Shown here: one piece after another, positions 1-64,000 of the stretch
How positions within the stretch are numbered: the stretch's first letter is position 1
Layout of the letters: every line of letters begins with the position of its first letter
DNA from: Pseudomonadota bacterium
GTDB taxonomy: Bacteria; Pseudomonadota; Alphaproteobacteria; Rhodobacterales; Rhodobacteraceae
DNA length: 64,000 bases
Reading direction: 5' to 3'
Assembly (NCBI GenBank): GCA_038745585.1
Contig: JBCDLH010000004.1
Coordinates: forward strand, 28,521 to 92,520
Notes under the pieces: model-generated
Databases searched by the model: none
What the model saw: the letters and a program-made list of their open reading frames with translations, nothing else
What the model was told of the DNA's origin: nothing
Made by a program: the position numbers and the translations under genes

Positions 1-575
1 GTCAGATCGAAAACGAGGGAGCCGCCCTCGTCGCGGTGCGATGAGCTGCGGTGCAATATCCCGCCATCTGGCAGCTTGCGCGACCAATCCAGGCTGGCTC
101 TGCCGTCGGCCTGACAAGGCCGGAAGTAGTCCGGGTCGGGCGCGCCCTTGCTGTGGCAGAACCGCGCCAAATCGACGAAGATAACGCCGCCGGGAACAAG
201 GTACCGGGCGAGGGAGGCCAAGACCCTTTTGCCGTCTTCCGGGGGGACGAGCTGCAAGCCTTCGCGCGGAAGGATGGCGAGATCGGCGCGGCTGTCCAAC
301 GTGATGTCGCGCATGTCCTGGACATGGCCTGTGACTTGACACGTCGCGCTGGCCGAGCGCGCCGCGCTCACGGCGCGGGCGACCATGCCCGGCTCAAGAT
401 CGATGACATCCAGCGCGGCGAGCCGAGGGGCCAGATGCCGCGAAAGGCGCCCAGCGCCACAGGGCGCTTCTATGACCCAGCTGACACCGCCCTGCAGCAG
501 AGACAAGACGAAGGGCACGTCCCGCGTGTCCTGATACTCAACCTCGTAGATCGCAGCACGGCGGCTATACGACAT
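1..575 (-). CDS. class I SAM-dependent methyltransferase (C-terminus runs off the left window edge)
   Basis: Own minus-strand translation from ATG (573-575): MSYSRRAAIYEVEYQDTRDVPFVLSLLQGGVSWVIEAPCGAGRLSRHLAPRLAALDVIDLEPGMV. EAPCGAG is SAM motif I and VIDLE is the acidic motif II. It is absent from the ORF track because no stop lies inside the window. It overlaps the upstream gene stop by 11 nt. Confidence 0.75.
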   Translation of the reverse strand, partial: MSYSRRAAIYEVEYQDTRDVPFVLSLLQGGVSWVIEAPCGAGRLSRHLAPRLAALDVIDLEPGMVARAVSAARSASATCQVTGHVQDMRDITLDSRADLAILPREGLQLVPPEDGKRVLASLARYLVPGGVIFVDLARFCHSKGAPDPDYFRPCQADGRASLDWSRKLPDGGILHRSSSHRDEGGSLVFDL

Positions 576-1683
576 CGGCGCGGCTGCTCTTTTCCATCTC
601 GATATGCCGAATGACCTCAGGGTGCACGACCTTGCTGCCGGACACGACGCACCCCGCTTGAGCCACTGGATCGGCTCCGCCTCCGCAGATACCGTCCGCC
701 ATGGCCAGGAGATACCGCCAGACATTGGCGTTCGTCGCTTCGGCTGCCGTAATCGGCACCGATGCGGGCATTGCGTCGATCTTGCAATGCAACACACCGT
801 GCCGCTCGTAGAACGGGTCGTCATAGGTCGTCAGCTTGTCGAAGCTGGGCATGTAGCCATTGCCATAGCCGCATGTCACATCGACAATCACGGACCCCTT
901 CTTCATGCGCGCGACAAGATCGTCCGGCACCATCGGCGGCGTATCGTAGGTGGAAATCAGGATCGCGCCGACGACAACGTCGGCTTCGAGCACCGCCTCT
1001 TCCAACGCGTCGGGCGTGTTGATGACACATTCGACATTTGCGGGAACCGTCGCCATGAATTGGCGGAGGCCGAACCAGTTGGTGCCGAACACCTTGACCT
1101 CTGCGCCCATGGCGGCGGCCAGGCGTGCGGCGCCGCCGCCGACATTGCCGTATCCGATCACGACGACCTTGGCCTTGGGGGCGCCCGGCACATCGGCCAT
1201 CAGCACACCGCGTCCGCCCATGTGGCTTTGCAAGTGGTAGGAGGCCAGGATGATCGCCATCTTGCCGGAAATCTCGTTGTCGGACACCGGCACCGGGAAA
1301 TCTCCATCGCCGGTTCTGAAGAATTCGAGCGCATAGCCCGACATGCCACTGGAGCGCATCGCTTCGACGAGGTCGAGATTGCCCTCGGCATGCATGAAGC
1401 TCGCCATATGCATTCCCGCGCGGAAGTAGCGATACTCTTCCGGCCCGGGCGCCTTGTACTTGAAGACAAGGTCAGATGTGTTCCACGCCGTGTTGGTATC
1501 GACGATCTCGGCCCCGATAGCGCGGTAGGCCGCGTCGTCATACCCAGCCAACAGGCCAGCCTTGGACTCGACAAGGACCTGATAGCCGGCTTCCGTAAAC
1601 TTGGCGGCGCCAGCCGGCAGCAGAATAACGCGCTTTTCGCCCGCGCGCTGTTCTTTCAATATCGAAACCACCTTGTCCGACAC
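565..1683 (-). CDS. alanine dehydrogenase/PNT-family NAD(P)-dependent dehydrogenase (opine- or saccharopine-type enzyme possible)
   Basis: ORF 565..1734. Rossmann motif VVVIGYGNVGGGAARLAAAMGA, with an N-terminal substrate domain of AlaDH/PNT length. I moved the start to GTG 1683 because AAGGAG lies 7 nt upstream and the longer ORF would overlap the speH-like gene. Confidence 0.8.
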   Translation of the reverse strand: MSDKVVSILKEQRAGEKRVILLPAGAAKFTEAGYQVLVESKAGLLAGYDDAAYRAIGAEIVDTNTAWNTSDLVFKYKAPGPEEYRYFRAGMHMASFMHAEGNLDLVEAMRSSGMSGYALEFFRTGDGDFPVPVSDNEISGKMAIILASYHLQSHMGGRGVLMADVPGAPKAKVVVIGYGNVGGGAARLAAAMGAEVKVFGTNWFGLRQFMATVPANVECVINTPDALEEAVLEADVVVGAILISTYDTPPMVPDDLVARMKKGSVIVDVTCGYGNGYMPSFDKLTTYDDPFYERHGVLHCKIDAMPASVPITAAEATNANVWRYLLAMADGICGGGADPVAQAGCVVSGSKVVHPEVIRHIEMEKSSRADVV

Positions 1684-1685
1684 CC

Positions 1686-2075
1686 CTACGCTCCTTCGCT
1701 TGCGGCAGAAACGAGAATACTTCCGCGCGTGCATTTGGCGATTTCCACGCGTGCAGCCTTGAACGACCCTTGCAGATAATCGACCGCCGTTTGCGGGTTG
1801 GCCCTGTCTCCGCAGACAAATACGTCAATCGCGGCGTAATGGTATTCGGGCCATGTGTGGATGCTAATGTGCGACTCCGCGAGGAGGACGACCCCGGTCA
1901 CGCCAAAGCCGTCACCAAAATTGTGGACATCGGCGCGCAAAACGGTCGCCCCCGAGGCTGTCGCCGCCTCTATCATTTCGTTTCGAACGAATTCGGCATC
2001 GTCGAGGCCGCTGCATCCATAGAACTCGGCGATCAAGTGCACGCCTAGCGGCGGGACGGAACTGGCCACACTCAC
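1686..2075 (-). CDS. speH: small pyruvoyl-dependent S-adenosylmethionine decarboxylase proenzyme-like protein (SpeH type; substrate not certain)
   Basis: 129-aa ORF with LIAEFYGC and the self-cleavage/pyruvoyl motif AESHISIHTWPE typical of class 1 AdoMetDC. GTG start with GAGG upstream. Confidence 0.8.
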   Translation of the reverse strand: MSVASSVPPLGVHLIAEFYGCSGLDDAEFVRNEMIEAATASGATVLRADVHNFGDGFGVTGVVLLAESHISIHTWPEYHYAAIDVFVCGDRANPQTAVDYLQGSFKAARVEIAKCTRGSILVSAASEGA

Positions 2076-2797
2076 ACCTCATAATCCTCGAAGATGTCCA
2101 GAAAGGCTTTCCGCAGTTGGCAAGAATCACTCCGCCAAGAGGTATAACGTTACATAAAGCTACTCTCAGATTGGGGCCGATACAAAGGTCTTCCATCGCT
2201 ACCAATGACGAGAGCTGAGATCCGCCTATGCAACGCGATGTCGGCATGGTCTTCAGACCTAGCCCCACTGCACCCGGTTTTACGGATCTGCTGCGTTCAG
2301 CGCTCCGTTGCTCGTTCTGCTTGACCATCAGAAGAGGGTGCCATGTTACGCCGCGGTTGACCTCCGGCTAAACGACCGATGGCGCACTCTCTTGCGCATT
2401 GTCGACCAGCAGGGACGCTTGATCGACGAACGCCAGACGAGGCATGTTGTACCGGCTCGAAAGAGCAATAAGCAGCATGAAACCTAAGCCCGATACACTT
2501 TAAGTACGCTGCAGACCTGTGCGAAAAACTGGGACCAATTCACACTTCTGTAAGCGCCTAGCTGGCACACCCGCGCGCACTTTTGTGAAGGATCGCGCAT
2601 TGGCAACGGCGTTTCGGAGATAGGGGCAGCGCCCACAGGGCTCCTCAATCCACAACAGCGTATCTCGCGCCTGACACGGGGCCGCCTGCGCCACAGGGGC
2701 GATACCGCAAGCTCTTCGGGACAAGCCGCGTGGATCCTAGTGGCTCCCGCGCATTGGCACCTTGCGCCGAGCGGCCGAGCTCCGGTGTTGCGCGCCC

Positions 2798-4849
2798 TCA
2801 GCGCAGCCCCAGCGCATGACGCAAGAACGCATAGCCGAGCGCCTGTTCCCGGGCGATCTCCGTCAGGGCCCCGCCGCCGCCATGCCCGCCTGCCCGCGAA
2901 TGGAAAAAGGCCGGCTGGCCGGCCTCCAGAAGCGCCGCGGCAAAGCGCCGGGAATGCGAGGGGTCGACCCGGTCGTCGCTGTCATTGGTGTCGATCAGCG
3001 CTGGCGGATAGGGCTGCGCCTCGGCGGTCGCGACTTGGTGCATCGGTGAATAGGCCAAGAGCCAGGCGCGCTCTTCGGGGACATCGGGATCGCCGTACTC
3101 ATCCATCCAGCCCGCCCCCGCAGGGAACAGATGATAGCGCAGCATATCGGTCACCGACACGCTGGCCCAGACCGCGCCGAACCGCTCGGGATACCGCGTG
3201 AGCATGACCGAACACAGCAACCCCCCGTTCGAGCCACCATGGCAGCCGATCCGCTCAGGAATGGTGTAGCCGCGCGCCACAAGGTCGGCGGCGACGGCGG
3301 CAAAATCCTCAAACGCGCGCGGCCTGTCCGGCCCCTTGGCCGCTTCGTGCCACGCCTTGCCAAACTCGCCCCCGCCCCGGATATACGCCATCACAAACGC
3401 CCCACCGCGGGCGAGCCAGAGCGGCCCGCGCAGCCGTAGGTAGGCGGGAGACATCGCCGCGCCAAAGCCGCCATAACCGTATTGCAGCACGGGCAGCGGC
3501 CCCGCGCCTTCCCCATTGCTTACCGCTGCGCGTTCGGCCGGCAGCACAATGTGATAAGGCACCTCTGTCCCATCCTCCGACACCGCCATATGGAGGCGCA
3601 CCTCCATCCCCGTCGCGTCAAAGCTCGGGGGCTCTGCAAGCAGCTTGCGAAACTGCACAGCGTTCGGGCCCGCCTCCAGGTCGAAGAGCCAGGTCGTTGA
3701 CGGCGCCAGGAACCCCGACGTTACGAGCTGCCAGGGCCCGTCCCCCATCGGCGCGGCGTCATGCGAGGTCAGTTCGACGCGCTCCGCCGAGTCGGGCAAC
3801 GGAAGTGTCACCGGAACTCCGCCCGCGACCTGCAGGTCCAGCGCGCGCAAGCGAGGCACCATCCGGTCAAGCTCCACCCAGAGCATCCAGCGGTGACCAA
3901 GAAAGATCGAGTCCGCCGAGACCGACGCATAGGCGCCCGGCGTAAAGAGGATCTGCCGCTCCGTCCCGCCCACCTCGCAGAGCACCAGAGCGCCCGTCGG
4001 CTCTGGCGCGGCGCCAGAGGCGATATAGGCATAGTGCGTCGTCGAGCAGGCCGACTGGGTGTCACGCGGGGTATCGAGCGGCACGCCCGGGCCGTCTGCC
4101 CCATCGAGGTGGAGCACCTTCTCACTGTCGCCGATCACGCGGACCCTGCTATGGACGACAGCCGATTGGCCCTCGGGCGTCGGGATCGTGAAGCTGACCG
4201 ACATCAGGTCCTCGTGGCCGACCTCGAAAACCGTGTCTCCCTCCGATGGCGCCATCCCGCGCCGCACCCGCACAACGCGGCGCGGCCAACCCGAGCGAGT
4301 CGCCGAGTTGGGCACCAGCGAGGAGGTGCCGTAAAGCACCGTTTCGGCGTCGAGCCAGCAGATGCGATTGCGCTCCGGGCCGAGGTCGAAGCCACCTGGC
4401 ACGGGCTGACCCGCCGCGGCATCCCATTCCAGATAACGCCACTGGTCCGACCCCTGGAACGACAGACACACCAGCAGGCGCTCGGCGTCGAACATCGCCG
4501 TTTCGGCGCCCCGCCAGTGCCAGTCCTCGCCGGTGTCTTGGCAAAAGGCGTCGAGGTCCAGAACGGTGCTCCAGGCGGCCTCCGGTGTCGGAGCCTCCGT
4601 CTCCGGCAGGCGCCGCCACAGGCCTCGCGGATGCGCCACATCCCGCGTGAAGGTGTAGAGCCAGGCCCCGCGACGGACGACGACCGGCAGCCTGTCATCC
4701 GTGCGCAACGCATCGACAGCCCGCTCGACATCGGCGTCATATTCCGCATCGCAAAGCGCCGCCTCTGTCCGCGCGGTTTCGCGGTCGCAAAAGCTGCGGA
4801 TGGCGGCTGCGTCGGACTCTAGTTCGGGAAACTGGATGCTATCGCTCAT
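2798..4849 (-). CDS. S9-family prolyl oligopeptidase-like serine peptidase
   Basis: 683-aa ORF. The C-terminal alpha/beta-hydrolase domain has the nucleophile elbow GCHGGSNGGLL and later DDRVDPSHS. The N-terminal region is of propeller length. Confidence 0.85.
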   Translation of the reverse strand: MSDSIQFPELESDAAAIRSFCDRETARTEAALCDAEYDADVERAVDALRTDDRLPVVVRRGAWLYTFTRDVAHPRGLWRRLPETEAPTPEAAWSTVLDLDAFCQDTGEDWHWRGAETAMFDAERLLVCLSFQGSDQWRYLEWDAAAGQPVPGGFDLGPERNRICWLDAETVLYGTSSLVPNSATRSGWPRRVVRVRRGMAPSEGDTVFEVGHEDLMSVSFTIPTPEGQSAVVHSRVRVIGDSEKVLHLDGADGPGVPLDTPRDTQSACSTTHYAYIASGAAPEPTGALVLCEVGGTERQILFTPGAYASVSADSIFLGHRWMLWVELDRMVPRLRALDLQVAGGVPVTLPLPDSAERVELTSHDAAPMGDGPWQLVTSGFLAPSTTWLFDLEAGPNAVQFRKLLAEPPSFDATGMEVRLHMAVSEDGTEVPYHIVLPAERAAVSNGEGAGPLPVLQYGYGGFGAAMSPAYLRLRGPLWLARGGAFVMAYIRGGGEFGKAWHEAAKGPDRPRAFEDFAAVAADLVARGYTIPERIGCHGGSNGGLLCSVMLTRYPERFGAVWASVSVTDMLRYHLFPAGAGWMDEYGDPDVPEERAWLLAYSPMHQVATAEAQPYPPALIDTNDSDDRVDPSHSRRFAAALLEAGQPAFFHSRAGGHGGGGALTEIAREQALGYAFLRHALGLR

Positions 4850-5221
4850 CCCTGCACCATGCAGACCCGCCGCCGCCCGATCCAGAGCCCGCCGCGCGGT
4901 CGGCCCGTTTCCGCCTTAAGCACAATTCATCGCTTGGCAACGCAAGATCGCAGCACGAGAACCTCGTCGCTTCAAGCAAGGGCAAGCATAGACGGTCTCG
5001 GCCGCGCCCACGATGCGCGGTTGCCGCAAGCCAACGCAAGAGCATCTGCTGGAGAGGTGTCGCGGTGCCAATCCTACGCCCCTGCTTCAGGTTCTCGGTT
5101 TAGGACGCGGAGACGATCTGGGCTGCGATGCTCCTACACCTGTTACGCAACACCCAGGTTTGCGGGTTTGGGTGACATTCAGTTTTAAGGCTGGTCTCGC
5201 GCAAGACTTAGCGTGCCCGGT

Positions 5222-5431
5222 TTACGCGCCCTGCGACGAGCTTGGCGGGGTATCCGCTTTGTCGTTGGGGCGCATCTTCGAGCACAGCCGACCGTTTGCG
5301 CCTGCGCTTGCGAGAGCGGTTGCCCCAACCGCAATGCCAAAGCCGATAAGAGCGCCGTTGATGAACGCACCGGCGACCACCTGCTTGGCCAAGCCAAGTG
5401 TCTTGAGTTTCACCAGCGTCGAAACAACCAT
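5222..5431 (-). CDS. small hydrophobic protein (hypothetical)
   Basis: Internal ATG of ORF 5222..5476, preceded by AAGGAGG 6 nt upstream. The product MVVSTLVKLKTLGLAKQVVAGAFINGALIGFGIAVGATALA has a Gly/Ala-rich transmembrane-like segment. Confidence 0.45.
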   Translation of the reverse strand: MVVSTLVKLKTLGLAKQVVAGAFINGALIGFGIAVGATALASAGANGRLCSKMRPNDKADTPPSSSQGA

Positions 5432-5609
5432 CGTTCGCCTCCTTTGATCAGTTGCGGCTCGCTTTCGCCCCAGCACATAGGCGCTTCGGGCTGCTTGACC
5501 ACGACCTCAAGTCACGCAGAGGAGCGGCCCAGAAGGGGATGGTGCCCTTGGACCAAGTTTTGACAAACGCTGGGCCTACTTCTTCGGCGGGGGCGACGGA
5601 GGGCAAGGC

Positions 5610-5870
5610 ATGACCACGTGGGCAGACTATGCTGTTGTCATCAGTCTCGTGTTGATGCCGTTGGCCGGCGCATCTGAGAGCGCTCGCTTTTTCGGACCAG
5701 ACAGGCCGTGGCTACTTCCCAATCGAGTAAGGTCGCTGGTCGGAGTGCTGCTCTTGAGCTGTTTGCTCGGGGGGCTCTACTTTCAGGACTATCCGCGCAG
5801 CGCGCCCCAAGACTCGCTGCAACTTGATTTCTTCGGCCAAGTTCGGACGGCTTTTAGCCGGGTCTTTTAG
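5610..5870 (+). CDS. hypothetical membrane protein
   Basis: 86-aa ORF with GGAGGG 7 nt upstream of the ATG and two hydrophobic segments (VVISLVLMPLAGA, LVGVLLLSCLLGGLYF). Confidence 0.4.
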   Translation: MTTWADYAVVISLVLMPLAGASESARFFGPDRPWLLPNRVRSLVGVLLLSCLLGGLYFQDYPRSAPQDSLQLDFFGQVRTAFSRVF

Positions 5871-5976
5871 CCCTAAGAACGGTGCTTTGCCGGTGCGCTG
5901 CGGTGGCTACGAAGCTTAGTCAGCGGCAACTGCTCCACGGCTCTGCTGCGCCCAGTGAGACCTTAACGCATCGCCA

Positions 5977-6140
5977 CTAGCAGGCCAAATGCCGACCTCG
6001 CCCGGATCGCAGGACCAGAGTTCGCCGGCAGCAACCGTGATCTTTGTCCAATTGCACCAAGGCGACAACTATGCGTGGTAGATTCGGCCCCTTTCCAAGA
6101 TGTTGCGGTTTGTTGGGCAATTTCACTAGCATCCTTCGAA
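5977..6140 (-). pseudogene. possible N-terminal fragment of an IS5-family (IS427-group) transposase
   Basis: The minus-strand peptide LVKLPNKPQHLGKGPNLPRIVVALVQLDKDHGCCRRTLVLRSGRGRHL resembles the LLPxK...R(V/L)..(I/V)LW(V/I)LR(S/T)G.PWRDLP N-terminus of these transposases but is degenerate. Confidence 0.3.
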
Positions 6141-6361
6141 AGCTCCGCACTTGCCCAACCCGATAGAACCTCTCGAACCTCTTAGTGAGTCGGCGTCGGT
6201 CTCTGCCAGTCCGAGGGGCCCACTGCACAGGCGACGCTCTCCTGCGCGTTGTATCTATCGGAGAAGCGAGGGAACGCTCAGGCGTGGTCGCGGAGACCCA
6301 CCGTGTCGGCACCATTTAAGCCATCGTCAACGCAGCTTGCGATCTCTCGTCCGTACTGCTC

Positions 6362-6799
6362 TTGACCGTGGAGTTCACAAATCGGCTGCTTGCCCTCCAG
6401 AAGTGGACTAAAGGCGACTTGAACACCAAGCTGCACGCCGTTACGGATAGCGGCGGGCGCTCGGTTCGCCTCTTCATCTCGGCCGGTCAAGTAAACGGCT
6501 CCATCGGCGCGCGAGCGTTGTGCATCTCTCTGTCGGCGCTCAACCGGTTGATCGCCGACCGCGGCTACGACGCCGATTGGTGCCGCGAAGTGCTACAGGA
6601 CAATGGGAACCAACTCTGCATCCTGGGCAGGACGCCCCGCGTCAACAAGTCCGTGCGGTACGACAAGCGCCGTTACATGCGGCGCAACCGCCCCTCTCAG
6701 CGAATGCTTGCATTCGCCTGCCGGGCAGCGATCGAGATCATGTTTTGCCGTCTAAAGGACTGGCGCCGGATCGCTACCCGCTACGACCGATGCACATAG
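6362..6799 (+). pseudogene. IS5-family DDE transposase, C-terminal fragment (decayed)
   Basis: DLNTKLHAVTDSGGRSVRLFISAGQVN...ADRGYDADWCREVL...IEIMFCRLKDWRRIATRYDRC is the characteristic IS5/IS427 C-terminal signature. The N-terminal part is missing, and an odd extra segment (RNRPSQRMLAFACRAA) precedes the IE..F.RLKDWRR motif. Confidence 0.75.
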
Positions 6800-6869
6800 G
6801 CCTTCTTTTCCGCCATCGCTCGCGCTGCAGCCATCATCTTCTGGATATGATTGGCGGTGGGTCTGCGCC

Positions 6870-8207
6870 TTAAGCTGTCAAGCCCGCCGAGCACGCCTTG
6901 GTCTCGGAGATCTCGCGCAGGTGCGTTTCGAGAGTCTCGGCGGCACGCGCCCACGTGAAGCGCGTTTGGATCCTGACCGCGCGTTCTGCGGCCTCGCGCT
7001 TCTGTTCTGGAGATCGCGTCCCGGAGGCTTGCAGGAGTATCGCATCTGCTAGGGGTTTGGCGGCGCTGGGAACGAGCCGACCCCCACTCGCCGGAGCGAT
7101 CAACGGCAAGGCGCCCGCCGGAGATCCGAGCACGGGCAAACCTGCCGCTGCAGCATCCAGCGCTGTGAGACAGAAGCCCTCCTCGGTCGATGGCTGGACG
7201 TAGAGATGCGCGCGGTCATAACACTCGGCGAGGTTGTGCTGCGCAAGCACCTCGTGCACGCGGAGGCAAACGGCGGGACGACGCTGTACGCAGCATTGCG
7301 TGCGCGCGGTCGCGCTGCCGTATTGCACCTCGATGCCGACTGCGCGCGCGCGCTCCAACACGGCGCGCCGATACCCCCGCACACGGCCATTCGGCCCGAC
7401 CATCTCCCAAATCACGCTTCGTCCTGCTTCACGAAGGCGAACGAGTGTCTCCGGGAAGAGATGCTGACCCTTGTGGGGCGCCCATCCTCCCACGGTCAAG
7501 AGGCGCAAAGGGCTGTTTCCTTGAGGTGTTCGATCCCTCGGCGGGGACAAGTCAGACAGGAGCGCCTCATTCACGCCGTGGGGGATGATCTTAATGGGAC
7601 CGCGTCTGCTAAGGCCCCACATCACGCGTTTCAGGAGGTCGGCCACGGGGGCGGACGGCGTGACGTAAAGGTCGTATGGCGAACGCCGAATGCGACGCCA
7701 GTTCTTGGCGGCCACGGCGGCAAGACGCGCACGGTCATAGCAGCGGTCCGTGAGCGGGGCGCCCGGCCATGTGCGCGCGCATTCCATCGGCGGAACATTG
7801 TGGACCGTGGCAGAGATCGGGACGCCCGCTGAACGGATCCGATGCGTGTCGATGACCTCCATAAGAAAGAGACCGAACATGACATGGATTGCATTTGGGC
7901 GTCGATCCTCCCGTTGCAAGCGAGACCTGATCTCCAAGTCTGCGGCGCGGCAAAAGGCGTAACGTGCGCTCCGCTCTGGATTGCCAACCATGGGGTAGCC
8001 GGTGCCCAGCCAAGTGGTTTTGTAGGGCAACCGGCCGAAACCGATGGCCGGTACAGCAACGGGCTTTGGACCGGGGACAAGAAGCTCAACATCGTGACCA
8101 CGGGCGGCCAAAGCGGCGCAGGTCTGATGCGCATAGTTCGCCGTTCCGCCGACCCGAGGGAGGAAGTGCTCGCTCAGCGCGAGTATCTTCAGGGGCGCGT
8201 CTTTCAT
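6870..8207 (-). CDS. GT4-family glycosyltransferase
   Basis: 445-aa ORF. N-terminal KILALSEHFLPRVGGTANY and C-terminal PSTEEGFCLTALDAAAAGLPVLGS (GT-B E-x7-E type motif). Confidence 0.8.
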   Translation of the reverse strand: MKDAPLKILALSEHFLPRVGGTANYAHQTCAALAARGHDVELLVPGPKPVAVPAIGFGRLPYKTTWLGTGYPMVGNPERSARYAFCRAADLEIRSRLQREDRRPNAIHVMFGLFLMEVIDTHRIRSAGVPISATVHNVPPMECARTWPGAPLTDRCYDRARLAAVAAKNWRRIRRSPYDLYVTPSAPVADLLKRVMWGLSRRGPIKIIPHGVNEALLSDLSPPRDRTPQGNSPLRLLTVGGWAPHKGQHLFPETLVRLREAGRSVIWEMVGPNGRVRGYRRAVLERARAVGIEVQYGSATARTQCCVQRRPAVCLRVHEVLAQHNLAECYDRAHLYVQPSTEEGFCLTALDAAAAGLPVLGSPAGALPLIAPASGGRLVPSAAKPLADAILLQASGTRSPEQKREAAERAVRIQTRFTWARAAETLETHLREISETKACSAGLTA

Positions 8208-9598
8208 TAGAGCACGGGAGGGTCGCTCGGTGTCCTCGCCGCCGATCGCTTCGTGACCGGTTCGAAGGAGCGATTGGGAAAGGAGAAACGCGCGGCTCTC
8301 CGCGGTGCATGCCTTGGGGCGTTCTGGAGTTGGCCCAGCGAAACGCCGACGAAGAGCGCTACGTAGAGTTGGGTTAGGATTGTGAGGCTTTGAACCGTCA
8401 GAAAGAGAAGCGCGAGCGTCAGAAACACCTGCCCGTTTCGCCAGAGTTGCAGGATCAAACCGATCAGCCCGCTGTAGAAGAGCAGAGCCCCGATCGCTCC
8501 GAAATCGAATGTGAGTTCGAAGAAGGTCGAATTCATTGGGACGAGGCTACCGCCGTCCCCGTATCCAGCGCCCGGCCCGTATTCCCGATTAAGCACTTTG
8601 TAATATTGTCCAATGCCGACACCCGTCGCAATTTGCCAGGGGTGTTCGAAGAAGTAATCCTGCGCGTAAAGCTCCTGCCGATAGACGCGCTGCCCCTCGA
8701 GACCGACCTCTATTTCAGCGACGCGCCGTTCGACGCCATGCTGGATGGTCTCGGCAATTGGCTGCCCGTACCCGAGCGCGAAAGCGAGGAGGAGAGCCCC
8801 CGCGCCCGGGACGAGCCAGGCTTGCATTCGAATAGGATAGAGGATGGCGCATGCGGCGAGGAAGAGCGCTATCGCGAGAAAGTAGGACCCCGCAAATGTT
8901 GTTATGGAGATGGCGAGCACGCCTGCTCCGGCGACGTGGTATCGGCGGCGGGGTTTGCCGGTCTGCTCGGCAGCGAGGGCAAAGCAAGCAAGAGCGCTGA
9001 CGAACATCACATAGCCAAGGCGTTTCGGCTCATTGGCAAGAGAATTTATGCGCAGGAGGCCATTCTCGAAGGCTATATCCGCGCCCCGGGTCCCGCGCAC
9101 AATCCCGCGCATGGGCAAGCCGGCGTAAAAGGCAACGATCTGATAAGCACCGTAGAGGGCGAGAACGACCCCCAGGACCGCAAAGCCTCTTACGAAGAGT
9201 GCGTAGCCCTCGGCCGTACGGGACATCTCATAGCTGAACAGGAGGAGCGCGAAGGCGCTGAGGTAGTAAAGTGATCGGATCGCGGCGCGTTCCAGATCCG
9301 TCCCGGTGGAGAAAGCGTAGAGCGCGGACAGGCAAAAGATCAAGAACAACGCGCCAAGGATAGGACGTGCACTTCGCGGGAGGAAGACCCGCGCCCTTAA
9401 TCCAATCCGCGCAAGAAGAAGGAGCGGAATAGTTTGCCAAAGGGTCAGCAGCGTTAGGAAGGGGATAAAGAAATAGAGGCACAGTGCGGACGGAAGATAG
9501 GCCATCAGTCGTACCGGGCGCCGTATTAAGAGCCATGCAGCGAGCGCTGTAGCTCCAAGCACAAAGAGCGAGTCAAAGGGTGAGTAGCCAAAAATCAT
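8207..9598 (-). CDS. O-antigen polymerase/ligase-like (Wzy-type) polytopic membrane protein
   Basis: 463-aa ORF, hydrophobic throughout with at least 10 predicted TM segments. It sits within a glycosyltransferase block. The call rests on architecture only. Confidence 0.6.
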   Translation of the reverse strand: MIFGYSPFDSLFVLGATALAAWLLIRRPVRLMAYLPSALCLYFFIPFLTLLTLWQTIPLLLLARIGLRARVFLPRSARPILGALFLIFCLSALYAFSTGTDLERAAIRSLYYLSAFALLLFSYEMSRTAEGYALFVRGFAVLGVVLALYGAYQIVAFYAGLPMRGIVRGTRGADIAFENGLLRINSLANEPKRLGYVMFVSALACFALAAEQTGKPRRRYHVAGAGVLAISITTFAGSYFLAIALFLAACAILYPIRMQAWLVPGAGALLLAFALGYGQPIAETIQHGVERRVAEIEVGLEGQRVYRQELYAQDYFFEHPWQIATGVGIGQYYKVLNREYGPGAGYGDGGSLVPMNSTFFELTFDFGAIGALLFYSGLIGLILQLWRNGQVFLTLALLFLTVQSLTILTQLYVALFVGVSLGQLQNAPRHAPRRAARFSFPNRSFEPVTKRSAARTPSDPPVL

Positions 9599-9625
9599 GG
9601 AGATACGCGCTGCACGTTGGTCGCT

Positions 9626-10225
9626 TTAAGCTGCGGAGGCGTCATCTGGTGTGGCAGAGGCTTTGGCACGGCGGGAGGCGCGTTTCGGTTCTGAGTTTTG
9701 TCTACGCGGGCCAATCTGGCCGTGGGCGTCGTGGACGGTCCACCCCGCCAGAGTGCCGCGGCCAGTCGTTCCCATTGTCAGGACGGCGCCTTCTTCCATT
9801 GTGCAGCCAGGAACGAGACATGCTCTCGCGCCGACCCAGCATGCACCTTTCAGAAAGATCGGTTGCGTTAGGAGATGGGACCTCGGGTTGGTCCAGTCGT
9901 GGCTCCCTGTGCCGAGATAAGCGCCTTGCGATATGCCAGAGTGCGCGCCGATCTCCTCCGGCGCCAGGTTATCGATCCAGACTTGTTTACCGATCCGCAC
10001 ATAATCGCCAATGTGGAGCCACGAGGGAAACTTGACGTGAACCCTCTGCTTGGTGGCGACGTCACGGCCAATACGAGCACCAAACGCCCGAAGGAGCCAA
10101 GCCCGCCAACCAGACCCTGGAAGCCACGAGGCCAAAAGGACGCCCGATGCGATGACCCACGCCGCGTCTCTCCGGCGCGATGCGCCTCTTTCGAAGTCAG
10201 GGTGAAAGAAGAGGTCTAGGCGCAC
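9626..10225 (-). CDS. hexapeptide-repeat acetyltransferase, WcaF-like
   Basis: LLRAFGARIGRDV...FPSWLHIGDYVRIGKQVWIDNLAPEEIGAHSGISQGAYLGTGSHDW...IFLKGACWVGARACLVPGCTMEEGAVL matches the colanic-acid WcaF-type left-handed beta-helix pattern. Confidence 0.8.
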   Translation of the reverse strand: MRLDLFFHPDFERGASRRRDAAWVIASGVLLASWLPGSGWRAWLLRAFGARIGRDVATKQRVHVKFPSWLHIGDYVRIGKQVWIDNLAPEEIGAHSGISQGAYLGTGSHDWTNPRSHLLTQPIFLKGACWVGARACLVPGCTMEEGAVLTMGTTGRGTLAGWTVHDAHGQIGPRRQNSEPKRASRRAKASATPDDASAA

Positions 10226-10231
10226 GGGCGT

Positions 10232-11362
10232 TCAGTCGAAGACGCAATCGGGGCGTACAGCTTTCGCCCCAACCCATTCGTAGACAGAGCACATCTGTCG
10301 CGCGACCTCAGCTGCAGCGAAGTCGCGCATCATCCAAGCACGCCCGCGCGCACCCATGTCGTGGCGTTCGGCTTGAGGCAAGGCCATGGACCCGGCTAGC
10401 GTGTCAGTTAACCGTTGCTGATCCAAGTCGATCCACCAACCGCAGCGATGGGTTTGAAGACCAAGCCAAGGGGCGTTGCGTGTTGTGACGACAGGGACCT
10501 CCTGCGCAAGCGCTTCAGCCACGACGAGACCGAAATTCTCTGCGTAGGTCGGGAGTACGAAAAGGTCAGCGCTGCGATAGAGAAGGTCCTTTGCTCTGCC
10601 GTGAACCTCTCCGAGAAAGCGGAGCCTTGGAAGGCGGAGCGCTTGAGCGAGGCTCTTCATCTCGCGCTCATGCCCGTTCTCCTCGGGCCCGGCAATTACG
10701 AGCTCCCAGTCCAGGAACTTGTGCGAGAGCGCCTGCCATGCGCGCAAGAGCAGCGGCAGGCCCTTCTTTGGGTGAATGCGGCTGAGAAAGAGCAGGCGCT
10801 TCGCCTCCGTTTGCGCTCTGGGCTGAAGATCGGCGATTTCGACCGCGTTGGGGACGATGGCGATCGGATTGCGCAGTCCGGCAGAGCGAAAGTGCTCAGC
10901 CTCCATCTCGGCGGTGGCGCGGAGACAGGCCGCATCACACAAGTGGGCACGCTCGAACGCCGCTAGGGCGAGGCGCTTCTTCCAGGCTGAGTTGGCGCGA
11001 GCCCACGGGTCTAGCATGCCCCGCGGGGTCACGACGTACGGCGTTCCATGCCGGCGATGGTGGCGTAGGTTGGCGAGGGATGGATACGTCCAAAGACCTT
11101 GGACGTCGGTCACATGTGGTGAGAGCGCAGCCAACCGTTTCGGAAGGTTTCGCGTGAAATGCAGCGCGCGAGGGCCTCTTCTCTCCAGCGCGTGAACGTT
11201 TGGAGCCCATCGCGCCGCCTCTTCCGGTCTGCCATGATCGCGTCCGCCGCAGACGTGGACATCGAGACCTTCTTCGGCAAGCCCGTGCGCGAGGCTCGGT
11301 ACCGATGTCGCGAGACCTCCGGCTGCCGAGGAAAGCTGTGCCGTTAGGAGAGCGAGCCTCAT
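10232..11362 (-). CDS. GT4-family glycosyltransferase
   Basis: 376-aa ORF with PTYAENFGLVVAEALAQEVPVVTT (E-x7-E) and an N-terminal GGLATSV donor-binding style loop. Confidence 0.85.
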   Translation of the reverse strand: MRLALLTAQLSSAAGGLATSVPSLAHGLAEEGLDVHVCGGRDHGRPEEAARWAPNVHALERRGPRALHFTRNLPKRLAALSPHVTDVQGLWTYPSLANLRHHRRHGTPYVVTPRGMLDPWARANSAWKKRLALAAFERAHLCDAACLRATAEMEAEHFRSAGLRNPIAIVPNAVEIADLQPRAQTEAKRLLFLSRIHPKKGLPLLLRAWQALSHKFLDWELVIAGPEENGHEREMKSLAQALRLPRLRFLGEVHGRAKDLLYRSADLFVLPTYAENFGLVVAEALAQEVPVVTTRNAPWLGLQTHRCGWWIDLDQQRLTDTLAGSMALPQAERHDMGARGRAWMMRDFAAAEVARQMCSVYEWVGAKAVRPDCVFD

Positions 11363-11381
11363 ACTCTTTCGCGGCTAAGCC

Positions 11382-12353
11382 TTACGCCCGCATCCCGTGT
11401 CCGGAACGGCCGCGGAAGCGGCGCGCCGCAGCGCTGAGCCGATTGGCAAGGCGTGGACCACCGAGCGCGCGGGCAATGCGGATCGGGAGGCGAGCATTGT
11501 GTGGATAGTCTGGACAGAGCACGCGTGCTCTTGCGTGCAGGCGTTTCGCGATCTTCACATCGCTTTCCCACGCACTGAGTGCTAGCGAATCCAGCCGCTG
11601 AGCGAGGGCAATGCGGACCGATACCGGCACGTCTTGGTCGCGCGTTTCGTAATGTGCCATGAGGTCGTCGCAGACCCATTCGCGCGCTTCGAGCTTGCGC
11701 GGATCGTCATCGGCGGAGACGCGATGACCAGAGTTATGGTGGATGTAGAAGTACTGCGTTTCCGGCACCGCCCGAAACGTCGCGCCCGATAGCAGGAGGC
11801 GGATCAAGAGATCGCCATCCTCGTCTGTAACGAGGTTTTCGTTGTAACCGCCAAGCCTACGCAGCAGGTCTTTTGGGAAGAGAGCCCCGCAATGGTGCAG
11901 GAACGGCGCAGTAAGAAGGCGCGCGAGCTGTGCTTCGGCGTCATTACTGACGTCTCGCCATGTTTCATTTTTGGCAGTGCGCCCGGATGGCCACAGATGC
12001 ACCGTCGGCGCGAAAGGAATCGGTCCGTTTGGCTTCGCGGCTCGAAGAAGAGCGGAAAGATGTCCCGCCTCAATCCGATCGTCTACATCGAGGAATTTGA
12101 TCCAATCGCCTTGCGCAGCGCCAAGCCCAGCATTCCGTGCAGCAGACTGACGTCTGTTTTCCGAAAGCTGGATCACTTGGACGCCCACGCTCGCAGCTTC
12201 ATAAAAGACGTCTTCAAACTCCGATCCAGAGCCGTCATCTACGAGAATCCATTGTGTGCTTGCTGTAGCATTTGCTGCAAAGCTATCGAGGTACGCCGCA
12301 ATGCTTACGGGTTTGAAAGCCGGTGTGATCACACTGATTGTGGGAGAAGACAC
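11382..12353 (-). CDS. GT2-family glycosyltransferase
   Basis: ISVITPAFKP, ILVDDGSGSE and FLDVDD (the DxD motif) in the N-terminal GT-A domain. Confidence 0.85.
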   Translation of the reverse strand: MSSPTISVITPAFKPVSIAAYLDSFAANATASTQWILVDDGSGSEFEDVFYEAASVGVQVIQLSENRRQSAARNAGLGAAQGDWIKFLDVDDRIEAGHLSALLRAAKPNGPIPFAPTVHLWPSGRTAKNETWRDVSNDAEAQLARLLTAPFLHHCGALFPKDLLRRLGGYNENLVTDEDGDLLIRLLLSGATFRAVPETQYFYIHHNSGHRVSADDDPRKLEAREWVCDDLMAHYETRDQDVPVSVRIALAQRLDSLALSAWESDVKIAKRLHARARVLCPDYPHNARLPIRIARALGGPRLANRLSAAARRFRGRSGHGMRA

Positions 12354-12598
12354 GAAATACTCTTTAGGTTGACGAGGCTACAAGTTCTGCTTTTAGCAAG
12401 GATTAGCTACGAGAGGCTTGTTTGATCTCAAGAAATGAATACGTATATCTTCAATTGACACTTATTTCACATTGAAAACCTGGGGCCGTCGCGATAGCCT
12501 TGTTTATCACGCTATAGCCCAACTATTCTTGCAAAGCTCAAGCGAAGCTTTGACGAGATCCGTATTCCAAGGAATGAACTATTGATGATCAGCCACGT

Positions 12599-13570
12599 TC
12601 AAGATGGCGCGACCCGATTACGTTGGAGCCGTGACGCAAGTCGTTCCTTACGTTCCAAACCTAGCAACATGCTAGACACAACATGGCTCGCTTTTCCCTG
12701 ATAGGCGGGCCAGCCCGACAGCCGGCGATGGGCAGTCATGAAATTCAGCGTATATAAAAATCCATTGCGCGCGGCCATACGTTCTAGGTTATGGGTCGCA
12801 TAGGACAGAGCATGGGACATCCTTGCAGTAACCATTCCCACCTCTTCCATTGACCTCTGCGCGCGTGTAATCACCCTAAAAGCGTCCATTAGTTTTCGGG
12901 CACTTACTGTGTTCGAAATCCGATGTGTGCCTGAGTGCTGCCAATAAACCGCGCGCGCTTCAAGGCTCGTTGCAGGCTTTGCCCCTGCGATCACAGCTCG
13001 TAAGATGAGGTCGCCATCTTGGTTTTTCTGAAGAGTCTCATCCCATCCCCCATCGGGCAAGCTCTCCCTCCGCCAAAGTATCCCACACGGTGGGACGTAG
13101 GCACCGCGGAGCCAATCGATTATTAAGTCCTCAGCCTGACTGGTCCTTGGGCGTTTGCGGGCGTCATTGGCCCCAGATGGATGCACCTCAACGGTCTCCC
13201 CAAATGCAAGGTCGGCATCTTCCGATTGCAATGTTGCTAGAAGGGCGCATAAGCACCCTGGTTTGAGAAAATCATCGGCATCGAGAAACATGATGTAGTC
13301 GCCCATCGAAAGCTCCAGGCCGCGATTGCGCGCAGCGCAAGCACCTTTTTTCTCGTTGCTTTCCCATTGAATTGAACACCCATAATCTCTTATTTCTATG
13401 AGACTATTATCAGTAGATCCATCATCAATTACGATAATCTCAAGATTCAATTCTTTCTGGATCAAAACACTTTCAATTGCTCGACCGACCCAGCTTTCGG
13501 CATTGAAACAGGGTATGATTACGCTGATGCTTTGAGTCATTTGATTTACGACATGAGTACCTTTGTTCAT
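12599..13570 (-). CDS. GT2-family glycosyltransferase (A+T-richer gene)
   Basis: ISVIIPCFNAE, IVIDDGSTDNS and FLDADD. The start could instead be the internal Met at 13540. Confidence 0.85.
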   Translation of the reverse strand: MNKGTHVVNQMTQSISVIIPCFNAESWVGRAIESVLIQKELNLEIIVIDDGSTDNSLIEIRDYGCSIQWESNEKKGACAARNRGLELSMGDYIMFLDADDFLKPGCLCALLATLQSEDADLAFGETVEVHPSGANDARKRPRTSQAEDLIIDWLRGAYVPPCGILWRRESLPDGGWDETLQKNQDGDLILRAVIAGAKPATSLEARAVYWQHSGTHRISNTVSARKLMDAFRVITRAQRSMEEVGMVTARMSHALSYATHNLERMAARNGFLYTLNFMTAHRRLSGWPAYQGKASHVVSSMLLGLERKERLASRLQRNRVAPS

Positions 13571-13630
13571 CCAAGAAAACCCGAGTGTGCCTCATCTCCA
13601 CGACTTGGTTGATATGGTGAAGGAAACGGG

Positions 13631-14767
13631 TTAGGCCTCAAGCTTCATGATGTGACGCAATCTCTCGCCCGTCCGCTCGTGGGTGAATTCTGTCTGGGCT
13701 CGCTTCCGACCAGCGGCACCCATCGAACTTGCAAGACCCGGCTCTGCGAGCAGTCGCTCCATTGCTCGCGCCATACCGTCGACATTGCCTTCGGCAACGA
13801 GGAGGCCGGTAGTCTCGTGCACGACAGCCTCTGGAATGCCGCTGTGAAAGGTGCTTATCACTGGCAAGCCATTGGCCATGGCCTCGAGGATCGCAACTGG
13901 GAGACCCTCGCAATCCCCACTAGGTGCCTCGACTGAATGTTGGACAAATGCAAACGCCCGAGCAAGCTTTCCTAGTACTACATTATGTGGCTGTCCGCCT
14001 AGCAGTGATACTCGGCCGGCCAATCCAAGACTTGCAACTTCGGCCAAGCACTGATTTCTGAGCGGTCCGTCCCCAATCATCTCCAGTCTAATCAAGGGAA
14101 CTCTTTGTGCCAATTGGGCAAAGGCGCGAATAGTCAAAATTGGTGCTTTCTTGTCGACGAGACGTCCGACTGCGAGAAAAAATATCTCATCTCTCTTTGA
14201 TAATGAAGGGTAGGTTGCTTTGACGCCGCAGGGGCTAACATGGATTTTATCGTCAGGACACCCACTTTCCATAAGTCGTTTCGAAATGAAATTGGACGGA
14301 GCGATTACGCCTGCGGCGTCCTTGAAGAGCCGCCGATAAAGGGTTGGCCAAGGCCGCTCGCGCACGAGCCGTGTAGCGTCGTAACCATGAAAGTGAACAA
14401 AAAGTGGAATGGCAGCGCGTTTGCAGGCTAGCCGGATTAGACAAGCATTCGGCCCATACTCTGCCAGAACGGCCTTCACGCGGTGAAACTGCAAGAAGGC
14501 ACGAACGCGTGCCTCATGTGCACCCCGAAGCGTTGGATCCACGTAGCGCCACCAACGAAAATTGAAACTATTGTTTGCTCTTTCCAATCCGTTTCGAGGG
14601 GGCGCCAGTGGACGGATGCCACACAAATACGGCAGTCCAAACATGGATGCATCTGTATTACTTCGACTGATGAGAACGCTCCTGCCAGGATACACATTAT
14701 AAACATGTTCCCGAATAAAAGTCTCGGTGTCTTTATCGAAACTCTGTGCGCAGATTGCCAACGTCAT
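13631..14767 (-). CDS. GT4-family glycosyltransferase
   Basis: 378-aa ORF with SVEAPSGDCEGLPVAILEAMANGLPVISTFHSGIPE (GT-B E-x7-E region). Confidence 0.85.
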   Translation of the reverse strand: MTLAICAQSFDKDTETFIREHVYNVYPGRSVLISRSNTDASMFGLPYLCGIRPLAPPRNGLERANNSFNFRWWRYVDPTLRGAHEARVRAFLQFHRVKAVLAEYGPNACLIRLACKRAAIPLFVHFHGYDATRLVRERPWPTLYRRLFKDAAGVIAPSNFISKRLMESGCPDDKIHVSPCGVKATYPSLSKRDEIFFLAVGRLVDKKAPILTIRAFAQLAQRVPLIRLEMIGDGPLRNQCLAEVASLGLAGRVSLLGGQPHNVVLGKLARAFAFVQHSVEAPSGDCEGLPVAILEAMANGLPVISTFHSGIPEAVVHETTGLLVAEGNVDGMARAMERLLAEPGLASSMGAAGRKRAQTEFTHERTGERLRHIMKLEA

Positions 14768-15185
14768 TTTTCAAAACTCTGAAGAGAAGACTGAACGGGC
14801 CGGATCAATCTTGATATGTCGATAGGAAACACTTGACGGAGTGCCAACTGGCGGTCAGCCTCGTTGCTCTTTTTTCTATAAGCGTACTGAGCTGATGGTA
14901 TGCTTCGCGCATGCAGCCAAGACCCTTCCACGACGGCACACCGGCGTCTGTGATTGCCGAAAGAAGAAATAATGCTCCTCGCGTAAATCCACATATCTAA
15001 ACCATTATTCCTTAACTCTATACTTTCTACTCATTCCGCTCGTAAGCCTTAGCCGTTGGAAATAGAGCTTGGTAGATAGGCCGCACAAGATAGCAGGACC
15101 GGCGACGCCTCGTTGACAGTTGGCGCTTGATAGGACAACACAGCAAATTCAATTGTGGTACTTCCTGTTTGCACCAGTCTAGACA

Positions 15186-15854
15186 TCAAGTAGTGCGCTT
15201 TGATGCAGCGATGCGTCCGGTGTCAGGTGTGACAAGTCCAAGAATGCGGTCTATCAGCGTTGTTTTGCCGGCTCTGCTGTCACCAACGATACCAAGCCGT
15301 TCCCCGGCTTGAATCCTAAGGGAAACTTGATTTATGCCACGGCGGTTCGCTCTAGAATAGCTGTATGAGAGGTCTTGAAGCTTCAGCGCGCGCTTTAGCG
15401 AGACTCGGCCCGCGGCGCCGTAAACAGGTAGGGGCATTCGTCCCGAACCAAGCTCTGAATACCCTTTGTCGAGGGCTTTTGAACCATCGTCCGTAAGGGT
15501 GATCGACTGGTGCAGCTTTTGCATCTCGTGCACCAGCTTTTGGCCGGTGAAGACGATGACGCCTATGATTGGCATCAAAGTAACAAGCTCGAAGCCATTT
15601 TGCATCTCTGACGTCACCAGCACGGCAAGACCGTGTACGATCAATCCACCAAGCGTAGATGAAAGAGCGCCTAAGATCATCGCAATTAGGACTTTGAATG
15701 CATTAACTTGTTTGTGGCGATCTAACAAAGACCACATTGTGTAAGGTGAACCTCCTTCAGAAAAAAGTGTAGCTGAAGGAGGGCATGGCGGCCATTTTCT
15801 CATTGAAGCGGGGCCTTCATAAGGAAGACGCTTCAACTTTTGAATGCGCCTCAA
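15186..15854 (-). pseudogene. truncated ABC exporter (short TM region plus an NBD that stops just after Walker A)
   Basis: LKLQDLSYSYSRANRRGINQVSLRIQAGERLGIVGDSRAGKTTLIDRILGLVTPDTGRI, then a stop. There is no Q-loop, signature motif or Walker B, and no continuation is readable downstream. Confidence 0.65.
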
Positions 15855-16528
15855 TGAGAAAATATTATGCTATTTCTTGTTTTCAGATGGCGTTGCGAAA
15901 TGATAATGTCATAAGCTTAGCTATCAGAGCTGAGTGCGCTTAGGTGTCTGTATATTTATGGGATTTTCTTTTGTCTGGACAAGGCGGATCTTGAGGCAAT
16001 TGAGACTCGCACCAGGTGGACGAGCAATCGGTGTCTTTTCACAACCAACCCATGTTCCAAGAATTGCCAGGCAATAGATGTTTGTCCCGCTGATTGAGCC
16101 GTACTCCGCGCTGTAAGTGAACTCAATTCCATAGATCTCGCCCAATAGTAGAAGATAGCTACCGCACTCCAGCTTACCGTGGGCACGCAATGATGAGTAT
16201 CATGCAGTCATGAGCATGCTATCCAGTTTTGGAGCGCTCGCTGACACAGTGATTATCATAAAAGGTCTTACATTCAACCCTAAATTGAATCGTGCTCGAA
16301 GTCGGTCGACGGATGGACGCGCGAGGTAGTTTTTTGCCACTGAACTTATAGCGGCCGAGCAAGGAGTCGCTTCAATAGGCGTTGTACACCCAGATGCTCT
16401 ACCAATGACAGAATTCTGGCTGGTGATTGGGGCCTCAGTTGTGTCCAAATCTGTCGGCCGCCCAGGCTCGTTAACCGATTCTTAACCAATTACGCGCTTA
16501 GCTCCAGCGAGTAAGCGGAGTCGCGCGT

Positions 16529-17410
16529 ATGAGAACACGCGGAATATGTGAGTTTTGCGACCGCGTCCGGGCCTTTTCCGTCCGGTTGTTTCTTCGCATG
16601 TGGATCGGTCGGTTCTTGAAGGGATATCTTGATGCTCTCTTGGAACGACGCGGACAAATGCGCACATCGCTTGCTGATCCGGGGGCCGTACGGAAATCCC
16701 TTGCATGCCTCTTTCCCAGAGACGTGGGACACAGGCTGGTTCGCCTTGGCGGCGATCACGACGGGGGCTATCTTGTTCCCGACGATTTGGACGGGCTCTC
16801 TGCCTGTTTCTCCCCTGGGGTTTCTGACGTCGCCGACTTTGAACGCGACCTAGCGCAACGCCTTGGTATTCGCTGCTTTCTTGCCGACGCGAGCGTCGAG
16901 GGTCCGCCCGTAGATGACCCGCACTTTACCTTCGTGCGCAAGTTCCTTGGCACATCAACCGGTCCGCAGACCATGCGCCTTTCCGATTGGGTCACCAGTC
17001 AAGTTGCGGCAGCTGACTACGACCTGCTTTTGCAGATGGACATTGAAGGCGCTGAGCTAGATGTCATACTGGACACGCCGGCCGACGTCTTGCGGCGTTT
17101 TCGAATCATCGTTGTCGAACTCCACCAGATGCACGAAGTGTTCACAGTCAATGGCAATCGTATCTATGAGCGCTTTCTGCATCATCTGACGCGTGATCAT
17201 ACGCCAGTGCACCTGCATCCCAACAATTGCTGTGGTGTAGAAACGCATTTTGGGATCAGTATTCCAAGAGTATTGGAGTTAAGCCTCCTCCGAAATGATC
17301 GCTTTACATGGGATCGACCGACCAAAAGTCCTACCCATCCCCTAGATCGGCGAAATGTAGCAAGCAGCCCGGATTTGACTCTTTCAGACGTCTTCTTCGA
17401 TGCAGCCTAA
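16529..17410 (+). CDS. FkbM-like methyltransferase-fold protein (tentative)
   Basis: DLLLQMDIEGAELDVILDTPADVLRRFRIIVVELH resembles the K(I/M)D(V/I)EGxE motif of FkbM-family proteins. The N-terminal SAM loop is atypical (LGGDHDGGY). The true start may be the Met at 16658. Confidence 0.5.
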   Translation: MRTRGICEFCDRVRAFSVRLFLRMWIGRFLKGYLDALLERRGQMRTSLADPGAVRKSLACLFPRDVGHRLVRLGGDHDGGYLVPDDLDGLSACFSPGVSDVADFERDLAQRLGIRCFLADASVEGPPVDDPHFTFVRKFLGTSTGPQTMRLSDWVTSQVAAADYDLLLQMDIEGAELDVILDTPADVLRRFRIIVVELHQMHEVFTVNGNRIYERFLHHLTRDHTPVHLHPNNCCGVETHFGISIPRVLELSLLRNDRFTWDRPTKSPTHPLDRRNVASSPDLTLSDVFFDAA

Positions 17411-18244
17411 ATTGAACGGATCAGAACGAAGCGTGTTGGTTCCAACGGCCGTGCGGATCACTGCGTAAACGCAATGCAAGGCGCCAGCGTGTGCCCATCT
17501 GCTTAGCAGTGAGATTTGTGACATAGCACGAGATCAACGAAGGCTGGATTGCAAAGGGTAGCTGCTAGTTGCTTCGACCAATGTAAAATGAAAAGGAGAG
17601 TAGAGCTTTCCTGTTTGTGGTAGATAAAAAACGCAGAGGCTGTTGTGGAAGGATTGCTCTTGAGGCATGGTCATAGCTGCCCAAACGTCGACACGTGCGA
17701 CGCTGACACGCATTACACCGGGCGCGAAGGATGCGTTCACAGAGATCCCTGCCTCACACACCCATCTCACGCCAACTGTTTTACTTTTCAGTCTGCCGGA
17801 CACCTTTCTCCAATCTAGCTGTGGCGTCGCTGATCAAAATTTGGGTTTTCTCTCGAATAATGCAACGGAAAACATCCTTTGCATGGGCGACGCTGGCCGT
17901 TCGAACCCACCTTTGTCCTGTAAGGTTCGATGCTAAAATCTTTGACGCTTAACAATACGAGCACACTGATTGACCAAGTTTCTCTCCAATTGCCAATGGG
18001 GCTAAAGCTTTGATCTGCTGCAGTGCAAGTCCCTTTTGGCCCGCTGAGGATGCGACGAAGCTCGTCAACCCATTTGAATTTAGGAGGAACCTTGAAATAT
18101 AACGACAGATCAATGTGCAGAAATGGGCTGATGATCCTGTCGCGAGGAGACTGAAAGTGGTTGCTTGCGATCTGCTCGTGAAAAAGCGAGATCTCGGTCA
18201 TCCGACGGCCTTTGAGAGCTAGGCTGTTGTCCGTTCCTGGGGAG

Positions 18245-20293
18245 ATGCCGCGTGCGGGGATACTGACATACCGTGTGGAGATTGACGGGTTGCGAGCCAT
18301 CGCTGTCTTGGCCGTGATCTCCAACCACTTCAGCGAGCACATTTTCTCCCGTGGCTATCTCGGTGTTGACATGTTCTTTGTTCTTTCTGGGTTCTTGATC
18401 ACGGGAGCACTTTCTGGGCGTACCGAAAACCGCTTGCTACCCTTCCTGGCCGACTTCTACCTCCGACGAACGAAGCGGCTGCTTCCCGCGCTCGTCCTGT
18501 GTTTGGTTACGACGGCAATAGTCTTTTCCTTCTTTGCATCGAATGCGCGGCCGTACCTAAAGACAGGGCTCTTTGCCCTCGTTGGCTTATCGAATCTTTG
18601 GCTGTATACGCAATCATCTGACTATTTCGCCGAGAGCGCAGAGCTAAACCCCTATACACACACGTGGTCGCTCGGCGTTGAAGAGCAGTTTTACCTAGTT
18701 TTCCCACTGTTGCTATGGCTCGGAGCAAGAGCACTTGGGGCTCGTGGTACGATAGGGATGGTCGCAGGGCTTTCGTCGCTCTCGGCACTTGCATGGTTTT
18801 GGACTTCGAAAACGGATGAGTTGGCAGCGTTTTATCTGCCGATACTTCGTTTTTGGGAACTAGGTTTCGGGTCGACGCTTTTTTTGTGCAATGCGCGGCT
18901 TCCGGGTGCGGTCTTGCGATGGGCGGGCTCGGCAAAGCTGGCTGCATTCTGTCTGCTTGTTTTAGTTTTGACTGGTGTGCTCCCGCTCGACCCTCAAGTC
19001 GCACTCCTGGCAACAGTGTTGGTGACGGGGACGCTTGTCCTACTGACCGCTCCGGACGCTCGTCAACTCAGCATTCTGCGAGCCCGCATAGTCGTCCATT
19101 TGGGACAAATTTCTTATGCGCTGTACCTTTGGCACTGGCCTGTTGTCGTCCTCTTCGGATGGACTGTTGGGTTGTCCGGCGCGAGCGCCGTGATTGCTTT
19201 GGCGCTCTCGTACGCCCTCGCTCACCTTAGCTACCGCTACGTTGAAGAACCGCTACGTCGGGCACCGTGGTCTACGTCGCGTTGGCGCGAAGGCTTGGCT
19301 GGAGCGGTCCTGCTCAGTGTCAGCGCGCTTGCATTGCTCCTCTTAATTCGCGCACCAGAGGGCTCCCTTTATCTCGGGCGACCTGCTGACTTGATAGCCG
19401 CAGGCCCGGCAAGCTTACAGAGTCCATATGCTTCGGAGTCTGGCGCTTTTTGGGCCGGTTCCGCATGCGTGTTGTCTTCTAACAAAGAAGTCGGAGAAGA
19501 CATCAAGGCGGACCAATGCGTCGTGGGCGAGCCGTTGGAAAGCGCAAAGCGCCGTGTCTTGGTCATCGGTGACAGCTTCTCCGCCGCTTTCGTGCAAGCC
19601 TTTGACGGTCGTCACAACCGAGGAATATCGACAATCCTAACCTCGTCGTGGGGCGCCGCTTTCGCGCCAGGCGTACCGAACGACCAACCTTGGCGAAAGG
19701 CCAGCGACTACTATTGGTCTAGCGTGGTGCCACATTTGATCGCCACGCTATCGCAAGACGATCAGGTTGTGATAGTCAGCGATCTCTCTGTATTCTCCCC
19801 TGCGGAGGCGAGCCAAGTCAGAGCTCGACTCATCGACGATGCAGAGCTTGGATTGCGTAAGCTTGCAGCCGAACTAGCCCTCCGCGGCATCGGGCTCAGC
19901 GTCCTCGGCCCCTTACCATTCGCGCGGGATGCGGCATGCAGCCCAGAGCGAGGTCAGGCGCAGTGGTTTTCTCCATTCGGTTCGACATGCAGCTTCTTAA
20001 CGCGCGACGAGACCCTCAAGCGCATGACACCGATCGCCGACCGGCTCGATGCGCTTCAGGCGGAAGGTGTGCTTCGGGTGCTCAACCTTTTCGAGCCGTT
20101 TTGCGAGGGAGAGGTGTGCGACTATGTCGATGCGAGTGGCACTCTGCTCTACCGCGATGTTTATTCCCACGCGAGTATCGAAGCAGCTTGGTCCGTTCGT
20201 CCACTGATCGCAGCCCATCTTGCTTCGTTCTGGGAAAAGCGTCCTGCGCCAAAGCCCGTACCCGCGGCGATGCCAAAGGGTCAGAGCGAATGA
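18245..20293 (+). CDS. acyltransferase-3 (OafA/YrhL-type) polysaccharide O-acyltransferase with C-terminal SGNH-like domain
   Basis: RVEIDGLRAIAVLAVISNHF and about 10 TM segments, then a soluble C-terminal domain containing VLVIGDSFSAAF. The start is set at the internal ATG (MPRAGILTY). Confidence 0.85.
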   Translation: MPRAGILTYRVEIDGLRAIAVLAVISNHFSEHIFSRGYLGVDMFFVLSGFLITGALSGRTENRLLPFLADFYLRRTKRLLPALVLCLVTTAIVFSFFASNARPYLKTGLFALVGLSNLWLYTQSSDYFAESAELNPYTHTWSLGVEEQFYLVFPLLLWLGARALGARGTIGMVAGLSSLSALAWFWTSKTDELAAFYLPILRFWELGFGSTLFLCNARLPGAVLRWAGSAKLAAFCLLVLVLTGVLPLDPQVALLATVLVTGTLVLLTAPDARQLSILRARIVVHLGQISYALYLWHWPVVVLFGWTVGLSGASAVIALALSYALAHLSYRYVEEPLRRAPWSTSRWREGLAGAVLLSVSALALLLLIRAPEGSLYLGRPADLIAAGPASLQSPYASESGAFWAGSACVLSSNKEVGEDIKADQCVVGEPLESAKRRVLVIGDSFSAAFVQAFDGRHNRGISTILTSSWGAAFAPGVPNDQPWRKASDYYWSSVVPHLIATLSQDDQVVIVSDLSVFSPAEASQVRARLIDDAELGLRKLAAELALRGIGLSVLGPLPFARDAACSPERGQAQWFSPFGSTCSFLTRDETLKRMTPIADRLDALQAEGVLRVLNLFEPFCEGEVCDYVDASGTLLYRDVYSHASIEAAWSVRPLIAAHLASFWEKRPAPKPVPAAMPKGQSE

Positions 20294-20843
20294 AAACCTT
20301 CTTCGCTGAGCAACTGAACCGAGCAATTCTTCTGCGGGTCTGGCTGTCTGAGATGCGCCTTCTGGTTGGCGCGGGCGATTGTTCGAGAGAAACGCGGTCT
20401 TGACTCTCGGGCTGCTCGGACAACGTTCGACTGGAGCGCTGAGCGGTTGAATTGACAGCTCAGTTGGTCGGTTCCTCGCCTCTCATGCTCTGGAGAACAT
20501 CGCACGTCACCTGGAGATGCAAACACGGCCCACGGGCGCTCTTGAAGCCTCGCCACGGCATTGTGTACGCAAACACCAAGTATCTCCGTAGACGCGTCAA
20601 CGACGAAAACACTGGTCCTTCCCTGACTCGGATCTGGCACCAGGCCGTGGGGTCGTCAGCGCAGCGGCGCGCCTACTCCACATATGCACAAGGGCCGTTG
20701 ACGATTTCACTGAAGAGGTAAATGCGAGGTTACCTCACCCGCCCGATGCCGTAAGGCCCGCTCAACGCGCCGCCCCTAGAACCCCACGCCGATTGCTGTC
20801 GCGAAGTTAAGGCTTGGCGAGGTGTCCTGAGCGGGGGTGTGGA

Positions 20844-21845
20844 ATGGGCTTTGGAATTGGGTTCGGCTTCGATCTAGGACGGTGGCGACCACTCGGCGGA
20901 CCAAAGAGCGGGCCTACAATCACGGCGCCAGGTACACTCGATGTGGATACGTTTCGGATCGGAACGTCACACACCGTGAGCGTTGGACAGGCCGTCCCCT
21001 CTGGCGGCGGCTCCGTTTCCTACGAGTCCCGTTGGATTGTAGGGCCGGCAGAGCTGCCGCAGGCCAGTTACACGCCCAAGGCCCCAGACGATGGCCTCGC
21101 AATCGCGGCTCAGTGGCGCGCCGTGGAAACAGGCGGATCGAACGACGGGGCAAGCTTTTGGCAAACCGCGGGTGCGGGCAATGTCTCATACGCCCCACCG
21201 AGCCTGTCGGCGTCGCATGACCTTGTTGGTCGCGTCTTGAACATCACCTTGGACAGCGTCTCCGAAGAGGCGAGCGCCGCCCTCACGGCGCTGGAACTCG
21301 AAGGTGCCAACGTCCTCTCTGAAGTGGTCGGATCCGGACCGTGGAGCTACGCCGTTCCTTCTTCGCTTGGGGCGGCGCAAGTTGAATGGACCGTCGAAGC
21401 GACGAATTCGGGCGGGTCGGCGACAGTCAATGGGAGCGTCACAGTCCCGGCAGATCTTATGGCACCCGCCGCCCTTGGCGGCCTCGACGATCTGTCTGTG
21501 GCCATCGGCAGCCCCATCGAACCACTCGATGCTGCGCAGGACTTCTCTGGCACGGCGCCGATCAGCTATGCGCTCGCGTCGACATCTGCTGCGCTCCCGC
21601 CCGGTTTAGCGCTTAGCAGCAACGGCGTCATCACCGGCACACCGACTGCCATTGTCAGCCGAACCATCTTGATCCGAGGGACCAATGGCTATGGCGCGGA
21701 TGAGACCGGCTTTCTGCTGACCGTCACCGCGGCTCAAGCCTGGAACATCGCGGGTGGCACAAACGAGATCGGCGTTTTCGCAGCGCCCACCATTCTCGCC
21801 CCAACCGCGTCAGGCGGCGCGGGCGAAATCTCATTCACGGAGTGA
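20844..21845 (+). CDS. Ig-like (He_PIG-type) repeat protein, hypothetical
   Basis: The C-terminal motif ALPPGLALSSNGVITGTPTAIVSRTILIRGTNGYGADETGFLLTV is the classic 'putative Ig domain' pattern. The start is taken at ATG 20844 rather than the upstream TTG. It lies 3 nt before the next gene. Confidence 0.65.
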   Translation: MGFGIGFGFDLGRWRPLGGPKSGPTITAPGTLDVDTFRIGTSHTVSVGQAVPSGGGSVSYESRWIVGPAELPQASYTPKAPDDGLAIAAQWRAVETGGSNDGASFWQTAGAGNVSYAPPSLSASHDLVGRVLNITLDSVSEEASAALTALELEGANVLSEVVGSGPWSYAVPSSLGAAQVEWTVEATNSGGSATVNGSVTVPADLMAPAALGGLDDLSVAIGSPIEPLDAAQDFSGTAPISYALASTSAALPPGLALSSNGVITGTPTAIVSRTILIRGTNGYGADETGFLLTVTAAQAWNIAGGTNEIGVFAAPTILAPTASGGAGEISFTE

Positions 21846-21848
21846 CCC

Positions 21849-23369
21849 ATGCCATTTGTCATTCGCCCCGCAGGGGACACAGACCTAAGCCACGCGCAGA
21901 TCTTTGAGGAGACGGGCTTTCCACAAGTCGTACCCGGTTTTGCAGCGGGGGCTTACGAAGTCGGTCGTCTGACCTGGGCGCCCGGACCTGTGAGCGTCAC
22001 CGAAGCCGTCGCGGCGCCTGTCGCTGCAGGCGGCGTTGGAGCTCAGAGCTATGTCGAAGGGACGGAAATCCCTGCGCTCGACATTTCCACCGATTTCACT
22101 GGCGACAACCTCAGCTTTGTCCTTGCCCCAGGCTCGGATCCACTGCCGAGCGGCCTGACGCTGTCCGTTGCGGGCCTGCTCCAAGGGATCCCAACTGAGC
22201 AAGTCTCGGGGCGAACGATCATCGTTCGAGGAACCAACTCGATTGGGCACGATGACACCGCCTTTTCAATCGATGTGGCTGCGTCGCTACCCCATGTGGG
22301 CACAGCAAGCACGCCATCGACGCTCTTTCAACGAGAGCTCGACAAGAGCTTTAGCACCAGCACGATTACAATCGTCAACCGCTTCCCCGGCGCCGACTTT
22401 GCAGGACGGAGTGACCTCCGCTTGCAGCTTCGCGGGCCCGTAGATGCTGTTTATATCGGCCACCAAAAGGGCGTTAGCGGCGACGACGCATACAACTTCG
22501 CGGCACAACCAGAGCAGGTTCTATTCGGCGGGTCGGGGATATTGGGCCAAGCGATCAGCGATAGCGCTGTGAGCGATGCAATCGCGTTTGTGCCGAACGG
22601 AACGGACAATGTTCTGATCGCTATAGAGATCGATGCAGCCAAGACATATTCCTACGGCGACGACGCTGCACAAGCCTTGCCGACGTTCTACAACCTTAAC
22701 GTGGTTGAAGCCGGAAGCATCGGCAAGACCGGCTACTCCTCGACCGGGGCGACATCGAACACATACGCAGTCGAACGCATACTGAGTTACGACCCGCCGG
22801 CGGCCATCTATCCGGGAAAGATTATCTTTGACGGCAACTCCATCGTCAACGGCTTCAACGTCAATCCGGGTGAAGACTTTCCTACGCTGGTCGCAGACTT
22901 GACAGGCGCGGCGGTCATCGAGGTTGGCGTGAACTCCCACACAACGGCTGAGCGGCGCGCTGCAAACGACACGGCGCCCCATTATGCGCCGGGCTCGACA
23001 GCCGTACTCTTTGAGATCACCAACGATCTTTACTTCGGCGCTGATGCTGCAACGGCGCAGGCCAACTATCAGGGATGGTGCGAAGATGTTCGCGGTTTGG
23101 GCTACGCTGTCTTTGCGTGCACAGTTCTTCCCCGCTCAAACCCTGGCACGCCGACAAGCTTTGAAAACGACCGTCAGACCGTGAATGCCTGGCTCCGGGC
23201 GAATTACGGATCCTTCGCAGACGGGCTAATCGATTTCGCCGCGGACTCGTCGATCGGCGACGCCGGTGATGAGACCAACCGTACCTACTACGCCGATGAC
23301 GTTCACCCCGGACCAGCGGGTCACGCTGTTCTGGCCGAACTGACCCGTGCCGCACTTAATATGGCCTAG
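21849..23369 (+). CDS. Ig-like (He_PIG-type) domain protein with C-terminal SGNH/GDSL hydrolase domain
   Basis: DPLPSGLTLSVAGLLQGIPTEQVSGRTIIVRGTNSIGHDDTAFSIDV (Ig-like). The C-terminus has KIIFDGNSIVNG (block I) and YADDVHPGPAGH (block V DxxH). Confidence 0.7.
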   Translation: MPFVIRPAGDTDLSHAQIFEETGFPQVVPGFAAGAYEVGRLTWAPGPVSVTEAVAAPVAAGGVGAQSYVEGTEIPALDISTDFTGDNLSFVLAPGSDPLPSGLTLSVAGLLQGIPTEQVSGRTIIVRGTNSIGHDDTAFSIDVAASLPHVGTASTPSTLFQRELDKSFSTSTITIVNRFPGADFAGRSDLRLQLRGPVDAVYIGHQKGVSGDDAYNFAAQPEQVLFGGSGILGQAISDSAVSDAIAFVPNGTDNVLIAIEIDAAKTYSYGDDAAQALPTFYNLNVVEAGSIGKTGYSSTGATSNTYAVERILSYDPPAAIYPGKIIFDGNSIVNGFNVNPGEDFPTLVADLTGAAVIEVGVNSHTTAERRAANDTAPHYAPGSTAVLFEITNDLYFGADAATAQANYQGWCEDVRGLGYAVFACTVLPRSNPGTPTSFENDRQTVNAWLRANYGSFADGLIDFAADSSIGDAGDETNRTYYADDVHPGPAGHAVLAELTRAALNMA

Positions 23370-23403
23370 GCCCGGTACAGGCGCGGCCGTGCGGTTCTTT
23401 TTT
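23347..23403 (+). terminator. possible intrinsic terminator between convergent genes
   Basis: CCGCAC (23350-23355) can pair with GTGCGG (23389-23394) around the GC-rich palindrome GGCCTAGGCC, followed directly by TTCTTTTTT. No folding energy was computed. Confidence 0.3.
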
Positions 23404-23457
23404 GGGCGGGAACGCTGGCGCCTCAGCTGCTTCCTCCGGAGCGATCGACGTGGCCGG

Positions 23458-25782
23458 TCACGCTTCATAGTAGTCGCGATAGCGGCCTTTGTAATACGCA
23501 TAGCCGTCATAGGCATACCGCGCGGCGCGCTGCTCGTTGACGAGGGTCATTGCGACGCCCGTTAGCGGGGCGTTTACGGATGCCAATTCTCGAAGACCTT
23601 CCTTGACCGCAGCACGGGGCGTACTGTCCCACCGGACGCAAAAGACCACGGCGTCGGCGAGGCCAGCGACGATACGCGCATCGGTCACGACGAGAGTGGG
23701 GGGCGTATCGAGCACGACAAGATCGTATTGCTGAGCAAGATCCTCGATAAGTTGACTGAACCGCTCTGAAGCGAGCACATCGGCAGCGTTGATTTTTGCA
23801 ACGCGCTCGGATGCTTGCGTCATCAGCACGTGGAGCCCCGTCTCCGGCTCGACGTATATTGCGTCATCAATTGCGGCGCTTTCGTCGATCACGGACAGCA
23901 GGCCTGGGCGATCCCCCGATACCTGTAGAACCTTGCCCAAGGCAGGCATGCGAAGATCGCAGTCCACGATAATGGCGGATCTTCCCATCTGACGCGAGGT
24001 GAGTGCCGTGAGCATTGAGGTCGTTGATTTACCTTCACGTGGAACAGACGATGAGAACATCACGACATTGGGCGGCGCATCCACATTGGAAAAGAGGATC
24101 GAAGTTCGCAAGTTGCGGATCGCTTCGGCCAGCGATGAGTTCGGTTTGCTACGAAGCGTTCGGACGACGTCCGCTCGCTGCATCCTGGTGCCTGCCCTGG
24201 GAACTGTCGCCAGAACCGGAACCCCCAACAACTCTTCGAGCTGAACGGGGCTGCGAAAGCTGTTATTGAGCTTGTCGAGCAAAAAGACGAGACCAATACC
24301 CGTCCCAATGCCCGCCAGAACGGCGACGGCCATCGTACGGTTTCGCGCGGTTGTGATGGGGCGAAGCGGCACCTTAGCCTGCGTCAAGATCCGTGCATCA
24401 GCGCTTTGCAAATCCTCTTGCGCATTCGTCTCCTGCAATCGGGCGAGGAGGTTTTCGTAGAGGATTCGGTTGGCTTGCGCTTCACGCTCGAGGTTTCGGA
24501 TCTCGACCGAGCGTGTCGAAAGCTGCAACTCTTGTGCTTCGAGTGTCGCGATCTCCTGGTCGAGCTGTGCAGCGCGGGCTGTGGCAACGTTGAGCGAAAG
24601 GCGCAGGTTTTCGAGAATGCGCCCAGCCTCGTCCCGGATGTTGTTGCGGACGTCATCGACCACGTCGGCGATGCGCTGACGGCTCGGATGATTGGGCAGG
24701 AGTGTTGCCGCGAGGCGATCATCTTCGAGGAAAAGCTCGTCCTCCCGCTGTAATAGAACTTCGATCTTCGGTGCATCGCGAAACTCGGGCAAAGAGCCAA
24801 TCTCCTGAGGCGATGCGAGTGCCATGTTTAGCCGTTCGTATTGTGCTTTGAGTTCCACAGCTTCAGTCATCGCAAGGTCCCGCGCTGTGGTGCGTGCTCT
24901 CAGGGTTTGCTGCAACACGTCGAGGCTGGCTCCGACCTCTTCTGCCGCGCTTGCCCGCGCAGCCAAAACAGCCGACTCTGTGGTCTCGACACGGTCCTGC
25001 AACTCAGAAACACGCTCCGTCAGCCATGTCGTGGCCGAGCGAAAGGTCTGCAGTTTGCCTTCCAATTGGTCGACGATGTACTGCTCGGCAATAGAGTTGA
25101 CGACGGCGGCGGAGACCCTGGGGTCGAAAGACAGAAAGCTGATCTGAATGACACGCGAGTTGTCGATCGGTTCGAGGCTCAGACCCTGTAATACGTTGTC
25201 CACTACGAGGTCGTTGACGCGTTCTGCGGCGCGTGCGGCGTCAAGCGGCAGCAAAGGCGGCTCTGGCCAGCGAAGGAGCCCCGCCGCGACAAGCAAATCC
25301 TCAAACTCCGGCGGGAGGGCTATCCAATCGCGCCAAGACGAGTCCGGCTCGGCGATAAGTGTCGGATTAAAGCTGGGTGCGTGTACCAGCCCCAAGTCAT
25401 CCACGACACGTTGGATAAGCGACGTGGATCGCAATACCTCTATTTGATCTTGCAGCGGAGCCTGCGCCGTCGTGCTTCCCACGACCGCTTCGCCCGCTTC
25501 GATGTTGGCCCGAGGCGCGTCGAACATGACCTTGGTTGTCGCGCGGTACAGGTCAGGTTGCTGCGTCGTGAGCAATGACCCAATGATCGCGGAAAAGACG
25601 AGGGAGATCAGCATGATCCATTTGCCACGCCAGAGGATCGCCAGCGTCTCCCGAAGGTCAACCTCGTCGTTTGCTTCGGGCAGCCCGAGTCGCAGCCCGG
25701 GTCGAACGTTGCTCCGCGAGCGGGGTGGCGACGGTGGCCCAGGGGGAGCCGGCGGCGGGGGGACTGTTTTGATCAGTTCCAT
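23458..25782 (-). CDS. polysaccharide co-polymerase / tyrosine autokinase (Wzc/ExoP-like)
   Basis: 774-aa ORF with an N-terminal Wzz-like TM segment (WIMLISLVFSAIIGSLL) and long coiled coils. The C-terminal P-loop domain has SSVPREGKSTTS and VVLDTPP, and the tail YAYDGYAYYKGRYRDYYEA is Tyr-rich. Confidence 0.9.
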   Translation of the reverse strand: MELIKTVPPPPAPPGPPSPPRSRSNVRPGLRLGLPEANDEVDLRETLAILWRGKWIMLISLVFSAIIGSLLTTQQPDLYRATTKVMFDAPRANIEAGEAVVGSTTAQAPLQDQIEVLRSTSLIQRVVDDLGLVHAPSFNPTLIAEPDSSWRDWIALPPEFEDLLVAAGLLRWPEPPLLPLDAARAAERVNDLVVDNVLQGLSLEPIDNSRVIQISFLSFDPRVSAAVVNSIAEQYIVDQLEGKLQTFRSATTWLTERVSELQDRVETTESAVLAARASAAEEVGASLDVLQQTLRARTTARDLAMTEAVELKAQYERLNMALASPQEIGSLPEFRDAPKIEVLLQREDELFLEDDRLAATLLPNHPSRQRIADVVDDVRNNIRDEAGRILENLRLSLNVATARAAQLDQEIATLEAQELQLSTRSVEIRNLEREAQANRILYENLLARLQETNAQEDLQSADARILTQAKVPLRPITTARNRTMAVAVLAGIGTGIGLVFLLDKLNNSFRSPVQLEELLGVPVLATVPRAGTRMQRADVVRTLRSKPNSSLAEAIRNLRTSILFSNVDAPPNVVMFSSSVPREGKSTTSMLTALTSRQMGRSAIIVDCDLRMPALGKVLQVSGDRPGLLSVIDESAAIDDAIYVEPETGLHVLMTQASERVAKINAADVLASERFSQLIEDLAQQYDLVVLDTPPTLVVTDARIVAGLADAVVFCVRWDSTPRAAVKEGLRELASVNAPLTGVAMTLVNEQRAARYAYDGYAYYKGRYRDYYEA

Positions 25783-25988
25783 GGGGCCTCAATCGCGCGC
25801 ACCAGAGATCGCGCCTGGTCGCAGTCGGTGTCGCATCCGTGCGAACGCGCGCACGCTTGCGAAGGGTCCATGGCTTTCGCTCCTCTTCGCTTTAGGCCGC
25901 AAAACCGTGGCAAAGGATCACGCTCGCAAGAAAGCGCCACCTCTCGTGCCAGGGTGAGCGCAGAGTGCAAATGATCGTACGGCACGGG

Positions 25989-27077
25989 CTAGTTTGCGAG
26001 CACCTCCCCGGTGGATCTTGCATTGATGAGGCTCTCAAATGGGTCAATGATCTTGCTAAGCGTGTCGTTCCAACGCGTTGCCGGATCGTTTGTAACGAAA
26101 ACGATATCGAGCGGCGCCATGCCAAATTCCGCGGCGAGCACCAGCGCTGCAGCGTCGGTCAGGTTGAACTGGTAGACATCGAAGCCGCGCCGCGCCGCGT
26201 CGTCTCTGCGAAAGACAAAGATGCCCCGCGCGTCGGCACGCACACGGTCAATCCCTCCAGCCTCGGCGAGCACTTCGAGAAGCGTTTTACGCGCCAGGGT
26301 AAGCTGGATCTCCCCGACCTGGATCTCGCCAAAGGTAAACACCTTATTTTCAGAGGCAACTGGCACAAAAACAAAGTCGTCGGGCAAAAGCACGGGATTG
26401 TCGTGCGGACTCCCGTTGGCCAGAAAGCTCAACAAGTTGACCTCAAAGCGGCTGCCACCGCGGCGTATCTCGATCCGCGAAGAGTCTGCATCCGCGGCCA
26501 ACCCAGCAACGTTCACAGCATCGACCAACCGCATCGGGATGTTGGTGAGCGATTGCCGCCCGGGCGTGAGCACAGCGCCGCCCACAATCACGTCATGGGC
26601 GTTGAACTCTTCGACAGCGACTTCGACTTGCGGCGAAGCAAAGAACTCCTCCAGCCGGGTGGTGAGTTCAGAACGGACCTGCCCGACGGTGCGCCCTTCG
26701 GCGCGCACACTTCCAAGGAAGGGATAGAAGAAACGCCCCGTCTCGTCGACGACAGCACTCGCTTTCGGCGTGAACTGCGTGGTGTCTGTGACGCCCGCAG
26801 GATCGGCGAAAAACGTGATCTCAAGGCGGTCGCCAGGGCCCAATCGATAGGTGTAGCGTCCGACGGATGGCGGCGGGTTTGCACCCGGCTGAGCCGATGG
26901 CCGGCGTACCGGCTCTCGAAAGGCTGCGATGTTATCCGTGGTCACACGGATCACCGTGATGTCGCGCGAGGGCAAATCCTCTTGGCCCGGTCGCGTGACT
27001 GGGAATCGGCTGTTTGCACAGCCTGCCACTACAAAAGCGGCACAACTGCACAGCAGCGCATTGCGGCGCGTGATCAT
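25989..27077 (-). CDS. polysaccharide export protein (Wza/ExoF-like)
   Basis: Lipoprotein-like N-terminus (LLCSCAAFVVAGC). YRLGPGDRLEITFF is the Poly_export motif, followed by SLBB-like repeats. Confidence 0.85.
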   Translation of the reverse strand: MITRRNALLCSCAAFVVAGCANSRFPVTRPGQEDLPSRDITVIRVTTDNIAAFREPVRRPSAQPGANPPPSVGRYTYRLGPGDRLEITFFADPAGVTDTTQFTPKASAVVDETGRFFYPFLGSVRAEGRTVGQVRSELTTRLEEFFASPQVEVAVEEFNAHDVIVGGAVLTPGRQSLTNIPMRLVDAVNVAGLAADADSSRIEIRRGGSRFEVNLLSFLANGSPHDNPVLLPDDFVFVPVASENKVFTFGEIQVGEIQLTLARKTLLEVLAEAGGIDRVRADARGIFVFRRDDAARRGFDVYQFNLTDAAALVLAAEFGMAPLDIVFVTNDPATRWNDTLSKIIDPFESLINARSTGEVLAN

Positions 27078-27253
27078 AATACTGACTCTGCCTCTGACGT
27101 CTCACTTGCGGAGACTTTCCGTCAGAGTACCGCTCAGGCCGCTATTCTCAATGACTTGCGACGCCCCCAACGCGGACCCAAACGGCAGAGTGACGTTTGC
27201 GCTACAGCGGTGGTGCTGTTGTGGCGGCCTCGACACGCTAGAACCCGGGGCCA

Positions 27254-27808
27254 TCATGCCGGGACGCGCTGAAGCGACCGGGCCGTGACCTCGGCGCGCA
27301 CGCTCCGCCCCATCACTTCCAACAACACGCCGACTCTTCCGAGCCTGTCGAGGCGCTCGACCTGCGCCAGGAACCCGCTCATGGGACCCGCAGTGATGCG
27401 TGCAATATCCCCAGGCACAACTTCCGTTTCCGGCACGATGACGCCGTCGGTCTGCGTCCGTCTCTGTAACGCCGCGACCACCTCGACGGGCACCGGCTGC
27501 GGCCGATGCGGGCGCTGGAGGACGAGCTGCGACACACCATAGGTGCTGACAATCGGTCGCCATTCTTGCCACGCAAGAATTCGGACAAAGAGATAGCCCG
27601 GAAAGAGCGGCTCGCGCGTTTCCTTGATCCGCCCCCTGTGGCGTCGGCTCTCCAAGACGTTCGGCATAAAGACGCCATAGCCCTGGCGGGACAGGTTGAC
27701 CTTTGCGCGCTCTGCCTGGTTGGGCCGAAGCTGCGCAAGAAACCAACAATCGCATACCTCAACGTCGTTGGCGTGACAGGGGGAGGAGACGGCAGACGGC
27801 ACGTTCAT
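27254..27808 (-). CDS. NusG/RfaH-like specialised transcription antitermination paralogue
   Basis: NGN-like WFLAQLRPNQAERAKVNLSRQGYGVFMP...EPLFPGYLFV and KOW-like VVPGDIARITAGPMSGFLAQVERLD. The ATG lies 3 nt after the stop of the priming transferase gene. Confidence 0.8.
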   Translation of the reverse strand: MNVPSAVSSPCHANDVEVCDCWFLAQLRPNQAERAKVNLSRQGYGVFMPNVLESRRHRGRIKETREPLFPGYLFVRILAWQEWRPIVSTYGVSQLVLQRPHRPQPVPVEVVAALQRRTQTDGVIVPETEVVPGDIARITAGPMSGFLAQVERLDRLGRVGVLLEVMGRSVRAEVTARSLQRVPA

Positions 27809-27811
27809 CGC

Positions 27812-28543
27812 TTACTTCGCTCCAGTTCCGGTGAGGACGACGTATGCCGTCCGCAGGGCTATCCAGAGGTCCAGCCGCCCGCACGACGTCTCAACGTAAA
27901 GTTGGTCGTAATGCGCCTTCTGGACCGTCGCCACGGTTCCCTCTGCATAGCCGGCTTCGACCTGGGCGAGGCCCGTAATCCCGGGTTTGACCATGTAGCG
28001 GTACGCGTAGTGTGGGATCGACCGGAGGTACTGCTTGGCGTGGTCGCTGCTATCCGGACGCGGTCCGATGACGGTCATTTCCCCATTCATCACGTTGATG
28101 AAGTTCGGCAACTCGTCGATACGGCTGTGTCGTAAGAGGCGACCGAGGGGGGTAATCCGTTCCACTTCGAGGGCATCTTCCGCTGAGCGCGGCCGCGTCG
28201 TCTTCGCTGCCTCGCGCATCGTCCTAAATTTCCAAACCAAAAAGGGCCTACGGTACTGCCCAAGCCGCTCTTGACGGAAAAAGATCGGTCCCGGGTTAAG
28301 AAATGGGTTAATGATCAGTAGAGCGCATGCAACGAATCCAATGAATGGAAGCGCAATGGCTGCCATGATTGTGTCCAATACTGCTTTGCAGGCACGGAAG
28401 CGAAACGACCAATGCGCTGGAGGCGCATCAAGTTCTGAATACCTGTGCCGCGAAGGGCCTTGAAATGCTCGTGGCACTGACAACTGTAGATCTACGGGCA
28501 TTGCGAGCTCTTGGTAGAATTGATTCAAGTTGTGTCTATCCAT
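27812..28543 (-). CDS. undecaprenyl-phosphate sugar phosphotransferase (ExoY/WbaP C-terminal type)
   Basis: PGPIFFRQERLGQYRRPFLVWKFRTM...RIDELPNFINVMNGEMTVIGPRP...KPGITGLAQV is the bacterial sugar transferase signature. Confidence 0.9.
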   Translation of the reverse strand: MDRHNLNQFYQELAMPVDLQLSVPRAFQGPSRHRYSELDAPPAHWSFRFRACKAVLDTIMAAIALPFIGFVACALLIINPFLNPGPIFFRQERLGQYRRPFLVWKFRTMREAAKTTRPRSAEDALEVERITPLGRLLRHSRIDELPNFINVMNGEMTVIGPRPDSSDHAKQYLRSIPHYAYRYMVKPGITGLAQVEAGYAEGTVATVQKAHYDQLYVETSCGRLDLWIALRTAYVVLTGTGAK

Positions 28544-28809
28544 TTGCTAGATGCGGTCAAGGACTCGTGGTAAATGAGGCTTTACGAGGGGTGTCCTGGA
28601 GGACTGATAAGCCCTGCTCGGAGTCGCTCAAAAGATGTGCAGAGCTACTCGCTTCCAAAGCGTGCGTTCCCGATACGCCCTTGGCATAGATCCTTTCAGA
28701 TCCAAGACGTCAGAAGACCTGAAACGCAGTGATGATCCCCTGTTTGATCTTACGATTTTTTGAAATTATTTCAGGATAAGACGGTGCATTTCCATTCCGG
28801 AGAGTTAGG

Positions 28810-29427
28810 TTGAGCAACACAATGGCTAGTCTCTTAGCAAGAGTGGCAGCGTTTCTAAGCTTCCTTTCGTTGTTGCTCCCCGCACTTGTCGCATACAATA
28901 GCGTTATCCATCAGGCGCCCGCCTTCAACGATCAGCTCTTGCTGGCTGGCGTGACGGGGGGAAGTCGTCTACGGCATATTCCCGCGATGTATGATCGTGG
29001 TGCATATCTTTTCCAGACAGGATCTGGGTTTCTCAACGCGGACCTCGCTCTCCTCGATGGGGAAGGGGGCGACGTGGGCGCTGCGTCTTATGAAGTTGCA
29101 ACAGCGCGCCTAGAGTTGGCAGCAACTTATCTTACCGAGAGCTTACGTTTCGATCCGTCAAATCCGCTTGCCTGGCAAGGACTTGCACAGGCGTCTCTTG
29201 CCCTGGGTGACCTCCATAACGCCGAGGGGTCATACCTCCGGTCCGTCGCGCTCGCGCCCCATCACGTTGACTTGGCGTTGGCCAGAGTCTTCTTCGTAAG
29301 CGACTTGAGAGAGACGCTCGGAACACCTGCTGCATACGCAAGCAATTACGAAAGAGATCTATTGGTCATTGGAACTCATAATCACGATCTACTTAAACGG
29401 GTGTTAAGCGATATTCAAAAAGACTGA
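28810..29427 (+). CDS. membrane-anchored TPR-like protein (hypothetical)
   Basis: Signal-anchor LARVAAFLSFLSLLLPALVA and TPR-like helices (NPLAWQGLAQASLALGDLHNAEGSYLRSVALAPHH). TTG start with GGAGAG upstream. A+T-richer than its flanks. Confidence 0.5.
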   Translation: MSNTMASLLARVAAFLSFLSLLLPALVAYNSVIHQAPAFNDQLLLAGVTGGSRLRHIPAMYDRGAYLFQTGSGFLNADLALLDGEGGDVGAASYEVATARLELAATYLTESLRFDPSNPLAWQGLAQASLALGDLHNAEGSYLRSVALAPHHVDLALARVFFVSDLRETLGTPAAYASNYERDLLVIGTHNHDLLKRVLSDIQKD

Positions 29428-29538
29428 TATGAATATCGGTCTTCCTGAAAGTGCCCTCGATGCTGGGATCTTACTCCCGTTGGTCCTATGCGGCTACAGG
29501 CCTTTTGAAGAGATCTAAGCCGAGCAAAATTGGAATAC

Positions 29539-29985
29539 CTATTCTAAACGCCCTATTACTATCTGAGACGGGCTATTGAACCTCATCAGCAGAATAAGCA
29601 AATGACGCACTTGCGCATCGCTCATGTCCGGAAGTCGAGCCCTGCTTCTTCGAAGCAAACTCAATCGAACACGAACGCTCAATAATTCAGCAGAGGCAGC
29701 CTGGCGGGCATCGCGTGTTCGAGTGACGTCGAATACGATGTCGCGCAGCGGTCCTTGTCGTTCGCGCAAATGGTTAATACGAGTATTAACGAGAGCACGC
29801 GCCTGCTGACGCAATTCGCTCAATTTAGCATCGAAACTGACGCTTTGCGCACTTGCCGCGATTGGAATCGGTGTCCCGATCAAGCTTAGTAGCGATACCA
29901 GTATTGCTAGAGAGTAAGTCTTAACGCGAAGCAATGAAAATCCAGTCCTTTTTGCGAGATAAATCACCACGCAGCCTGTAGCCAT
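29539..29985 (-). CDS. hypothetical secreted/coiled-coil protein
   Basis: Signal-like segment KTYSLAILVSLLSLIGTPIPIAASAQS, then an Arg-rich helical region. The start is uncertain and no domain was recognised. Confidence 0.35.
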   Translation of the reverse strand: MATGCVVIYLAKRTGFSLLRVKTYSLAILVSLLSLIGTPIPIAASAQSVSFDAKLSELRQQARALVNTRINHLRERQGPLRDIVFDVTRTRDARQAASAELLSVRVRLSLLRRSRARLPDMSDAQVRHLLILLMRFNSPSQIVIGRLE

Positions 29986-30156
29986 AAAGAAGACCCAACC
30001 GCGATCCCAAGATCGACGAGCAATATTAATGATCTGTTAATGAATGCCCCCAAAAAAGCTCCGCAGACTGGAAACGTTGACTGAGGTGCGACCTTTTGCC
30101 CATACTGTGCATTCGCTTGACGTTGCGCATACAACGCAGAAATCAACCCGTAACCC

Positions 30157-31584
30157 GTGTCTTTTGCCGAAGCAGAAAGCGACTTGTACTCTCAATCCTG
30201 CTTTGAAGGGCCATGGGCGCGCGTCCAGGGCGGCCTGGGCTGGGCGATTCTCGCTCTGACCGGGGCTGTTGTTCTCGTTCAGGGCGGGAATCAGCCCGTG
30301 GCGTGGACGATGATGGCGGCGCTCGTGCTTCTACTGGGTGCGGCCCAACTCGCATTGCACCTCGTGCGAAATCCAGCGCGCGCGCTTCGCATCGCGCTGC
30401 CGCTCGCGGTGATCTACAGCTGCGTCGTGTCTTGGGCCGTCCTGCAGGCGGTTTGGCCCGCACCCCCGGAACTTGCCCATCCCGCGTGGGCGGCGGCGCC
30501 CGAGGGCGCGGTCCCACGGATCAGTGCCGATCCCGGGCAAGGCGTGCATATCGCGCTCCGTCTTGCCACCTACGGGTTGATCGCGTGGATCATGGCGGCC
30601 GCGTCCCTCAGCAACGACCGCGCCTGGGCCTACCTCCGTGCGATCGGGATCTTTTCCGGAGCCTATGCCAGCTACGGGATTGCCGCCGGCCTCAGCGGAA
30701 CCAATCCGCTTCTCGGTCTTGACGCTGGTGGCCAGACGCACATCACGGCGAGCTTCGTAAATCGCAATCACTTCGCCACCTATGCCGGCTTCGGCATGCT
30801 GGTGAATGTCGCGCTTTACCTCCACACGACGCAGCCGTCGGACGAGACGAAGGGCCTGAATGCGCTGCGCAACGGTTTGGAGACCTTTTTCTCCGGTGCT
30901 TGGATCCACGCTTTGAACGCCTTGCTCTGCGGCGCAGCTGTCTCGCTAAGCTTATCGCGGGCCGGAGGCGTCGCAGCTGTCGTCGGTCTTGCGGTGCTCC
31001 TTGGGGCGCAACGGTGGCGCGGCGCCGGCGGCGCAATCGCATGCGGCGTCGTTGTTGCGCTACTCTTTGGGGTGGGTGCGTTCTCTCTAGGGACGGGGAC
31101 CTTCAATCGCATCTTGGCGGGCGGCGAGAGCAGCGCGTTCCGCTTCGTCGTCTACGCCACACTGATTGACCTCATCCCACAGCGACCATGGCTCGGGCAG
31201 GGGCTTGGCGCGTTTGAGGATACCTTCCGCGCCCACGTGCCGCTCGAAGTCTCGCGCCTCGAATGGGGCAACGCGCATTCAAGCTACCTCGGCAACGCCT
31301 ACGAGATGGGCCTGCCTGCAGCGGCCGCGTTCTACTTCGTTCTGTGCATGGTCGGGGCGCGGCTTCTAACTGGACTTTTTGTGCGCCGGACGGACCGCAC
31401 CGCGCCAGCGCTGGCGCTCAGCGTCTTCACATTGGCCGCTGCGCATGCCACGGTCGACTTTTCCCTGGAGATACCCGGCGTGGCTGCCCTCTTTGCGGTT
31501 TTGATGGGGCTCGGATGGGCGCAGAGCTTTACCCGATCGGACAGGGCAAGCCGCGCGCCAATCGAACAGGCCAACCGCAACTGA
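30157..31584 (+). CDS. O-antigen ligase/polymerase-like (Wzy_C-type, ExoQ-like) membrane protein
   Basis: 475-aa polytopic protein. It has a periplasmic loop with RNHFATYAGFG, a later SLSRAGGVAAVVG, and H-containing loops typical of the O-antigen ligase family. Confidence 0.7.
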   Translation: MSFAEAESDLYSQSCFEGPWARVQGGLGWAILALTGAVVLVQGGNQPVAWTMMAALVLLLGAAQLALHLVRNPARALRIALPLAVIYSCVVSWAVLQAVWPAPPELAHPAWAAAPEGAVPRISADPGQGVHIALRLATYGLIAWIMAAASLSNDRAWAYLRAIGIFSGAYASYGIAAGLSGTNPLLGLDAGGQTHITASFVNRNHFATYAGFGMLVNVALYLHTTQPSDETKGLNALRNGLETFFSGAWIHALNALLCGAAVSLSLSRAGGVAAVVGLAVLLGAQRWRGAGGAIACGVVVALLFGVGAFSLGTGTFNRILAGGESSAFRFVVYATLIDLIPQRPWLGQGLGAFEDTFRAHVPLEVSRLEWGNAHSSYLGNAYEMGLPAAAAFYFVLCMVGARLLTGLFVRRTDRTAPALALSVFTLAAAHATVDFSLEIPGVAALFAVLMGLGWAQSFTRSDRASRAPIEQANRN

Positions 31585-31760
31585 CACCGCCGAAAGGCAG
31601 TTTCTTACTGGCCATCGGCCGCGCACCAGCCGCCGCTTCGGTGGACAGGCGCGACTTCCGCGTTTAGCCCATTGATAACCATGCCGAAGCCCTCGGCACC
31701 AAAGCCGCGCCCCGGTCCGAAGATCGCTTGCGCGGCGCACCGCAGTGGGAGCCAGACCAG

Positions 31761-32543
31761 ATGTTTTCCTGGTTGCGCCGCAAAACCGCCGGGCCGCCCG
31801 AGCCCCCTCCGCCACCGCCCCGGCCGGATCCGGCGCACCGGATCTACGCGGTGGGAGACGTGCATGGTCGCTACGACCTGCTCGAAGTCCTGCTCTGGAA
31901 GCTCAAAGCGGACGCCGATGCCCAGGAGGACGGCCGCGATGCAATCCTGGTTTTCCTTGGCGATCTCATAGATCGGGGTGACAATACCCGTGACGTGATT
32001 GACGCAGCTCTGGCCGCGTGGCTGACCTGGCCCCAGGTTGTGTGCCTCCGCGGAAACCATGAAGCCGCCCTGCTTGACTTTCTAGACGATCCCGAACGCG
32101 GGGCCTCGTGGCTCGGTTTTGGCGGGCGGCAAACCATCGGCAGCTACGGCGTCGCCGCGCCGACAGCGACCGCACAGGCCGATGAACTCCGGGCGACGGC
32201 GGCTGCTTTGGCCCATGCCATGGCGCATCACATCGACTTTCTGCGCCAAAGCGTCGAGCTATTCCGTTCAGGCGACGTGATCTGTGCCCATTCCGGGATC
32301 GACCCGCAAAAGCCGCTAGACGAGCAGAGGGCGTCAGCGCTCCTCTGGGGACGATCGCAATTCTTGGAGTTGGGCGCGCCCGATGGCCTCCGCATTGTTC
32401 ACGGACATTGGGACAATCCCGATCCCGTGGTCACGCCCGGCAGGATCGGAATCGACACGGGCGCCTACTACACGGGCCGCCTGACAGCGGTGCGCCTCGA
32501 TGCAGAGACCGAGCTCTTCATGGTGGACGCCCTTGATCTTTGA
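31761..32543 (+). CDS. PPP-family metallophosphatase (PrpA/ApaH-like Ser/Thr/Tyr phosphatase)
   Basis: RIYAVGDVHG, VFLGDLIDRGDN and LRGNHE motifs. An N-terminal polyproline tract (GPPEPPPPPPRPDP) precedes the first catalytic motif, and no alternative in-frame start lies after it. Confidence 0.85.
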   Translation: MFSWLRRKTAGPPEPPPPPPRPDPAHRIYAVGDVHGRYDLLEVLLWKLKADADAQEDGRDAILVFLGDLIDRGDNTRDVIDAALAAWLTWPQVVCLRGNHEAALLDFLDDPERGASWLGFGGRQTIGSYGVAAPTATAQADELRATAAALAHAMAHHIDFLRQSVELFRSGDVICAHSGIDPQKPLDEQRASALLWGRSQFLELGAPDGLRIVHGHWDNPDPVVTPGRIGIDTGAYYTGRLTAVRLDAETELFMVDALDL

Positions 32544-32604
32544 GCGCGGCGGGCAGGCCAGAAGGCCTCTGCGAGCGTTGCGCTCGCCGAAAACGCGCAC
32601 GCAT

Positions 32605-33462
32605 CTAGTTTTCAAAGACTTCGTTTAGAAAGCGGATCTCCGCCTCCCAAAGTGCGGGCAGGTTCAGCGCTTCGTGTCCGACCCCCTCAAGCGTCATGAA
32701 CGTCGTCGGCGCAGTGGTGGCGTCGTAGAGCCGCCGTCCCGAGGCATAGGGGATCACGCGATCTTGGGTGCCGTGAAGGATGAGTGTTGGGGCGGTCACC
32801 GCGGCGATGTGCTCGATGCTGCTGTATTGATCGTGCATCAATACTCGAACGGGAAGCCACGGATAGCGCATCTCCGCGATCTCAACCGCTGCATCATAGG
32901 GGGCACCAAGAACAAGCGCCCCGACCTCCTGCGCGGCTGCAAGCTGGACGGCGACCCCTGTGCCAAGCGACTCGCCCACCACGGCAAGGTCTTGCGGCGC
33001 GAGACCCTGCGCCAAAAGCCAATCATAGGCCGTGCGCGCGTCTGTAACGAAGCCCTCCTCACTCGGTGATCCTGTGCTCCCACCAAAGCCGCGCCAGGAA
33101 AGGAAAAGGACGCCGAGCCCGGCGTCTCGATAGGCGGCGAAGCGCGCGGATCGGTCTCCGATCTCGCCGCCATTCCCATGCAGGAAGAGAAGCGTCGGCC
33201 GCCCTTGGTCGGCCGGTGCGTACCATGCCACGAGAGTCTCTCGGTCCTGGGTCGCGAGCGTCTCAACGGTCACGCCGGTCAGTCCGACCGCTTCGGGTCG
33301 CGGGTTATCTTGAGATGGCAAATACTGGATCTGCCGTTGCAGCACGAACATTCCGGCGAGATTGGCAAGGTAAACGACGCCAACGGTTACGAGGACGATT
33401 CTGAGAAACCGCACATCTCTGTCCTTGTCTGTCGCGCCTCGGCCTGGGCGCATCGCCCCCAC
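32605..33462 (-). CDS. alpha/beta hydrolase
   Basis: N-terminal TM segment, LLFLHGNGG, and the nucleophile elbow VVGESLGTGVAV. Confidence 0.8.
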   Translation of the reverse strand: MGAMRPGRGATDKDRDVRFLRIVLVTVGVVYLANLAGMFVLQRQIQYLPSQDNPRPEAVGLTGVTVETLATQDRETLVAWYAPADQGRPTLLFLHGNGGEIGDRSARFAAYRDAGLGVLFLSWRGFGGSTGSPSEEGFVTDARTAYDWLLAQGLAPQDLAVVGESLGTGVAVQLAAAQEVGALVLGAPYDAAVEIAEMRYPWLPVRVLMHDQYSSIEHIAAVTAPTLILHGTQDRVIPYASGRRLYDATTAPTTFMTLEGVGHEALNLPALWEAEIRFLNEVFEN

Positions 33463-33931
33463 GCCAATGTGAGCGTCATTGATGCTCCGACAAGGGTGTC
33501 TCCCACCGATGCCGCAAAAGAGATCGGGTTTCGCAAGGTCCTCTCAATCGTCTGAGCCCCTGTCAGCGGGACTGTTGCAGTACCTGAGGTTAACAGCTGG
33601 GGTTTTTTCCTGGCGGTCCAGCATGCCGCGCGGATTGCCTTTTCGCGCCCCATCGCTTTCCCAGAGACATCATGCTCTTCGCAGCGCGCCGGTATGCGCG
33701 GCATCAGCCGTTCTCCCAGGATGTCGTAGATGTGCTGGCAGAGCCCGCGTCAAAGCGGACAGATCGACAATGTTCCGCCGGATAGATGGCCTTCGCGGCG
33801 GATGAAGGGGACATGCACCCCTATGGACTGGATTTCGACCAGACCTCCCGCACGGAGCAGGCGATGGGCGACGAGCACGAGGCCCTCGACCGAAGCGCGC
33901 TGGGCGCGCGTCCCGCCCTTTGGCCAGTGCG

Positions 33932-35026
33932 TTACGGCGCATACCAGGCTGGCGTGGGACCGGCAGCCGCCTCGAACTCCGGTACAAGCCCTCTCTCAAG
34001 CGCCGCCACCATATGGGCGAGGTTGGCAACGATGTGCTTCCACTCCTCCGGCCCCCCGATGGCGTACTGCATCGGCCCGCCCTCCCGTGGTGTGACGGGC
34101 AGGATCAGCCGCGCCGCGCCAGCCAGCGCGGTCACGTCCAGCGAGGCGGTGATGCTCCGGCTCCAAGTGCCAACGTCCAGGGAGAGGAAGAGCGTCGTGT
34201 TGGCGGGCGTGCGGCGCGTGAGTTCGAAGACACCATGGCCCCCTTTACAGCTGTATCCGAGCGGCTTGAACGCGCGGGTGAGCGCGGGCTTCATCGGCCC
34301 GACATCGGACGTGGCGCCGACACCATGGGCCTCAAGCGCCGCGCCCGCATCCGGTAAATCGTGCGGCATCCGCGCGGCTATCTCCGGAATGCGCGCGCGC
34401 CAACGTTCGACCACTGCGGCGGGGTCGCCGATGGGGCCCGCCAGTTCGGTGCCGGGAACCACGAATTGCTTCTTCTTTTCCACTTTCCCGCAAGCGGCGT
34501 ATATGGTTGCGATGTTGGCTGGCAGGTCGGGCAAGACCGGTGCAGCGCGATCAGCCTCAAACACAAACAGGCCTTGCACGCTCCGCAGCCGCCCATTGAC
34601 CCACCACGAGTCGCCGATCGTAATGCCAGGCGGACTCTCGCCAAGCTGGTCGACCGCTAAGCCCGAACCGAAGCCGGGCCCGGTGATCGATAGAGAGATC
34701 TGGTTGAAGGGCAAGGATCGCGGGACGCCAGCGGCGAGCGCGAGGATCGTCTCGTCCGGGATCGTTTCGCCCGGCTTCGGCCCATCCTCCATATTGGTCA
34801 GCAGGCGTGGTGAGCCCTCGGTTGCGAAGGGCGCCAGCTCGGGCATCCTCTTTAGCGCGCGGGCGACCGCCGAGACGGAGCCTTCGACGGGGGTATCGCT
34901 GAATGCAGCTGCGATATGCCGGTCCGCCATACCCGCGGCATCGACCGCCTCGAGCATCCGCGAGACCAGCGTGGCCAGCGGCTCCTTCCGATTCACCTTG
35001 AAGGTCGTGAATTCAGCGACGCGCAT
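33932..35026 (-). CDS. hypothetical protein (no recognisable domain)
   Basis: 364-aa ORF with balanced amino-acid composition. The overlapping 457-aa plus-strand ORF is Ser/Arg/Ala/Pro-rich, as expected for an antisense frame. Confidence 0.6.
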   Translation of the reverse strand: MRVAEFTTFKVNRKEPLATLVSRMLEAVDAAGMADRHIAAAFSDTPVEGSVSAVARALKRMPELAPFATEGSPRLLTNMEDGPKPGETIPDETILALAAGVPRSLPFNQISLSITGPGFGSGLAVDQLGESPPGITIGDSWWVNGRLRSVQGLFVFEADRAAPVLPDLPANIATIYAACGKVEKKKQFVVPGTELAGPIGDPAAVVERWRARIPEIAARMPHDLPDAGAALEAHGVGATSDVGPMKPALTRAFKPLGYSCKGGHGVFELTRRTPANTTLFLSLDVGTWSRSITASLDVTALAGAARLILPVTPREGGPMQYAIGGPEEWKHIVANLAHMVAALERGLVPEFEAAAGPTPAWYAP

Positions 35027-35345
35027 AGTCCCGCTCCGAATTGGCTCCCCCGGGCGCCAGTCTCACTGTCCCGTTGCGAATGCGTCAATCGGGAGTTTTG
35101 AGCGGCGTCTGTTCGGTCGCGAACCGAACAGGCGGGATTTCACCGGGATCAGCAAGTGACAGACAGTGGCTTGCGAAGCTGTGCCCTATCGCGTCGCAAA
35201 TGTGTTGCCGGGACGCGGACACAGTTCCCGTGCTTGGACCTTGGTGGTCTCTTGCTGACTTACCACTTCAGGATTTGAACTCATGGCACAGATCCGCCCA
35301 AACCTGTATCAGCTCCACCCGCTGCTCTGAGTACGTTGTCCGGTT

Positions 35346-35653
35346 TTAGGTCCGTCTGATCTCGTTAGAGTCTTGGTGGGCCAACACCGCTTCGATCACA
35401 TAAGGTTTGTACTCTCGGGCGTTTAGGATCGTGCTGGCGGTTACTCGGAACCCGTGCGCCGTGACTTCGTCTCCGGAGTAGCCAAGGCGCCGCAGTACTG
35501 TGCCGAAGCCGTTCTCCAAAGCTTCGAACCTGTTTTCTGCACCTGGAGATAGAGGCCCAAGCCATCACTGAGTCGGTAGGCCTTATTTTTCTGTTTTACC
35601 CTGCGAATCTTCAGGTCAGACAGCGACATCTGGGCAACGGGTCTCCGCGGCAC
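35346..35653 (-). pseudogene. internally deleted P4-type tyrosine integrase remnant
   Basis: The N-terminal arm-binding (DUF4102-like) peptide MSLSDLKIRRVKQKNKAYRLSDGLGLYLQVQKTGSKLWR joins, after a frame change, directly to the C-terminal peptide NGFGTVLRRLGYSGDEVTAHGFRVTASTILNAREYKPYVIEAVLAHQDSNEIRRT. That peptide has the HxxR box and LAH but no catalytic Tyr region. Confidence 0.75.
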
Positions 35654-35789
35654 ATCTTGGCGCCCGTTACCCAGTTCGCTACCCAGAAATGGGTGCGATT
35701 TCCTGGGTACAGGCGGTCATCTATGTCCAGGAGAATACCCGGAAAGCTGTTGTTTTTCCGAGGCTTTGGACGGCTATGTTCGGGAAGAC

Positions 35790-35805
35790 TGGTGCCCAGG
35801 AGAGG
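35790..35805. repeat. attL: 16-bp direct repeat TGGTGCCCAGGAGAGG
   Basis: Identical to 63639-63654, the 3' end of tRNA-Leu. Similarity continues with mismatches for about 7 more bp (CGAA shared). Confidence 0.85.
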
Positions 35806-35966
35806 CAACGAATTCCAATATCTTGTGGTAGCAACCCGTCTCAATCTGCCGCGCCATTTCTCAACGTTCACGATTCCTGCCCATAAATCAGTATCAAACC
35901 GACTTCAGCACGTAGCAAACCGTCTCATCCTATCCTACATATTGAAGGTGGACTGAGGAGTGGACT

Positions 35967-37175
35967 GTGCCGAGACCGAGGAACAAGCTGTCGAATGTAA
36001 AGGTCCAGAAGGCTGGTCCTGGCAAGTACAGCGACGGCGCGGGCCTATGGCTCTTCAAGACGCCTGAAGGAAACGCGAAGTGGGTGCTGCGGTACACCAT
36101 CCATGGACGCCGCCGTGAGATGGGCCTCGGGGCGCTCGGTGACGTCACCTTGAAAGCTGCGCGTGAGGCTGCTGATAGGTGGCGCCCGCTGGTGGCGGCG
36201 GGCAAAGATCCCATCAAGGAGCGCGAGAAAGAGCGCCGCCAGCTTTTGCGTGTCGACAATTCGCTCGCTGCAGTCGCCGAAGACGCCTTCACCGCGCGAC
36301 AAGCTCAACTCAAAGACGATGGCAAGGCCGGTCGATGGTTTTCACCGCTCCGGCTCCATGTCCTGCCTAAGCTTGGCAGGGTGCCGGTCGAAGATATCGA
36401 TCAGCAAGATATCCGAACGACCATCGCACCCCTGTGGCACACAAAGGCGGACACTGCCCGCAAGGCGCTGGACCGGCTCAACATTGTGATGCGCCACGGT
36501 GCTGCGCTCGGGCTGGACGTAGACCTCCAAGCTGTTGCTAAGGCGAAAGCCCTTCTCGGGAAGAGCCGCCATGAAGCCCAACACATCCCGGCTATGGCGT
36601 GGCAAGAGGTGCCGAGCTTCTATGCAACCCTCGCGGAGCCGACGGTCACTCACCTAGCGCTTCGCCTACTCATTCTGACGGGGGTGCGATCCCGCCCACT
36701 CCGGTTTCTTCGCGTAGATCAAATCAATGGCGATGTTTGGACCATTCCCGCTGAGCTGATGAAGGGCGCTAAGGGCAAGACGTCCGACTTCAGGGTGCCG
36801 CTATCAATCGAAGCGCAGAAGGCCGTCGAGTTGGCGATGTCACATAGCCGCGACGGCTACCTGTTCCCAAGCGTGCGGAAGGGCGTAATCAGCGATGCGA
36901 CCATGGCACGGTTGATGGAGCGTCGTGGGATGGAAGCGCGCCCACACGGCTTTCGATCCAGCTTGCGAACCTGGCTCGCTGAGGCGACGGACGCGCCATA
37001 CGAGGTTGCTGAAACTGTCCTCGCGCACACCGTTGGGAGCTCAGTCCAGCGCGCTTACAGCAGGACTGATTATCTCGAACAGCGCCTGGCGTTGATGGAA
37101 AGATGGGGCCGTTTCGTTGCGGCAGAAAAAAGCGCGGAGGTTCTGACCTTTGAACAAGCCAGAACAATTGTTTGA
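35967..37175 (+). CDS. int: tyrosine recombinase, P4-type integrase (DUF4102 arm-binding N-terminus)
   Basis: LSNVKVQKAGPGKYSDGAGLWLFKTPEGNAKWVLRY; catalytic region LLILTGVRSRP, RPHGFRSSLRTW, VLAHTVGSSVQRAYSRTDY. Confidence 0.9.
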   Translation: MPRPRNKLSNVKVQKAGPGKYSDGAGLWLFKTPEGNAKWVLRYTIHGRRREMGLGALGDVTLKAAREAADRWRPLVAAGKDPIKEREKERRQLLRVDNSLAAVAEDAFTARQAQLKDDGKAGRWFSPLRLHVLPKLGRVPVEDIDQQDIRTTIAPLWHTKADTARKALDRLNIVMRHGAALGLDVDLQAVAKAKALLGKSRHEAQHIPAMAWQEVPSFYATLAEPTVTHLALRLLILTGVRSRPLRFLRVDQINGDVWTIPAELMKGAKGKTSDFRVPLSIEAQKAVELAMSHSRDGYLFPSVRKGVISDATMARLMERRGMEARPHGFRSSLRTWLAEATDAPYEVAETVLAHTVGSSVQRAYSRTDYLEQRLALMERWGRFVAAEKSAEVLTFEQARTIV

Positions 37176-37887
37176 TCCACGTCCATTCACAAGCGAAAGG
37201 GTAGTAGATGTAATTCTCAAATTCTTTCCGGACCAGGACCTAAGCCCGTTCGAATGGCTGCGTTTAGAGCCAAACGTTATGCTCGATGACGATGACATCC
37301 ATGTCGCGGACATTAAGGAGCAAAAGAAGGCGCTGAAAAACCTTGAAAAAGGTTTGAGGCAGGCATTGCTCGCTTATCAAGCCTTACATCCAGATGTCAG
37401 GCGAAGTCTCGAACACGAAGCGTCAGATACTCGCGCGAAGAATCCATCCGCTTACTGTGCAGTGTTCTTTACTTCGACTGATGGAAAAAGTGAACCAATC
37501 CAGACCTACAGCGAGGTAGAGCTCTTTGTGCGAAACGCCCTTGCCGGTCTCATTGGAGCCAGCGCAGACGATCCGTCCCTCGCCAGTACACTCGCCTCTC
37601 AGAAGGGTTCGGCACTTGCAGCCGGCTTGGCTGCTCTCGAACAGCACTCAATGACAGCTCTCACACCGCACGCAAGAGACGGCGAGTCTTGGAGGAAAGC
37701 TAAGGTCGTCAGAGAAGCACGCGATTTGTGGAAAAGGCTGAAGGGCGTAGAAGCACCTAAAGCGGCTTCTGGAGACTTCGGAGATTTTCTGAGCGAGCTT
37801 ATATTAGCTCTTGGAAAAGACTGGGATCCAGCGAGCACGATGAACGCCTGGAAGAACAGAGCAGATAGCGAGGGGTGGATTTTCTAG
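37150..37887 (+). CDS. hypothetical protein (A+T-richer cargo between int and alpA-like gene)
   Basis: 245-aa ORF with plausible composition and no recognised motif. It overlaps the int 3' end by 26 nt, so the true start may be later. Confidence 0.5.
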   Translation: MNKPEQLFDPRPFTSERVVDVILKFFPDQDLSPFEWLRLEPNVMLDDDDIHVADIKEQKKALKNLEKGLRQALLAYQALHPDVRRSLEHEASDTRAKNPSAYCAVFFTSTDGKSEPIQTYSEVELFVRNALAGLIGASADDPSLASTLASQKGSALAAGLAALEQHSMTALTPHARDGESWRKAKVVREARDLWKRLKGVEAPKAASGDFGDFLSELILALGKDWDPASTMNAWKNRADSEGWIF

Positions 37888-37977
37888 CCTAGCTATCAGT
37901 GACCGAAGAGGGAGAACCGGAGAGGAGTAGCTCAATCAGTTTCAAGCGGGATGACCGCAGGATCGAAAGGATTGAGC

Positions 37978-38175
37978 ATGGAAAACCCAGATCCCCTATT
38001 GAGCCAGCGCGAATGCGCCGTTTTCCTCAGCATCTCCAAACCCACGTTCTGGCGCCGCGTCGGTGACGGCACCTTGCCGAAGCCGATCAAGATTGGCGGC
38101 ATGTCCCGCTGGCGGCTGAGCGACATCGAAAAAGCCATCGAGCGGGCGGAGCGCGAAAGCCGCGACGCCGCATAG
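37978..38175 (+). CDS. AlpA-family HTH regulator / excisionase-like protein
   Basis: LLSQRECAVFLSISKPTFWRRVGDGTLPKPIKIGGMSRWRLSDIEKAI is the AlpA/MerR-like phage regulator pattern. Confidence 0.85.
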   Translation: MENPDPLLSQRECAVFLSISKPTFWRRVGDGTLPKPIKIGGMSRWRLSDIEKAIERAERESRDAA

Positions 38176-38283
38176 CGAACCCGTCCGATCAATAGACCGG
38201 GCGGGGGCGCATTCGTTGGGCTTGTGGAATAGCCAAACAATAGTCGCTTCGACCCGGTCCTTCAAGAAAAGAAGGAACGGAAA

Positions 38284-38595
38284 GTGAAATTCGAGCAGAA
38301 CAAGAAGCGCACCGGGCGCTACGAAATCCAGCAAACCAACGATACGGTCATCGTGATCGAAGTGTCGGGACGCGTCCAATGGGCTCTGGAAGAGCTCATG
38401 AGAGCTTCGGAGCGCGGCTGCACGCCGATTGACACTCCAGGCCCCCGTTGGAGCCATTACATTTGGGTCCTGCGCGGCGAAGGTGTCGACATCGAAACCG
38501 TCACCGAGAAGCACGGCGGCCCGTTCTCCGGCACTCATGCCAGATACGTCCTGCGCTCTGTCGTCGTGCGACTTCCCAAAGCGGAGGCGGCGTGA
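38284..38595 (+). CDS. winged-helix DNA-binding protein (HTH_39-like)
   Basis: GRVQWALEELMRASERGCTPIDTPGPRWSHYIWVLRGEGVDIETVTEKHGGPFSGTHARYVL matches my memory of the wHTH family found in plasmid/ICE replication-partition regions. Confidence 0.6.
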   Translation: MKFEQNKKRTGRYEIQQTNDTVIVIEVSGRVQWALEELMRASERGCTPIDTPGPRWSHYIWVLRGEGVDIETVTEKHGGPFSGTHARYVLRSVVVRLPKAEAA

Positions 38596-39470
38596 TGAAG
38601 GCTTACAGGGCTAGCCCCGTAAAGCGCCGTCGTGCCAGCAAGAGCGAGATGGAAGAGCGTGCGCGCTTCTACATCGAATACGCGCTGGCGCATGGCCCCA
38701 TGACGGTACGCGGCCTCTACTATCAAGCGGAAGTCGCTCATCTCCCCGGCATCGACAAGACCGAGGCGAGCTACGCGAAGGTTCAGCGGCACGTCCTCAA
38801 CCTGCGCCGCGACGGGCGGTTGCCGTACAATACGATATCCGATGCCACGCGCTACACGCGCCGCCCCAGGACGCATGACGGCTGGGAAGATGCGCTGCAA
38901 GAAACTGCCCGGCTCTACCGCAAGAGCCTGTGGGCGGACTCATTCGATGAAGTGGAAATCTGGATTGAAAAATCGGCCCTGGCTGGCGTTCTCTACCCGG
39001 TAACCGCTGAATACGACGTGTCGCTGATGCCCACAGGCGGCTACACGTCGGAGACCTTTGCTTATGAAGCTGTGGCCCGCCTTAGGGATACGGGTCGAAC
39101 GCTCCACGTCTATGCGCTCTATGACTTCGACAGGTCGGGCCAGTCCGCCGCCGACAGTCTGCGCGAAAAGGTCGAGCGGTTCGGCGACGAGCTCGACGTA
39201 CCGGTTTCGTTCATCAACCTTGGCCTCTCCCTTGGCCAGGTGCGCGCGATGAACCTACCGACCCGCGAGCCCAAGCGGAAAACGGCGGCAGACATGGCCT
39301 GGCCCCATGACATAGCCGCCGAACTCGACGCCATACCGCCGGACGACCTGCGCGAGATGGTGCGCAGCGCAATCGAACTCCACTTGCCGCAGAACGAGCT
39401 CAAGCAGTTGAAGGCTATCGAAGCCGCTGAGCGCGCGACCCTGATGGAATTCGTCGGGAGGGCCGCGTGA
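38595..39470 (+). CDS. hypothetical protein with Toprim/TopoVI-A-like signature
   Basis: The ATG shares one base with the preceding TGA (GTGATGAAG). EVEIWIEKSALAGVL (conserved Glu strand as in Spo11/TopoVI-A VEKxA) and HVYALYDFDRSGQSAA (DxD) have appropriate spacing. This is a fold inference only. Confidence 0.55.
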   Translation: MKAYRASPVKRRRASKSEMEERARFYIEYALAHGPMTVRGLYYQAEVAHLPGIDKTEASYAKVQRHVLNLRRDGRLPYNTISDATRYTRRPRTHDGWEDALQETARLYRKSLWADSFDEVEIWIEKSALAGVLYPVTAEYDVSLMPTGGYTSETFAYEAVARLRDTGRTLHVYALYDFDRSGQSAADSLREKVERFGDELDVPVSFINLGLSLGQVRAMNLPTREPKRKTAADMAWPHDIAAELDAIPPDDLREMVRSAIELHLPQNELKQLKAIEAAERATLMEFVGRAA

Positions 39471-39907
39471 TGCAGAGCCTCTCGAATGCGCGGGTTCATG
39501 AGCTGCGGTCACGGCCAGACAAGCGTTCCGCCATGTCTCGCTTCGCCGCCCCGGATCACAAGCGTGTCGCGCGGATGATCGGCTACGCGCTGACGCTCGG
39601 TGCGTCGGATCTCGATGCCTGGGCGGGCGCTGTGTTGGTTCTTCGCACCCGTCTCGCCCGCGATGAGCGCCTTCTGCTGACCGCCGCCGCCTATCAGAGT
39701 TTGGAATCCGAGGATGCCGAGCGCTTCCTTCGAGGTGCCTCTCCGCGGCCCTCGCGACCCTATCCGATGTTCGACCCTGGCGATGCCGAGCTTTGGGTAG
39801 AAAGCGCCTCCGAAGAAGAGCTCATTGGATACGCGTCCGCCGCAATGAAAGCGATGCGCCTGGCGATGCGAGATGGGCTTCTCAGCAAGATGCGGAGAGC
39901 CGCGTGA
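39467..39907 (+). CDS. hypothetical protein
   Basis: 146-aa ORF whose start overlaps the previous stop. It is translationally coupled in the replication module. Confidence 0.5.
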   Translation: MMQSLSNARVHELRSRPDKRSAMSRFAAPDHKRVARMIGYALTLGASDLDAWAGAVLVLRTRLARDERLLLTAAAYQSLESEDAERFLRGASPRPSRPYPMFDPGDAELWVESASEEELIGYASAAMKAMRLAMRDGLLSKMRRAA

Positions 39908-41292
39908 GTGCCCTCGACGCCTCTTCCTCAAACCCGCGCTACGTGGAGCTGCCCGGCTTTATTGAGCCGTCGGAGGATGGGGTGGCCCGTGCTTTCACGG
40001 AGGCGCATGGTCAGTACCTCAAGTTCGATCACGACGCCAACACCTGGTACGGGTGGCAGGGCGACCACTGGGGCAAAGAAGGGACCGGCAAAGCTTTCAA
40101 TTACTGCCGAGAACTCGCCAGGACAGCCTCAGAGGGCCTAAAGCAAGACATGCAGGCCAAGTTGCGAAGGGCGTCGTTCGCAACCGGAGTTGAGCGTATG
40201 GCGCGCTGCGATCCGGTCCACGCGGTCAATGCCGACGAATGGAATGCCGATCCTTGGCAGCTTGGTTGCCCGAACGGCACGGTGAACCTGCGCACCGGAG
40301 AAGTGGACGACCCGCATCCGTCGGACAGGATCACGCGCGTCACGGCGGTCGCGCCTGCGTTGACGCCCCACTGCCCAACTTGGTTGAGCTTCTTGAGGCA
40401 AGCCACAGGGGGCGACCTTGAGATGGTCGCCTTCCTGAAGCGATGGTGCGGCTACTCGCTAACCGGGTCCACGCGCGAGCACGCGCTGATTTTCCTTTAC
40501 GGACCAGGGGGAAATGGGAAGTCGGTCTTCCTGAACAGCGTCTCCGGCATCCTCGGGGGCTACGCTACGATAGCCGCGATGGACGTCTTCACGGCGTCGA
40601 AGACCAGCCAACATCTCACCTTCCTCGCGATGCTCGACGGCGCCCGCATGGTGACAGCCTCCGAAACCGAGGAGGGGCGCGCATGGGCGGAGGCTAGGAT
40701 CAAGCAGATGACGGGGGGCGACCCCATCACGGCCAATTACATGCGACAGGACCCGTTCACGTTCACTCCACAGTTCAAGCTGACCATAGTCGGCAACCAC
40801 CAGCCGGTTCTACACAACGTCGATGACGCCGCGCGGCGACGCTTCAATATCGTCCCCTTCACCGTGAAGCCGTCCAACCCCGACCGGGATCTCGAAGCCA
40901 AGCTGAAACGTGAGTGGCCCGGTATCCTGCGGTGGATGATTGAGGGCTGTTTGGAATGGCAGGAGCACGGCCTGCGCCCACCCGAAAGCGTGCTCGCCGC
41001 CACTGCCGCATACTTCGAGGACCAGGACTTTGTTGGCCAGTGGCTCGCAGACAAGACCGTGGTTGAGCCCGCCAACGACCACCGATGGGAGACGGCAGCA
41101 GACCTCTTCTCGTCGTGGAAGGACTACGCGCTAGCCGCCGGTGAGAGCCCAGGTACTTCCAAATCGCTCGCATCCAAGCTCACCCGCCACGGTCTGCGCC
41201 GCGTCACGAAGAAGATGCAAGGGAGCGCAAAGCGGGCTTGGTTGGGCGTTTCGCTGAACAGACCGGAGGGTTGGCATGACGTCGATGGCTAA
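39904..41292 (+). CDS. D5-N / P4-family SF3 helicase (phage/plasmid primase C-terminal domain type)
   Basis: GTGA overlap with the upstream stop. D5_N-like DPWQLGCPNGTVNLRTGEV...SDRITRVTAV, then FLKRWCGYSLTGSTREHALIFLYGPGGNGKSVFLN (Walker A) and MVTASETEEG (Walker B region). No N-terminal primase domain is evident. Confidence 0.85.
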   Translation: MSALDASSSNPRYVELPGFIEPSEDGVARAFTEAHGQYLKFDHDANTWYGWQGDHWGKEGTGKAFNYCRELARTASEGLKQDMQAKLRRASFATGVERMARCDPVHAVNADEWNADPWQLGCPNGTVNLRTGEVDDPHPSDRITRVTAVAPALTPHCPTWLSFLRQATGGDLEMVAFLKRWCGYSLTGSTREHALIFLYGPGGNGKSVFLNSVSGILGGYATIAAMDVFTASKTSQHLTFLAMLDGARMVTASETEEGRAWAEARIKQMTGGDPITANYMRQDPFTFTPQFKLTIVGNHQPVLHNVDDAARRRFNIVPFTVKPSNPDRDLEAKLKREWPGILRWMIEGCLEWQEHGLRPPESVLAATAAYFEDQDFVGQWLADKTVVEPANDHRWETAADLFSSWKDYALAAGESPGTSKSLASKLTRHGLRRVTKKMQGSAKRAWLGVSLNRPEGWHDVDG

Positions 41293-41307
41293 CTCTCGGA
41301 GCCAAAA

Positions 41308-41492
41308 GGTTACCGATCAGGGGCAAAGTTACGGATCGGTTACCGATTGGGAGAGGCAATCGGTTACCTCCAAGACACTGACACAAAACAATAAAGACCT
41401 CGGGTTACCGATGGTTACCGATTTTTGGGGGATATACGCATACGCGCGCACGCATAAGGGGGAATGCGAAGTAACGGTAACCATCGGTAACC
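41308..41492. repeat. iteron-like array of GGTTACCGAT (candidate replication origin)
   Basis: Direct copies at 41308-41317, 41327-41336 (2 mismatches), 41338-41347, 41362-41368 (7-mer core), 41403-41412 and 41413-41422. Inverted copies (ATCGGTAACC) at 41473-41482 (1 mismatch) and 41483-41492. An A+T-rich spacer ACACAAAACAATAAAGA lies at about 41381-41398. Confidence 0.7.
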
Positions 41493-41550
41493 GGTATCCC
41501 TTTGGGTCCCGTCGTTGCGCTCTCGGCTTCCTCTCAGAGGGGGGCACGCA

Positions 41551-41997
41551 ATGACCCGCGCACGCCGAAACAACGGAACCAGTACGGAAGGCCGCAACCC
41601 GGACGGCACGTTCGCGTCAGGCAACCCTGGTCGCCCCAAAGGCTCCCGGCATCAAACCACCCTTGCCGTCGAAGCGCTTCTTGAAGGCGAGGCTGAGGGC
41701 CTAACCCGCAGAGCCGTGGAGCTAGCCCTAGAGGGCGACACGACCGCGCTGCGGCTCTGCTTGGAGCGGATCGCACCGACCAAGAAGGACGCGCCGGTCC
41801 GCTTCGACCTTCCGCCGATGAACACCGCTCAGGACGCGGCGCGTGCTGCGGACGCCATCCTGGCGGCGGTGTCTCGCGGCGACCTCACGCCCCTCGAAGG
41901 GACTAGCGTGATGGCTTTGGTCGAAACTTTTAGACGCACCCTCGAAACCACCGAGTTCGAAGCCCGCATTGCAGCTCTGGAGGAGCAATCCCGATGA
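41551..41997 (+). CDS. DUF5681-like phage-associated protein
   Basis: MTRARRNNG...GTFASGNPGRPKGSRHQTT is the characteristic GNPxGRPKG N-terminal motif, followed by a helical C-terminus. Confidence 0.7.
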   Translation: MTRARRNNGTSTEGRNPDGTFASGNPGRPKGSRHQTTLAVEALLEGEAEGLTRRAVELALEGDTTALRLCLERIAPTKKDAPVRFDLPPMNTAQDAARAADAILAAVSRGDLTPLEGTSVMALVETFRRTLETTEFEARIAALEEQSR

Positions 41998-42257
41998 CCC
42001 TCGCCCAACGCATTCGAAAGCTCGAAGCCAAACATGCCAGCACGCCCAACGACGGCGTCATACTGATGACGCGTGTTTCGCCGGACGGGTCCGCATGGCC
42101 CTGTACGGCTCACTTCGTCGGGAACAGCACCCGCGTCCAGCGTGACCCCGACGAGCCGGAGGACGCGTTCCACGAACGTGTCGGTGCCGTCTACCGCGAG
42201 CTCACGGGACGAAACCCCGAATGGAACCATAAGAAGGACCCCACCAATGCGGCTTAG
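41994..42257 (+). CDS. small hypothetical protein (paralogue A)
   Basis: 87 aa, ATGA-coupled to the upstream gene. N-terminal LAQRIRKLEAK and C-terminal DPDEPEDAFHERVGAV. Confidence 0.5.
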   Translation: MTLAQRIRKLEAKHASTPNDGVILMTRVSPDGSAWPCTAHFVGNSTRVQRDPDEPEDAFHERVGAVYRELTGRNPEWNHKKDPTNAA

Positions 42258-42474
42258 GAACAGACTTAGCGACCTCAAACAGCGCAGCGCAGTCGGAAGC
42301 ACCGGATCTCGGATGGTCTTCTGCTGGCTGAATGAGCGCTGCGAGAGAGCCGAAGCCTTCGGGACCGGCTTCACCATCAAGCGACACGCGCACGAGACCG
42401 AAACAGACTTCGTTCGACGGGCAGAGGCAGCCAGCGGCGAAACACAGGCACAGGAGCAGACCCATGCCAACTGA
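42247..42474 (+). CDS. small hypothetical protein (paralogue B)
   Basis: Internal ATG of ORF 42073..42474, with an 11-nt overlap with the previous gene. LRNRLSDLKQR and HAHETETDFVRRAEAA. Confidence 0.45.
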   Translation: MRLRNRLSDLKQRSAVGSTGSRMVFCWLNERCERAEAFGTGFTIKRHAHETETDFVRRAEAASGETQAQEQTHAN

Positions 42475-42682
42475 CGAAACCTCCGAGTATGAAAGCCACC
42501 CAATCACCGTGCCGCCCAATTCGACCGTGGAGGTGTTTCTGGTCGAAGAGGATGGCACGCGCAGCCTGCAGAGCGTCCTGGGGCGGGGCTGGCGGCTGGC
42601 CCGCAGACCCAACGAAACCAAAGAGGACTTCACCCGCCGGGCAGAGATCCTGACGCCGTACCTTTCACTGGAGGACGGGTGA
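42464..42682 (+). CDS. small hypothetical protein (paralogue C)
   Basis: Internal ATG of ORF 42332..42682, again with an 11-nt overlap. RPNETKEDFTRRAEIL. Confidence 0.45.
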   Translation: MPTDETSEYESHPITVPPNSTVEVFLVEEDGTRSLQSVLGRGWRLARRPNETKEDFTRRAEILTPYLSLEDG

Positions 42683-42740
42683 TGGGACTCGTGAAAACGA
42701 ACGGGCTGACCGATAACCGGCGCCGTCGCGGGAGGGAGCT

Positions 42741-44687
42741 ATGACCCTTCTCCACGATCACCGATTGCAGGGCGTTCACCCCACCCTCGGATCAATTCTA
42801 TCGGCTGCGGCGGCGAGCTACGGGCGACCCGTGGGCATCTCGGAGGGCCTGCGTGACAGAGACCGGCAAGCCAAGCTGGTTCAGCAAGGCAAGTCGAGAA
42901 CGATGAACAGTCGCCACCTCACGGGTCGCGCAGCGGACATTCACCTCCTCGGCCCGGACGGCTCCGCAAATTGGGACTTTCCGGCCTATGAGAGCTTTTG
43001 GACCAACCACGTCCAACCCATCGCGGCCGAGCGCGGCGTGCCGATCACCTGGGGCGGTAATTGGAAGTCACTCCGCGACGGGGTGCATTTCGAACTCGGC
43101 CCGGATTACGACGCCGGATGGCGTTCCCCTCTCATCGGCAAGGCTGCGAACGGCACGCTCGCGGGCGGCCTGTCCATCACCCCAACGCAGGAGCAAGACA
43201 CCATGCAGCAAGGTCTTCTCGGAATGCTCACACAGCAAGAGCCCCCTCAGCGGCCCCAAGGCCTCCTTGGCCAAGTGCTCGCGCAATCCCACGGCCAGGG
43301 CGGCGGTGGTGGCCCTTGGGCCGAGACGGGCAGCGCGGGCGACAACGCAATACAAGGCGGATTGACCATGATACCACCAAGGCGACAAACCCCTGCGGCA
43401 ACAACAGCGCCAATGCAATACGACAGTCCGCGTGGGCTGCTAGGCATGATGTTTCCAAACATGTCTGCCGAGACGCGAGACACTATCCGAATGGGGATGG
43501 CCGGGCTCGGCGGCCTAAGCGTAGTCGGTCCCAATACCGCCGTGCAGCAGGGCGTTTTGCAACGTCGTGCTGATTATCGCGCAGCAAAAGAGCGGGACGG
43601 GCAGCGCCAGGCGAAGACTCAGCAGCGCAATCAAACGTTGGAATGGATTGCAGACCAGGCGCGGCAGAACCCGGCCTATGCCGAACTGTATGAAGCTGCG
43701 GCGGCGGGGGTCATCAGCCCCGGGGAGGCATTCAACACCGTCTATCAGATGAAGAGGGAGCAGGGGCAGCCCGTGCGCGGGATCAACATCGGCGGGCGGC
43801 TGGTCAACCCGCAGACCGGTGCGGTCATGGCCGACTTCTCCGAAGGCGACAGCCCCTCGCCCTACACTCAGGCGGGCAAGCTTGCGGCGGATTTGCGGGC
43901 CGGTCTCATTGACGAGAGCCAGTACCGCGCAGGGCTCGCCCGCATGGATGACAGCGCGCCGTCTTCGGCAGAGGCCGAGATTGGGCGGATCATGGAGACC
44001 GTGAACCCGAACACGCAGCGCCCATTCACACGGGAGGAGGCGATCCAAGTCGCGGACCTCTCCACGGTCAGCCGCGATCCGGTGACGGGCGAGGCGCAGA
44101 TCCTCAACCGGGCCTCGGGCAGGCCGATGGCATCGCCAGCACCGCAGACCCCGCCCGCGCTGCCTCCGCCCTCACCCTCGCCCGAACGGTCCCCGGCAGA
44201 GTTCGGCAACGTCGCGGGAGCCCTGGGCGCGCGTGGGGTGGCGGCGAATACGGTCAACACCATCGGCGACACGCTCGGCCTCGGGCTGGCCTTCCCTTGC
44301 GCCGAACAGGCCGAAAGCGCACTGCGCAACCTGTCGACGCAAACTATGCTCACGCTCTCCGGCGAATGGGCGGGGCGCCCGTCCAACCTCACGCGCGAGA
44401 GGATCGAGCAACTGACGGTGCGCCCGAACGAGCTCAAGACCGGTCAGGGTGGCGCGCTCATCAAACTGCGCGATATGCGCAGGCTCATCGAGAACGCCAT
44501 CTCGGCCTCGGAGGGGGTGCAAGCGGGCCGGTACAGCCCAACGCAGAAGACCCAGGCCCAGCAGCGCGTCACGGCCTTGTCGAACCTCTTGCAGCAATAC
44601 AACGGCGTCATCGCCAATCTGGAAGGCAGTGCCGGGAATGGCGGCGGCCAGACATCGAGCGGCGTCCGGTGGAGTGTCGAGCCATGA
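42741..44687 (+). CDS. M15-family peptidoglycan peptidase domain fused to a long Gly/Gln-rich and helical region (virion-associated lysin-like)
   Basis: The N-terminus has SRHLTGRAADIHL and GGNWKSLRDGVHFEL (VanY/M15 zinc-peptidase motifs). Repeated GLLGM/GLLGQ motifs and coiled regions follow. 648 aa. Confidence 0.75.
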   Translation: MTLLHDHRLQGVHPTLGSILSAAAASYGRPVGISEGLRDRDRQAKLVQQGKSRTMNSRHLTGRAADIHLLGPDGSANWDFPAYESFWTNHVQPIAAERGVPITWGGNWKSLRDGVHFELGPDYDAGWRSPLIGKAANGTLAGGLSITPTQEQDTMQQGLLGMLTQQEPPQRPQGLLGQVLAQSHGQGGGGGPWAETGSAGDNAIQGGLTMIPPRRQTPAATTAPMQYDSPRGLLGMMFPNMSAETRDTIRMGMAGLGGLSVVGPNTAVQQGVLQRRADYRAAKERDGQRQAKTQQRNQTLEWIADQARQNPAYAELYEAAAAGVISPGEAFNTVYQMKREQGQPVRGINIGGRLVNPQTGAVMADFSEGDSPSPYTQAGKLAADLRAGLIDESQYRAGLARMDDSAPSSAEAEIGRIMETVNPNTQRPFTREEAIQVADLSTVSRDPVTGEAQILNRASGRPMASPAPQTPPALPPPSPSPERSPAEFGNVAGALGARGVAANTVNTIGDTLGLGLAFPCAEQAESALRNLSTQTMLTLSGEWAGRPSNLTRERIEQLTVRPNELKTGQGGALIKLRDMRRLIENAISASEGVQAGRYSPTQKTQAQQRVTALSNLLQQYNGVIANLEGSAGNGGGQTSSGVRWSVEP

Positions 44688-47254
44688 GCCAAGTCACGCT
44701 GAACATCGAAGGCCAGAAGGTCAAAGTCGACCCGTCGTTTCTGCAGCTCTCCCCGGAACAGCAGGAGGCTACGGTCGAAGAGATTGCCCGCAGCATCGGC
44801 GCCCAGCCACAGCAGAGCGGTGGCCTCATGGGCCAAGTCAATCAGGGCATCGCCGAAAGCGTCGGAGGCGTCGTGGACGTCCTCAACCCGTTCGACACGC
44901 CCGCTGTGAGCCAGGCCCTCGGCATGGGCGACCGGCTCACGACCGGATCGGCTGTCTCAGGCCTAGAGCGCGGCATGGACGCCGCAGGCATCGCCCGAGC
45001 CCAAGGTGCCCCCCAGACGGGCGCTCAGAGCTTCGCACGGGGGCTGGGACAGGCCGCAGGGGCCGCTCCCGTCGCTGGGATGGGGGCACAGGCCCTTAGC
45101 GGCGCGAGCGGGCTCCTGGGCCGGGTCATGGGCGATGCAAGCCGCACCCTCAATTCCGGGGGCGGTCTGATGTCCGAACTCCTCGCCGGTGGGGCGGCCC
45201 GTGCCTCTCAGGACGCGGCAACCCGCGCAGGAGCCCCAGATTGGGCCGCACAGAGCGCAGGTCTCCTCGGGGGCATGGCGACGGCGGCAGTGCCTTACGT
45301 GGCCTCACGGACGCCTACAGCGCTCGGAGCGCGCCAATTGGGACGGGCGGTCCAAACGGCGGCGATGCCCTACACCCGCTCAGGGGCGCAGGAGGTGGCG
45401 CGTCAGCGGGTCCAGGAGCTTGCGGGCGGGCCGGAGCGTGCTGCCGAGCTTGCGGGCCGGATCAGCAACAGCACCGAGCTTGGCCTGACCCCCGCACAGC
45501 AGACCGCAGATCCGAACATGCTGGCGCTGGAGCAGACTGCCGCGCGTCAGGAGCCGAACCTGCGGGACCGGCTGACCCGGCGCGCGGAGACGGGCCAGGG
45601 CCTCGCAGTGGAGCGGATGCCTGGCGCGGATGGCAGCGTGCAAGAGGCGCAGAGCTTCTTTGACCGTCGCCAGCAGGAGGCACTCCAAAGCATCCAGGCC
45701 CGTGTGGACCGGGCGACCAACGGTGCCCTGCGCCCTACGTCGCGCAACACGCCGATGGAGAACAGCGAGAAGGTGGCGCGCCAGCTTCGGGCGGCGGAGA
45801 CGCAGGCGGATGCGGAAGAAGCGGCGCTTTGGGCTGCGGTGCCCAAGGGAGCGCACGTTGGCACCGAGAGCCTTAGGCGCACGGCAACTGAGCTGATCCA
45901 GGCCACCCCACGGGCGCAGCGGGGCGATATCCCGCGCGTCGTGACAAACCTTCTCGGCGACGGCGCCAACAATGGGTTTGCTGAGTTCGAAACCGTCTCA
46001 GAGGTGCACGGGCTTTACTCCGAGATGCGCCGCGTGGCGCGCTCTGCAATGGCGGGTAATGACCAGAACCGGAACTTGGCGCGTATCGCGAACACCATCG
46101 CGGACGCAGCTCTGGACGACCTTGGCGCGGGGGCTGGCGCGACGGAGATTGGTCGGACCATCGACGCGGCGCGTGCTTTCTCGGCAGCCAAGCACCAGAC
46201 CTTCGACCAGGGCACGGTTGGGCGGCTCCTGAAGCGCACGCTCGACGGCGACGAGGCTATCCCGCCTCAGCTCACCCTAGAGCGCACGATGGGACGCGGC
46301 GGCGCACGCGGGGCCGTAGCTTACGACGACATCACCACAGCGGCGGACACCAACCCAGTGCAGAACGCGGCCGAGGATTACGTCATCGGTCTCTTTGACC
46401 GCGCCTCGTTCAAGCCGGACGGATCGCACAATCCGAACGGCGCCATGCGGTTCCTCAGCGAGAACCGGGAAATGCTGTCTCGCATGCCCTACCTTAGAGA
46501 GACGCTCAACGAGAGCTTGCGTACCCAGCAACTGGCGGGCTCACTGGCGGCGCGGGGCACCCGCGTCGCAGCGGATGCGCAAAACCCAAGCCGCTCGGCC
46601 ATAGCGGCGTTCACGCAAGCAGCACCGGAGAGCGCGGTTGACCAGGTATTTGCGGCGCGGAGGCCTTCAACGGAAGCGGTTCGTCTCGCGCGCACTGCCC
46701 GCAAAGACCAGACGGGGCAGGCTCTTCGTGGTCTTAAGTCTGCTTTTTCTGCTCACCTGATCCGGCAGAGCACGACCCCGAGCGGCTTGTCCGGCCAGCG
46801 AATGCAGACCTTCCTGCGCTCCCCGGAAAACCGATTGGCCATGACGACCATGCTCTCCGGCCCGGAAGTGCGACGCATGGATGCCATTGCAGGCGAGCTG
46901 ACGAAGCTGGAAGCGGCCCAGGTCGCAGCCCCGGATATCGGCGGCCTCTCAAAGCGCTCGCCCAACCGGGTCCTAGAAATCGTCGCACGGGTTTATGCGG
47001 CTCGCTATGGCGCCCAAGCGGGCGGTGGCGGTGGTGCCTCTATCCAGACGGCCAACATGGCCTCAGGGCGCGCCAAGGAGCTGCTGGGCCGGCTCCAAAA
47101 CGACAAGGCCGAGCAGATGCTCATCGACGCCATCGAAGACCCAGAACTCTTCCGTACGCTCCTCACGGACCCCGGTAAGATCACGCCGGGCACAGAGACC
47201 TACAACCGCCTGGCGCCGTACTTCACCGGTGCGCTGGCCGGGACAGGGGAGTGA
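44684..47254 (+). CDS. large hypothetical protein (856 aa; helical, Ala/Gly/Gln-rich)
   Basis: ATGA overlap with the upstream stop, starting MSQVTLNIEGQKVKV. The upstream extension of the 985-aa ORF lies inside the previous gene. No catalytic motif was recognised. Confidence 0.65.
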   Translation: MSQVTLNIEGQKVKVDPSFLQLSPEQQEATVEEIARSIGAQPQQSGGLMGQVNQGIAESVGGVVDVLNPFDTPAVSQALGMGDRLTTGSAVSGLERGMDAAGIARAQGAPQTGAQSFARGLGQAAGAAPVAGMGAQALSGASGLLGRVMGDASRTLNSGGGLMSELLAGGAARASQDAATRAGAPDWAAQSAGLLGGMATAAVPYVASRTPTALGARQLGRAVQTAAMPYTRSGAQEVARQRVQELAGGPERAAELAGRISNSTELGLTPAQQTADPNMLALEQTAARQEPNLRDRLTRRAETGQGLAVERMPGADGSVQEAQSFFDRRQQEALQSIQARVDRATNGALRPTSRNTPMENSEKVARQLRAAETQADAEEAALWAAVPKGAHVGTESLRRTATELIQATPRAQRGDIPRVVTNLLGDGANNGFAEFETVSEVHGLYSEMRRVARSAMAGNDQNRNLARIANTIADAALDDLGAGAGATEIGRTIDAARAFSAAKHQTFDQGTVGRLLKRTLDGDEAIPPQLTLERTMGRGGARGAVAYDDITTAADTNPVQNAAEDYVIGLFDRASFKPDGSHNPNGAMRFLSENREMLSRMPYLRETLNESLRTQQLAGSLAARGTRVAADAQNPSRSAIAAFTQAAPESAVDQVFAARRPSTEAVRLARTARKDQTGQALRGLKSAFSAHLIRQSTTPSGLSGQRMQTFLRSPENRLAMTTMLSGPEVRRMDAIAGELTKLEAAQVAAPDIGGLSKRSPNRVLEIVARVYAARYGAQAGGGGGASIQTANMASGRAKELLGRLQNDKAEQMLIDAIEDPELFRTLLTDPGKITPGTETYNRLAPYFTGALAGTGE

Positions 47255-47258
47255 GCAC

Positions 47259-47573
47259 ATGCGGCGCCTTTCGCGAGCCGAGTTGATCCTCGCCCAGGCC
47301 ATCCTGGAGCCGACATGGGCCATCCCCAACGCACCCAGCCATCTCATCGACCAGCACAGGCGCGAAATCCCCGCCATCCAATCGGTCGAGGACTTCACCG
47401 AGATGATGGCGCAGTACCACCAGGCCATCCACGCGGCCGCTGCCTCAGACAGTGCCCACGCCCATGCGCTGGTGCACGCGGTGGCAGGGCGGTTGCTGGA
47501 GTATGCCACAGAGCGCGAGCCGGAGCCGTGGGCATCGACTCTGCCGCCGGAGTCGGTTCGCTTCGATGCGTGA
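47259..47573 (+). CDS. hypothetical protein
   Basis: Internal ATG 4 nt after the previous stop (MRRLSRAELILAQ...). 104 aa. Confidence 0.45.
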   Translation: MRRLSRAELILAQAILEPTWAIPNAPSHLIDQHRREIPAIQSVEDFTEMMAQYHQAIHAAAASDSAHAHALVHAVAGRLLEYATEREPEPWASTLPPESVRFDA

Positions 47574-48308
47574 GGCGAAGCAATAGAAGTTTTCTTGGGG
47601 GCCACAATACTCGGGGTTCTGCGGATTACTGCGAAAGCATTGCACTATCAGCAAACTGATCGAAGGCCGCCCTGTGACATCTTTTCAGTGGTCGACCTAA
47701 GCCTCTGATATTTCGTCGGTAAAACCCCGACGTTGCAAGGATTTGAGCACGCGCGCTGCTCGTTGCGACGCCGGCCCAAGCGGCATCTTCGCAGCCGGTC
47801 ACCGGTCATGTTCGGCGCGGTGGTCAATGTCGCAGATGCGGGACTTTGCGGACCTTACTTCAGCTTAAATTTTGCGTGGTGAGCTGACGTTGACGGCTCT
47901 GGAACCGCTCTTCCGGTTTATCCCCTAAGCCGCCTTTAGCGGCAGCGCGGCACATGACCGAATTGGGCTAAAACCAGACTACACCCTTAATGTCCGTTTC
48001 GCCGACATGGCTCTACACCTGGGCCTGCATTGAATGCGCAAAAGCCTGCAGCTGGAACGCCGCTTCACAATGCGATACCCAGCTTGGGTCCTGTTCTGGT
48101 GCAGGGTTTCTCACACCACTAAGGCTGCGCTGACAATGCGCATAGTTGTCTGCCTTCTCCACCACCTAAGAAGCTCGAAGCCGCTCGGCTGTTGATCGTA
48201 AAAAGGATGTGCTCTCGGACAGAGCGCCGCCCCAACCATTTTTGTGGTGACACGGATGAGTGGCATCGAGCGGGACAGCAGCGACGGCATTTCTGTTGGG
48301 CTCGGGCA

Positions 48309-49217
48309 TCAACGTTTAATCTCGTCGGTGGTGCTGCGCGTTGACCTGTTCTGCAAACGCCTTGCCCAGGTCGCATTACGGTCTGGTTCCTTGCGTATCG
48401 GACAGCCGCCGCAATAGTCGCGTTCGGGAGCCTGATAGACAAGGCAGCAGGTTCGGCGCCGCCAAGTTGTGCCCTCAAGCTCGCCGAGCCGCTTCACGAT
48501 CATGTCTCCGGTCCGCCCTTGCCCTTCAATCTGGTCTCGGCTGGCGTTGAAGAAGGCGACGGCAGTAGCAGCAACATCTCTCCATGCGACCGTGGTATTA
48601 GCGTCGATAAATGTCAGCGCCATCCCGATCTGCGACGCGACCGCACCCTTCGCCAGAAGTGGCCCCAACCGATAGAGGACGCGCAACCGGTCGTGCAGTG
48701 GCAGAAGGTGTTGAATCAGGATCGATTCGACAGCTTGCGACGTTAGGTCAGGAACCGCGCGGACGTTAGCGTCCGGCAATGTGAAGCTTCGATCAGAAAA
48801 GACGACCGGGTCTCGAAGGTACACTTCGATCGGGCGACCTTCGGCATCGAACCGAAGCAGGAGGTTGGAGGCAGACATATCGGGTACCAGTCCCGATTGC
48901 ACCCACAACGCCAAGCCCGGCGCCGCGATCCGATAGGCATAGGCTTGCAGGAACAAGGTCGCGGCGACCCTCGGCTCGCTCGTTCCCAGACCTTTGCCAC
49001 GAGCGGCAACGAGGCCCTGCAACGCATCGTCGCCGATGCCATCGGCTGACTGCAGGTCGCCGTCGCTGAAGCCAGCGATGCTGAGCCGGAAGCGTTCGCC
49101 GATTGCCCCTGCATCCGCCACGGCTTGTGCGAAGCTAGCCGGCGCTGCTCGCTCCGACAAAGCTCTGTCAGCCGGGATTTCATCGGCAGCGGGTGTGATC
49201 ACAAGCTCGTCGATCAT
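48309..49217 (-). CDS. FhuF-like ferric-chelate reductase family protein with C-terminal 2Fe-2S motif
   Basis: The C-terminal RRRTCCLVYQAPERDYCGGCPI is exactly C-C-x10-C-x2-C, the FhuF cluster signature. The start overlaps the ATPase gene stop by 4 nt. Confidence 0.75.
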   Translation of the reverse strand: MIDELVITPAADEIPADRALSERAAPASFAQAVADAGAIGERFRLSIAGFSDGDLQSADGIGDDALQGLVAARGKGLGTSEPRVAATLFLQAYAYRIAAPGLALWVQSGLVPDMSASNLLLRFDAEGRPIEVYLRDPVVFSDRSFTLPDANVRAVPDLTSQAVESILIQHLLPLHDRLRVLYRLGPLLAKGAVASQIGMALTFIDANTTVAWRDVAATAVAFFNASRDQIEGQGRTGDMIVKRLGELEGTTWRRRTCCLVYQAPERDYCGGCPIRKEPDRNATWARRLQNRSTRSTTDEIKR

Positions 49218-50803
49218 GCGACGTCTGCCGCAGTGCGGTTGGGCATGTCTGAACTATCGGTGAGGACACCATCCTTCATGTGCAGCACGCGGTCGCAGAG
49301 ACTGCCAAGCATGCGTGTGTCGTGACTGACAACGATCAGGCCGGTGCCAGCATCGACCGCCTCACGAAGCAGCACGATGATTCCCGCCCCCGCTGAGACG
49401 TCCAGGGCCGAGGTCGGTTCATCGGCGATCAGGACGCGTGGTTTGTTGATAAGCGCACGGGCGATGGCGACACGCTGGCGCTGACCGCCTGAAAGGTTAT
49501 GAGGCCTTGCCGATGGATCGAGGTTTGAAAGCCCAACATGATCAAGTGCACCAATCGCGAGCTTGAGACGCTCAGCCTTCGAAGGGCGTGAAGGCCTGTG
49601 GCGCGCCATGAGTGGCTCTGTGATCGACCGCCAGATTGGCCAGTATGCATCCAAAGATGCGGTGGGGTCCTGAAGGATCGGCATAATTTCTCCAGGCCCT
49701 GGATAATCACGACCGTCGGCATATCGGACGCGCCCGGCCGTCGGCGGCTCGCGCATGCCCAGGACCCTTAGGAAGCTGGACTTTCCGCATCCAGACGGCC
49801 CGGCAATTCCGATGGCTTCGCCAGCATGGAGGGTCAAGCTTGCGCTTCGGACCGCCTGAACCGCGCCATAGTCTCGGCGCACCGCTTCAGCGCAAAGCAG
49901 TGGGTCGGATTGCATAGGCCGCTCCCGCGTTTGCTTCGGCGCCGCCGCCACGGGAAGCTCGGACAACAACTTGGCACGCGGAACGAAGCTTGCATCCGCA
50001 TCCGGTGCTCGCGGGTCAGGAGCCGTACCGGGGATTGGCCTGGGTAGTGTCTGTCCGTCGGGCGTCGCCTCGATTAAAGCACGGGTGTAAGCATGCTGCG
50101 GCGCGCGCAGCACCCGGTCACTCTCACCGATCTCCACGATGCGACCGGCGTAGAAGACCGCAACCCTCTCGGTGTGAGCGGCGACTAGGCCAAGGTCATG
50201 GCTGACCAACACGAGGCTACCGCTGCGGCGCGCCAGATCGGCTAGGATTGTATCGGCAAGGTCGGCGTCAAGCGCAGAGGTCGGCTCGTCCGCGATGACG
50301 ATTTGTGGATCGAGCGCAAGGGCGCCCGCAATGGCTGCCCGTTGGAGCATGCCCCCGCTCCAATCGGAAGGTCGTCGGCCCAGCCGCTCCCCCGGATCGG
50401 GCACATCCATCCGCTCCAATAGCGTGGTCATATCGGAGTGGCTCGGGCGGAAGCCGTGGGCGCGCCACGCTTCAGCCATCGACGTGCTAACCTTCAAAAC
50501 TGGCGTGAAACCCGCATAGGGGTCCTGGGCGACATAGCCCGCGACACGACCGCGAAGACGTCTCAGCTCCGAACGAGGCGCACGCTGGGGATCGATGCCA
50601 CCGACGCAAATACGGCCATGTGTCGTCGCACCGTCAGGCAGGAGTCCCGTAAGCGCGAGGGTTAGTGTCGACTTACCGCAGCCGGATTCTCCGACAATTG
50701 CAACGCGCTCGCCACGTTCGACGACCAGATCGATCCCTCGGAGAGCCCTTGCGCCATTGCCATATTGAACCTCCAGCCCATCAATCTCAATCAGCGCGGT
50801 CAT
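49214..50803 (-). CDS. ABC transporter ATP-binding protein, fused double NBD (Dpp/Opp/Nik D-F type)
   Basis: Two Walker A motifs (GESGCGKST, GPSGCGKSS) and two signature regions (WSGGMLQR, LSGGQRQR). The start is set at ATG 50803, an ATGA overlap with the permease stop. Confidence 0.9.
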   Translation of the reverse strand: MTALIEIDGLEVQYGNGARALRGIDLVVERGERVAIVGESGCGKSTLTLALTGLLPDGATTHGRICVGGIDPQRAPRSELRRLRGRVAGYVAQDPYAGFTPVLKVSTSMAEAWRAHGFRPSHSDMTTLLERMDVPDPGERLGRRPSDWSGGMLQRAAIAGALALDPQIVIADEPTSALDADLADTILADLARRSGSLVLVSHDLGLVAAHTERVAVFYAGRIVEIGESDRVLRAPQHAYTRALIEATPDGQTLPRPIPGTAPDPRAPDADASFVPRAKLLSELPVAAAPKQTRERPMQSDPLLCAEAVRRDYGAVQAVRSASLTLHAGEAIGIAGPSGCGKSSFLRVLGMREPPTAGRVRYADGRDYPGPGEIMPILQDPTASLDAYWPIWRSITEPLMARHRPSRPSKAERLKLAIGALDHVGLSNLDPSARPHNLSGGQRQRVAIARALINKPRVLIADEPTSALDVSAGAGIIVLLREAVDAGTGLIVVSHDTRMLGSLCDRVLHMKDGVLTDSSDMPNRTAADVA

Positions 50804-51645
50804 GCCTTGCTTCCATCCCGCAAAGCGTCGGCACAAAGGTTGGTCGCAGCGATGGTCCACAGGATGCACCCGGCCGGTGCGATGACCATCCAGGGCGCCT
50901 GAAACATGTAAATGCGCGCTTCGGCGAGTTGTGCACCCCACTCGGCGGAACCTGGCTCAGCCCCAAGTCCTAAGAACGACAGGCCGGCAAAACTCATAAC
51001 CACCCCACCGACCCGCAGGGTTGCCACGACAGACAGCTGAGCCACGAGGTGTGGAAGAATGTGTCCCGCGACAATCCGCGCCGTCGAAACTCCCGCAAGC
51101 TGGTCGGCCCATATGTCGGGTCGGTCTCGGGATTGGACGACATGGATGCGCGCAAGGCGACCGAGATAGGCCCAAGAAGCAACGGTCAGTGCGAGAAGCA
51201 GGTTGCCAAACCCCGGCCCAAGGATACCGAGAACGGCTAGCGCGATGACGAGATCAGGAATGGCGAGAACTACATCGATCAATCGCATCAGGATCGTGTC
51301 GACGATCCGACCAGAGAGCCCCGCGATCAGTCCAACAGCGATGCTTATGACCAAGGCGCCACCAACGATGAGGAACGTAGCGAGTAGCGTGGTTCTGGCA
51401 CCGGCGGCGACCCGCGCAAGGACATCGCGGCCAAGGTGGTCTGTGCCAAACGGATGAGCGATGCTCGGAGGTTGCAAACGCTCTAGCGGGTTCAGCTGAT
51501 AGGCTCCACCTTCGGTAAAGCTAGGCCCAAACACTGCAAGGAGACCGAGAACAACCAGAAGACCAAGCCCGGCTCGGCCTTGCGGACTTAAGAACAGCCC
51601 TTGAGCTTGCCCCCGGCGACCGACTGAAGATTCGACAGCACTCAT
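50800..51645 (-). CDS. ABC transporter permease (DppC/NikC-like)
   Basis: 281 aa with 6 TM-like segments. Its position and size match the second permease of family-5 peptide/nickel importers. Stops and starts overlap on both sides. Confidence 0.85.
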   Translation of the reverse strand: MSAVESSVGRRGQAQGLFLSPQGRAGLGLLVVLGLLAVFGPSFTEGGAYQLNPLERLQPPSIAHPFGTDHLGRDVLARVAAGARTTLLATFLIVGGALVISIAVGLIAGLSGRIVDTILMRLIDVVLAIPDLVIALAVLGILGPGFGNLLLALTVASWAYLGRLARIHVVQSRDRPDIWADQLAGVSTARIVAGHILPHLVAQLSVVATLRVGGVVMSFAGLSFLGLGAEPGSAEWGAQLAEARIYMFQAPWMVIAPAGCILWTIAATNLCADALRDGSKA

Positions 51646-52595
51646 CGCACGCGGTCCGGATCGGCGTCGGGATCAATGGCTGCCGCCGCAATGTCGGCCG
51701 CCAGGCTGCTCGCCACATAGACCAGCGTCGCGTAAATCGCGTAGCCTTGGATGACAGGCATATCCCGCGCACTCACGGCTTGCACCGCATAGGAACCAAG
51801 ACCTGGCCAGGTGAACACCGCCTCAATCACCGGCGCACCCGACAGGATTGCGCCGATGCCCAAACCGACCGCGTGAAGAAATGACGGCGCTGCGACCGGC
51901 AGTGCATGACGCGTCAGAATCCGCCCCTCGGTCAAACCTCGGGCACGAAGCGTCAGGGCGAAGCGTTTGCCTTGCGCGACGATCAGATCGGAACGAAGAA
52001 GCCGCGACCAAGTCGCGAAGACACCGAGTGAAAGAGCCAAAGCCGGCAACCAGACGCCCGCCCACGTACCATCACCAATGACCGCTCCCCACTCGCCTCG
52101 AACCACGACGAACTCGAGGATTATGAAGCCTATTAAGAAAGCTGGAAGTGCTGCTGTGAGGAAGGCGAACACTCTGAGAAGACTGTCTGGCCATTGATTG
52201 CGCCACCTGGCTGCAATCAGAGCTGCAGCGACAGAAATCAGGAGCGCGATTGCCAGCGTTGCGACCGTCAGTCGGACAGTTGCGGGCAAACGCTGTTGCA
52301 TCTCTTGAATCACTGGACGACCGGACTGATAGGAAATGCCCAGATCGCCGCGCAAGACGCCGCTGGCCCAGATCGAGTACTGTTCTGGCAAGGGTCGGTC
52401 GAGACCGTAGAGTTCGGTGACTTCCGCAACCTCTTCTGCGGTGGGGTCCAAGACGCCTTGGGCCTGTAAGATGCGGAACGCTGGATCACCCGGAGCGAGG
52501 GGGATGAGCATCCAAATGAGGATGCTCGCCCCAAACGCCGCGGCTAGCGCGCCAGCCGCCCTTCGCAGGATTTGGGCAAAAGAGCCGCGAGCCAT
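51642..52595 (-). CDS. ABC transporter permease (DppB/NikB-like)
   Basis: ILRRAAGALAAAFGASILIWMLIPLAPGDPA is the typical N-terminus of DppB-type permeases. The start is set at Met 52595, 18 nt after the SBP stop. Confidence 0.85.
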   Translation of the reverse strand: MARGSFAQILRRAAGALAAAFGASILIWMLIPLAPGDPAFRILQAQGVLDPTAEEVAEVTELYGLDRPLPEQYSIWASGVLRGDLGISYQSGRPVIQEMQQRLPATVRLTVATLAIALLISVAAALIAARWRNQWPDSLLRVFAFLTAALPAFLIGFIILEFVVVRGEWGAVIGDGTWAGVWLPALALSLGVFATWSRLLRSDLIVAQGKRFALTLRARGLTEGRILTRHALPVAAPSFLHAVGLGIGAILSGAPVIEAVFTWPGLGSYAVQAVSARDMPVIQGYAIYATLVYVASSLAADIAAAAIDPDADPDRVR

Positions 52596-52612
52596 GTCGG
52601 TCACTCGGGCTT

Positions 52613-54175
52613 TTACGGGTTCGTCGGCACCGTATCCCAGCGGAAGTGGCGGAACCAATTCGACAGCTGGTAGTCCTGGTAAGTCTCGTCGACGACCAGA
52701 GATGGCCGCTGCATCGTGACGGCGATCAGATAGGCCCGCTCTTCGACCATAAGCCGCTGAAGCTGCTGAAAGAGTTCCAACTTACGATCCGGATCGAACT
52801 CCGAGATGAGATCAGCCGCCAACTGGTCGAGTTCGGGATCGGCCGTCCGGCCATAGTTCTGGACCGAGTCCGACAGGTGGTAGCGGGTCAGTTGTGTCTC
52901 ATAGCTCCCCGACCATTGCGACAGGGTGCCATTTGAAACGACAGCCGCGTTCCAGTCATCGGTTTCGAGTGCAATGTCGCCGACCCGTTCGACCTGCTGT
53001 ACCTCAATGTCGATACCGATCGGGGCGAGTTGCTGTTCCACGGCAAGCGCCATGGTCACATGGTCCGACCGCCCGCCTGTGGCAAGCAGTACGATCCGAA
53101 GGTCCTCGCCGTCACGGTCGCGGATACCGTCTCCGTCGCTGTCGACCCAGCCGGCTTCGTCCAAGAGCGCTGCAGCCGCCGACTGATCGGTTATCTGGTT
53201 CGCCAGAGAGCCCGCAAACTCTGCCGGATAAAGACCAGTTGCCGTGCTCATATATCCGGCCATAAAGTCTTCGGCGATTTCGCGATAGTCGATCGCAAGG
53301 CTCAGGGCACGACGAACCGGAATCTCATCCAAGGGCGGCACGGCCTGGTTCATTTCGATCCGGATCGAGCTTTCCCAATCCGCTTGCAGGAAGAACGCCT
53401 GCGGGTCGTTTTCAAGCAGAGGACCGTAATCTACTGACATCTGCCGCGCCCAATGCGCTTCGCCGGCGCGTACCGCTGTCAGGCGGGCTTGCGCATCAGG
53501 AATGTTGAGAACGCGCACGCCCGGCAGCGGCGGCGTGCCTTGCCAGTAGTTCTCGTTCCTGGTGAGCACTAATTCAGTGTCGGAGTAGCTTTCAACGACG
53601 AATGGTCCGGTCATGTAGCCGGATGCCGCAAACGCGTCTTCGTCGCCATTTGCCGCTCGTACGGCATCAAGATCATAGACGACGAAGGCATTATACTGGA
53701 CAAGCTTGCGTGGAACGACGGAGTCAGGTTCGGGCGTGGTGATGACGACCGTGTAGTCGCCTGTAACCTCGGCTTGCAGATCCGGCAGGAGCGCGCCAGC
53801 GAGCGTCGAGTTGGCTGACTGATACTCGAGAAACGCCGCCAACCGCTCCGCATTCAGCGTTGTGCCGTTCTGGAAGGAAATGCCTTCGCGCAAGACAAGT
53901 TCCCACTGGGTTGGCGCGATGTTGACGAGCGACTCGAGCAGCCATGGCACCGGTTCGCCTTCCGGGGTCATTGTCATCAGCGTCTCGCCAACGCCCCATC
54001 TGAGTTGCCAGGCCTGGTTCATTGCCGTCGGATCGAGTGTGTTGATCGCACGATGCGACGCAATGACGAGAGGTTCGGTAATCTGTTGTGCGGCTGTAAG
54101 ACTGACGGTGCCCAAAAGGAGTGGGACAGTGGTGATCGCAGCGGCGATGCTGCGCGAGAGCACTTTGCGGGACAT
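52613..54175 (-). CDS. ABC transporter substrate-binding protein, family 5 (peptide/nickel/metal-chelate type)
   Basis: 520 aa with a signal peptide (AAAITTVPLLLGTVSLTAAQQ). LVLTRNENYWQG is a typical SBP_bac_5 motif. Confidence 0.85.
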   Translation of the reverse strand: MSRKVLSRSIAAAITTVPLLLGTVSLTAAQQITEPLVIASHRAINTLDPTAMNQAWQLRWGVGETLMTMTPEGEPVPWLLESLVNIAPTQWELVLREGISFQNGTTLNAERLAAFLEYQSANSTLAGALLPDLQAEVTGDYTVVITTPEPDSVVPRKLVQYNAFVVYDLDAVRAANGDEDAFAASGYMTGPFVVESYSDTELVLTRNENYWQGTPPLPGVRVLNIPDAQARLTAVRAGEAHWARQMSVDYGPLLENDPQAFFLQADWESSIRIEMNQAVPPLDEIPVRRALSLAIDYREIAEDFMAGYMSTATGLYPAEFAGSLANQITDQSAAAALLDEAGWVDSDGDGIRDRDGEDLRIVLLATGGRSDHVTMALAVEQQLAPIGIDIEVQQVERVGDIALETDDWNAAVVSNGTLSQWSGSYETQLTRYHLSDSVQNYGRTADPELDQLAADLISEFDPDRKLELFQQLQRLMVEERAYLIAVTMQRPSLVVDETYQDYQLSNWFRHFRWDTVPTNP

Positions 54176-54409
54176 TCAGATTTTCCATGGCGAGAGTCTG
54201 GGTGCGGGACAACCAGTTTGCCTGATCGTGCCGATCGGATCGGGAACCCAACATCGAAGGATCTGAAGCGAAGGTGCTAACGGACGCACGACCAGCGGAA
54301 TGCGGTCTTGCATTCCAGCGGGCCAAGAATGAACGAGGGATGAGTTCATCATCCACCCGGAAAGGGCATGCGCCATAGTTCCCCCTTCGGCCCTCCGCCG
54401 GAAGTCGGT

Positions 54410-54600
54410 GATCTCGAGGCGAAGGCCGGTCTCCTGGCTCACGGTTAAACAGCGCCCGCCTTCCAGACCGGTGGCCCGTGGCATTCTGGGCGCTGCCATT
54501 CCGCTTACAGTTGCGGGGGCAGCTGCAGATTAAGGCACATAGCCCGCACTGCATTCCCGTTTCACTTCCGAGGGGGAAGCACCTTCAACGATCTGAGGGT
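54410..54600 (-). promoter_or_regulatory. cobalamin (B12) riboswitch
   Basis: The minus-strand RNA reads GGTGCTTCCCCCTCGGAAGTGAAACGGGAATGCAGTGCGGG...AATCTGCAGCTGCCCCCGCAACTGTAAGCGG...GCCACGGGCCACCGGTCTGGAAGGCGGGC...GAGCCAGGAGACCGGCC. This includes the AACGGGAA core, GCCCCCGCAACTGTAA, GCCAC.GG...GGGAAGGC and the B12 box AGCCAGGAGACCGGCC. It lies about 235 nt upstream of the SBP gene. Confidence 0.85.
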
Positions 54601-55086
54601 GCACATTCTGGTGTTGAAGATCAAGTTGGAATCGGTTGGCAGATACAAGTCCGCTTCGTTGGAGGTCGCTCCGAGCACCGGATTGCCCTGGTCTTTGCGC
54701 TGTCCAAGCGCCGCGGACGGCTACTGTCGCTGGCATGCAGCCTTGCAGCGGCTGCGGACAGAGCCTGGGGAACGGACACGAGCATATGTCCGGTTTGCCG
54801 CTAAGGGCAGACATCATGAGGGCAGTACAGGCAGGTCAGCTTTGGGACAGCAAAGCTTCGGCGCTGACGAGACACCAAGGTCTCAGATGGGCTCCAAGTG
54901 GACCTTCGCTACGAGGGCGAGCCTCACCGGCCACGACGGGACGGTGTCGCAAGGCCGGTCTGCGGACAAAGTGTGAATTCGCTGCGGCTGCGCGAATGGC
55001 AACTTCCTCGAACGGGTTACCTCAACGCTCCAAGAGTGTTCATCTGGCATCATCGATCCGTGCAAACTCAATAGAAAATCCCAGGC

Positions 55087-56106
55087 TCATTCGTCATCCA
55101 AAACGCTATCGTCTGACCAAAAGAATTGCGCCATTTCCATCTCTCCTGACCGCAGGTGCTCCTGCGAAATGGCAAGCGTCATGAAGTTCTGAAATATGCC
55201 TTTGCCATCAAGTTGATAAACGAGTTGAAGCAAAACTCTGTCTAGCGCGGGGCCGCAGCTTGGGTTGCGTTGCTGAGGTGTTAGATAAATCGGGTGTCCG
55301 CCCACGCGATGTACCCTCTGCCGCATTCCTAAGCTGACACTTTCATCATCGAGACCGCGAAGGGCTTTTCTTGCACTTTTGGAAAGGACGGGGCGTGGCG
55401 CGGCACCATAGTCGTTACAGAAAAGTGCGCTATGGGGCTGGGGTAAGACATAGGCCGGTGGCCGGACAAATGCGAGCGCCGTTTCGACGGCCCACCCGCA
55501 TCCTGCCCCAGCTTCGATCTTGTCCCATTCACTGTCGCTAAGGTCCTTCAGCATGTAAAACGGCGTCGCCAATTTTGCATCAGGGGCTGCGTTCACGCCG
55601 ACCGGGCGTGTCAGTTCATATCCACCGACGGGATCGGAATACCATCGGACAACATGAAAAATGTCTGGGTGTTGCTCTGCATGCGCCGACCCGTCCGCAA
55701 TCGAAAGCGTGGTCGTGATCGCAGCAAAGACTTGTAGCAAACCTTTGCGCGGAAAGTCTTGCATCGCTGGAAGCTGCGCAAAGTTGATCTGTGCGAGAAA
55801 ACACAAAGGAACACCAGTTTCAGAGACAGGCCATTTTTGGGAGGTATCAGGGACCCAGGGCAACCCTCCCCCTAGTTTTGTATCCGCAGGTCCACTGTCT
55901 TTGCTTCGTTCGAGTTCCAATGAGACCATTGGCAAAGTCGTTGCCTCCATGAGTTCCAATGCAGCCGCGACCTCGTTGGATGAAATTGGCTTCCTAAACG
56001 CCTTTTCTTTCGCCAATTCGACGGCATCAAATTGGTCACACAGGAACCTGAACAGGACATAAATTGATAGCGCGCCAAGAGAGAACCAAAAGAACAACAA
56101 CCGCAC
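55087..56106 (-). CDS. DUF1963 (YwqG-like) domain protein with N-terminal TM segment
   Basis: GGGLPWVPDTSQKWPVSETGVPLCFLAQINFAQLPAMQDFPRKGLLQVF matches the YwqG-family core pattern (GG.P..P...WP....PL.FLAQI....LP..GLL.FF). Confidence 0.7.
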   Translation of the reverse strand: MRLLFFWFSLGALSIYVLFRFLCDQFDAVELAKEKAFRKPISSNEVAAALELMEATTLPMVSLELERSKDSGPADTKLGGGLPWVPDTSQKWPVSETGVPLCFLAQINFAQLPAMQDFPRKGLLQVFAAITTTLSIADGSAHAEQHPDIFHVVRWYSDPVGGYELTRPVGVNAAPDAKLATPFYMLKDLSDSEWDKIEAGAGCGWAVETALAFVRPPAYVLPQPHSALFCNDYGAAPRPVLSKSARKALRGLDDESVSLGMRQRVHRVGGHPIYLTPQQRNPSCGPALDRVLLQLVYQLDGKGIFQNFMTLAISQEHLRSGEMEMAQFFWSDDSVLDDE

Positions 56107-56343
56107 CTCGCTTTCAAATCGTCAGCGCACATTAGATACGGTGCAGCATGTTGGCAAAGAGGGCTCTTATGCGGGCGTTAGCTGCACCATCGCCCAATTT
56201 CGGCTGTCGTCGATAGAGGCCATCAGCTTCGGTCGGTCGCAGCGTCCGGATCGCAGACAAAACGGGCTGTCGCCGCAGTCGGTACGAATGTCTGTTCTTT
56301 TGATCTATACCTGACGACATATGGCGGTCGAAACAGTCAGTCA

Positions 56344-57354
56344 TCAGGTGTCAGGCCTCACGTCCCTGTCTTTGATCCATGTTGCCATGTCCCGCAGAGC
56401 GCCGGGAGCGAAGGCGTGTCGGCCCTCCAGGACGAAGCGGGCGCGGACGTGCCAAGGCCACTCCTCGGCGAGCTGCCAGTTGTAGGGCACCGAGTTGAGC
56501 AGGGCGTGGGTGGCGTCGCGCACAACCCGGATTTCGTTCGCCGAATGTTTGTCGCCTAATAGAGCACGGTACGTAGCCGCATCGGCCTCGGCGTCGACGT
56601 TCAGGTCATCAGCACCCCAGATGGCGAGGATCGGCAGGGTCGACCGCGCCAATTCCTCGGTTGCGTCGGCGTCCCTGTTGGTGCGTACGAAGCGCCAGCG
56701 GGCGGGCGTCATCCCGTCCGGTACATCCTCCAGGCCGGCCGCCGGACCGAAGGCCACCGCATCGGCCTCTGCCTCGCGCGCTAGGACCTCCGTGATCTCC
56801 GCCTCGGTAGCGCCGGCGCGGCGGAGTCGGACGCGGGTGTAGTAGTCGCCCTGTGCCTGCCACGAGACGGCCGGACCGATCAACACGAGGAAATCCGCCT
56901 CGCCAGGTGCGAGGCTCGGCAACACCCAGCCCGCCTGCGAGAAGCCGAGCGCCCCCACCCCGATGCCCCCCAGCCGATCGCGTAGCACGGCAAGTGCGGC
57001 GCGCGTCTCCGCCGTCCGGTCTGCCATTGACTGGTCCAGCCAATCCCCCTCGGACGCACCCACGCCAGGTTTGTCCCAGGATGCCACGGCGATCCCCTGG
57101 TCGAGCAATGCGTTCACCAGCGGCGGATAGCCCTCGCTACCCGTCCGGTCCTGCCGCCCGTCGCCATGGACAAGAACCACCGCCGCCTCGGGTTGCCCAT
57201 TCGGCAGCCACAGCGTCCCCACCACGGCGGACCCACCCGCGTCGAACGTAAAGGGTTCGGAGGTGCGACGATCCAAGTCATGATCGGCCAGGCGCCAGAG
57301 CGCGAAGGCCAGGATTACGCCAAGCCCGGCGATGATCAGCAGTGTAATTCGCAT
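56344..57354 (-). CDS. secreted alpha/beta hydrolase
   Basis: N-terminal signal/TM segment, VVLVHGDG, and the nucleophile elbow GALGFSQAGWVL. Confidence 0.75.
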   Translation of the reverse strand: MRITLLIIAGLGVILAFALWRLADHDLDRRTSEPFTFDAGGSAVVGTLWLPNGQPEAAVVLVHGDGRQDRTGSEGYPPLVNALLDQGIAVASWDKPGVGASEGDWLDQSMADRTAETRAALAVLRDRLGGIGVGALGFSQAGWVLPSLAPGEADFLVLIGPAVSWQAQGDYYTRVRLRRAGATEAEITEVLAREAEADAVAFGPAAGLEDVPDGMTPARWRFVRTNRDADATEELARSTLPILAIWGADDLNVDAEADAATYRALLGDKHSANEIRVVRDATHALLNSVPYNWQLAEEWPWHVRARFVLEGRHAFAPGALRDMATWIKDRDVRPDT

Positions 57355-57403
57355 GGCATCATTCTACCGTGGCCGCGTCTCAAAAACATGTAGAATATGA
57401 CCG

Positions 57404-58019
57404 ATGAGCGATACTGAGCATCCTCCGCATAACATCGAAATCCCGCACGGACCACGACACGGCGATCACACCCAGGCCGCGCAGGGCTATTGGAAGGCCT
57501 TCGCGCGCAGGCTGCGCTATCCGCTTGGGCCGGAAGACAAGGCAACAGCCTTCAGCGAACGCGTCCTCGATCGCGACCATGCCATCAGTGCGGTCGCGCC
57601 GGACGGCACATTCCTCGGCGTCGCTGGCTTCAAATCCCCAATGGCGCCTTCGTCGGAGGCAGGTTTCGGGATCTCGTGGCGGTCTAAGGATGGGTCGTCG
57701 CGTGCTGGAGGGGCGTTGTCGTGAGCGTCCTCGAACGACGCGGCGAGGAAGGCATCTTGCTGATGGAAGGCGTCTTCGTGACGCCCGCCGCGCGGGGGGG
57801 CGTGGCGTCGGTACCGCCGTGCTGGCCGCGATCTAGCGGCGTGCCGCCAAAGCGGGTCTGGCACGCATCCGCCTCGACGTGATCGACACAAACCCGCGCG
57901 CCCGCGCCCTCTACGAGCGTAAGGGTTTCAAGGAGGTCGCCGCGACATCTCTCGGCCTCCACTCGCCGATCTTCGGCTTCTCGCGCGCCGCGCAGATGAG
58001 CAAGACCGTCCGAGGGTGA
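57404..58019 (+). pseudogene. GNAT-family N-acetyltransferase pseudogene (several frameshifts plus an in-frame TAG)
   Basis: GNAT pieces lie in three frames: ...DGTFLGVAGFKSP / ILLMEGVFVTPAARG / GRGVGTAVLAAI-TAG-RRAAKAGLARIRLDVIDTNPRARALYERKGFKEV. One frame change coincides with a run of 7 G at about 57794-57800. Confidence 0.75.
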
Positions 58020-58303
58020 TTGTGCTCAGAGCAGGCGAAGGCATTGGTCGGTCCCACACGTTCGATATGTGTGCACACTGACGGTGCTTTGCCGCGGAAC
58101 ATGTAGACCGTTTTAGCACGGTCGTTCTTGCGCTTTGGAACGAAACGGCTCGCCGGTCTAGACCCATCTGAAACCGCCGAAGCTGCCGTTCGTACGTCAC
58201 GCAACACCTGTCACTCTGGGCTCTTTGCTGTCATCCGACTGTTTCCGATGCGCGTTGAGTCCCCCGTTTCATTGGTGAACCGACCCAGCCCGGGTACAGA
58301 CCA

Positions 58304-58540
58304 CTAACCCCGATCCCGCAACCTCACCCCCGGCCCACCACCGTTCTGCTCGATGAACTGAACACCCGCGGCTTCGAGGGCGTTACGGATGGCTGCTACG
58401 GCTTCGGCGGACGCAGGGGGCTGAATGGTCCCTTCCGCTCTCTTCAGCGTTGAAACTGAGACCTTCGCGCGTTTCGCCAACGAGGCTTGGCTCTCTCCGA
58501 TCATCGACCTTGCTGCTCGCAATTGTTCGGGCGTTGTCAT
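58304..58540 (-). CDS. XRE-family helix-turn-helix transcriptional regulator
   Basis: MTTPEQLRAARSMIGESQASLAKRAKVSVSTLKRAEG is a Cro/C1-type HTH. It is transcribed divergently from a 3-gene operon. Confidence 0.85.
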   Translation of the reverse strand: MTTPEQLRAARSMIGESQASLAKRAKVSVSTLKRAEGTIQPPASAEAVAAIRNALEAAGVQFIEQNGGGPGVRLRDRG

Positions 58541-58557
58541 ATCACCTCTTGAACTAA

Positions 58558-58590
58558 ATAGACCAACCGCCTATGGTCCATATAGACCAT
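58558..58590. promoter_or_regulatory. candidate operator in the 63-bp divergent intergenic region
   Basis: Inverted repeat ATGGTC-N6-GACCAT (58573-58590) and a direct repeat ATAGACCA (58558-58565 and 58582-58589), between the XRE gene start (58540) and the ORF start at 58604. Confidence 0.5.
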
Positions 58591-58603
58591 ATCAGACCGG
58601 AGC

Positions 58604-58846
58604 ATGATCACAATGACCAAGAACCTCCCCAAGACACGTCAGGAGCTTCAAGTTGAAGCCGGACATCTCCATGCCGTTCTGGAAGGCATATCTGTCCTGC
58701 GCGATGCCGCCGACGGCGAGCAAAAGGATGAGGAAGCCAGGCGCGCTGGAAATGCGCTGCTTGTGCTAATCGAAGTGGCCATCGAGAAGGCCCATCGTTT
58801 GGATATCGCGCTCGACAACGTCAACAAGCCGGAGTTGGCGGCGTGA
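58604..58846 (+). CDS. hypothetical helical protein
   Basis: 80-aa ORF, first gene of the operon divergent from the XRE gene. The next gene overlaps by 4 nt. Confidence 0.5.
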   Translation: MITMTKNLPKTRQELQVEAGHLHAVLEGISVLRDAADGEQKDEEARRAGNALLVLIEVAIEKAHRLDIALDNVNKPELAA

Positions 58847-59280
58847 ACGACATGCAAAGGCCTCCCGAGGAACTGCGTCCCGTCACCGAATACGAGAACG
58901 ACAGCGTCCAGGGTGCTGCCCTTGCCGCGAAGAAAATCTTCGATGAGGAGCAAGAGAAGGTCGCGAAGCTTCGCAAGCAGCACCAGGACTACAAGGAAAG
59001 CCTCCCGAAGGACCCCATACAGGCCCTCAAAGAGATCAGTCGTACGCTGCCGCATATGAACGAGAGCCTGTCCGACCAGTATGCCCTCAAGGCAGCGCTG
59101 ATCCTCGTCAATGAGCTCGCGCTTCGTCGCGACCTGGACAACTGCCAGGACCTCAATGACGCGATTTTCTGGCTGACCTCTCAGGGCATCAATGCCCTGC
59201 GGATGCTCGAAGAAAGCAATGCTCGGGCCCACGACATCGCCGGGCAATTCCACGACACGCACCGGCCATTCCGCGCCTGA
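58843..59280 (+). CDS. hypothetical helical protein
   Basis: 145-aa ORF, translationally coupled, with no recognisable motif. Confidence 0.5.
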   Translation: MNDMQRPPEELRPVTEYENDSVQGAALAAKKIFDEEQEKVAKLRKQHQDYKESLPKDPIQALKEISRTLPHMNESLSDQYALKAALILVNELALRRDLDNCQDLNDAIFWLTSQGINALRMLEESNARAHDIAGQFHDTHRPFRA

Positions 59281-59297
59281 GGCCCACGTCACCATCA

Positions 59298-59831
59298 ATG
59301 CTCAACCTTTCCCAGGCCCCACAGAACACCTACTGCGCCGACCGCGCCTGGTCCGACCAGTACATCCCTGAGATCCGCCGCCTTGTGGGGCCGCACCTTC
59401 TGAAGCCAGCGCCGGAGGACCTGGATACCAAACAGGCGACGGATCTCATGCTGCTCGATGCCCGCGACATGCGCCTGGCAGCGCGTGTGCGCCGCCCTGG
59501 CTACGCAGAGCGCTATCCCAACGAAATCACGATCCGCTCCCGCGCCACCTTCGGCGGAGAGACCGAGCTTGCCAAAATCGTCAACGGCAAGGGTGACTGG
59601 ATGTTCTACGGACACGCCAGTGCCCGCGGCATGGCCATCGACCCCTGGTGGCTGATTGACCTCAGAGCCTTCCGCGCCGCTCTCATCCGCCGCTCAGACG
59701 TCCACGGCCTGCGCTACGGCGCACAGCAGAACCCTGACGGCACGCAGTTCGTATGGTTCGACCTGACGAGCTTCCCGGCTTATCCGCCACTCGTGGTGGC
59801 GCAGTCGGCAAGTGCTGTGATGGCGGCCTGA
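59298..59831 (+). CDS. hypothetical protein
   Basis: 177-aa ORF 17 nt after the previous stop. Balanced composition and no confident motif. Confidence 0.5.
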   Translation: MLNLSQAPQNTYCADRAWSDQYIPEIRRLVGPHLLKPAPEDLDTKQATDLMLLDARDMRLAARVRRPGYAERYPNEITIRSRATFGGETELAKIVNGKGDWMFYGHASARGMAIDPWWLIDLRAFRAALIRRSDVHGLRYGAQQNPDGTQFVWFDLTSFPAYPPLVVAQSASAVMAA

Positions 59832-59956
59832 CTGAAGCGAACCGGGTAACGTCGGCACACCCGCCCAGAGACGTTGCCAAACGTGTTGTTGGATGCGCTT
59901 CGCTTTCGCTGTGATACTCTTCCCCAGCAAATCTCGAACAGACTGAGCGATGCGCC

Positions 59957-60343
59957 ATGACAAAGAAACCAAAGACCAGGCAAAAGCTTGAGGACATCTT
60001 GGCGTCGTGTTCAGAGGCTCTCTTCCCGGCGGAGATGGGTTCGGCTCCCGTGTCCATTGGAAGCCGCGCCTCCAACGGCGACACGCCTCTCCACGTGATG
60101 GCATGGCGCATAGACACCCACGGCGCGCTTCAGCTTATTGATGCGGGAGCAGACGTGAATGCCGCCGGGGACATGTCAGAAACGCCTCTCCACATCGCGG
60201 TGCGTAAGAAGGATCTAACCGTTGTCGAAGCATTGCTTCGGGCGGGAGCAGATCCAGACCGGGTTTCTGAGTTAGGAAACACGCCTCGGAAATTCGCCGA
60301 CGAGCTCGGCGGAGAGATGCGGCGACTATTTATCAAGGTTTAG
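59957..60343 (+). CDS. ankyrin-repeat protein
   Basis: NGDTPLHVMAWRIDTHGALQLIDAGADVNAAGDMSETPLHIAVRKKDLTVVEALLRAGADPD contains two to three canonical ANK repeats (TPLH...GADVN). Confidence 0.85.
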   Translation: MTKKPKTRQKLEDILASCSEALFPAEMGSAPVSIGSRASNGDTPLHVMAWRIDTHGALQLIDAGADVNAAGDMSETPLHIAVRKKDLTVVEALLRAGADPDRVSELGNTPRKFADELGGEMRRLFIKV

Positions 60344-60844
60344 GATGGCGAAGCGCTTCAGCATCAGAGCGTATGCCAGTGGAGCCATCCTAGTGCTCTA
60401 GGAGTGACGCTCTGTTTCTACACAGCTCTGGATTTGGATGCTGATGAGGTGATCCGCGTCAGCACTAAGTTCGAGCCGCAGCCGGTGGTTGACATGACAT
60501 CCGAGATGCAATGACCAATGCCGCGGCGGGGGGCACGTACAAAGCGCCCCCGCTGCGCCGTTAGTGGTTCTCAGGACTAGGACTAAGCTTGAATGAAGAC
60601 GTTCGGCGGCGGCTCACTCATCCCTGCTGAGCGCTACCCCGTCGCCTTTGGCCACCTCGGCAGACTTGAGAAAGCGGATGCGCTCAGGCTCCGGTGCCTT
60701 AGGGATAGCTTTTGCCGCCGTGTGTTTTGCCCCGACACAAAGCACCGGATGGCCGCTTCGAGCCCATGTTGCCTAAGCGCGAAATATTGATAGAGCTAGG
60801 CACTCAAAGGGATTTCGGACCTGCAACACCGTCAGAAGCCTGAA

Positions 60845-61468
60845 ATGAACCGCGACTATTGGCAATCAGTGCTTGAACGGGAAGAGCAAGCGCGAGGCTA
60901 TCACGAAGGCTTCAAACTATTATTCTGTCCATGGCATTTGATCGAGACCGCAGACACTGTGTTTCTCAGCTTGAATCCAGGAAGCGACCCGTCGGGTGAG
61001 TATATGCGGATCGCGTCCGACGAGCGAGGCAATTCCTATTTGGTCAGACGTGAAGCGAAGCACTCACCAATTGCTGAACAGTACCGTCGCCTTTGCGATT
61101 TCATCGAGAGGGATCCAGAAACGGTGCTCGCTGGCGCACTGATGCCGTTCCGCACATCTAACTGGCTAAGATCCCGGGATAGAACCAATATCTCTGTCTC
61201 GCGCCCATTTTGGCAGAAAGCTTTCACGTGTGGAAGGGTGCATCAGGTATTCTGCATGGGGCGCGAGGTCGAGAACGAAGTTGTTGCTTTGACGGGTGCG
61301 GCAATCGAACGTGAGGTTCCCGCTAATTGGGGCAAGCTCTCAATTCGGCGCTACCGGGCGGAGAATGGCTTGTTGGTATATGGGCTCTTACATTTCTCGA
61401 CGTACAAGATGTTCAGCCGCCCCGAGTGCGTATCCGCACTTCAGGGGCTGTTAGACTCCTCTCGATGA
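60845..61468 (+). CDS. hypothetical protein, possible uracil-DNA-glycosylase-superfamily fold
   Basis: 207-aa ORF in A+T-richer DNA. TVFLSLNPGSDPSGE near the N-terminus resembles UDG motif A (G-I-N-P-G type). LLVYGLLHFSTYK near the C-terminus resembles motif B (HPS type). The spacing is right, but this is inference only. Confidence 0.5.
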   Translation: MNRDYWQSVLEREEQARGYHEGFKLLFCPWHLIETADTVFLSLNPGSDPSGEYMRIASDERGNSYLVRREAKHSPIAEQYRRLCDFIERDPETVLAGALMPFRTSNWLRSRDRTNISVSRPFWQKAFTCGRVHQVFCMGREVENEVVALTGAAIEREVPANWGKLSIRRYRAENGLLVYGLLHFSTYKMFSRPECVSALQGLLDSSR

Positions 61469-61821
61469 AGGCGGTGAGCACAGGATGCACTTTCGAGGCG
61501 ATTTGAATAATCGCCCTTGAATGGCCGGTCAGCGGAGTTCCTTACTCATTCGAAACGAACGACCGCTCCGTCCGCGTTTGGATGGTTGGACTAGGCAGCA
61601 GCGAAAGCACGGTATCGGATCGGGAATAATCGGCCTCTGTGAATGACCGCTCTGGCGATAAGCACTGCGCCGCAGCAACATGTGTGCTGCACTAGCGAAC
61701 GAATGCTGCGTCAGCGAAGTCTGAAAAGTGGATGACGGCATTGTCCCGCATTGCTGCCAGCATAGTTTGCCACGTCATACGCTCCTCTCCCTATGCCGGA
61801 CGCCGCAAGTATACTCCATGT

Positions 61822-62476
61822 ATGGTTACACGTCTCATCGCTTCCGCCCTTCTCTGCATCGTCGCACTTCCCGGCCTCGCCAAAGTCCGAGTGATTGACG
61901 GCGATAGTCTTGAGCTCGACGGCGAGACCATGCGCATCAACGGCATCGACGCGCCGGAGGCAGGCCAGAAGTGCGCAACGCGTCGGGGCTCGGAGTGGCC
62001 GTGCGGTCGGGAAGCCGTCGCAGCGATGGCTGCGCTTGTCGAAGGCAAAGAGGTCGCGTGCGAGAAGCACGAGGAAGACGTCTATGGCAGGTGGATTGCA
62101 ACTTGCGTCGCAGACGGTGTTGATGTCGGCGAAGCAATGGTACTCAGTGGCCACGCCTGGGCGTTTCTCCGCTTTTCGGATGCCTACGAGCCGCAACAGG
62201 CCATCGCCGAATCAGCTCGGCATTTGGCAAGCTCCAACGCAGACCCCGTGGGACTTTCGCGAGGAACGATGGGGCCGAGCTACTGCCGGGATCCCAGAGG
62301 AAGCGCCGGAGGGGTGCCCGATCAAGGGAAACATCTCGGACAACGGCCACATCTACCACGCGCCTTGGTCGCCCTGGTACAGCCGCACGCGCATCGACAC
62401 TTCGAAAGGCGAGCGGTGGTTCTGCGACGAGGGTGAGGCTGTCGCTGCAGGATGGCGTGCGCCGAGGTGGTGGTGA
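61822..62476 (+). pseudogene. thermonuclease (SNase)-like secreted nuclease with one frameshift
   Basis: Frame 1: signal peptide plus VIDGDSLELDGETMRINGIDAPEAGQKC...DVYGRWIATC...SGHAWAFLRFSDAY...AESAR. Frame 2 continues LGIWQAPTQTPWDFREERW...CPIKGNISDNGHIYHAPWSPWYSRTRIDTSKGERWFCDEGEAVAAGWRAP. The frame change is at about 62215-62227. Confidence 0.75.
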
Positions 62477-62559
62477 GGTCGGCGCACTCGCCTTGCCTCA
62501 CTCGCAGTCTGCTAATTCCCGCAGGCAAGAATTCGTCTACGGGGAGGATTGGTGGGCGT

Positions 62560-63273
62560 CTAGGTAGCCTGGTCCAATCGGATCTTGCCATCGTTGAGAA
62601 AGACGCATCTGCTGAACGCAGACAGATCAACTGGGTTAGGGAGCCGTAGATCCGCGAGGCTGGGCATAGCCCTGCCACTCAAATCGAACGAGCGGTCGAC
62701 CTGAGAGATCAACACGCACATCGCCTCGGTTTCCTTCGCGTACGCACAGAGCGACCTTACTTGGTGGTCCAGGCTTGGGTTCGAGCGCTTCTGGTCTAGG
62801 ATCTGTAGATAATCGATGACGATAAGCGCGGGCTGGTTGTCGGTCCTGAGCCGTTGGGCGATGTGTTCCGCCGAAATCTCGTCCGACGTGTCGACCACCA
62901 GACGCTCCAGAACGGAAGCGGGTTCATAGCCAAGCGCGCCAAGCTGCTCTGCGACGTCACGCTCGTTGTAGTCGAGCGTGAAGAAATAGCCCTTGCGACA
63001 CAGGCGGGACGCGTTCGCTGCCAGCTCAAGCCCTAAGAGAGTTTTGCCTTGTCCTGGTCTTGCTGTCACCAAGCAAAGGTCGCCGGGTTCTAGGGCGGCG
63101 AGCACTTGCTGGGCAGCGTCGTCCTTCCCGGATCGCGCAGAGAGGTGGCCCCAGTTCTGGTAGCCCTCCTGAACGGCAACGCGGTCCAGTGCTTGGTGCA
63201 AAGCGACGCCAGTTTGCCGCGCGAGACGCTTGGCCTTTCGCTTCAATACATAAACCGGTGCAGAAAACAGCAC
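62560..63273 (-). CDS. stand-alone DnaB-C-terminal/RecA-like ATPase ('DNA helicase'-annotated family)
   Basis: Start at GTG 63273 with GGAGG 7 nt upstream. N-terminal helix motif APVYVLKRKAKRLARQTGVALHQALDRVAVQEGYQNWGHL. Walker A TARPGQGKTLLGLE, Walker B-like ALIVIDYLQILD, then VLISQVDRS. Confidence 0.75.
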   Translation of the reverse strand: MLFSAPVYVLKRKAKRLARQTGVALHQALDRVAVQEGYQNWGHLSARSGKDDAAQQVLAALEPGDLCLVTARPGQGKTLLGLELAANASRLCRKGYFFTLDYNERDVAEQLGALGYEPASVLERLVVDTSDEISAEHIAQRLRTDNQPALIVIDYLQILDQKRSNPSLDHQVRSLCAYAKETEAMCVLISQVDRSFDLSGRAMPSLADLRLPNPVDLSAFSRCVFLNDGKIRLDQAT

Positions 63274-63638
63274 GTGTCGTCCTCCCCTTCCGAGCTGTTC
63301 GCGCAGTCCCTCCTTATGCGTCGGCTCGAACGAGACAGGTTCAGACGAGTTTGCTCCGCATGTCGTGTGCTTCCCGGATGGAGGGTGGAGGCTTGAGCAA
63401 AGCCTGCGGTAACCGTGCATGAGGTTCTGGAGACGCACAAGGGAAAGTGTTGAGGCGACCGGGTGCTGTTCGAAGAAAAGAATCACGATGTGCAAGCGGC
63501 GCAGTTCGCGCAGTCGGCGCTCCGTTTGTAGGGGGCAACCCGATCAACAACCGGCTCGTCTAGGGTGTACTAAAGGGTGGACCGACTTCAGCACAGCCTG
63601 AAAATTTCAAATGAAAACAGTTATTTAACGGCTGAATT

Positions 63639-63654
63639 TGGTGCCCAGGAGAGG
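63639..63654. repeat. attR: 16-bp direct repeat TGGTGCCCAGGAGAGG (inside the tRNA-Leu 3' end)
   Basis: Identical to 35790-35805. Confidence 0.85.
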
Positions 63655-63725
63655 ACTCGAACCTCCACGTCCATACAGACACTAGCACCTGAAGCTAGCG
63701 CGTCTACCAGTTCCGCCACCTGGGC
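63639..63725 (-). tRNA. tRNA-Leu (anticodon CAG), class II with long variable arm, CCA encoded
   Basis: The reverse complement folds by hand. Acceptor GCCCAGG/CCTGGGC; anticodon stem CTAGC/GCTAG with loop TTCAGGT; long variable arm; T-arm GGAGG-TTCGAGT-CCTCT; then ACCA. Confidence 0.9.
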
Positions 63726-63887
63726 AAAGTGTCGTGACGCGCGCTGGTACCGAGCGCAAGGGGACGTGTCAACGCTTTGTGGCGCCCGTTATCTGCGGCG
63801 TTGAGGAGACCGAAATTGCCGGACCAAAGGCGCAAGCTACCTCCGAGCGGGGTTGGCTGAACGCCCCACGTTTGGAGGAGGGAAGGC

Positions 63888-64000
63888 ATGTCCCGGCTTG
63901 TGACGATCTACGGCGGCTCCGGATTCGTTGGGCGCTACATCGCGCAACGGGCGGCCCATGCGGGCTGGCGCGTTCGCGTGGCGGTGCGGCGGACAGACGA
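63888..64000 (+). CDS. NAD(P)-binding Rossmann protein, NDUFA9/NmrA-like (N-terminus only; runs off the right edge)
   Basis: Own translation [35 protein letters not shown], with the GGSGFVG dinucleotide-binding motif. GGAGGAGGGAAGG lies upstream of the ATG. Confidence 0.7.

Follow-up and report, generated by a model that had tools for sequence, protein, structure and literature searches.

A cobalamin riboswitch upstream of a Nik-like ABC importer operon that ends in a FhuF-fold 2Fe-2S protein

In the window, the whole 64,000-nucleotide stretch of DNA analysed here, a cobalamin riboswitch precedes a five-gene operon encoding a Nik-like ABC importer and a FhuF-fold 2Fe-2S protein, and these three elements remain linked in other lineages. 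We give about even chances to the reading that the system is repressed by B12 and imports chelated cobalt, possibly inert Co(III) complexes, from which the 2Fe-2S protein would release the metal reductively in the cytoplasm.

The riboswitch and the operon in the window

The operon 3' of the riboswitch opens with the gene for a binding protein, continues with two permease genes and a gene for a fused double ATPase, and closes with the FhuF-like gene, laid out as follows.

54407-54599, minus strand: full-length cobalamin riboswitch aptamer (RF00174 match)
54176-54406, minus strand: leader and putative expression platform, holding the palindrome GAATGA-N16-TCATCC at 54327-54354
52613-54175, minus strand: periplasmic substrate-binding protein of family 5, Nik-like ("type A"; SBP_bac_5, 212 bits)
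51642-52595, minus strand: permease 1, NikB-like (BPD_transp_1 and BPD_transp_1_N; open reading frame 51642-52658, probable ATG at 52595)
50800-51645, minus strand: permease 2, NikC-like (Opp2C, 247 bits; ATGA overlap with permease 1)
49214-50803, minus strand: fused double ABC ATPase, NikD-NikE-like (two ABC_tran stretches and oligo_HPY; open reading frame 49214-50941, probable ATG at 50803)
48309-49217, minus strand: FhuF-fold [2Fe-2S] protein belonging to the ferric-siderophore-reductase (FSR) family (Pfam FhuF and FhuF_C; ATGA overlap with the ATPase gene)

The sequence-only reading had placed a B12 riboswitch on the minus strand about 235 nt upstream of the operon. A search of the window with RF00174 bore this out: the match scored 115.9 bits with E 2.3e-28, against a gathering score of 31.5, spanned the whole model (positions 1-189 of 189), contained both the hand-read core and B12 box strings, GCCCCCGCAACTGTAA and AGCCAGGAGACCGGCC, and ended 232 nt from the ATG of the binding protein (54175). 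Equivalent aptamers lie 5' of related operons in other lineages. An intrinsic-terminator-like site was looked for in the leader (54176-54406) and none was seen, and the stability of the leader fold was not above that of shuffled sequences (z = -1.2). The riboswitch would probably act as an off-switch.

The five genes had also been described as overlapping from start to stop. This holds for three junctions (permease 1/permease 2, permease 2/ATPase and ATPase/FhuF-like), each with an ATGA overlap, but not for the first, where a 17-nt spacer separates the TAA stop of the binding protein from the probable ATG of permease 1. The SBP_bac_5, BPD_transp_1 and two ABC_tran matches agreed with the earlier assignment of the transporter genes to one family-5 binding protein, a pair of permeases and a fused double ATPase. 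For the importer, previously called Nik/Dpp-type, HMM scores place the binding protein and permeases in the nickel/metallophore branch of family 5 and not in the peptide branch. With models of nickel or nickel/cobalt type the permeases reached 225-278 bits, whereas the E. coli models for dipeptide (DppB/C) and oligopeptide (OppB/C) permeases gave 119-154 bits. Permease 1 gave 278 bits with the Opp2B nickel permease and 261 with NikB, against 130 with DppB and 119 with OppB, and permease 2 further gave 225 with the nickel/cobalt model Opp1C, 223 with NikC and 184 with CntC. The fused ATPase scored 269 bits with NikD and 234 with NikE.

The binding protein has a signal-like sequence at its N-terminus, and the type A profile ranked the nickel binders of the PDB (275-196 bits) above CntA (142), HbpA (117), OppA (113) and DppA (103). 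All transporter subunits score under the NCBIfam equivalog cutoffs, and the binding protein lies far under every one of them, its best model being Opp5A_nikA at 202 bits (cutoff 600). Because of these scores, and because the profile alignment shows neither Arg137 nor His416, two ligand positions of E. coli NikA, to be conserved, the specificity of the binding protein cannot be read from the sequence. The transporter parts are of a predicted metal-chelate type.

The FhuF-like protein, its relatives and the island

The FhuF-like protein scored above the cutoffs of both Pfam models (FhuF 32.2 bits, cutoff 25.2; FhuF_C 27.6 bits, cutoff 20.5) and contains the exact FhuF cluster motif attributed to it from the letters, C257-C258-x10-C269-x2-C272; CC-x10-C-x2-C was invariant in 14 of 14 sequences. 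The best PDB match of its AlphaFold model (pLDDT 91.4) was E. coli FhuF, 7qp5 (Foldseek E 1.5e-6, TM 0.60/0.73). The clade is small and sharply separated from ordinary FhuF-like proteins. An exhaustive HMM search of 1.84 billion representative proteins returned 8 representative clusters at 370 bits or more; the next score was 159 bits, and beyond this gap followed about 1100 ordinary FhuF-like proteins.

Gene surroundings were readable in 11 dereplicated lineages, the window among them, and the FhuF-like gene lay within or beside an ABC importer in all 11. RF00174 matched at nine of the loci, in eight of them directly 5' of the operon holding the FhuF-like gene; at L006/L007 and L008 a riboswitch was not found, even at E < 0.1. 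The partner importers fall into three groups, of which two are divergent SBP5 types resembling Nik and one is FecCD/FhuD-like, distributed as below.

Nik-like SBP5 importer, type A: window, L003
SBP5 importer, type B: L001/L025 (Labrenzia), L006/L007, L009, L011, L012 (Amaricoccus)
SBP5 importer, binding protein untyped: L013
Peripla_BP_2/FecCD type importer: L018/L026 (Ponticoccus), L023, L008

Between types A and B the FhuF-like proteins are 44-55% identical and the binding proteins 25-30%. Since the reductase and the riboswitch are constant while the carrier is interchangeable, the comparison argues that the FhuF-like protein probably acts on the cargo of the importer. The FhuF-like gene was found co-conserved with the transporter and the B12 riboswitch in independent lineages, and the whole arrangement with ATGA-type coupling occurs in at least eight. 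Carriers of the combination are mostly marine bacteria, and the cultured ones include Labrenzia, Ponticoccus and Amaricoccus; three cultured genera carry it outside any mosaic island like that of the window. Relatives elsewhere are located on megaplasmids or within variable regions, and protein identities of 44-74% argue against the related loci having been copied recently from one mobile element.

In the window, as had been proposed, the operon is flanked by the 16-bp direct repeats of a tRNA-Leu island, together with an integrase and phage-like genes.

63639-63725, minus strand: tRNA-Leu(CAG), whose 3' 16 nt (63639-63654) form one att-like direct-repeat copy
35790-35805, no strand: distal 16-bp direct-repeat copy, TGGTGCCCAGGAGAGG (20/23 nt match if extended to 35812)
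35967-37175, plus strand: tyrosine integrase (Arm-DNA-bind_3, Phage_int_M and Phage_integrase domains)

The sequence TGGTGCCCAGGAGAGG is identical to the 3' terminal 16 nt of tRNA-Leu(CAG), and this repeat is not a chance one because a given 16-mer is expected only about 3e-5 times in 64 kb. The integrase gene lies inward of the distal repeat, at a distance of about 160 nt. The island is a mosaic that also contains phage-like genes for replication, one gene resembling those of endolysins, and hypothetical genes.

Proposed mechanism and alternatives

In the favoured reading the operon would be a high-affinity system for taking up cobalt complexed with an organic chelator. When adenosylcobalamin is scarce, the riboswitch would permit expression of the operon, and the Nik-like periplasmic protein would capture a cobalt-chelate complex, which the permease pair together with the fused ATPase would carry into the cytoplasm. 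The translationally coupled FhuF-fold [2Fe-2S] protein could then reduce the metal of the complex, with a change from inert Co(III) to labile Co(II) as the most plausible case, in a release akin to that by FhuF on Fe(III)-hydroxamates, and the freed cobalt would enter cobalamin synthesis. FhuF reduces these ferric complexes via its C-C-x10-C-x2-C cluster (bioRxiv 10.1101/2023.07.04.547673), and cobalt in seawater is mostly bound as inert Co(III) chelates (PMC3369199). Several neighbour genes point to cobalt: cobW-like and CbiM genes adjoin L006/L007, the SBP5 locus without a riboswitch, DUF1636 lies within the operon of L013, an ABC_cobalt gene is present in L004, and a more distant FhuF-like relative lies directly 3' of a ChlD-like chelatase subunit and CobT. 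Labrenzia has a separate, adjoining nikABCDE operon with NikR and a perfect NikR box; therefore, its B12-regulated paralogue would not be the nickel system.

The main rival of the chelated-cobalt reading is corrinoid salvage, which we consider possible but unlikely. Cobalamin, cobinamide or another corrinoid would be imported, and the FhuF-like protein would take the imported corrinoid from Co(III) to Co(II) ahead of its adenosylation or remodelling. Uptake by btuB and btuFCD-type systems is typically under B12 riboswitches, and at variant loci there are TonB-dependent receptors as well as binding proteins related to BtuF, the FhuF-like gene occurring with riboswitch-controlled receptors of this kind and Peripla_BP_2/FecCD transporters (L023, L018/L026, L008). 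Family-5 binders can hold tetrapyrroles, heme-binding protein A is among the PDB matches at 97-117 bits, and CobT, next to the distant relative, is a lower-ligand activation gene. However, the binding-protein profile and the permeases come closest to systems for nickel chelates rather than for heme or peptides, and cobW and CbiM as neighbours indicate a metal ion. The Peripla_BP_2 binders scored 35-44 bits with BtuF (cutoff 234) and higher with the model of hydroxamate-siderophore (ferrichrome/ferrioxamine) binders; in these loci the FhuF-like gene repeatedly has oxidoreductase genes of the luciferase-like (LLM) class as neighbours, for which a part in chelator breakdown would fit. As a matter of general chemistry, moreover, aquacobalamin is easily reduced to cob(II)alamin, and a dedicated low-potential Fe-S enzyme is unneeded.

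It is distinctly improbable that the operon supplies another metal during B12 starvation, that is, an Fe, Mn or Ni chelate for back-up enzymes that work without B12, class Ib ribonucleotide reductase for example, with the FhuF-like protein as a genuine ferric-chelate reductase. Reduction of Fe(III)-hydroxamates is the only characterised activity of the FhuF family, and a riboswitch-controlled nrdHIEF operon is the immediate neighbour at the Labrenzia (L001/L025) and Ponticoccus (L018/L026) loci, but no nrd genes were found near the importer operon in the window, L003, L009, L011, L012 or L013. The leader palindrome resembles a NikR box at 10 of 12 positions, yet an RNA hairpin belonging to the expression platform is the simpler reading of it, and Labrenzia holds its own NikR-controlled nickel operon. 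No Fur-box or Irr-box match was found in the leader or promoter region of the window operon, and we know of no case of iron uptake under a B12 riboswitch. An ordinary peptide/opine importer that came to lie by chance beside a riboswitch and a stray FhuF-like gene could be imagined on so mosaic an island, with all transporter subunits below the equivalog cutoffs. The recurrence of the coupled arrangement in independent lineages, including the three cultured genera off-island, contradicts it and makes it highly improbable.

Comparison with known systems

The combination had not been known as a described system. In full-text literature searches no paper was found that ties FhuF to B12 riboswitches, but B12-riboswitch Nik-type ABC systems were already predicted cobalt transporters: according to the text available of PMC2667541 (Zhang et al. 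2009, citing Rodionov et al. 2006), NikABCDE homologues lie behind such riboswitches in Clostridium tetani as well as in Desulfitobacterium hafniense. As in the window, a riboswitch lies 5' of a family-5 importer with two permeases and two ATPase domains, and the cobalt assignment was based on the riboswitch. Those systems belong to Firmicutes and the same text mentions no FhuF-like gene with them, whereas the transporter of the window operon has a FhuF-fold 2Fe-2S protein as a translationally coupled and co-conserved partner. What looks undescribed is confined to this FhuF-like coupling.

CbtJKL of Sinorhizobium meliloti is an alphaproteobacterial ABC importer under a B12 riboswitch that was shown to supply cobalt, as stated in the accessible part of PMC7689651, which mentions no reductase with it. 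It belongs to the BtuF/FecCD family, unlike the Nik/Opp-type window importer, and shares its architecture with the FhuF-carrying Peripla_BP_2/FecCD loci (Ponticoccus, L023, L008). Orthology would be tentative, as the search with the Ponticoccus binding protein gave only a 28%-identical match in S. meliloti, without a riboswitch.

E. coli FhuF (PDB 7qp5), the archetype of the FSR family, shares with the window protein the two-domain fold, the C-C-x10-C-x2-C motif and the role of cytoplasmic partner to a metal-chelate ABC importer. The two are only 18-19% identical, the window protein has a longer N-terminus, and with 33 bits it falls under the equivalog cutoff of TIGR03951 (63.85). FhuF itself serves iron uptake, whereas the window protein is under B12 riboswitch control and goes with Nik-like or, in its clade, FecCD transporters tied to cobalt/cobalamin genes.

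The Nik/Cnt metallophore importers (S. aureus NikA with Ni-(His)2; CntABCDF with staphylopine and Co, Ni or Zn) are under metal-sensing repressors, whereas the window regulator is a riboswitch, and we know of no cytoplasmic Fe-S reductase among them. They differ from the window also in that it holds no opine or metallophore biosynthesis genes. They transport a metal-chelate complex rather than a free ion, and they represent the same family-5 branch: the S. aureus Opp5A/Opp2B/Opp2C nickel components were the best NCBIfam models for the window importer, and CntC/D/F also scored strongly.

The riboswitch and the operon behind it

A cobalamin riboswitch had been read from the sequence about 235 nt ahead of a five-gene importer operon, and the Rfam covariance model confirmed its presence. 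The RF00174 match scored 115.9 bits (gathering score 31.5; E 2.3e-28) over the full length of the model, and the ATG of the binding protein gene lies 232 nt downstream of the aptamer on the same strand. The sole other match in the Rfam scan of the window was tRNA-Leu(CAG). The five co-directional genes downstream of the aptamer have the content proposed by the sequence-only reading, namely a family-5 substrate-binding protein (SBP5), two permeases, a fused double ATPase and a FhuF-like protein. The features are as follows:

54407-54599, minus strand: cobalamin riboswitch aptamer, complete (RF00174 model positions 1-189 of 189)
54327-54354: palindrome GAATGA-N16-TCATCC in the riboswitch leader, which shares 10 of 12 positions with the NikR operator of the E. 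coli type
52613-54175: family-5 substrate-binding protein, first gene of the operon
Second and third genes: two BPD_transp_1 permeases, the first starting at ATG 52595
Fourth gene: fused double ABC ATPase with an oligo_HPY region, starting at ATG 50803

For the first permease and the ATPase, the ATG given here replaces the start of the mechanical ORF call. The start/stop overlaps described earlier hold at three junctions, each an ATGA, and not between the binding protein and the first permease, which are separated by a spacer of 17 nt.

We scrutinized the leader for further control elements. A terminator scan found no terminator-like site between the aptamer and the ATG, the leader fold was not significant against shuffled sequences (z = -1.2), and neither a Fur nor an Irr box turned up in a pattern search of leader and promoter. 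The NikR-like palindrome is the only match of such quality within the 64-kb window. No nikR was found among the annotated window ORFs, and the riboswitch stands in its place. We read the palindrome as a likely RNA hairpin within the expression platform, and dual control by metal and B12 through it is conceivable. The riboswitch itself would be an OFF switch, in which low AdoCbl is the ON state.

The transporter has the Nik-family architecture: its binding protein is of family 5, both permeases are of the BPD_transp_1 kind, and oligo_HPY accompanies the two ABC ATPase domains. The best NCBIfam models were those of the nickel components of S. aureus (Opp5A_nikA, 202 bits; Opp2B, 278; Opp2C, 247), and the E. 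coli DppB/C and OppB/C models gave 119-154 bits against the window permeases. None of the subunits reached an NCBIfam equivalog cutoff, with scores of 202 (cutoff 600) and 102 (393) bits for the NikA models, 261 (447) for NikB, 223 (358) for NikC, 269 (319) for NikD and 234 (333) for NikE. The comparison with NikA and CntA subfamilies that the earlier reading had proposed was made with a profile of the window protein and its 11 closest relatives, run against PDB chains. Nickel binders ranked at the top, followed by CntA:

3t66, Bacillus nickel-binding protein: 275 bits
S. aureus NikA: 201 bits
E. coli NikA: 197 bits
Brucella NikA: 196 bits
CntA: 142 bits
Heme-binding protein A: 117 bits
OppA: 113 bits
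DppA: 103 bits

These scores place the binding protein and the permeases, within the peptide/nickel family, on the nickel/metallophore branch; the binding protein is Nik-like and yet no NikA equivalog. Family-5 proteins all have one fold, from which the identity of the ligand cannot be read. When the profile is aligned with the NikA proteins of E. coli and B. suis, with the uncertainty that about 25% identity entails, the E. coli ligand residues Arg137 and His416 fall on non-conserved, non-basic positions. Deduction of the ligand from these residues was abandoned, since they are unconserved and the alignments too divergent to name a ligand.

A FhuF-like protein and its conserved context

The last protein of the operon has 302 residues and carries C257-C258-x10-C269-x2-C272, as had been noticed from the sequence. 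This motif defines the FSR family, in which it serves a 2Fe-2S cluster (bioRxiv 10.1101/2023.07.04.547673). Both Pfam models scored above their gathering values (FhuF, 32.2 bits against 25.2; FhuF_C, 27.6 against 20.5). An AlphaFold model built on a 14-sequence alignment (pLDDT 91.4, pTM 0.91) found E. coli FhuF 7qp5 as its closest PDB structure (E 1.5e-6; TM 0.60/0.73 over about 265 columns), and palm domains of NIS siderophore synthetases ranked next, a pattern of structural neighbours that FhuF itself has (bioRxiv 10.1101/2023.07.04.547673). In this model the protein has the two-domain FhuF fold, with a siderophore-synthetase-palm-like domain and a cluster loop. It is no equivalog of FhuF proper: its score of 33.1 bits did not reach the TIGR03951 / PRK10647 equivalog cutoff of 63.85, and other members of its clade scored 29-47 bits. 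FhuF rapidly reduces Fe(III)-hydroxamates via an unusual cluster (bioRxiv 10.1101/2023.07.04.547673), and reduction of a metal chelate is the activity predicted for the FhuF-like protein.

Few relatives of this protein were found. A word-indexed search of 5.8 billion proteins yielded only 13, at 41-55% identity; all 13 keep the four cysteines, and C-C-x10-C-x2-C is unchanged in every one of the 14 clade members. Run exhaustively over 1.84 billion cluster representatives, an HMM search gave 8 clusters at 370 bits or more, a next protein at 159, and then about 1100 ordinary FhuF-like proteins at 120 or less. A pattern-based scan of 185,579 species-representative genomes recovered three close loci, in Amaricoccus macauensis and two alphaproteobacterial MAGs, together with 1 distant locus, and the same kind of scan of metagenomes only 2 further loci; these numbers reflect either a rare clade or a pattern method of low sensitivity. 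In a plasmid collection, the gene was present on megaplasmids of three Labrenzia strains and Ponticoccus alexandrii, where its annotation goes no further than '(2Fe-2S)-binding protein' or 'IucA/IucC family C-terminal-domain containing protein'.

We investigated whether gene order around the clade gene is conserved, using related loci designated L001 to L029, in which paired labels denote one lineage. An ABC importer holds or adjoins the clade gene in all 11 dereplicated lineages with readable context. RF00174 is present in 9 of the 11, directly ahead of the FhuF-like operon in 8, with the aptamer in the 5' leader at L001, L003, L009, L011, L012, L013, L018, L025 and L026; no riboswitch was found at L006/L007 or L008, even at E < 0.1. 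The co-conservation of importer and FhuF-like gene behind a riboswitch, on which the earlier proposal depended, was thereby borne out. The window order (SBP5, permeases, ATPases, FhuF-like) is repeated in L001/L025 (Labrenzia), L006/L007, L009, L011 and L012 (Amaricoccus), and at L013 the front of the operon carries an extra DUF1636 gene. The nearest relative of the window, L003, has the order riboswitch, PepSY_TM, TonB-type outer-membrane protein, FhuF-like, SBP5 ABC genes. At L018/L026 (Ponticoccus), L023 and L008, the clade gene is joined to Peripla_BP_2/FecCD/ABC importers, with a TonB-dependent receptor also at L008 and L023. The context of the Streptomyces outgroup was uninformative.

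The binding proteins of the window and L003 share 64% identity, but the window protein shares only 25-30% with the Labrenzia/Amaricoccus type, whereas the FhuF-like proteins are 44-55% identical over the same comparison. Judged by these comparisons, conservation extends to the riboswitch and the reductase-like protein, and one carrier system can stand in for another. Because the riboswitch and the FhuF-like protein stay constant while the carrier is swapped, the latter would act on the cargo and not with one transporter; this is the strongest argument for such a role.

Several loci carry additional genes. The riboswitch operon of L003 (4980-15835) is longer, its outer-membrane protein being a 1082-residue CarboxypepD_reg/beta-barrel protein, and upstream on the opposite strand are genes for a TonB-dependent-receptor barrel fragment, a weak MotA/ExbB-like protein and DUF2149. 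A luciferase-like (LLM-class) flavin oxidoreductase gene lies near the clade gene in each of the three lineages with a Peripla_BP_2/FecCD partner transporter:

L008, 4640-5398: LLM-class flavin oxidoreductase
L018, 5973-7031: LLM-class flavin oxidoreductase
L026, 12937-13995: LLM-class flavin oxidoreductase
L023, 4083-5045: LLM-class flavin oxidoreductase, after a riboswitch-controlled TonB-dependent receptor

No NCBIfam model matched these oxidoreductases above cutoff; they could act on the chelator.

The probable cargo and competing explanations

To find clues to the cargo, we inspected the neighbouring genes. The riboswitch-less L006/L007 operon is adjoined by cobW-like and CbiM genes, and L004 contains an ABC_cobalt gene. 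At L022 (2-3305), a more distant FhuF-like protein, P0020, scored 114 bits with the clade profile. Its gene overlaps a CobT (DBI_PRT) gene at the latter's stop, and this CobT gene itself comes after a gene for a ChlD-like AAA_lid_2+VWA chelatase subunit. This suggests that FhuF-fold proteins have been recruited more widely into cobalamin biosynthesis clusters. Both SBP5 types, the Nik-like one of the window and L003 and that of the Labrenzia/Amaricoccus group, are, together with their permeases, of nickel/cobalt-chelate character. The Peripla_BP_2 binding proteins scored 50-72 bits with the ferrichrome/ferrioxamine binder model and 35-44 with BtuF, all far below cutoffs. In Labrenzia, a separate nikABCDE operon with nikR and a perfect NikR box lies a few kilobases away, and perfect NikR boxes occur only in the nikR-nikA intergenic region of L001/L025. 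Since Labrenzia has this NikR-boxed system of its own, the B12-regulated paralogue is not the nickel system.

On a plasmid of Roseinatronobacter sp. S2, a related locus takes a different partner:

L029, 6898-12848: riboswitch (core and B12 box, known from exact pattern matches only), a protein of 256 residues whose C-terminal domain is a thioredoxin-like 2Fe-2S ferredoxin, then a Nik-like SBP5 ABC importer

Its binding protein is 34% identical to that of the window. The locus has no FhuF-like gene, another Fe-S protein taking that position, and thus an Fe-S redox partner seems to be a recurring need of B12-controlled Nik-like importers. Equating this ferredoxin-domain protein with the DUF1636 protein of L013 was rejected, as BLASTP gave no similarity.

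The most likely reading, at about even odds, is that the operon is a B12-repressed importer of a cobalt chelate with reductive release in the cytoplasm. When AdoCbl is low, the riboswitch would be ON; the periplasmic binding protein would capture a cobalt-chelate complex, which the ABC system would import; the translationally coupled, cytoplasmic FhuF-like 2Fe-2S protein would reduce the metal, plausibly Co(III) to Co(II); and the freed cobalt would go to cobaltochelatase. Of this scheme, the gene and riboswitch anatomy, the fold and the conserved linkage come from observation, and the cargo, the redox chemistry and the OFF-switch logic are inferred. A broader proposal, possible but doubtful, is that the clade marks a dedicated 'cobalt-siderophore' route to kinetically inert Co(III)-organic complexes. 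Here B12 shortage would switch on import of such complexes by Nik-like or FhuD/FecCD-like ABC systems, at times with a TonB-dependent receptor, and an FSR-family 2Fe-2S enzyme would free the cobalt by one-electron reduction.

Cobalt has to be weighed against corrinoids, because B12 riboswitches often control corrinoid uptake and the variant loci include TonB receptors and BtuF-related proteins. The operon would then serve corrinoid salvage, with the FhuF-like protein as a Co(III)-corrinoid reductase. We regard this as unlikely, since the neighbours (cobW/CbiM at L006/L007, DUF1636 at L013, ChlD-like/CobT, ABC_cobalt at L004) and the transporter affinities, namely the nickel/cobalt-chelate character of SBP5 and permeases and Peripla_BP_2 scores favouring the ferrichrome/ferrioxamine model over BtuF, argue for cobalt. 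Supply of iron, manganese or nickel to B12-independent enzymes is suggested by the riboswitch-controlled nrdHIEF genes that adjoin the importer in Labrenzia and Ponticoccus; that neighbourhood, however, is missing from the window and most other loci, and the leader and promoter contain no Fur or Irr boxes, which makes this explanation quite improbable. Chance adjacency on a mosaic island is contradicted by the conservation data and is barely credible.

The nrdHIEF genes (class Ib ribonucleotide reductase) are driven by a second cobalamin riboswitch, so that the megaplasmids hold, with the importer, a small cluster of genes for B12 starvation:

L025, 16863-17069: nrdHIEF riboswitch
L026, 8176-8369: nrdHIEF riboswitch
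L001, 10541-10747: nrdHIEF riboswitch
L018, 1210-1403: nrdHIEF riboswitch

At L004 (2685-11659), the genes that come after the FhuF-like one encode a chorismate-binding enzyme, a P450, two ABC exporters, an AMP-binding enzyme and the ABC_cobalt component; they could be a cluster for chelator biosynthesis and export.

The production of B12 is limited by the supply of cobalt, and many marine microbes and algae are limited by B12. We know of no uptake pathway for the strongly complexed cobalt of seawater. Dissolved cobalt in seawater is mostly in very strong organic complexes, consistent with inert Co(III) chelates (PMC3369199). The riboswitch is already known, and so is the idea of a Nik-type cobalt importer: PMC2667541, citing Rodionov 2006, gives B12-riboswitch NikABCDE homologues as predicted to be cobalt-specific. 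CbtJKL of S. meliloti is a riboswitch-controlled importer of cobalt (PMC7689651). An attempt to tie the Ponticoccus binding protein to CbtJ was uninformative, the S. meliloti match being only 28% identical, in an unannotated stretch and without a riboswitch. In full-text searches, FhuF and the cobalamin riboswitch met in one review only, in unrelated passages, in agreement with the earlier impression that the combination is not a described system. There appears to be no earlier description of an FSR-family clade dedicated to B12-controlled importers, and database annotation of it is generic only.

A B12 switch, a chelate importer and a siderophore-type reductase are together what a pathway for complexed cobalt would be expected to look like, and the system is present in cultivable marine alphaproteobacteria (Labrenzia, Ponticoccus). 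If the 'cobalt-siderophore' reading is true, it would give a first genetic handle on the access of marine bacteria to the strongly complexed cobalt pool and extend the siderophore-reductase (FhuF/FSR) family beyond iron to a second metal. Such a pathway would also provide a function for genes that carry only the two generic annotations. Their location on a tRNA island and on megaplasmids would show that the trait can pass between genomes.

The tRNA-Leu island and the rest of the window

The operon had been described as carried on a tRNA-Leu island within 16-bp repeats. Inspection of the region revealed the following:

63639-63725: tRNA-Leu(CAG), whose 3' end is one copy of the direct repeat
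35790: distal copy of the direct repeat, 16 nt exact, 20 of 23 nt when extended
35967-37175: tyrosine integrase, about 160 nt inside the distal copy
41403-41492: perfect 18-nt inverted repeat GGTTACCGATGGTTACCG / CGGTAACCATCGGTAACC, arms 54 nt apart

Between the direct repeats are also genes for a D5-type primase, a DUF5681 protein, a DnaB_C-like protein, a protein with an M15 endolysin-like N-terminus and a staphylococcal-nuclease-like protein. The repeats, the integrase and the phage-like genes speak for an integrative element that spans about 27.9 kb (35790-63654), with the operon physically inside it. The description therefore stands as to position, and the operon may be co-mobilised with the island. 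No internal repeats flank the operon. GC content is 0.57-0.69 in windows of the island and 0.60-0.62 in the operon, against a window mean of 0.60. Relatives are distributed patchily, on megaplasmids or, in Amaricoccus, beside a Type ISP restriction gene, which is consistent with horizontal transfer.

The inverted repeat lies just upstream of the island DUF5681 gene and may be an operator or origin-like element. At 42741-47254, the endolysin-like protein (648 residues, its long C-terminal part without a family match) is encoded by an ORF overlapping another of 985 residues without a family match. GC content reaches its window maximum here (0.69). One of these ORFs may be spurious, or they may form a tail- or lysis-like island module. 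Positions 1-35000 comprise a surface-polysaccharide cluster with genes for GT4 glycosyltransferases, a Wzz/GNVR tyrosine-kinase-type protein, a Wzy_C ligase/polymerase, an AT3-SGNH acyltransferase and a GDSL lipase with an Ig domain. Patches of low GC lie at 12-19 kb (0.49-0.56) and 28-30 kb (0.52).
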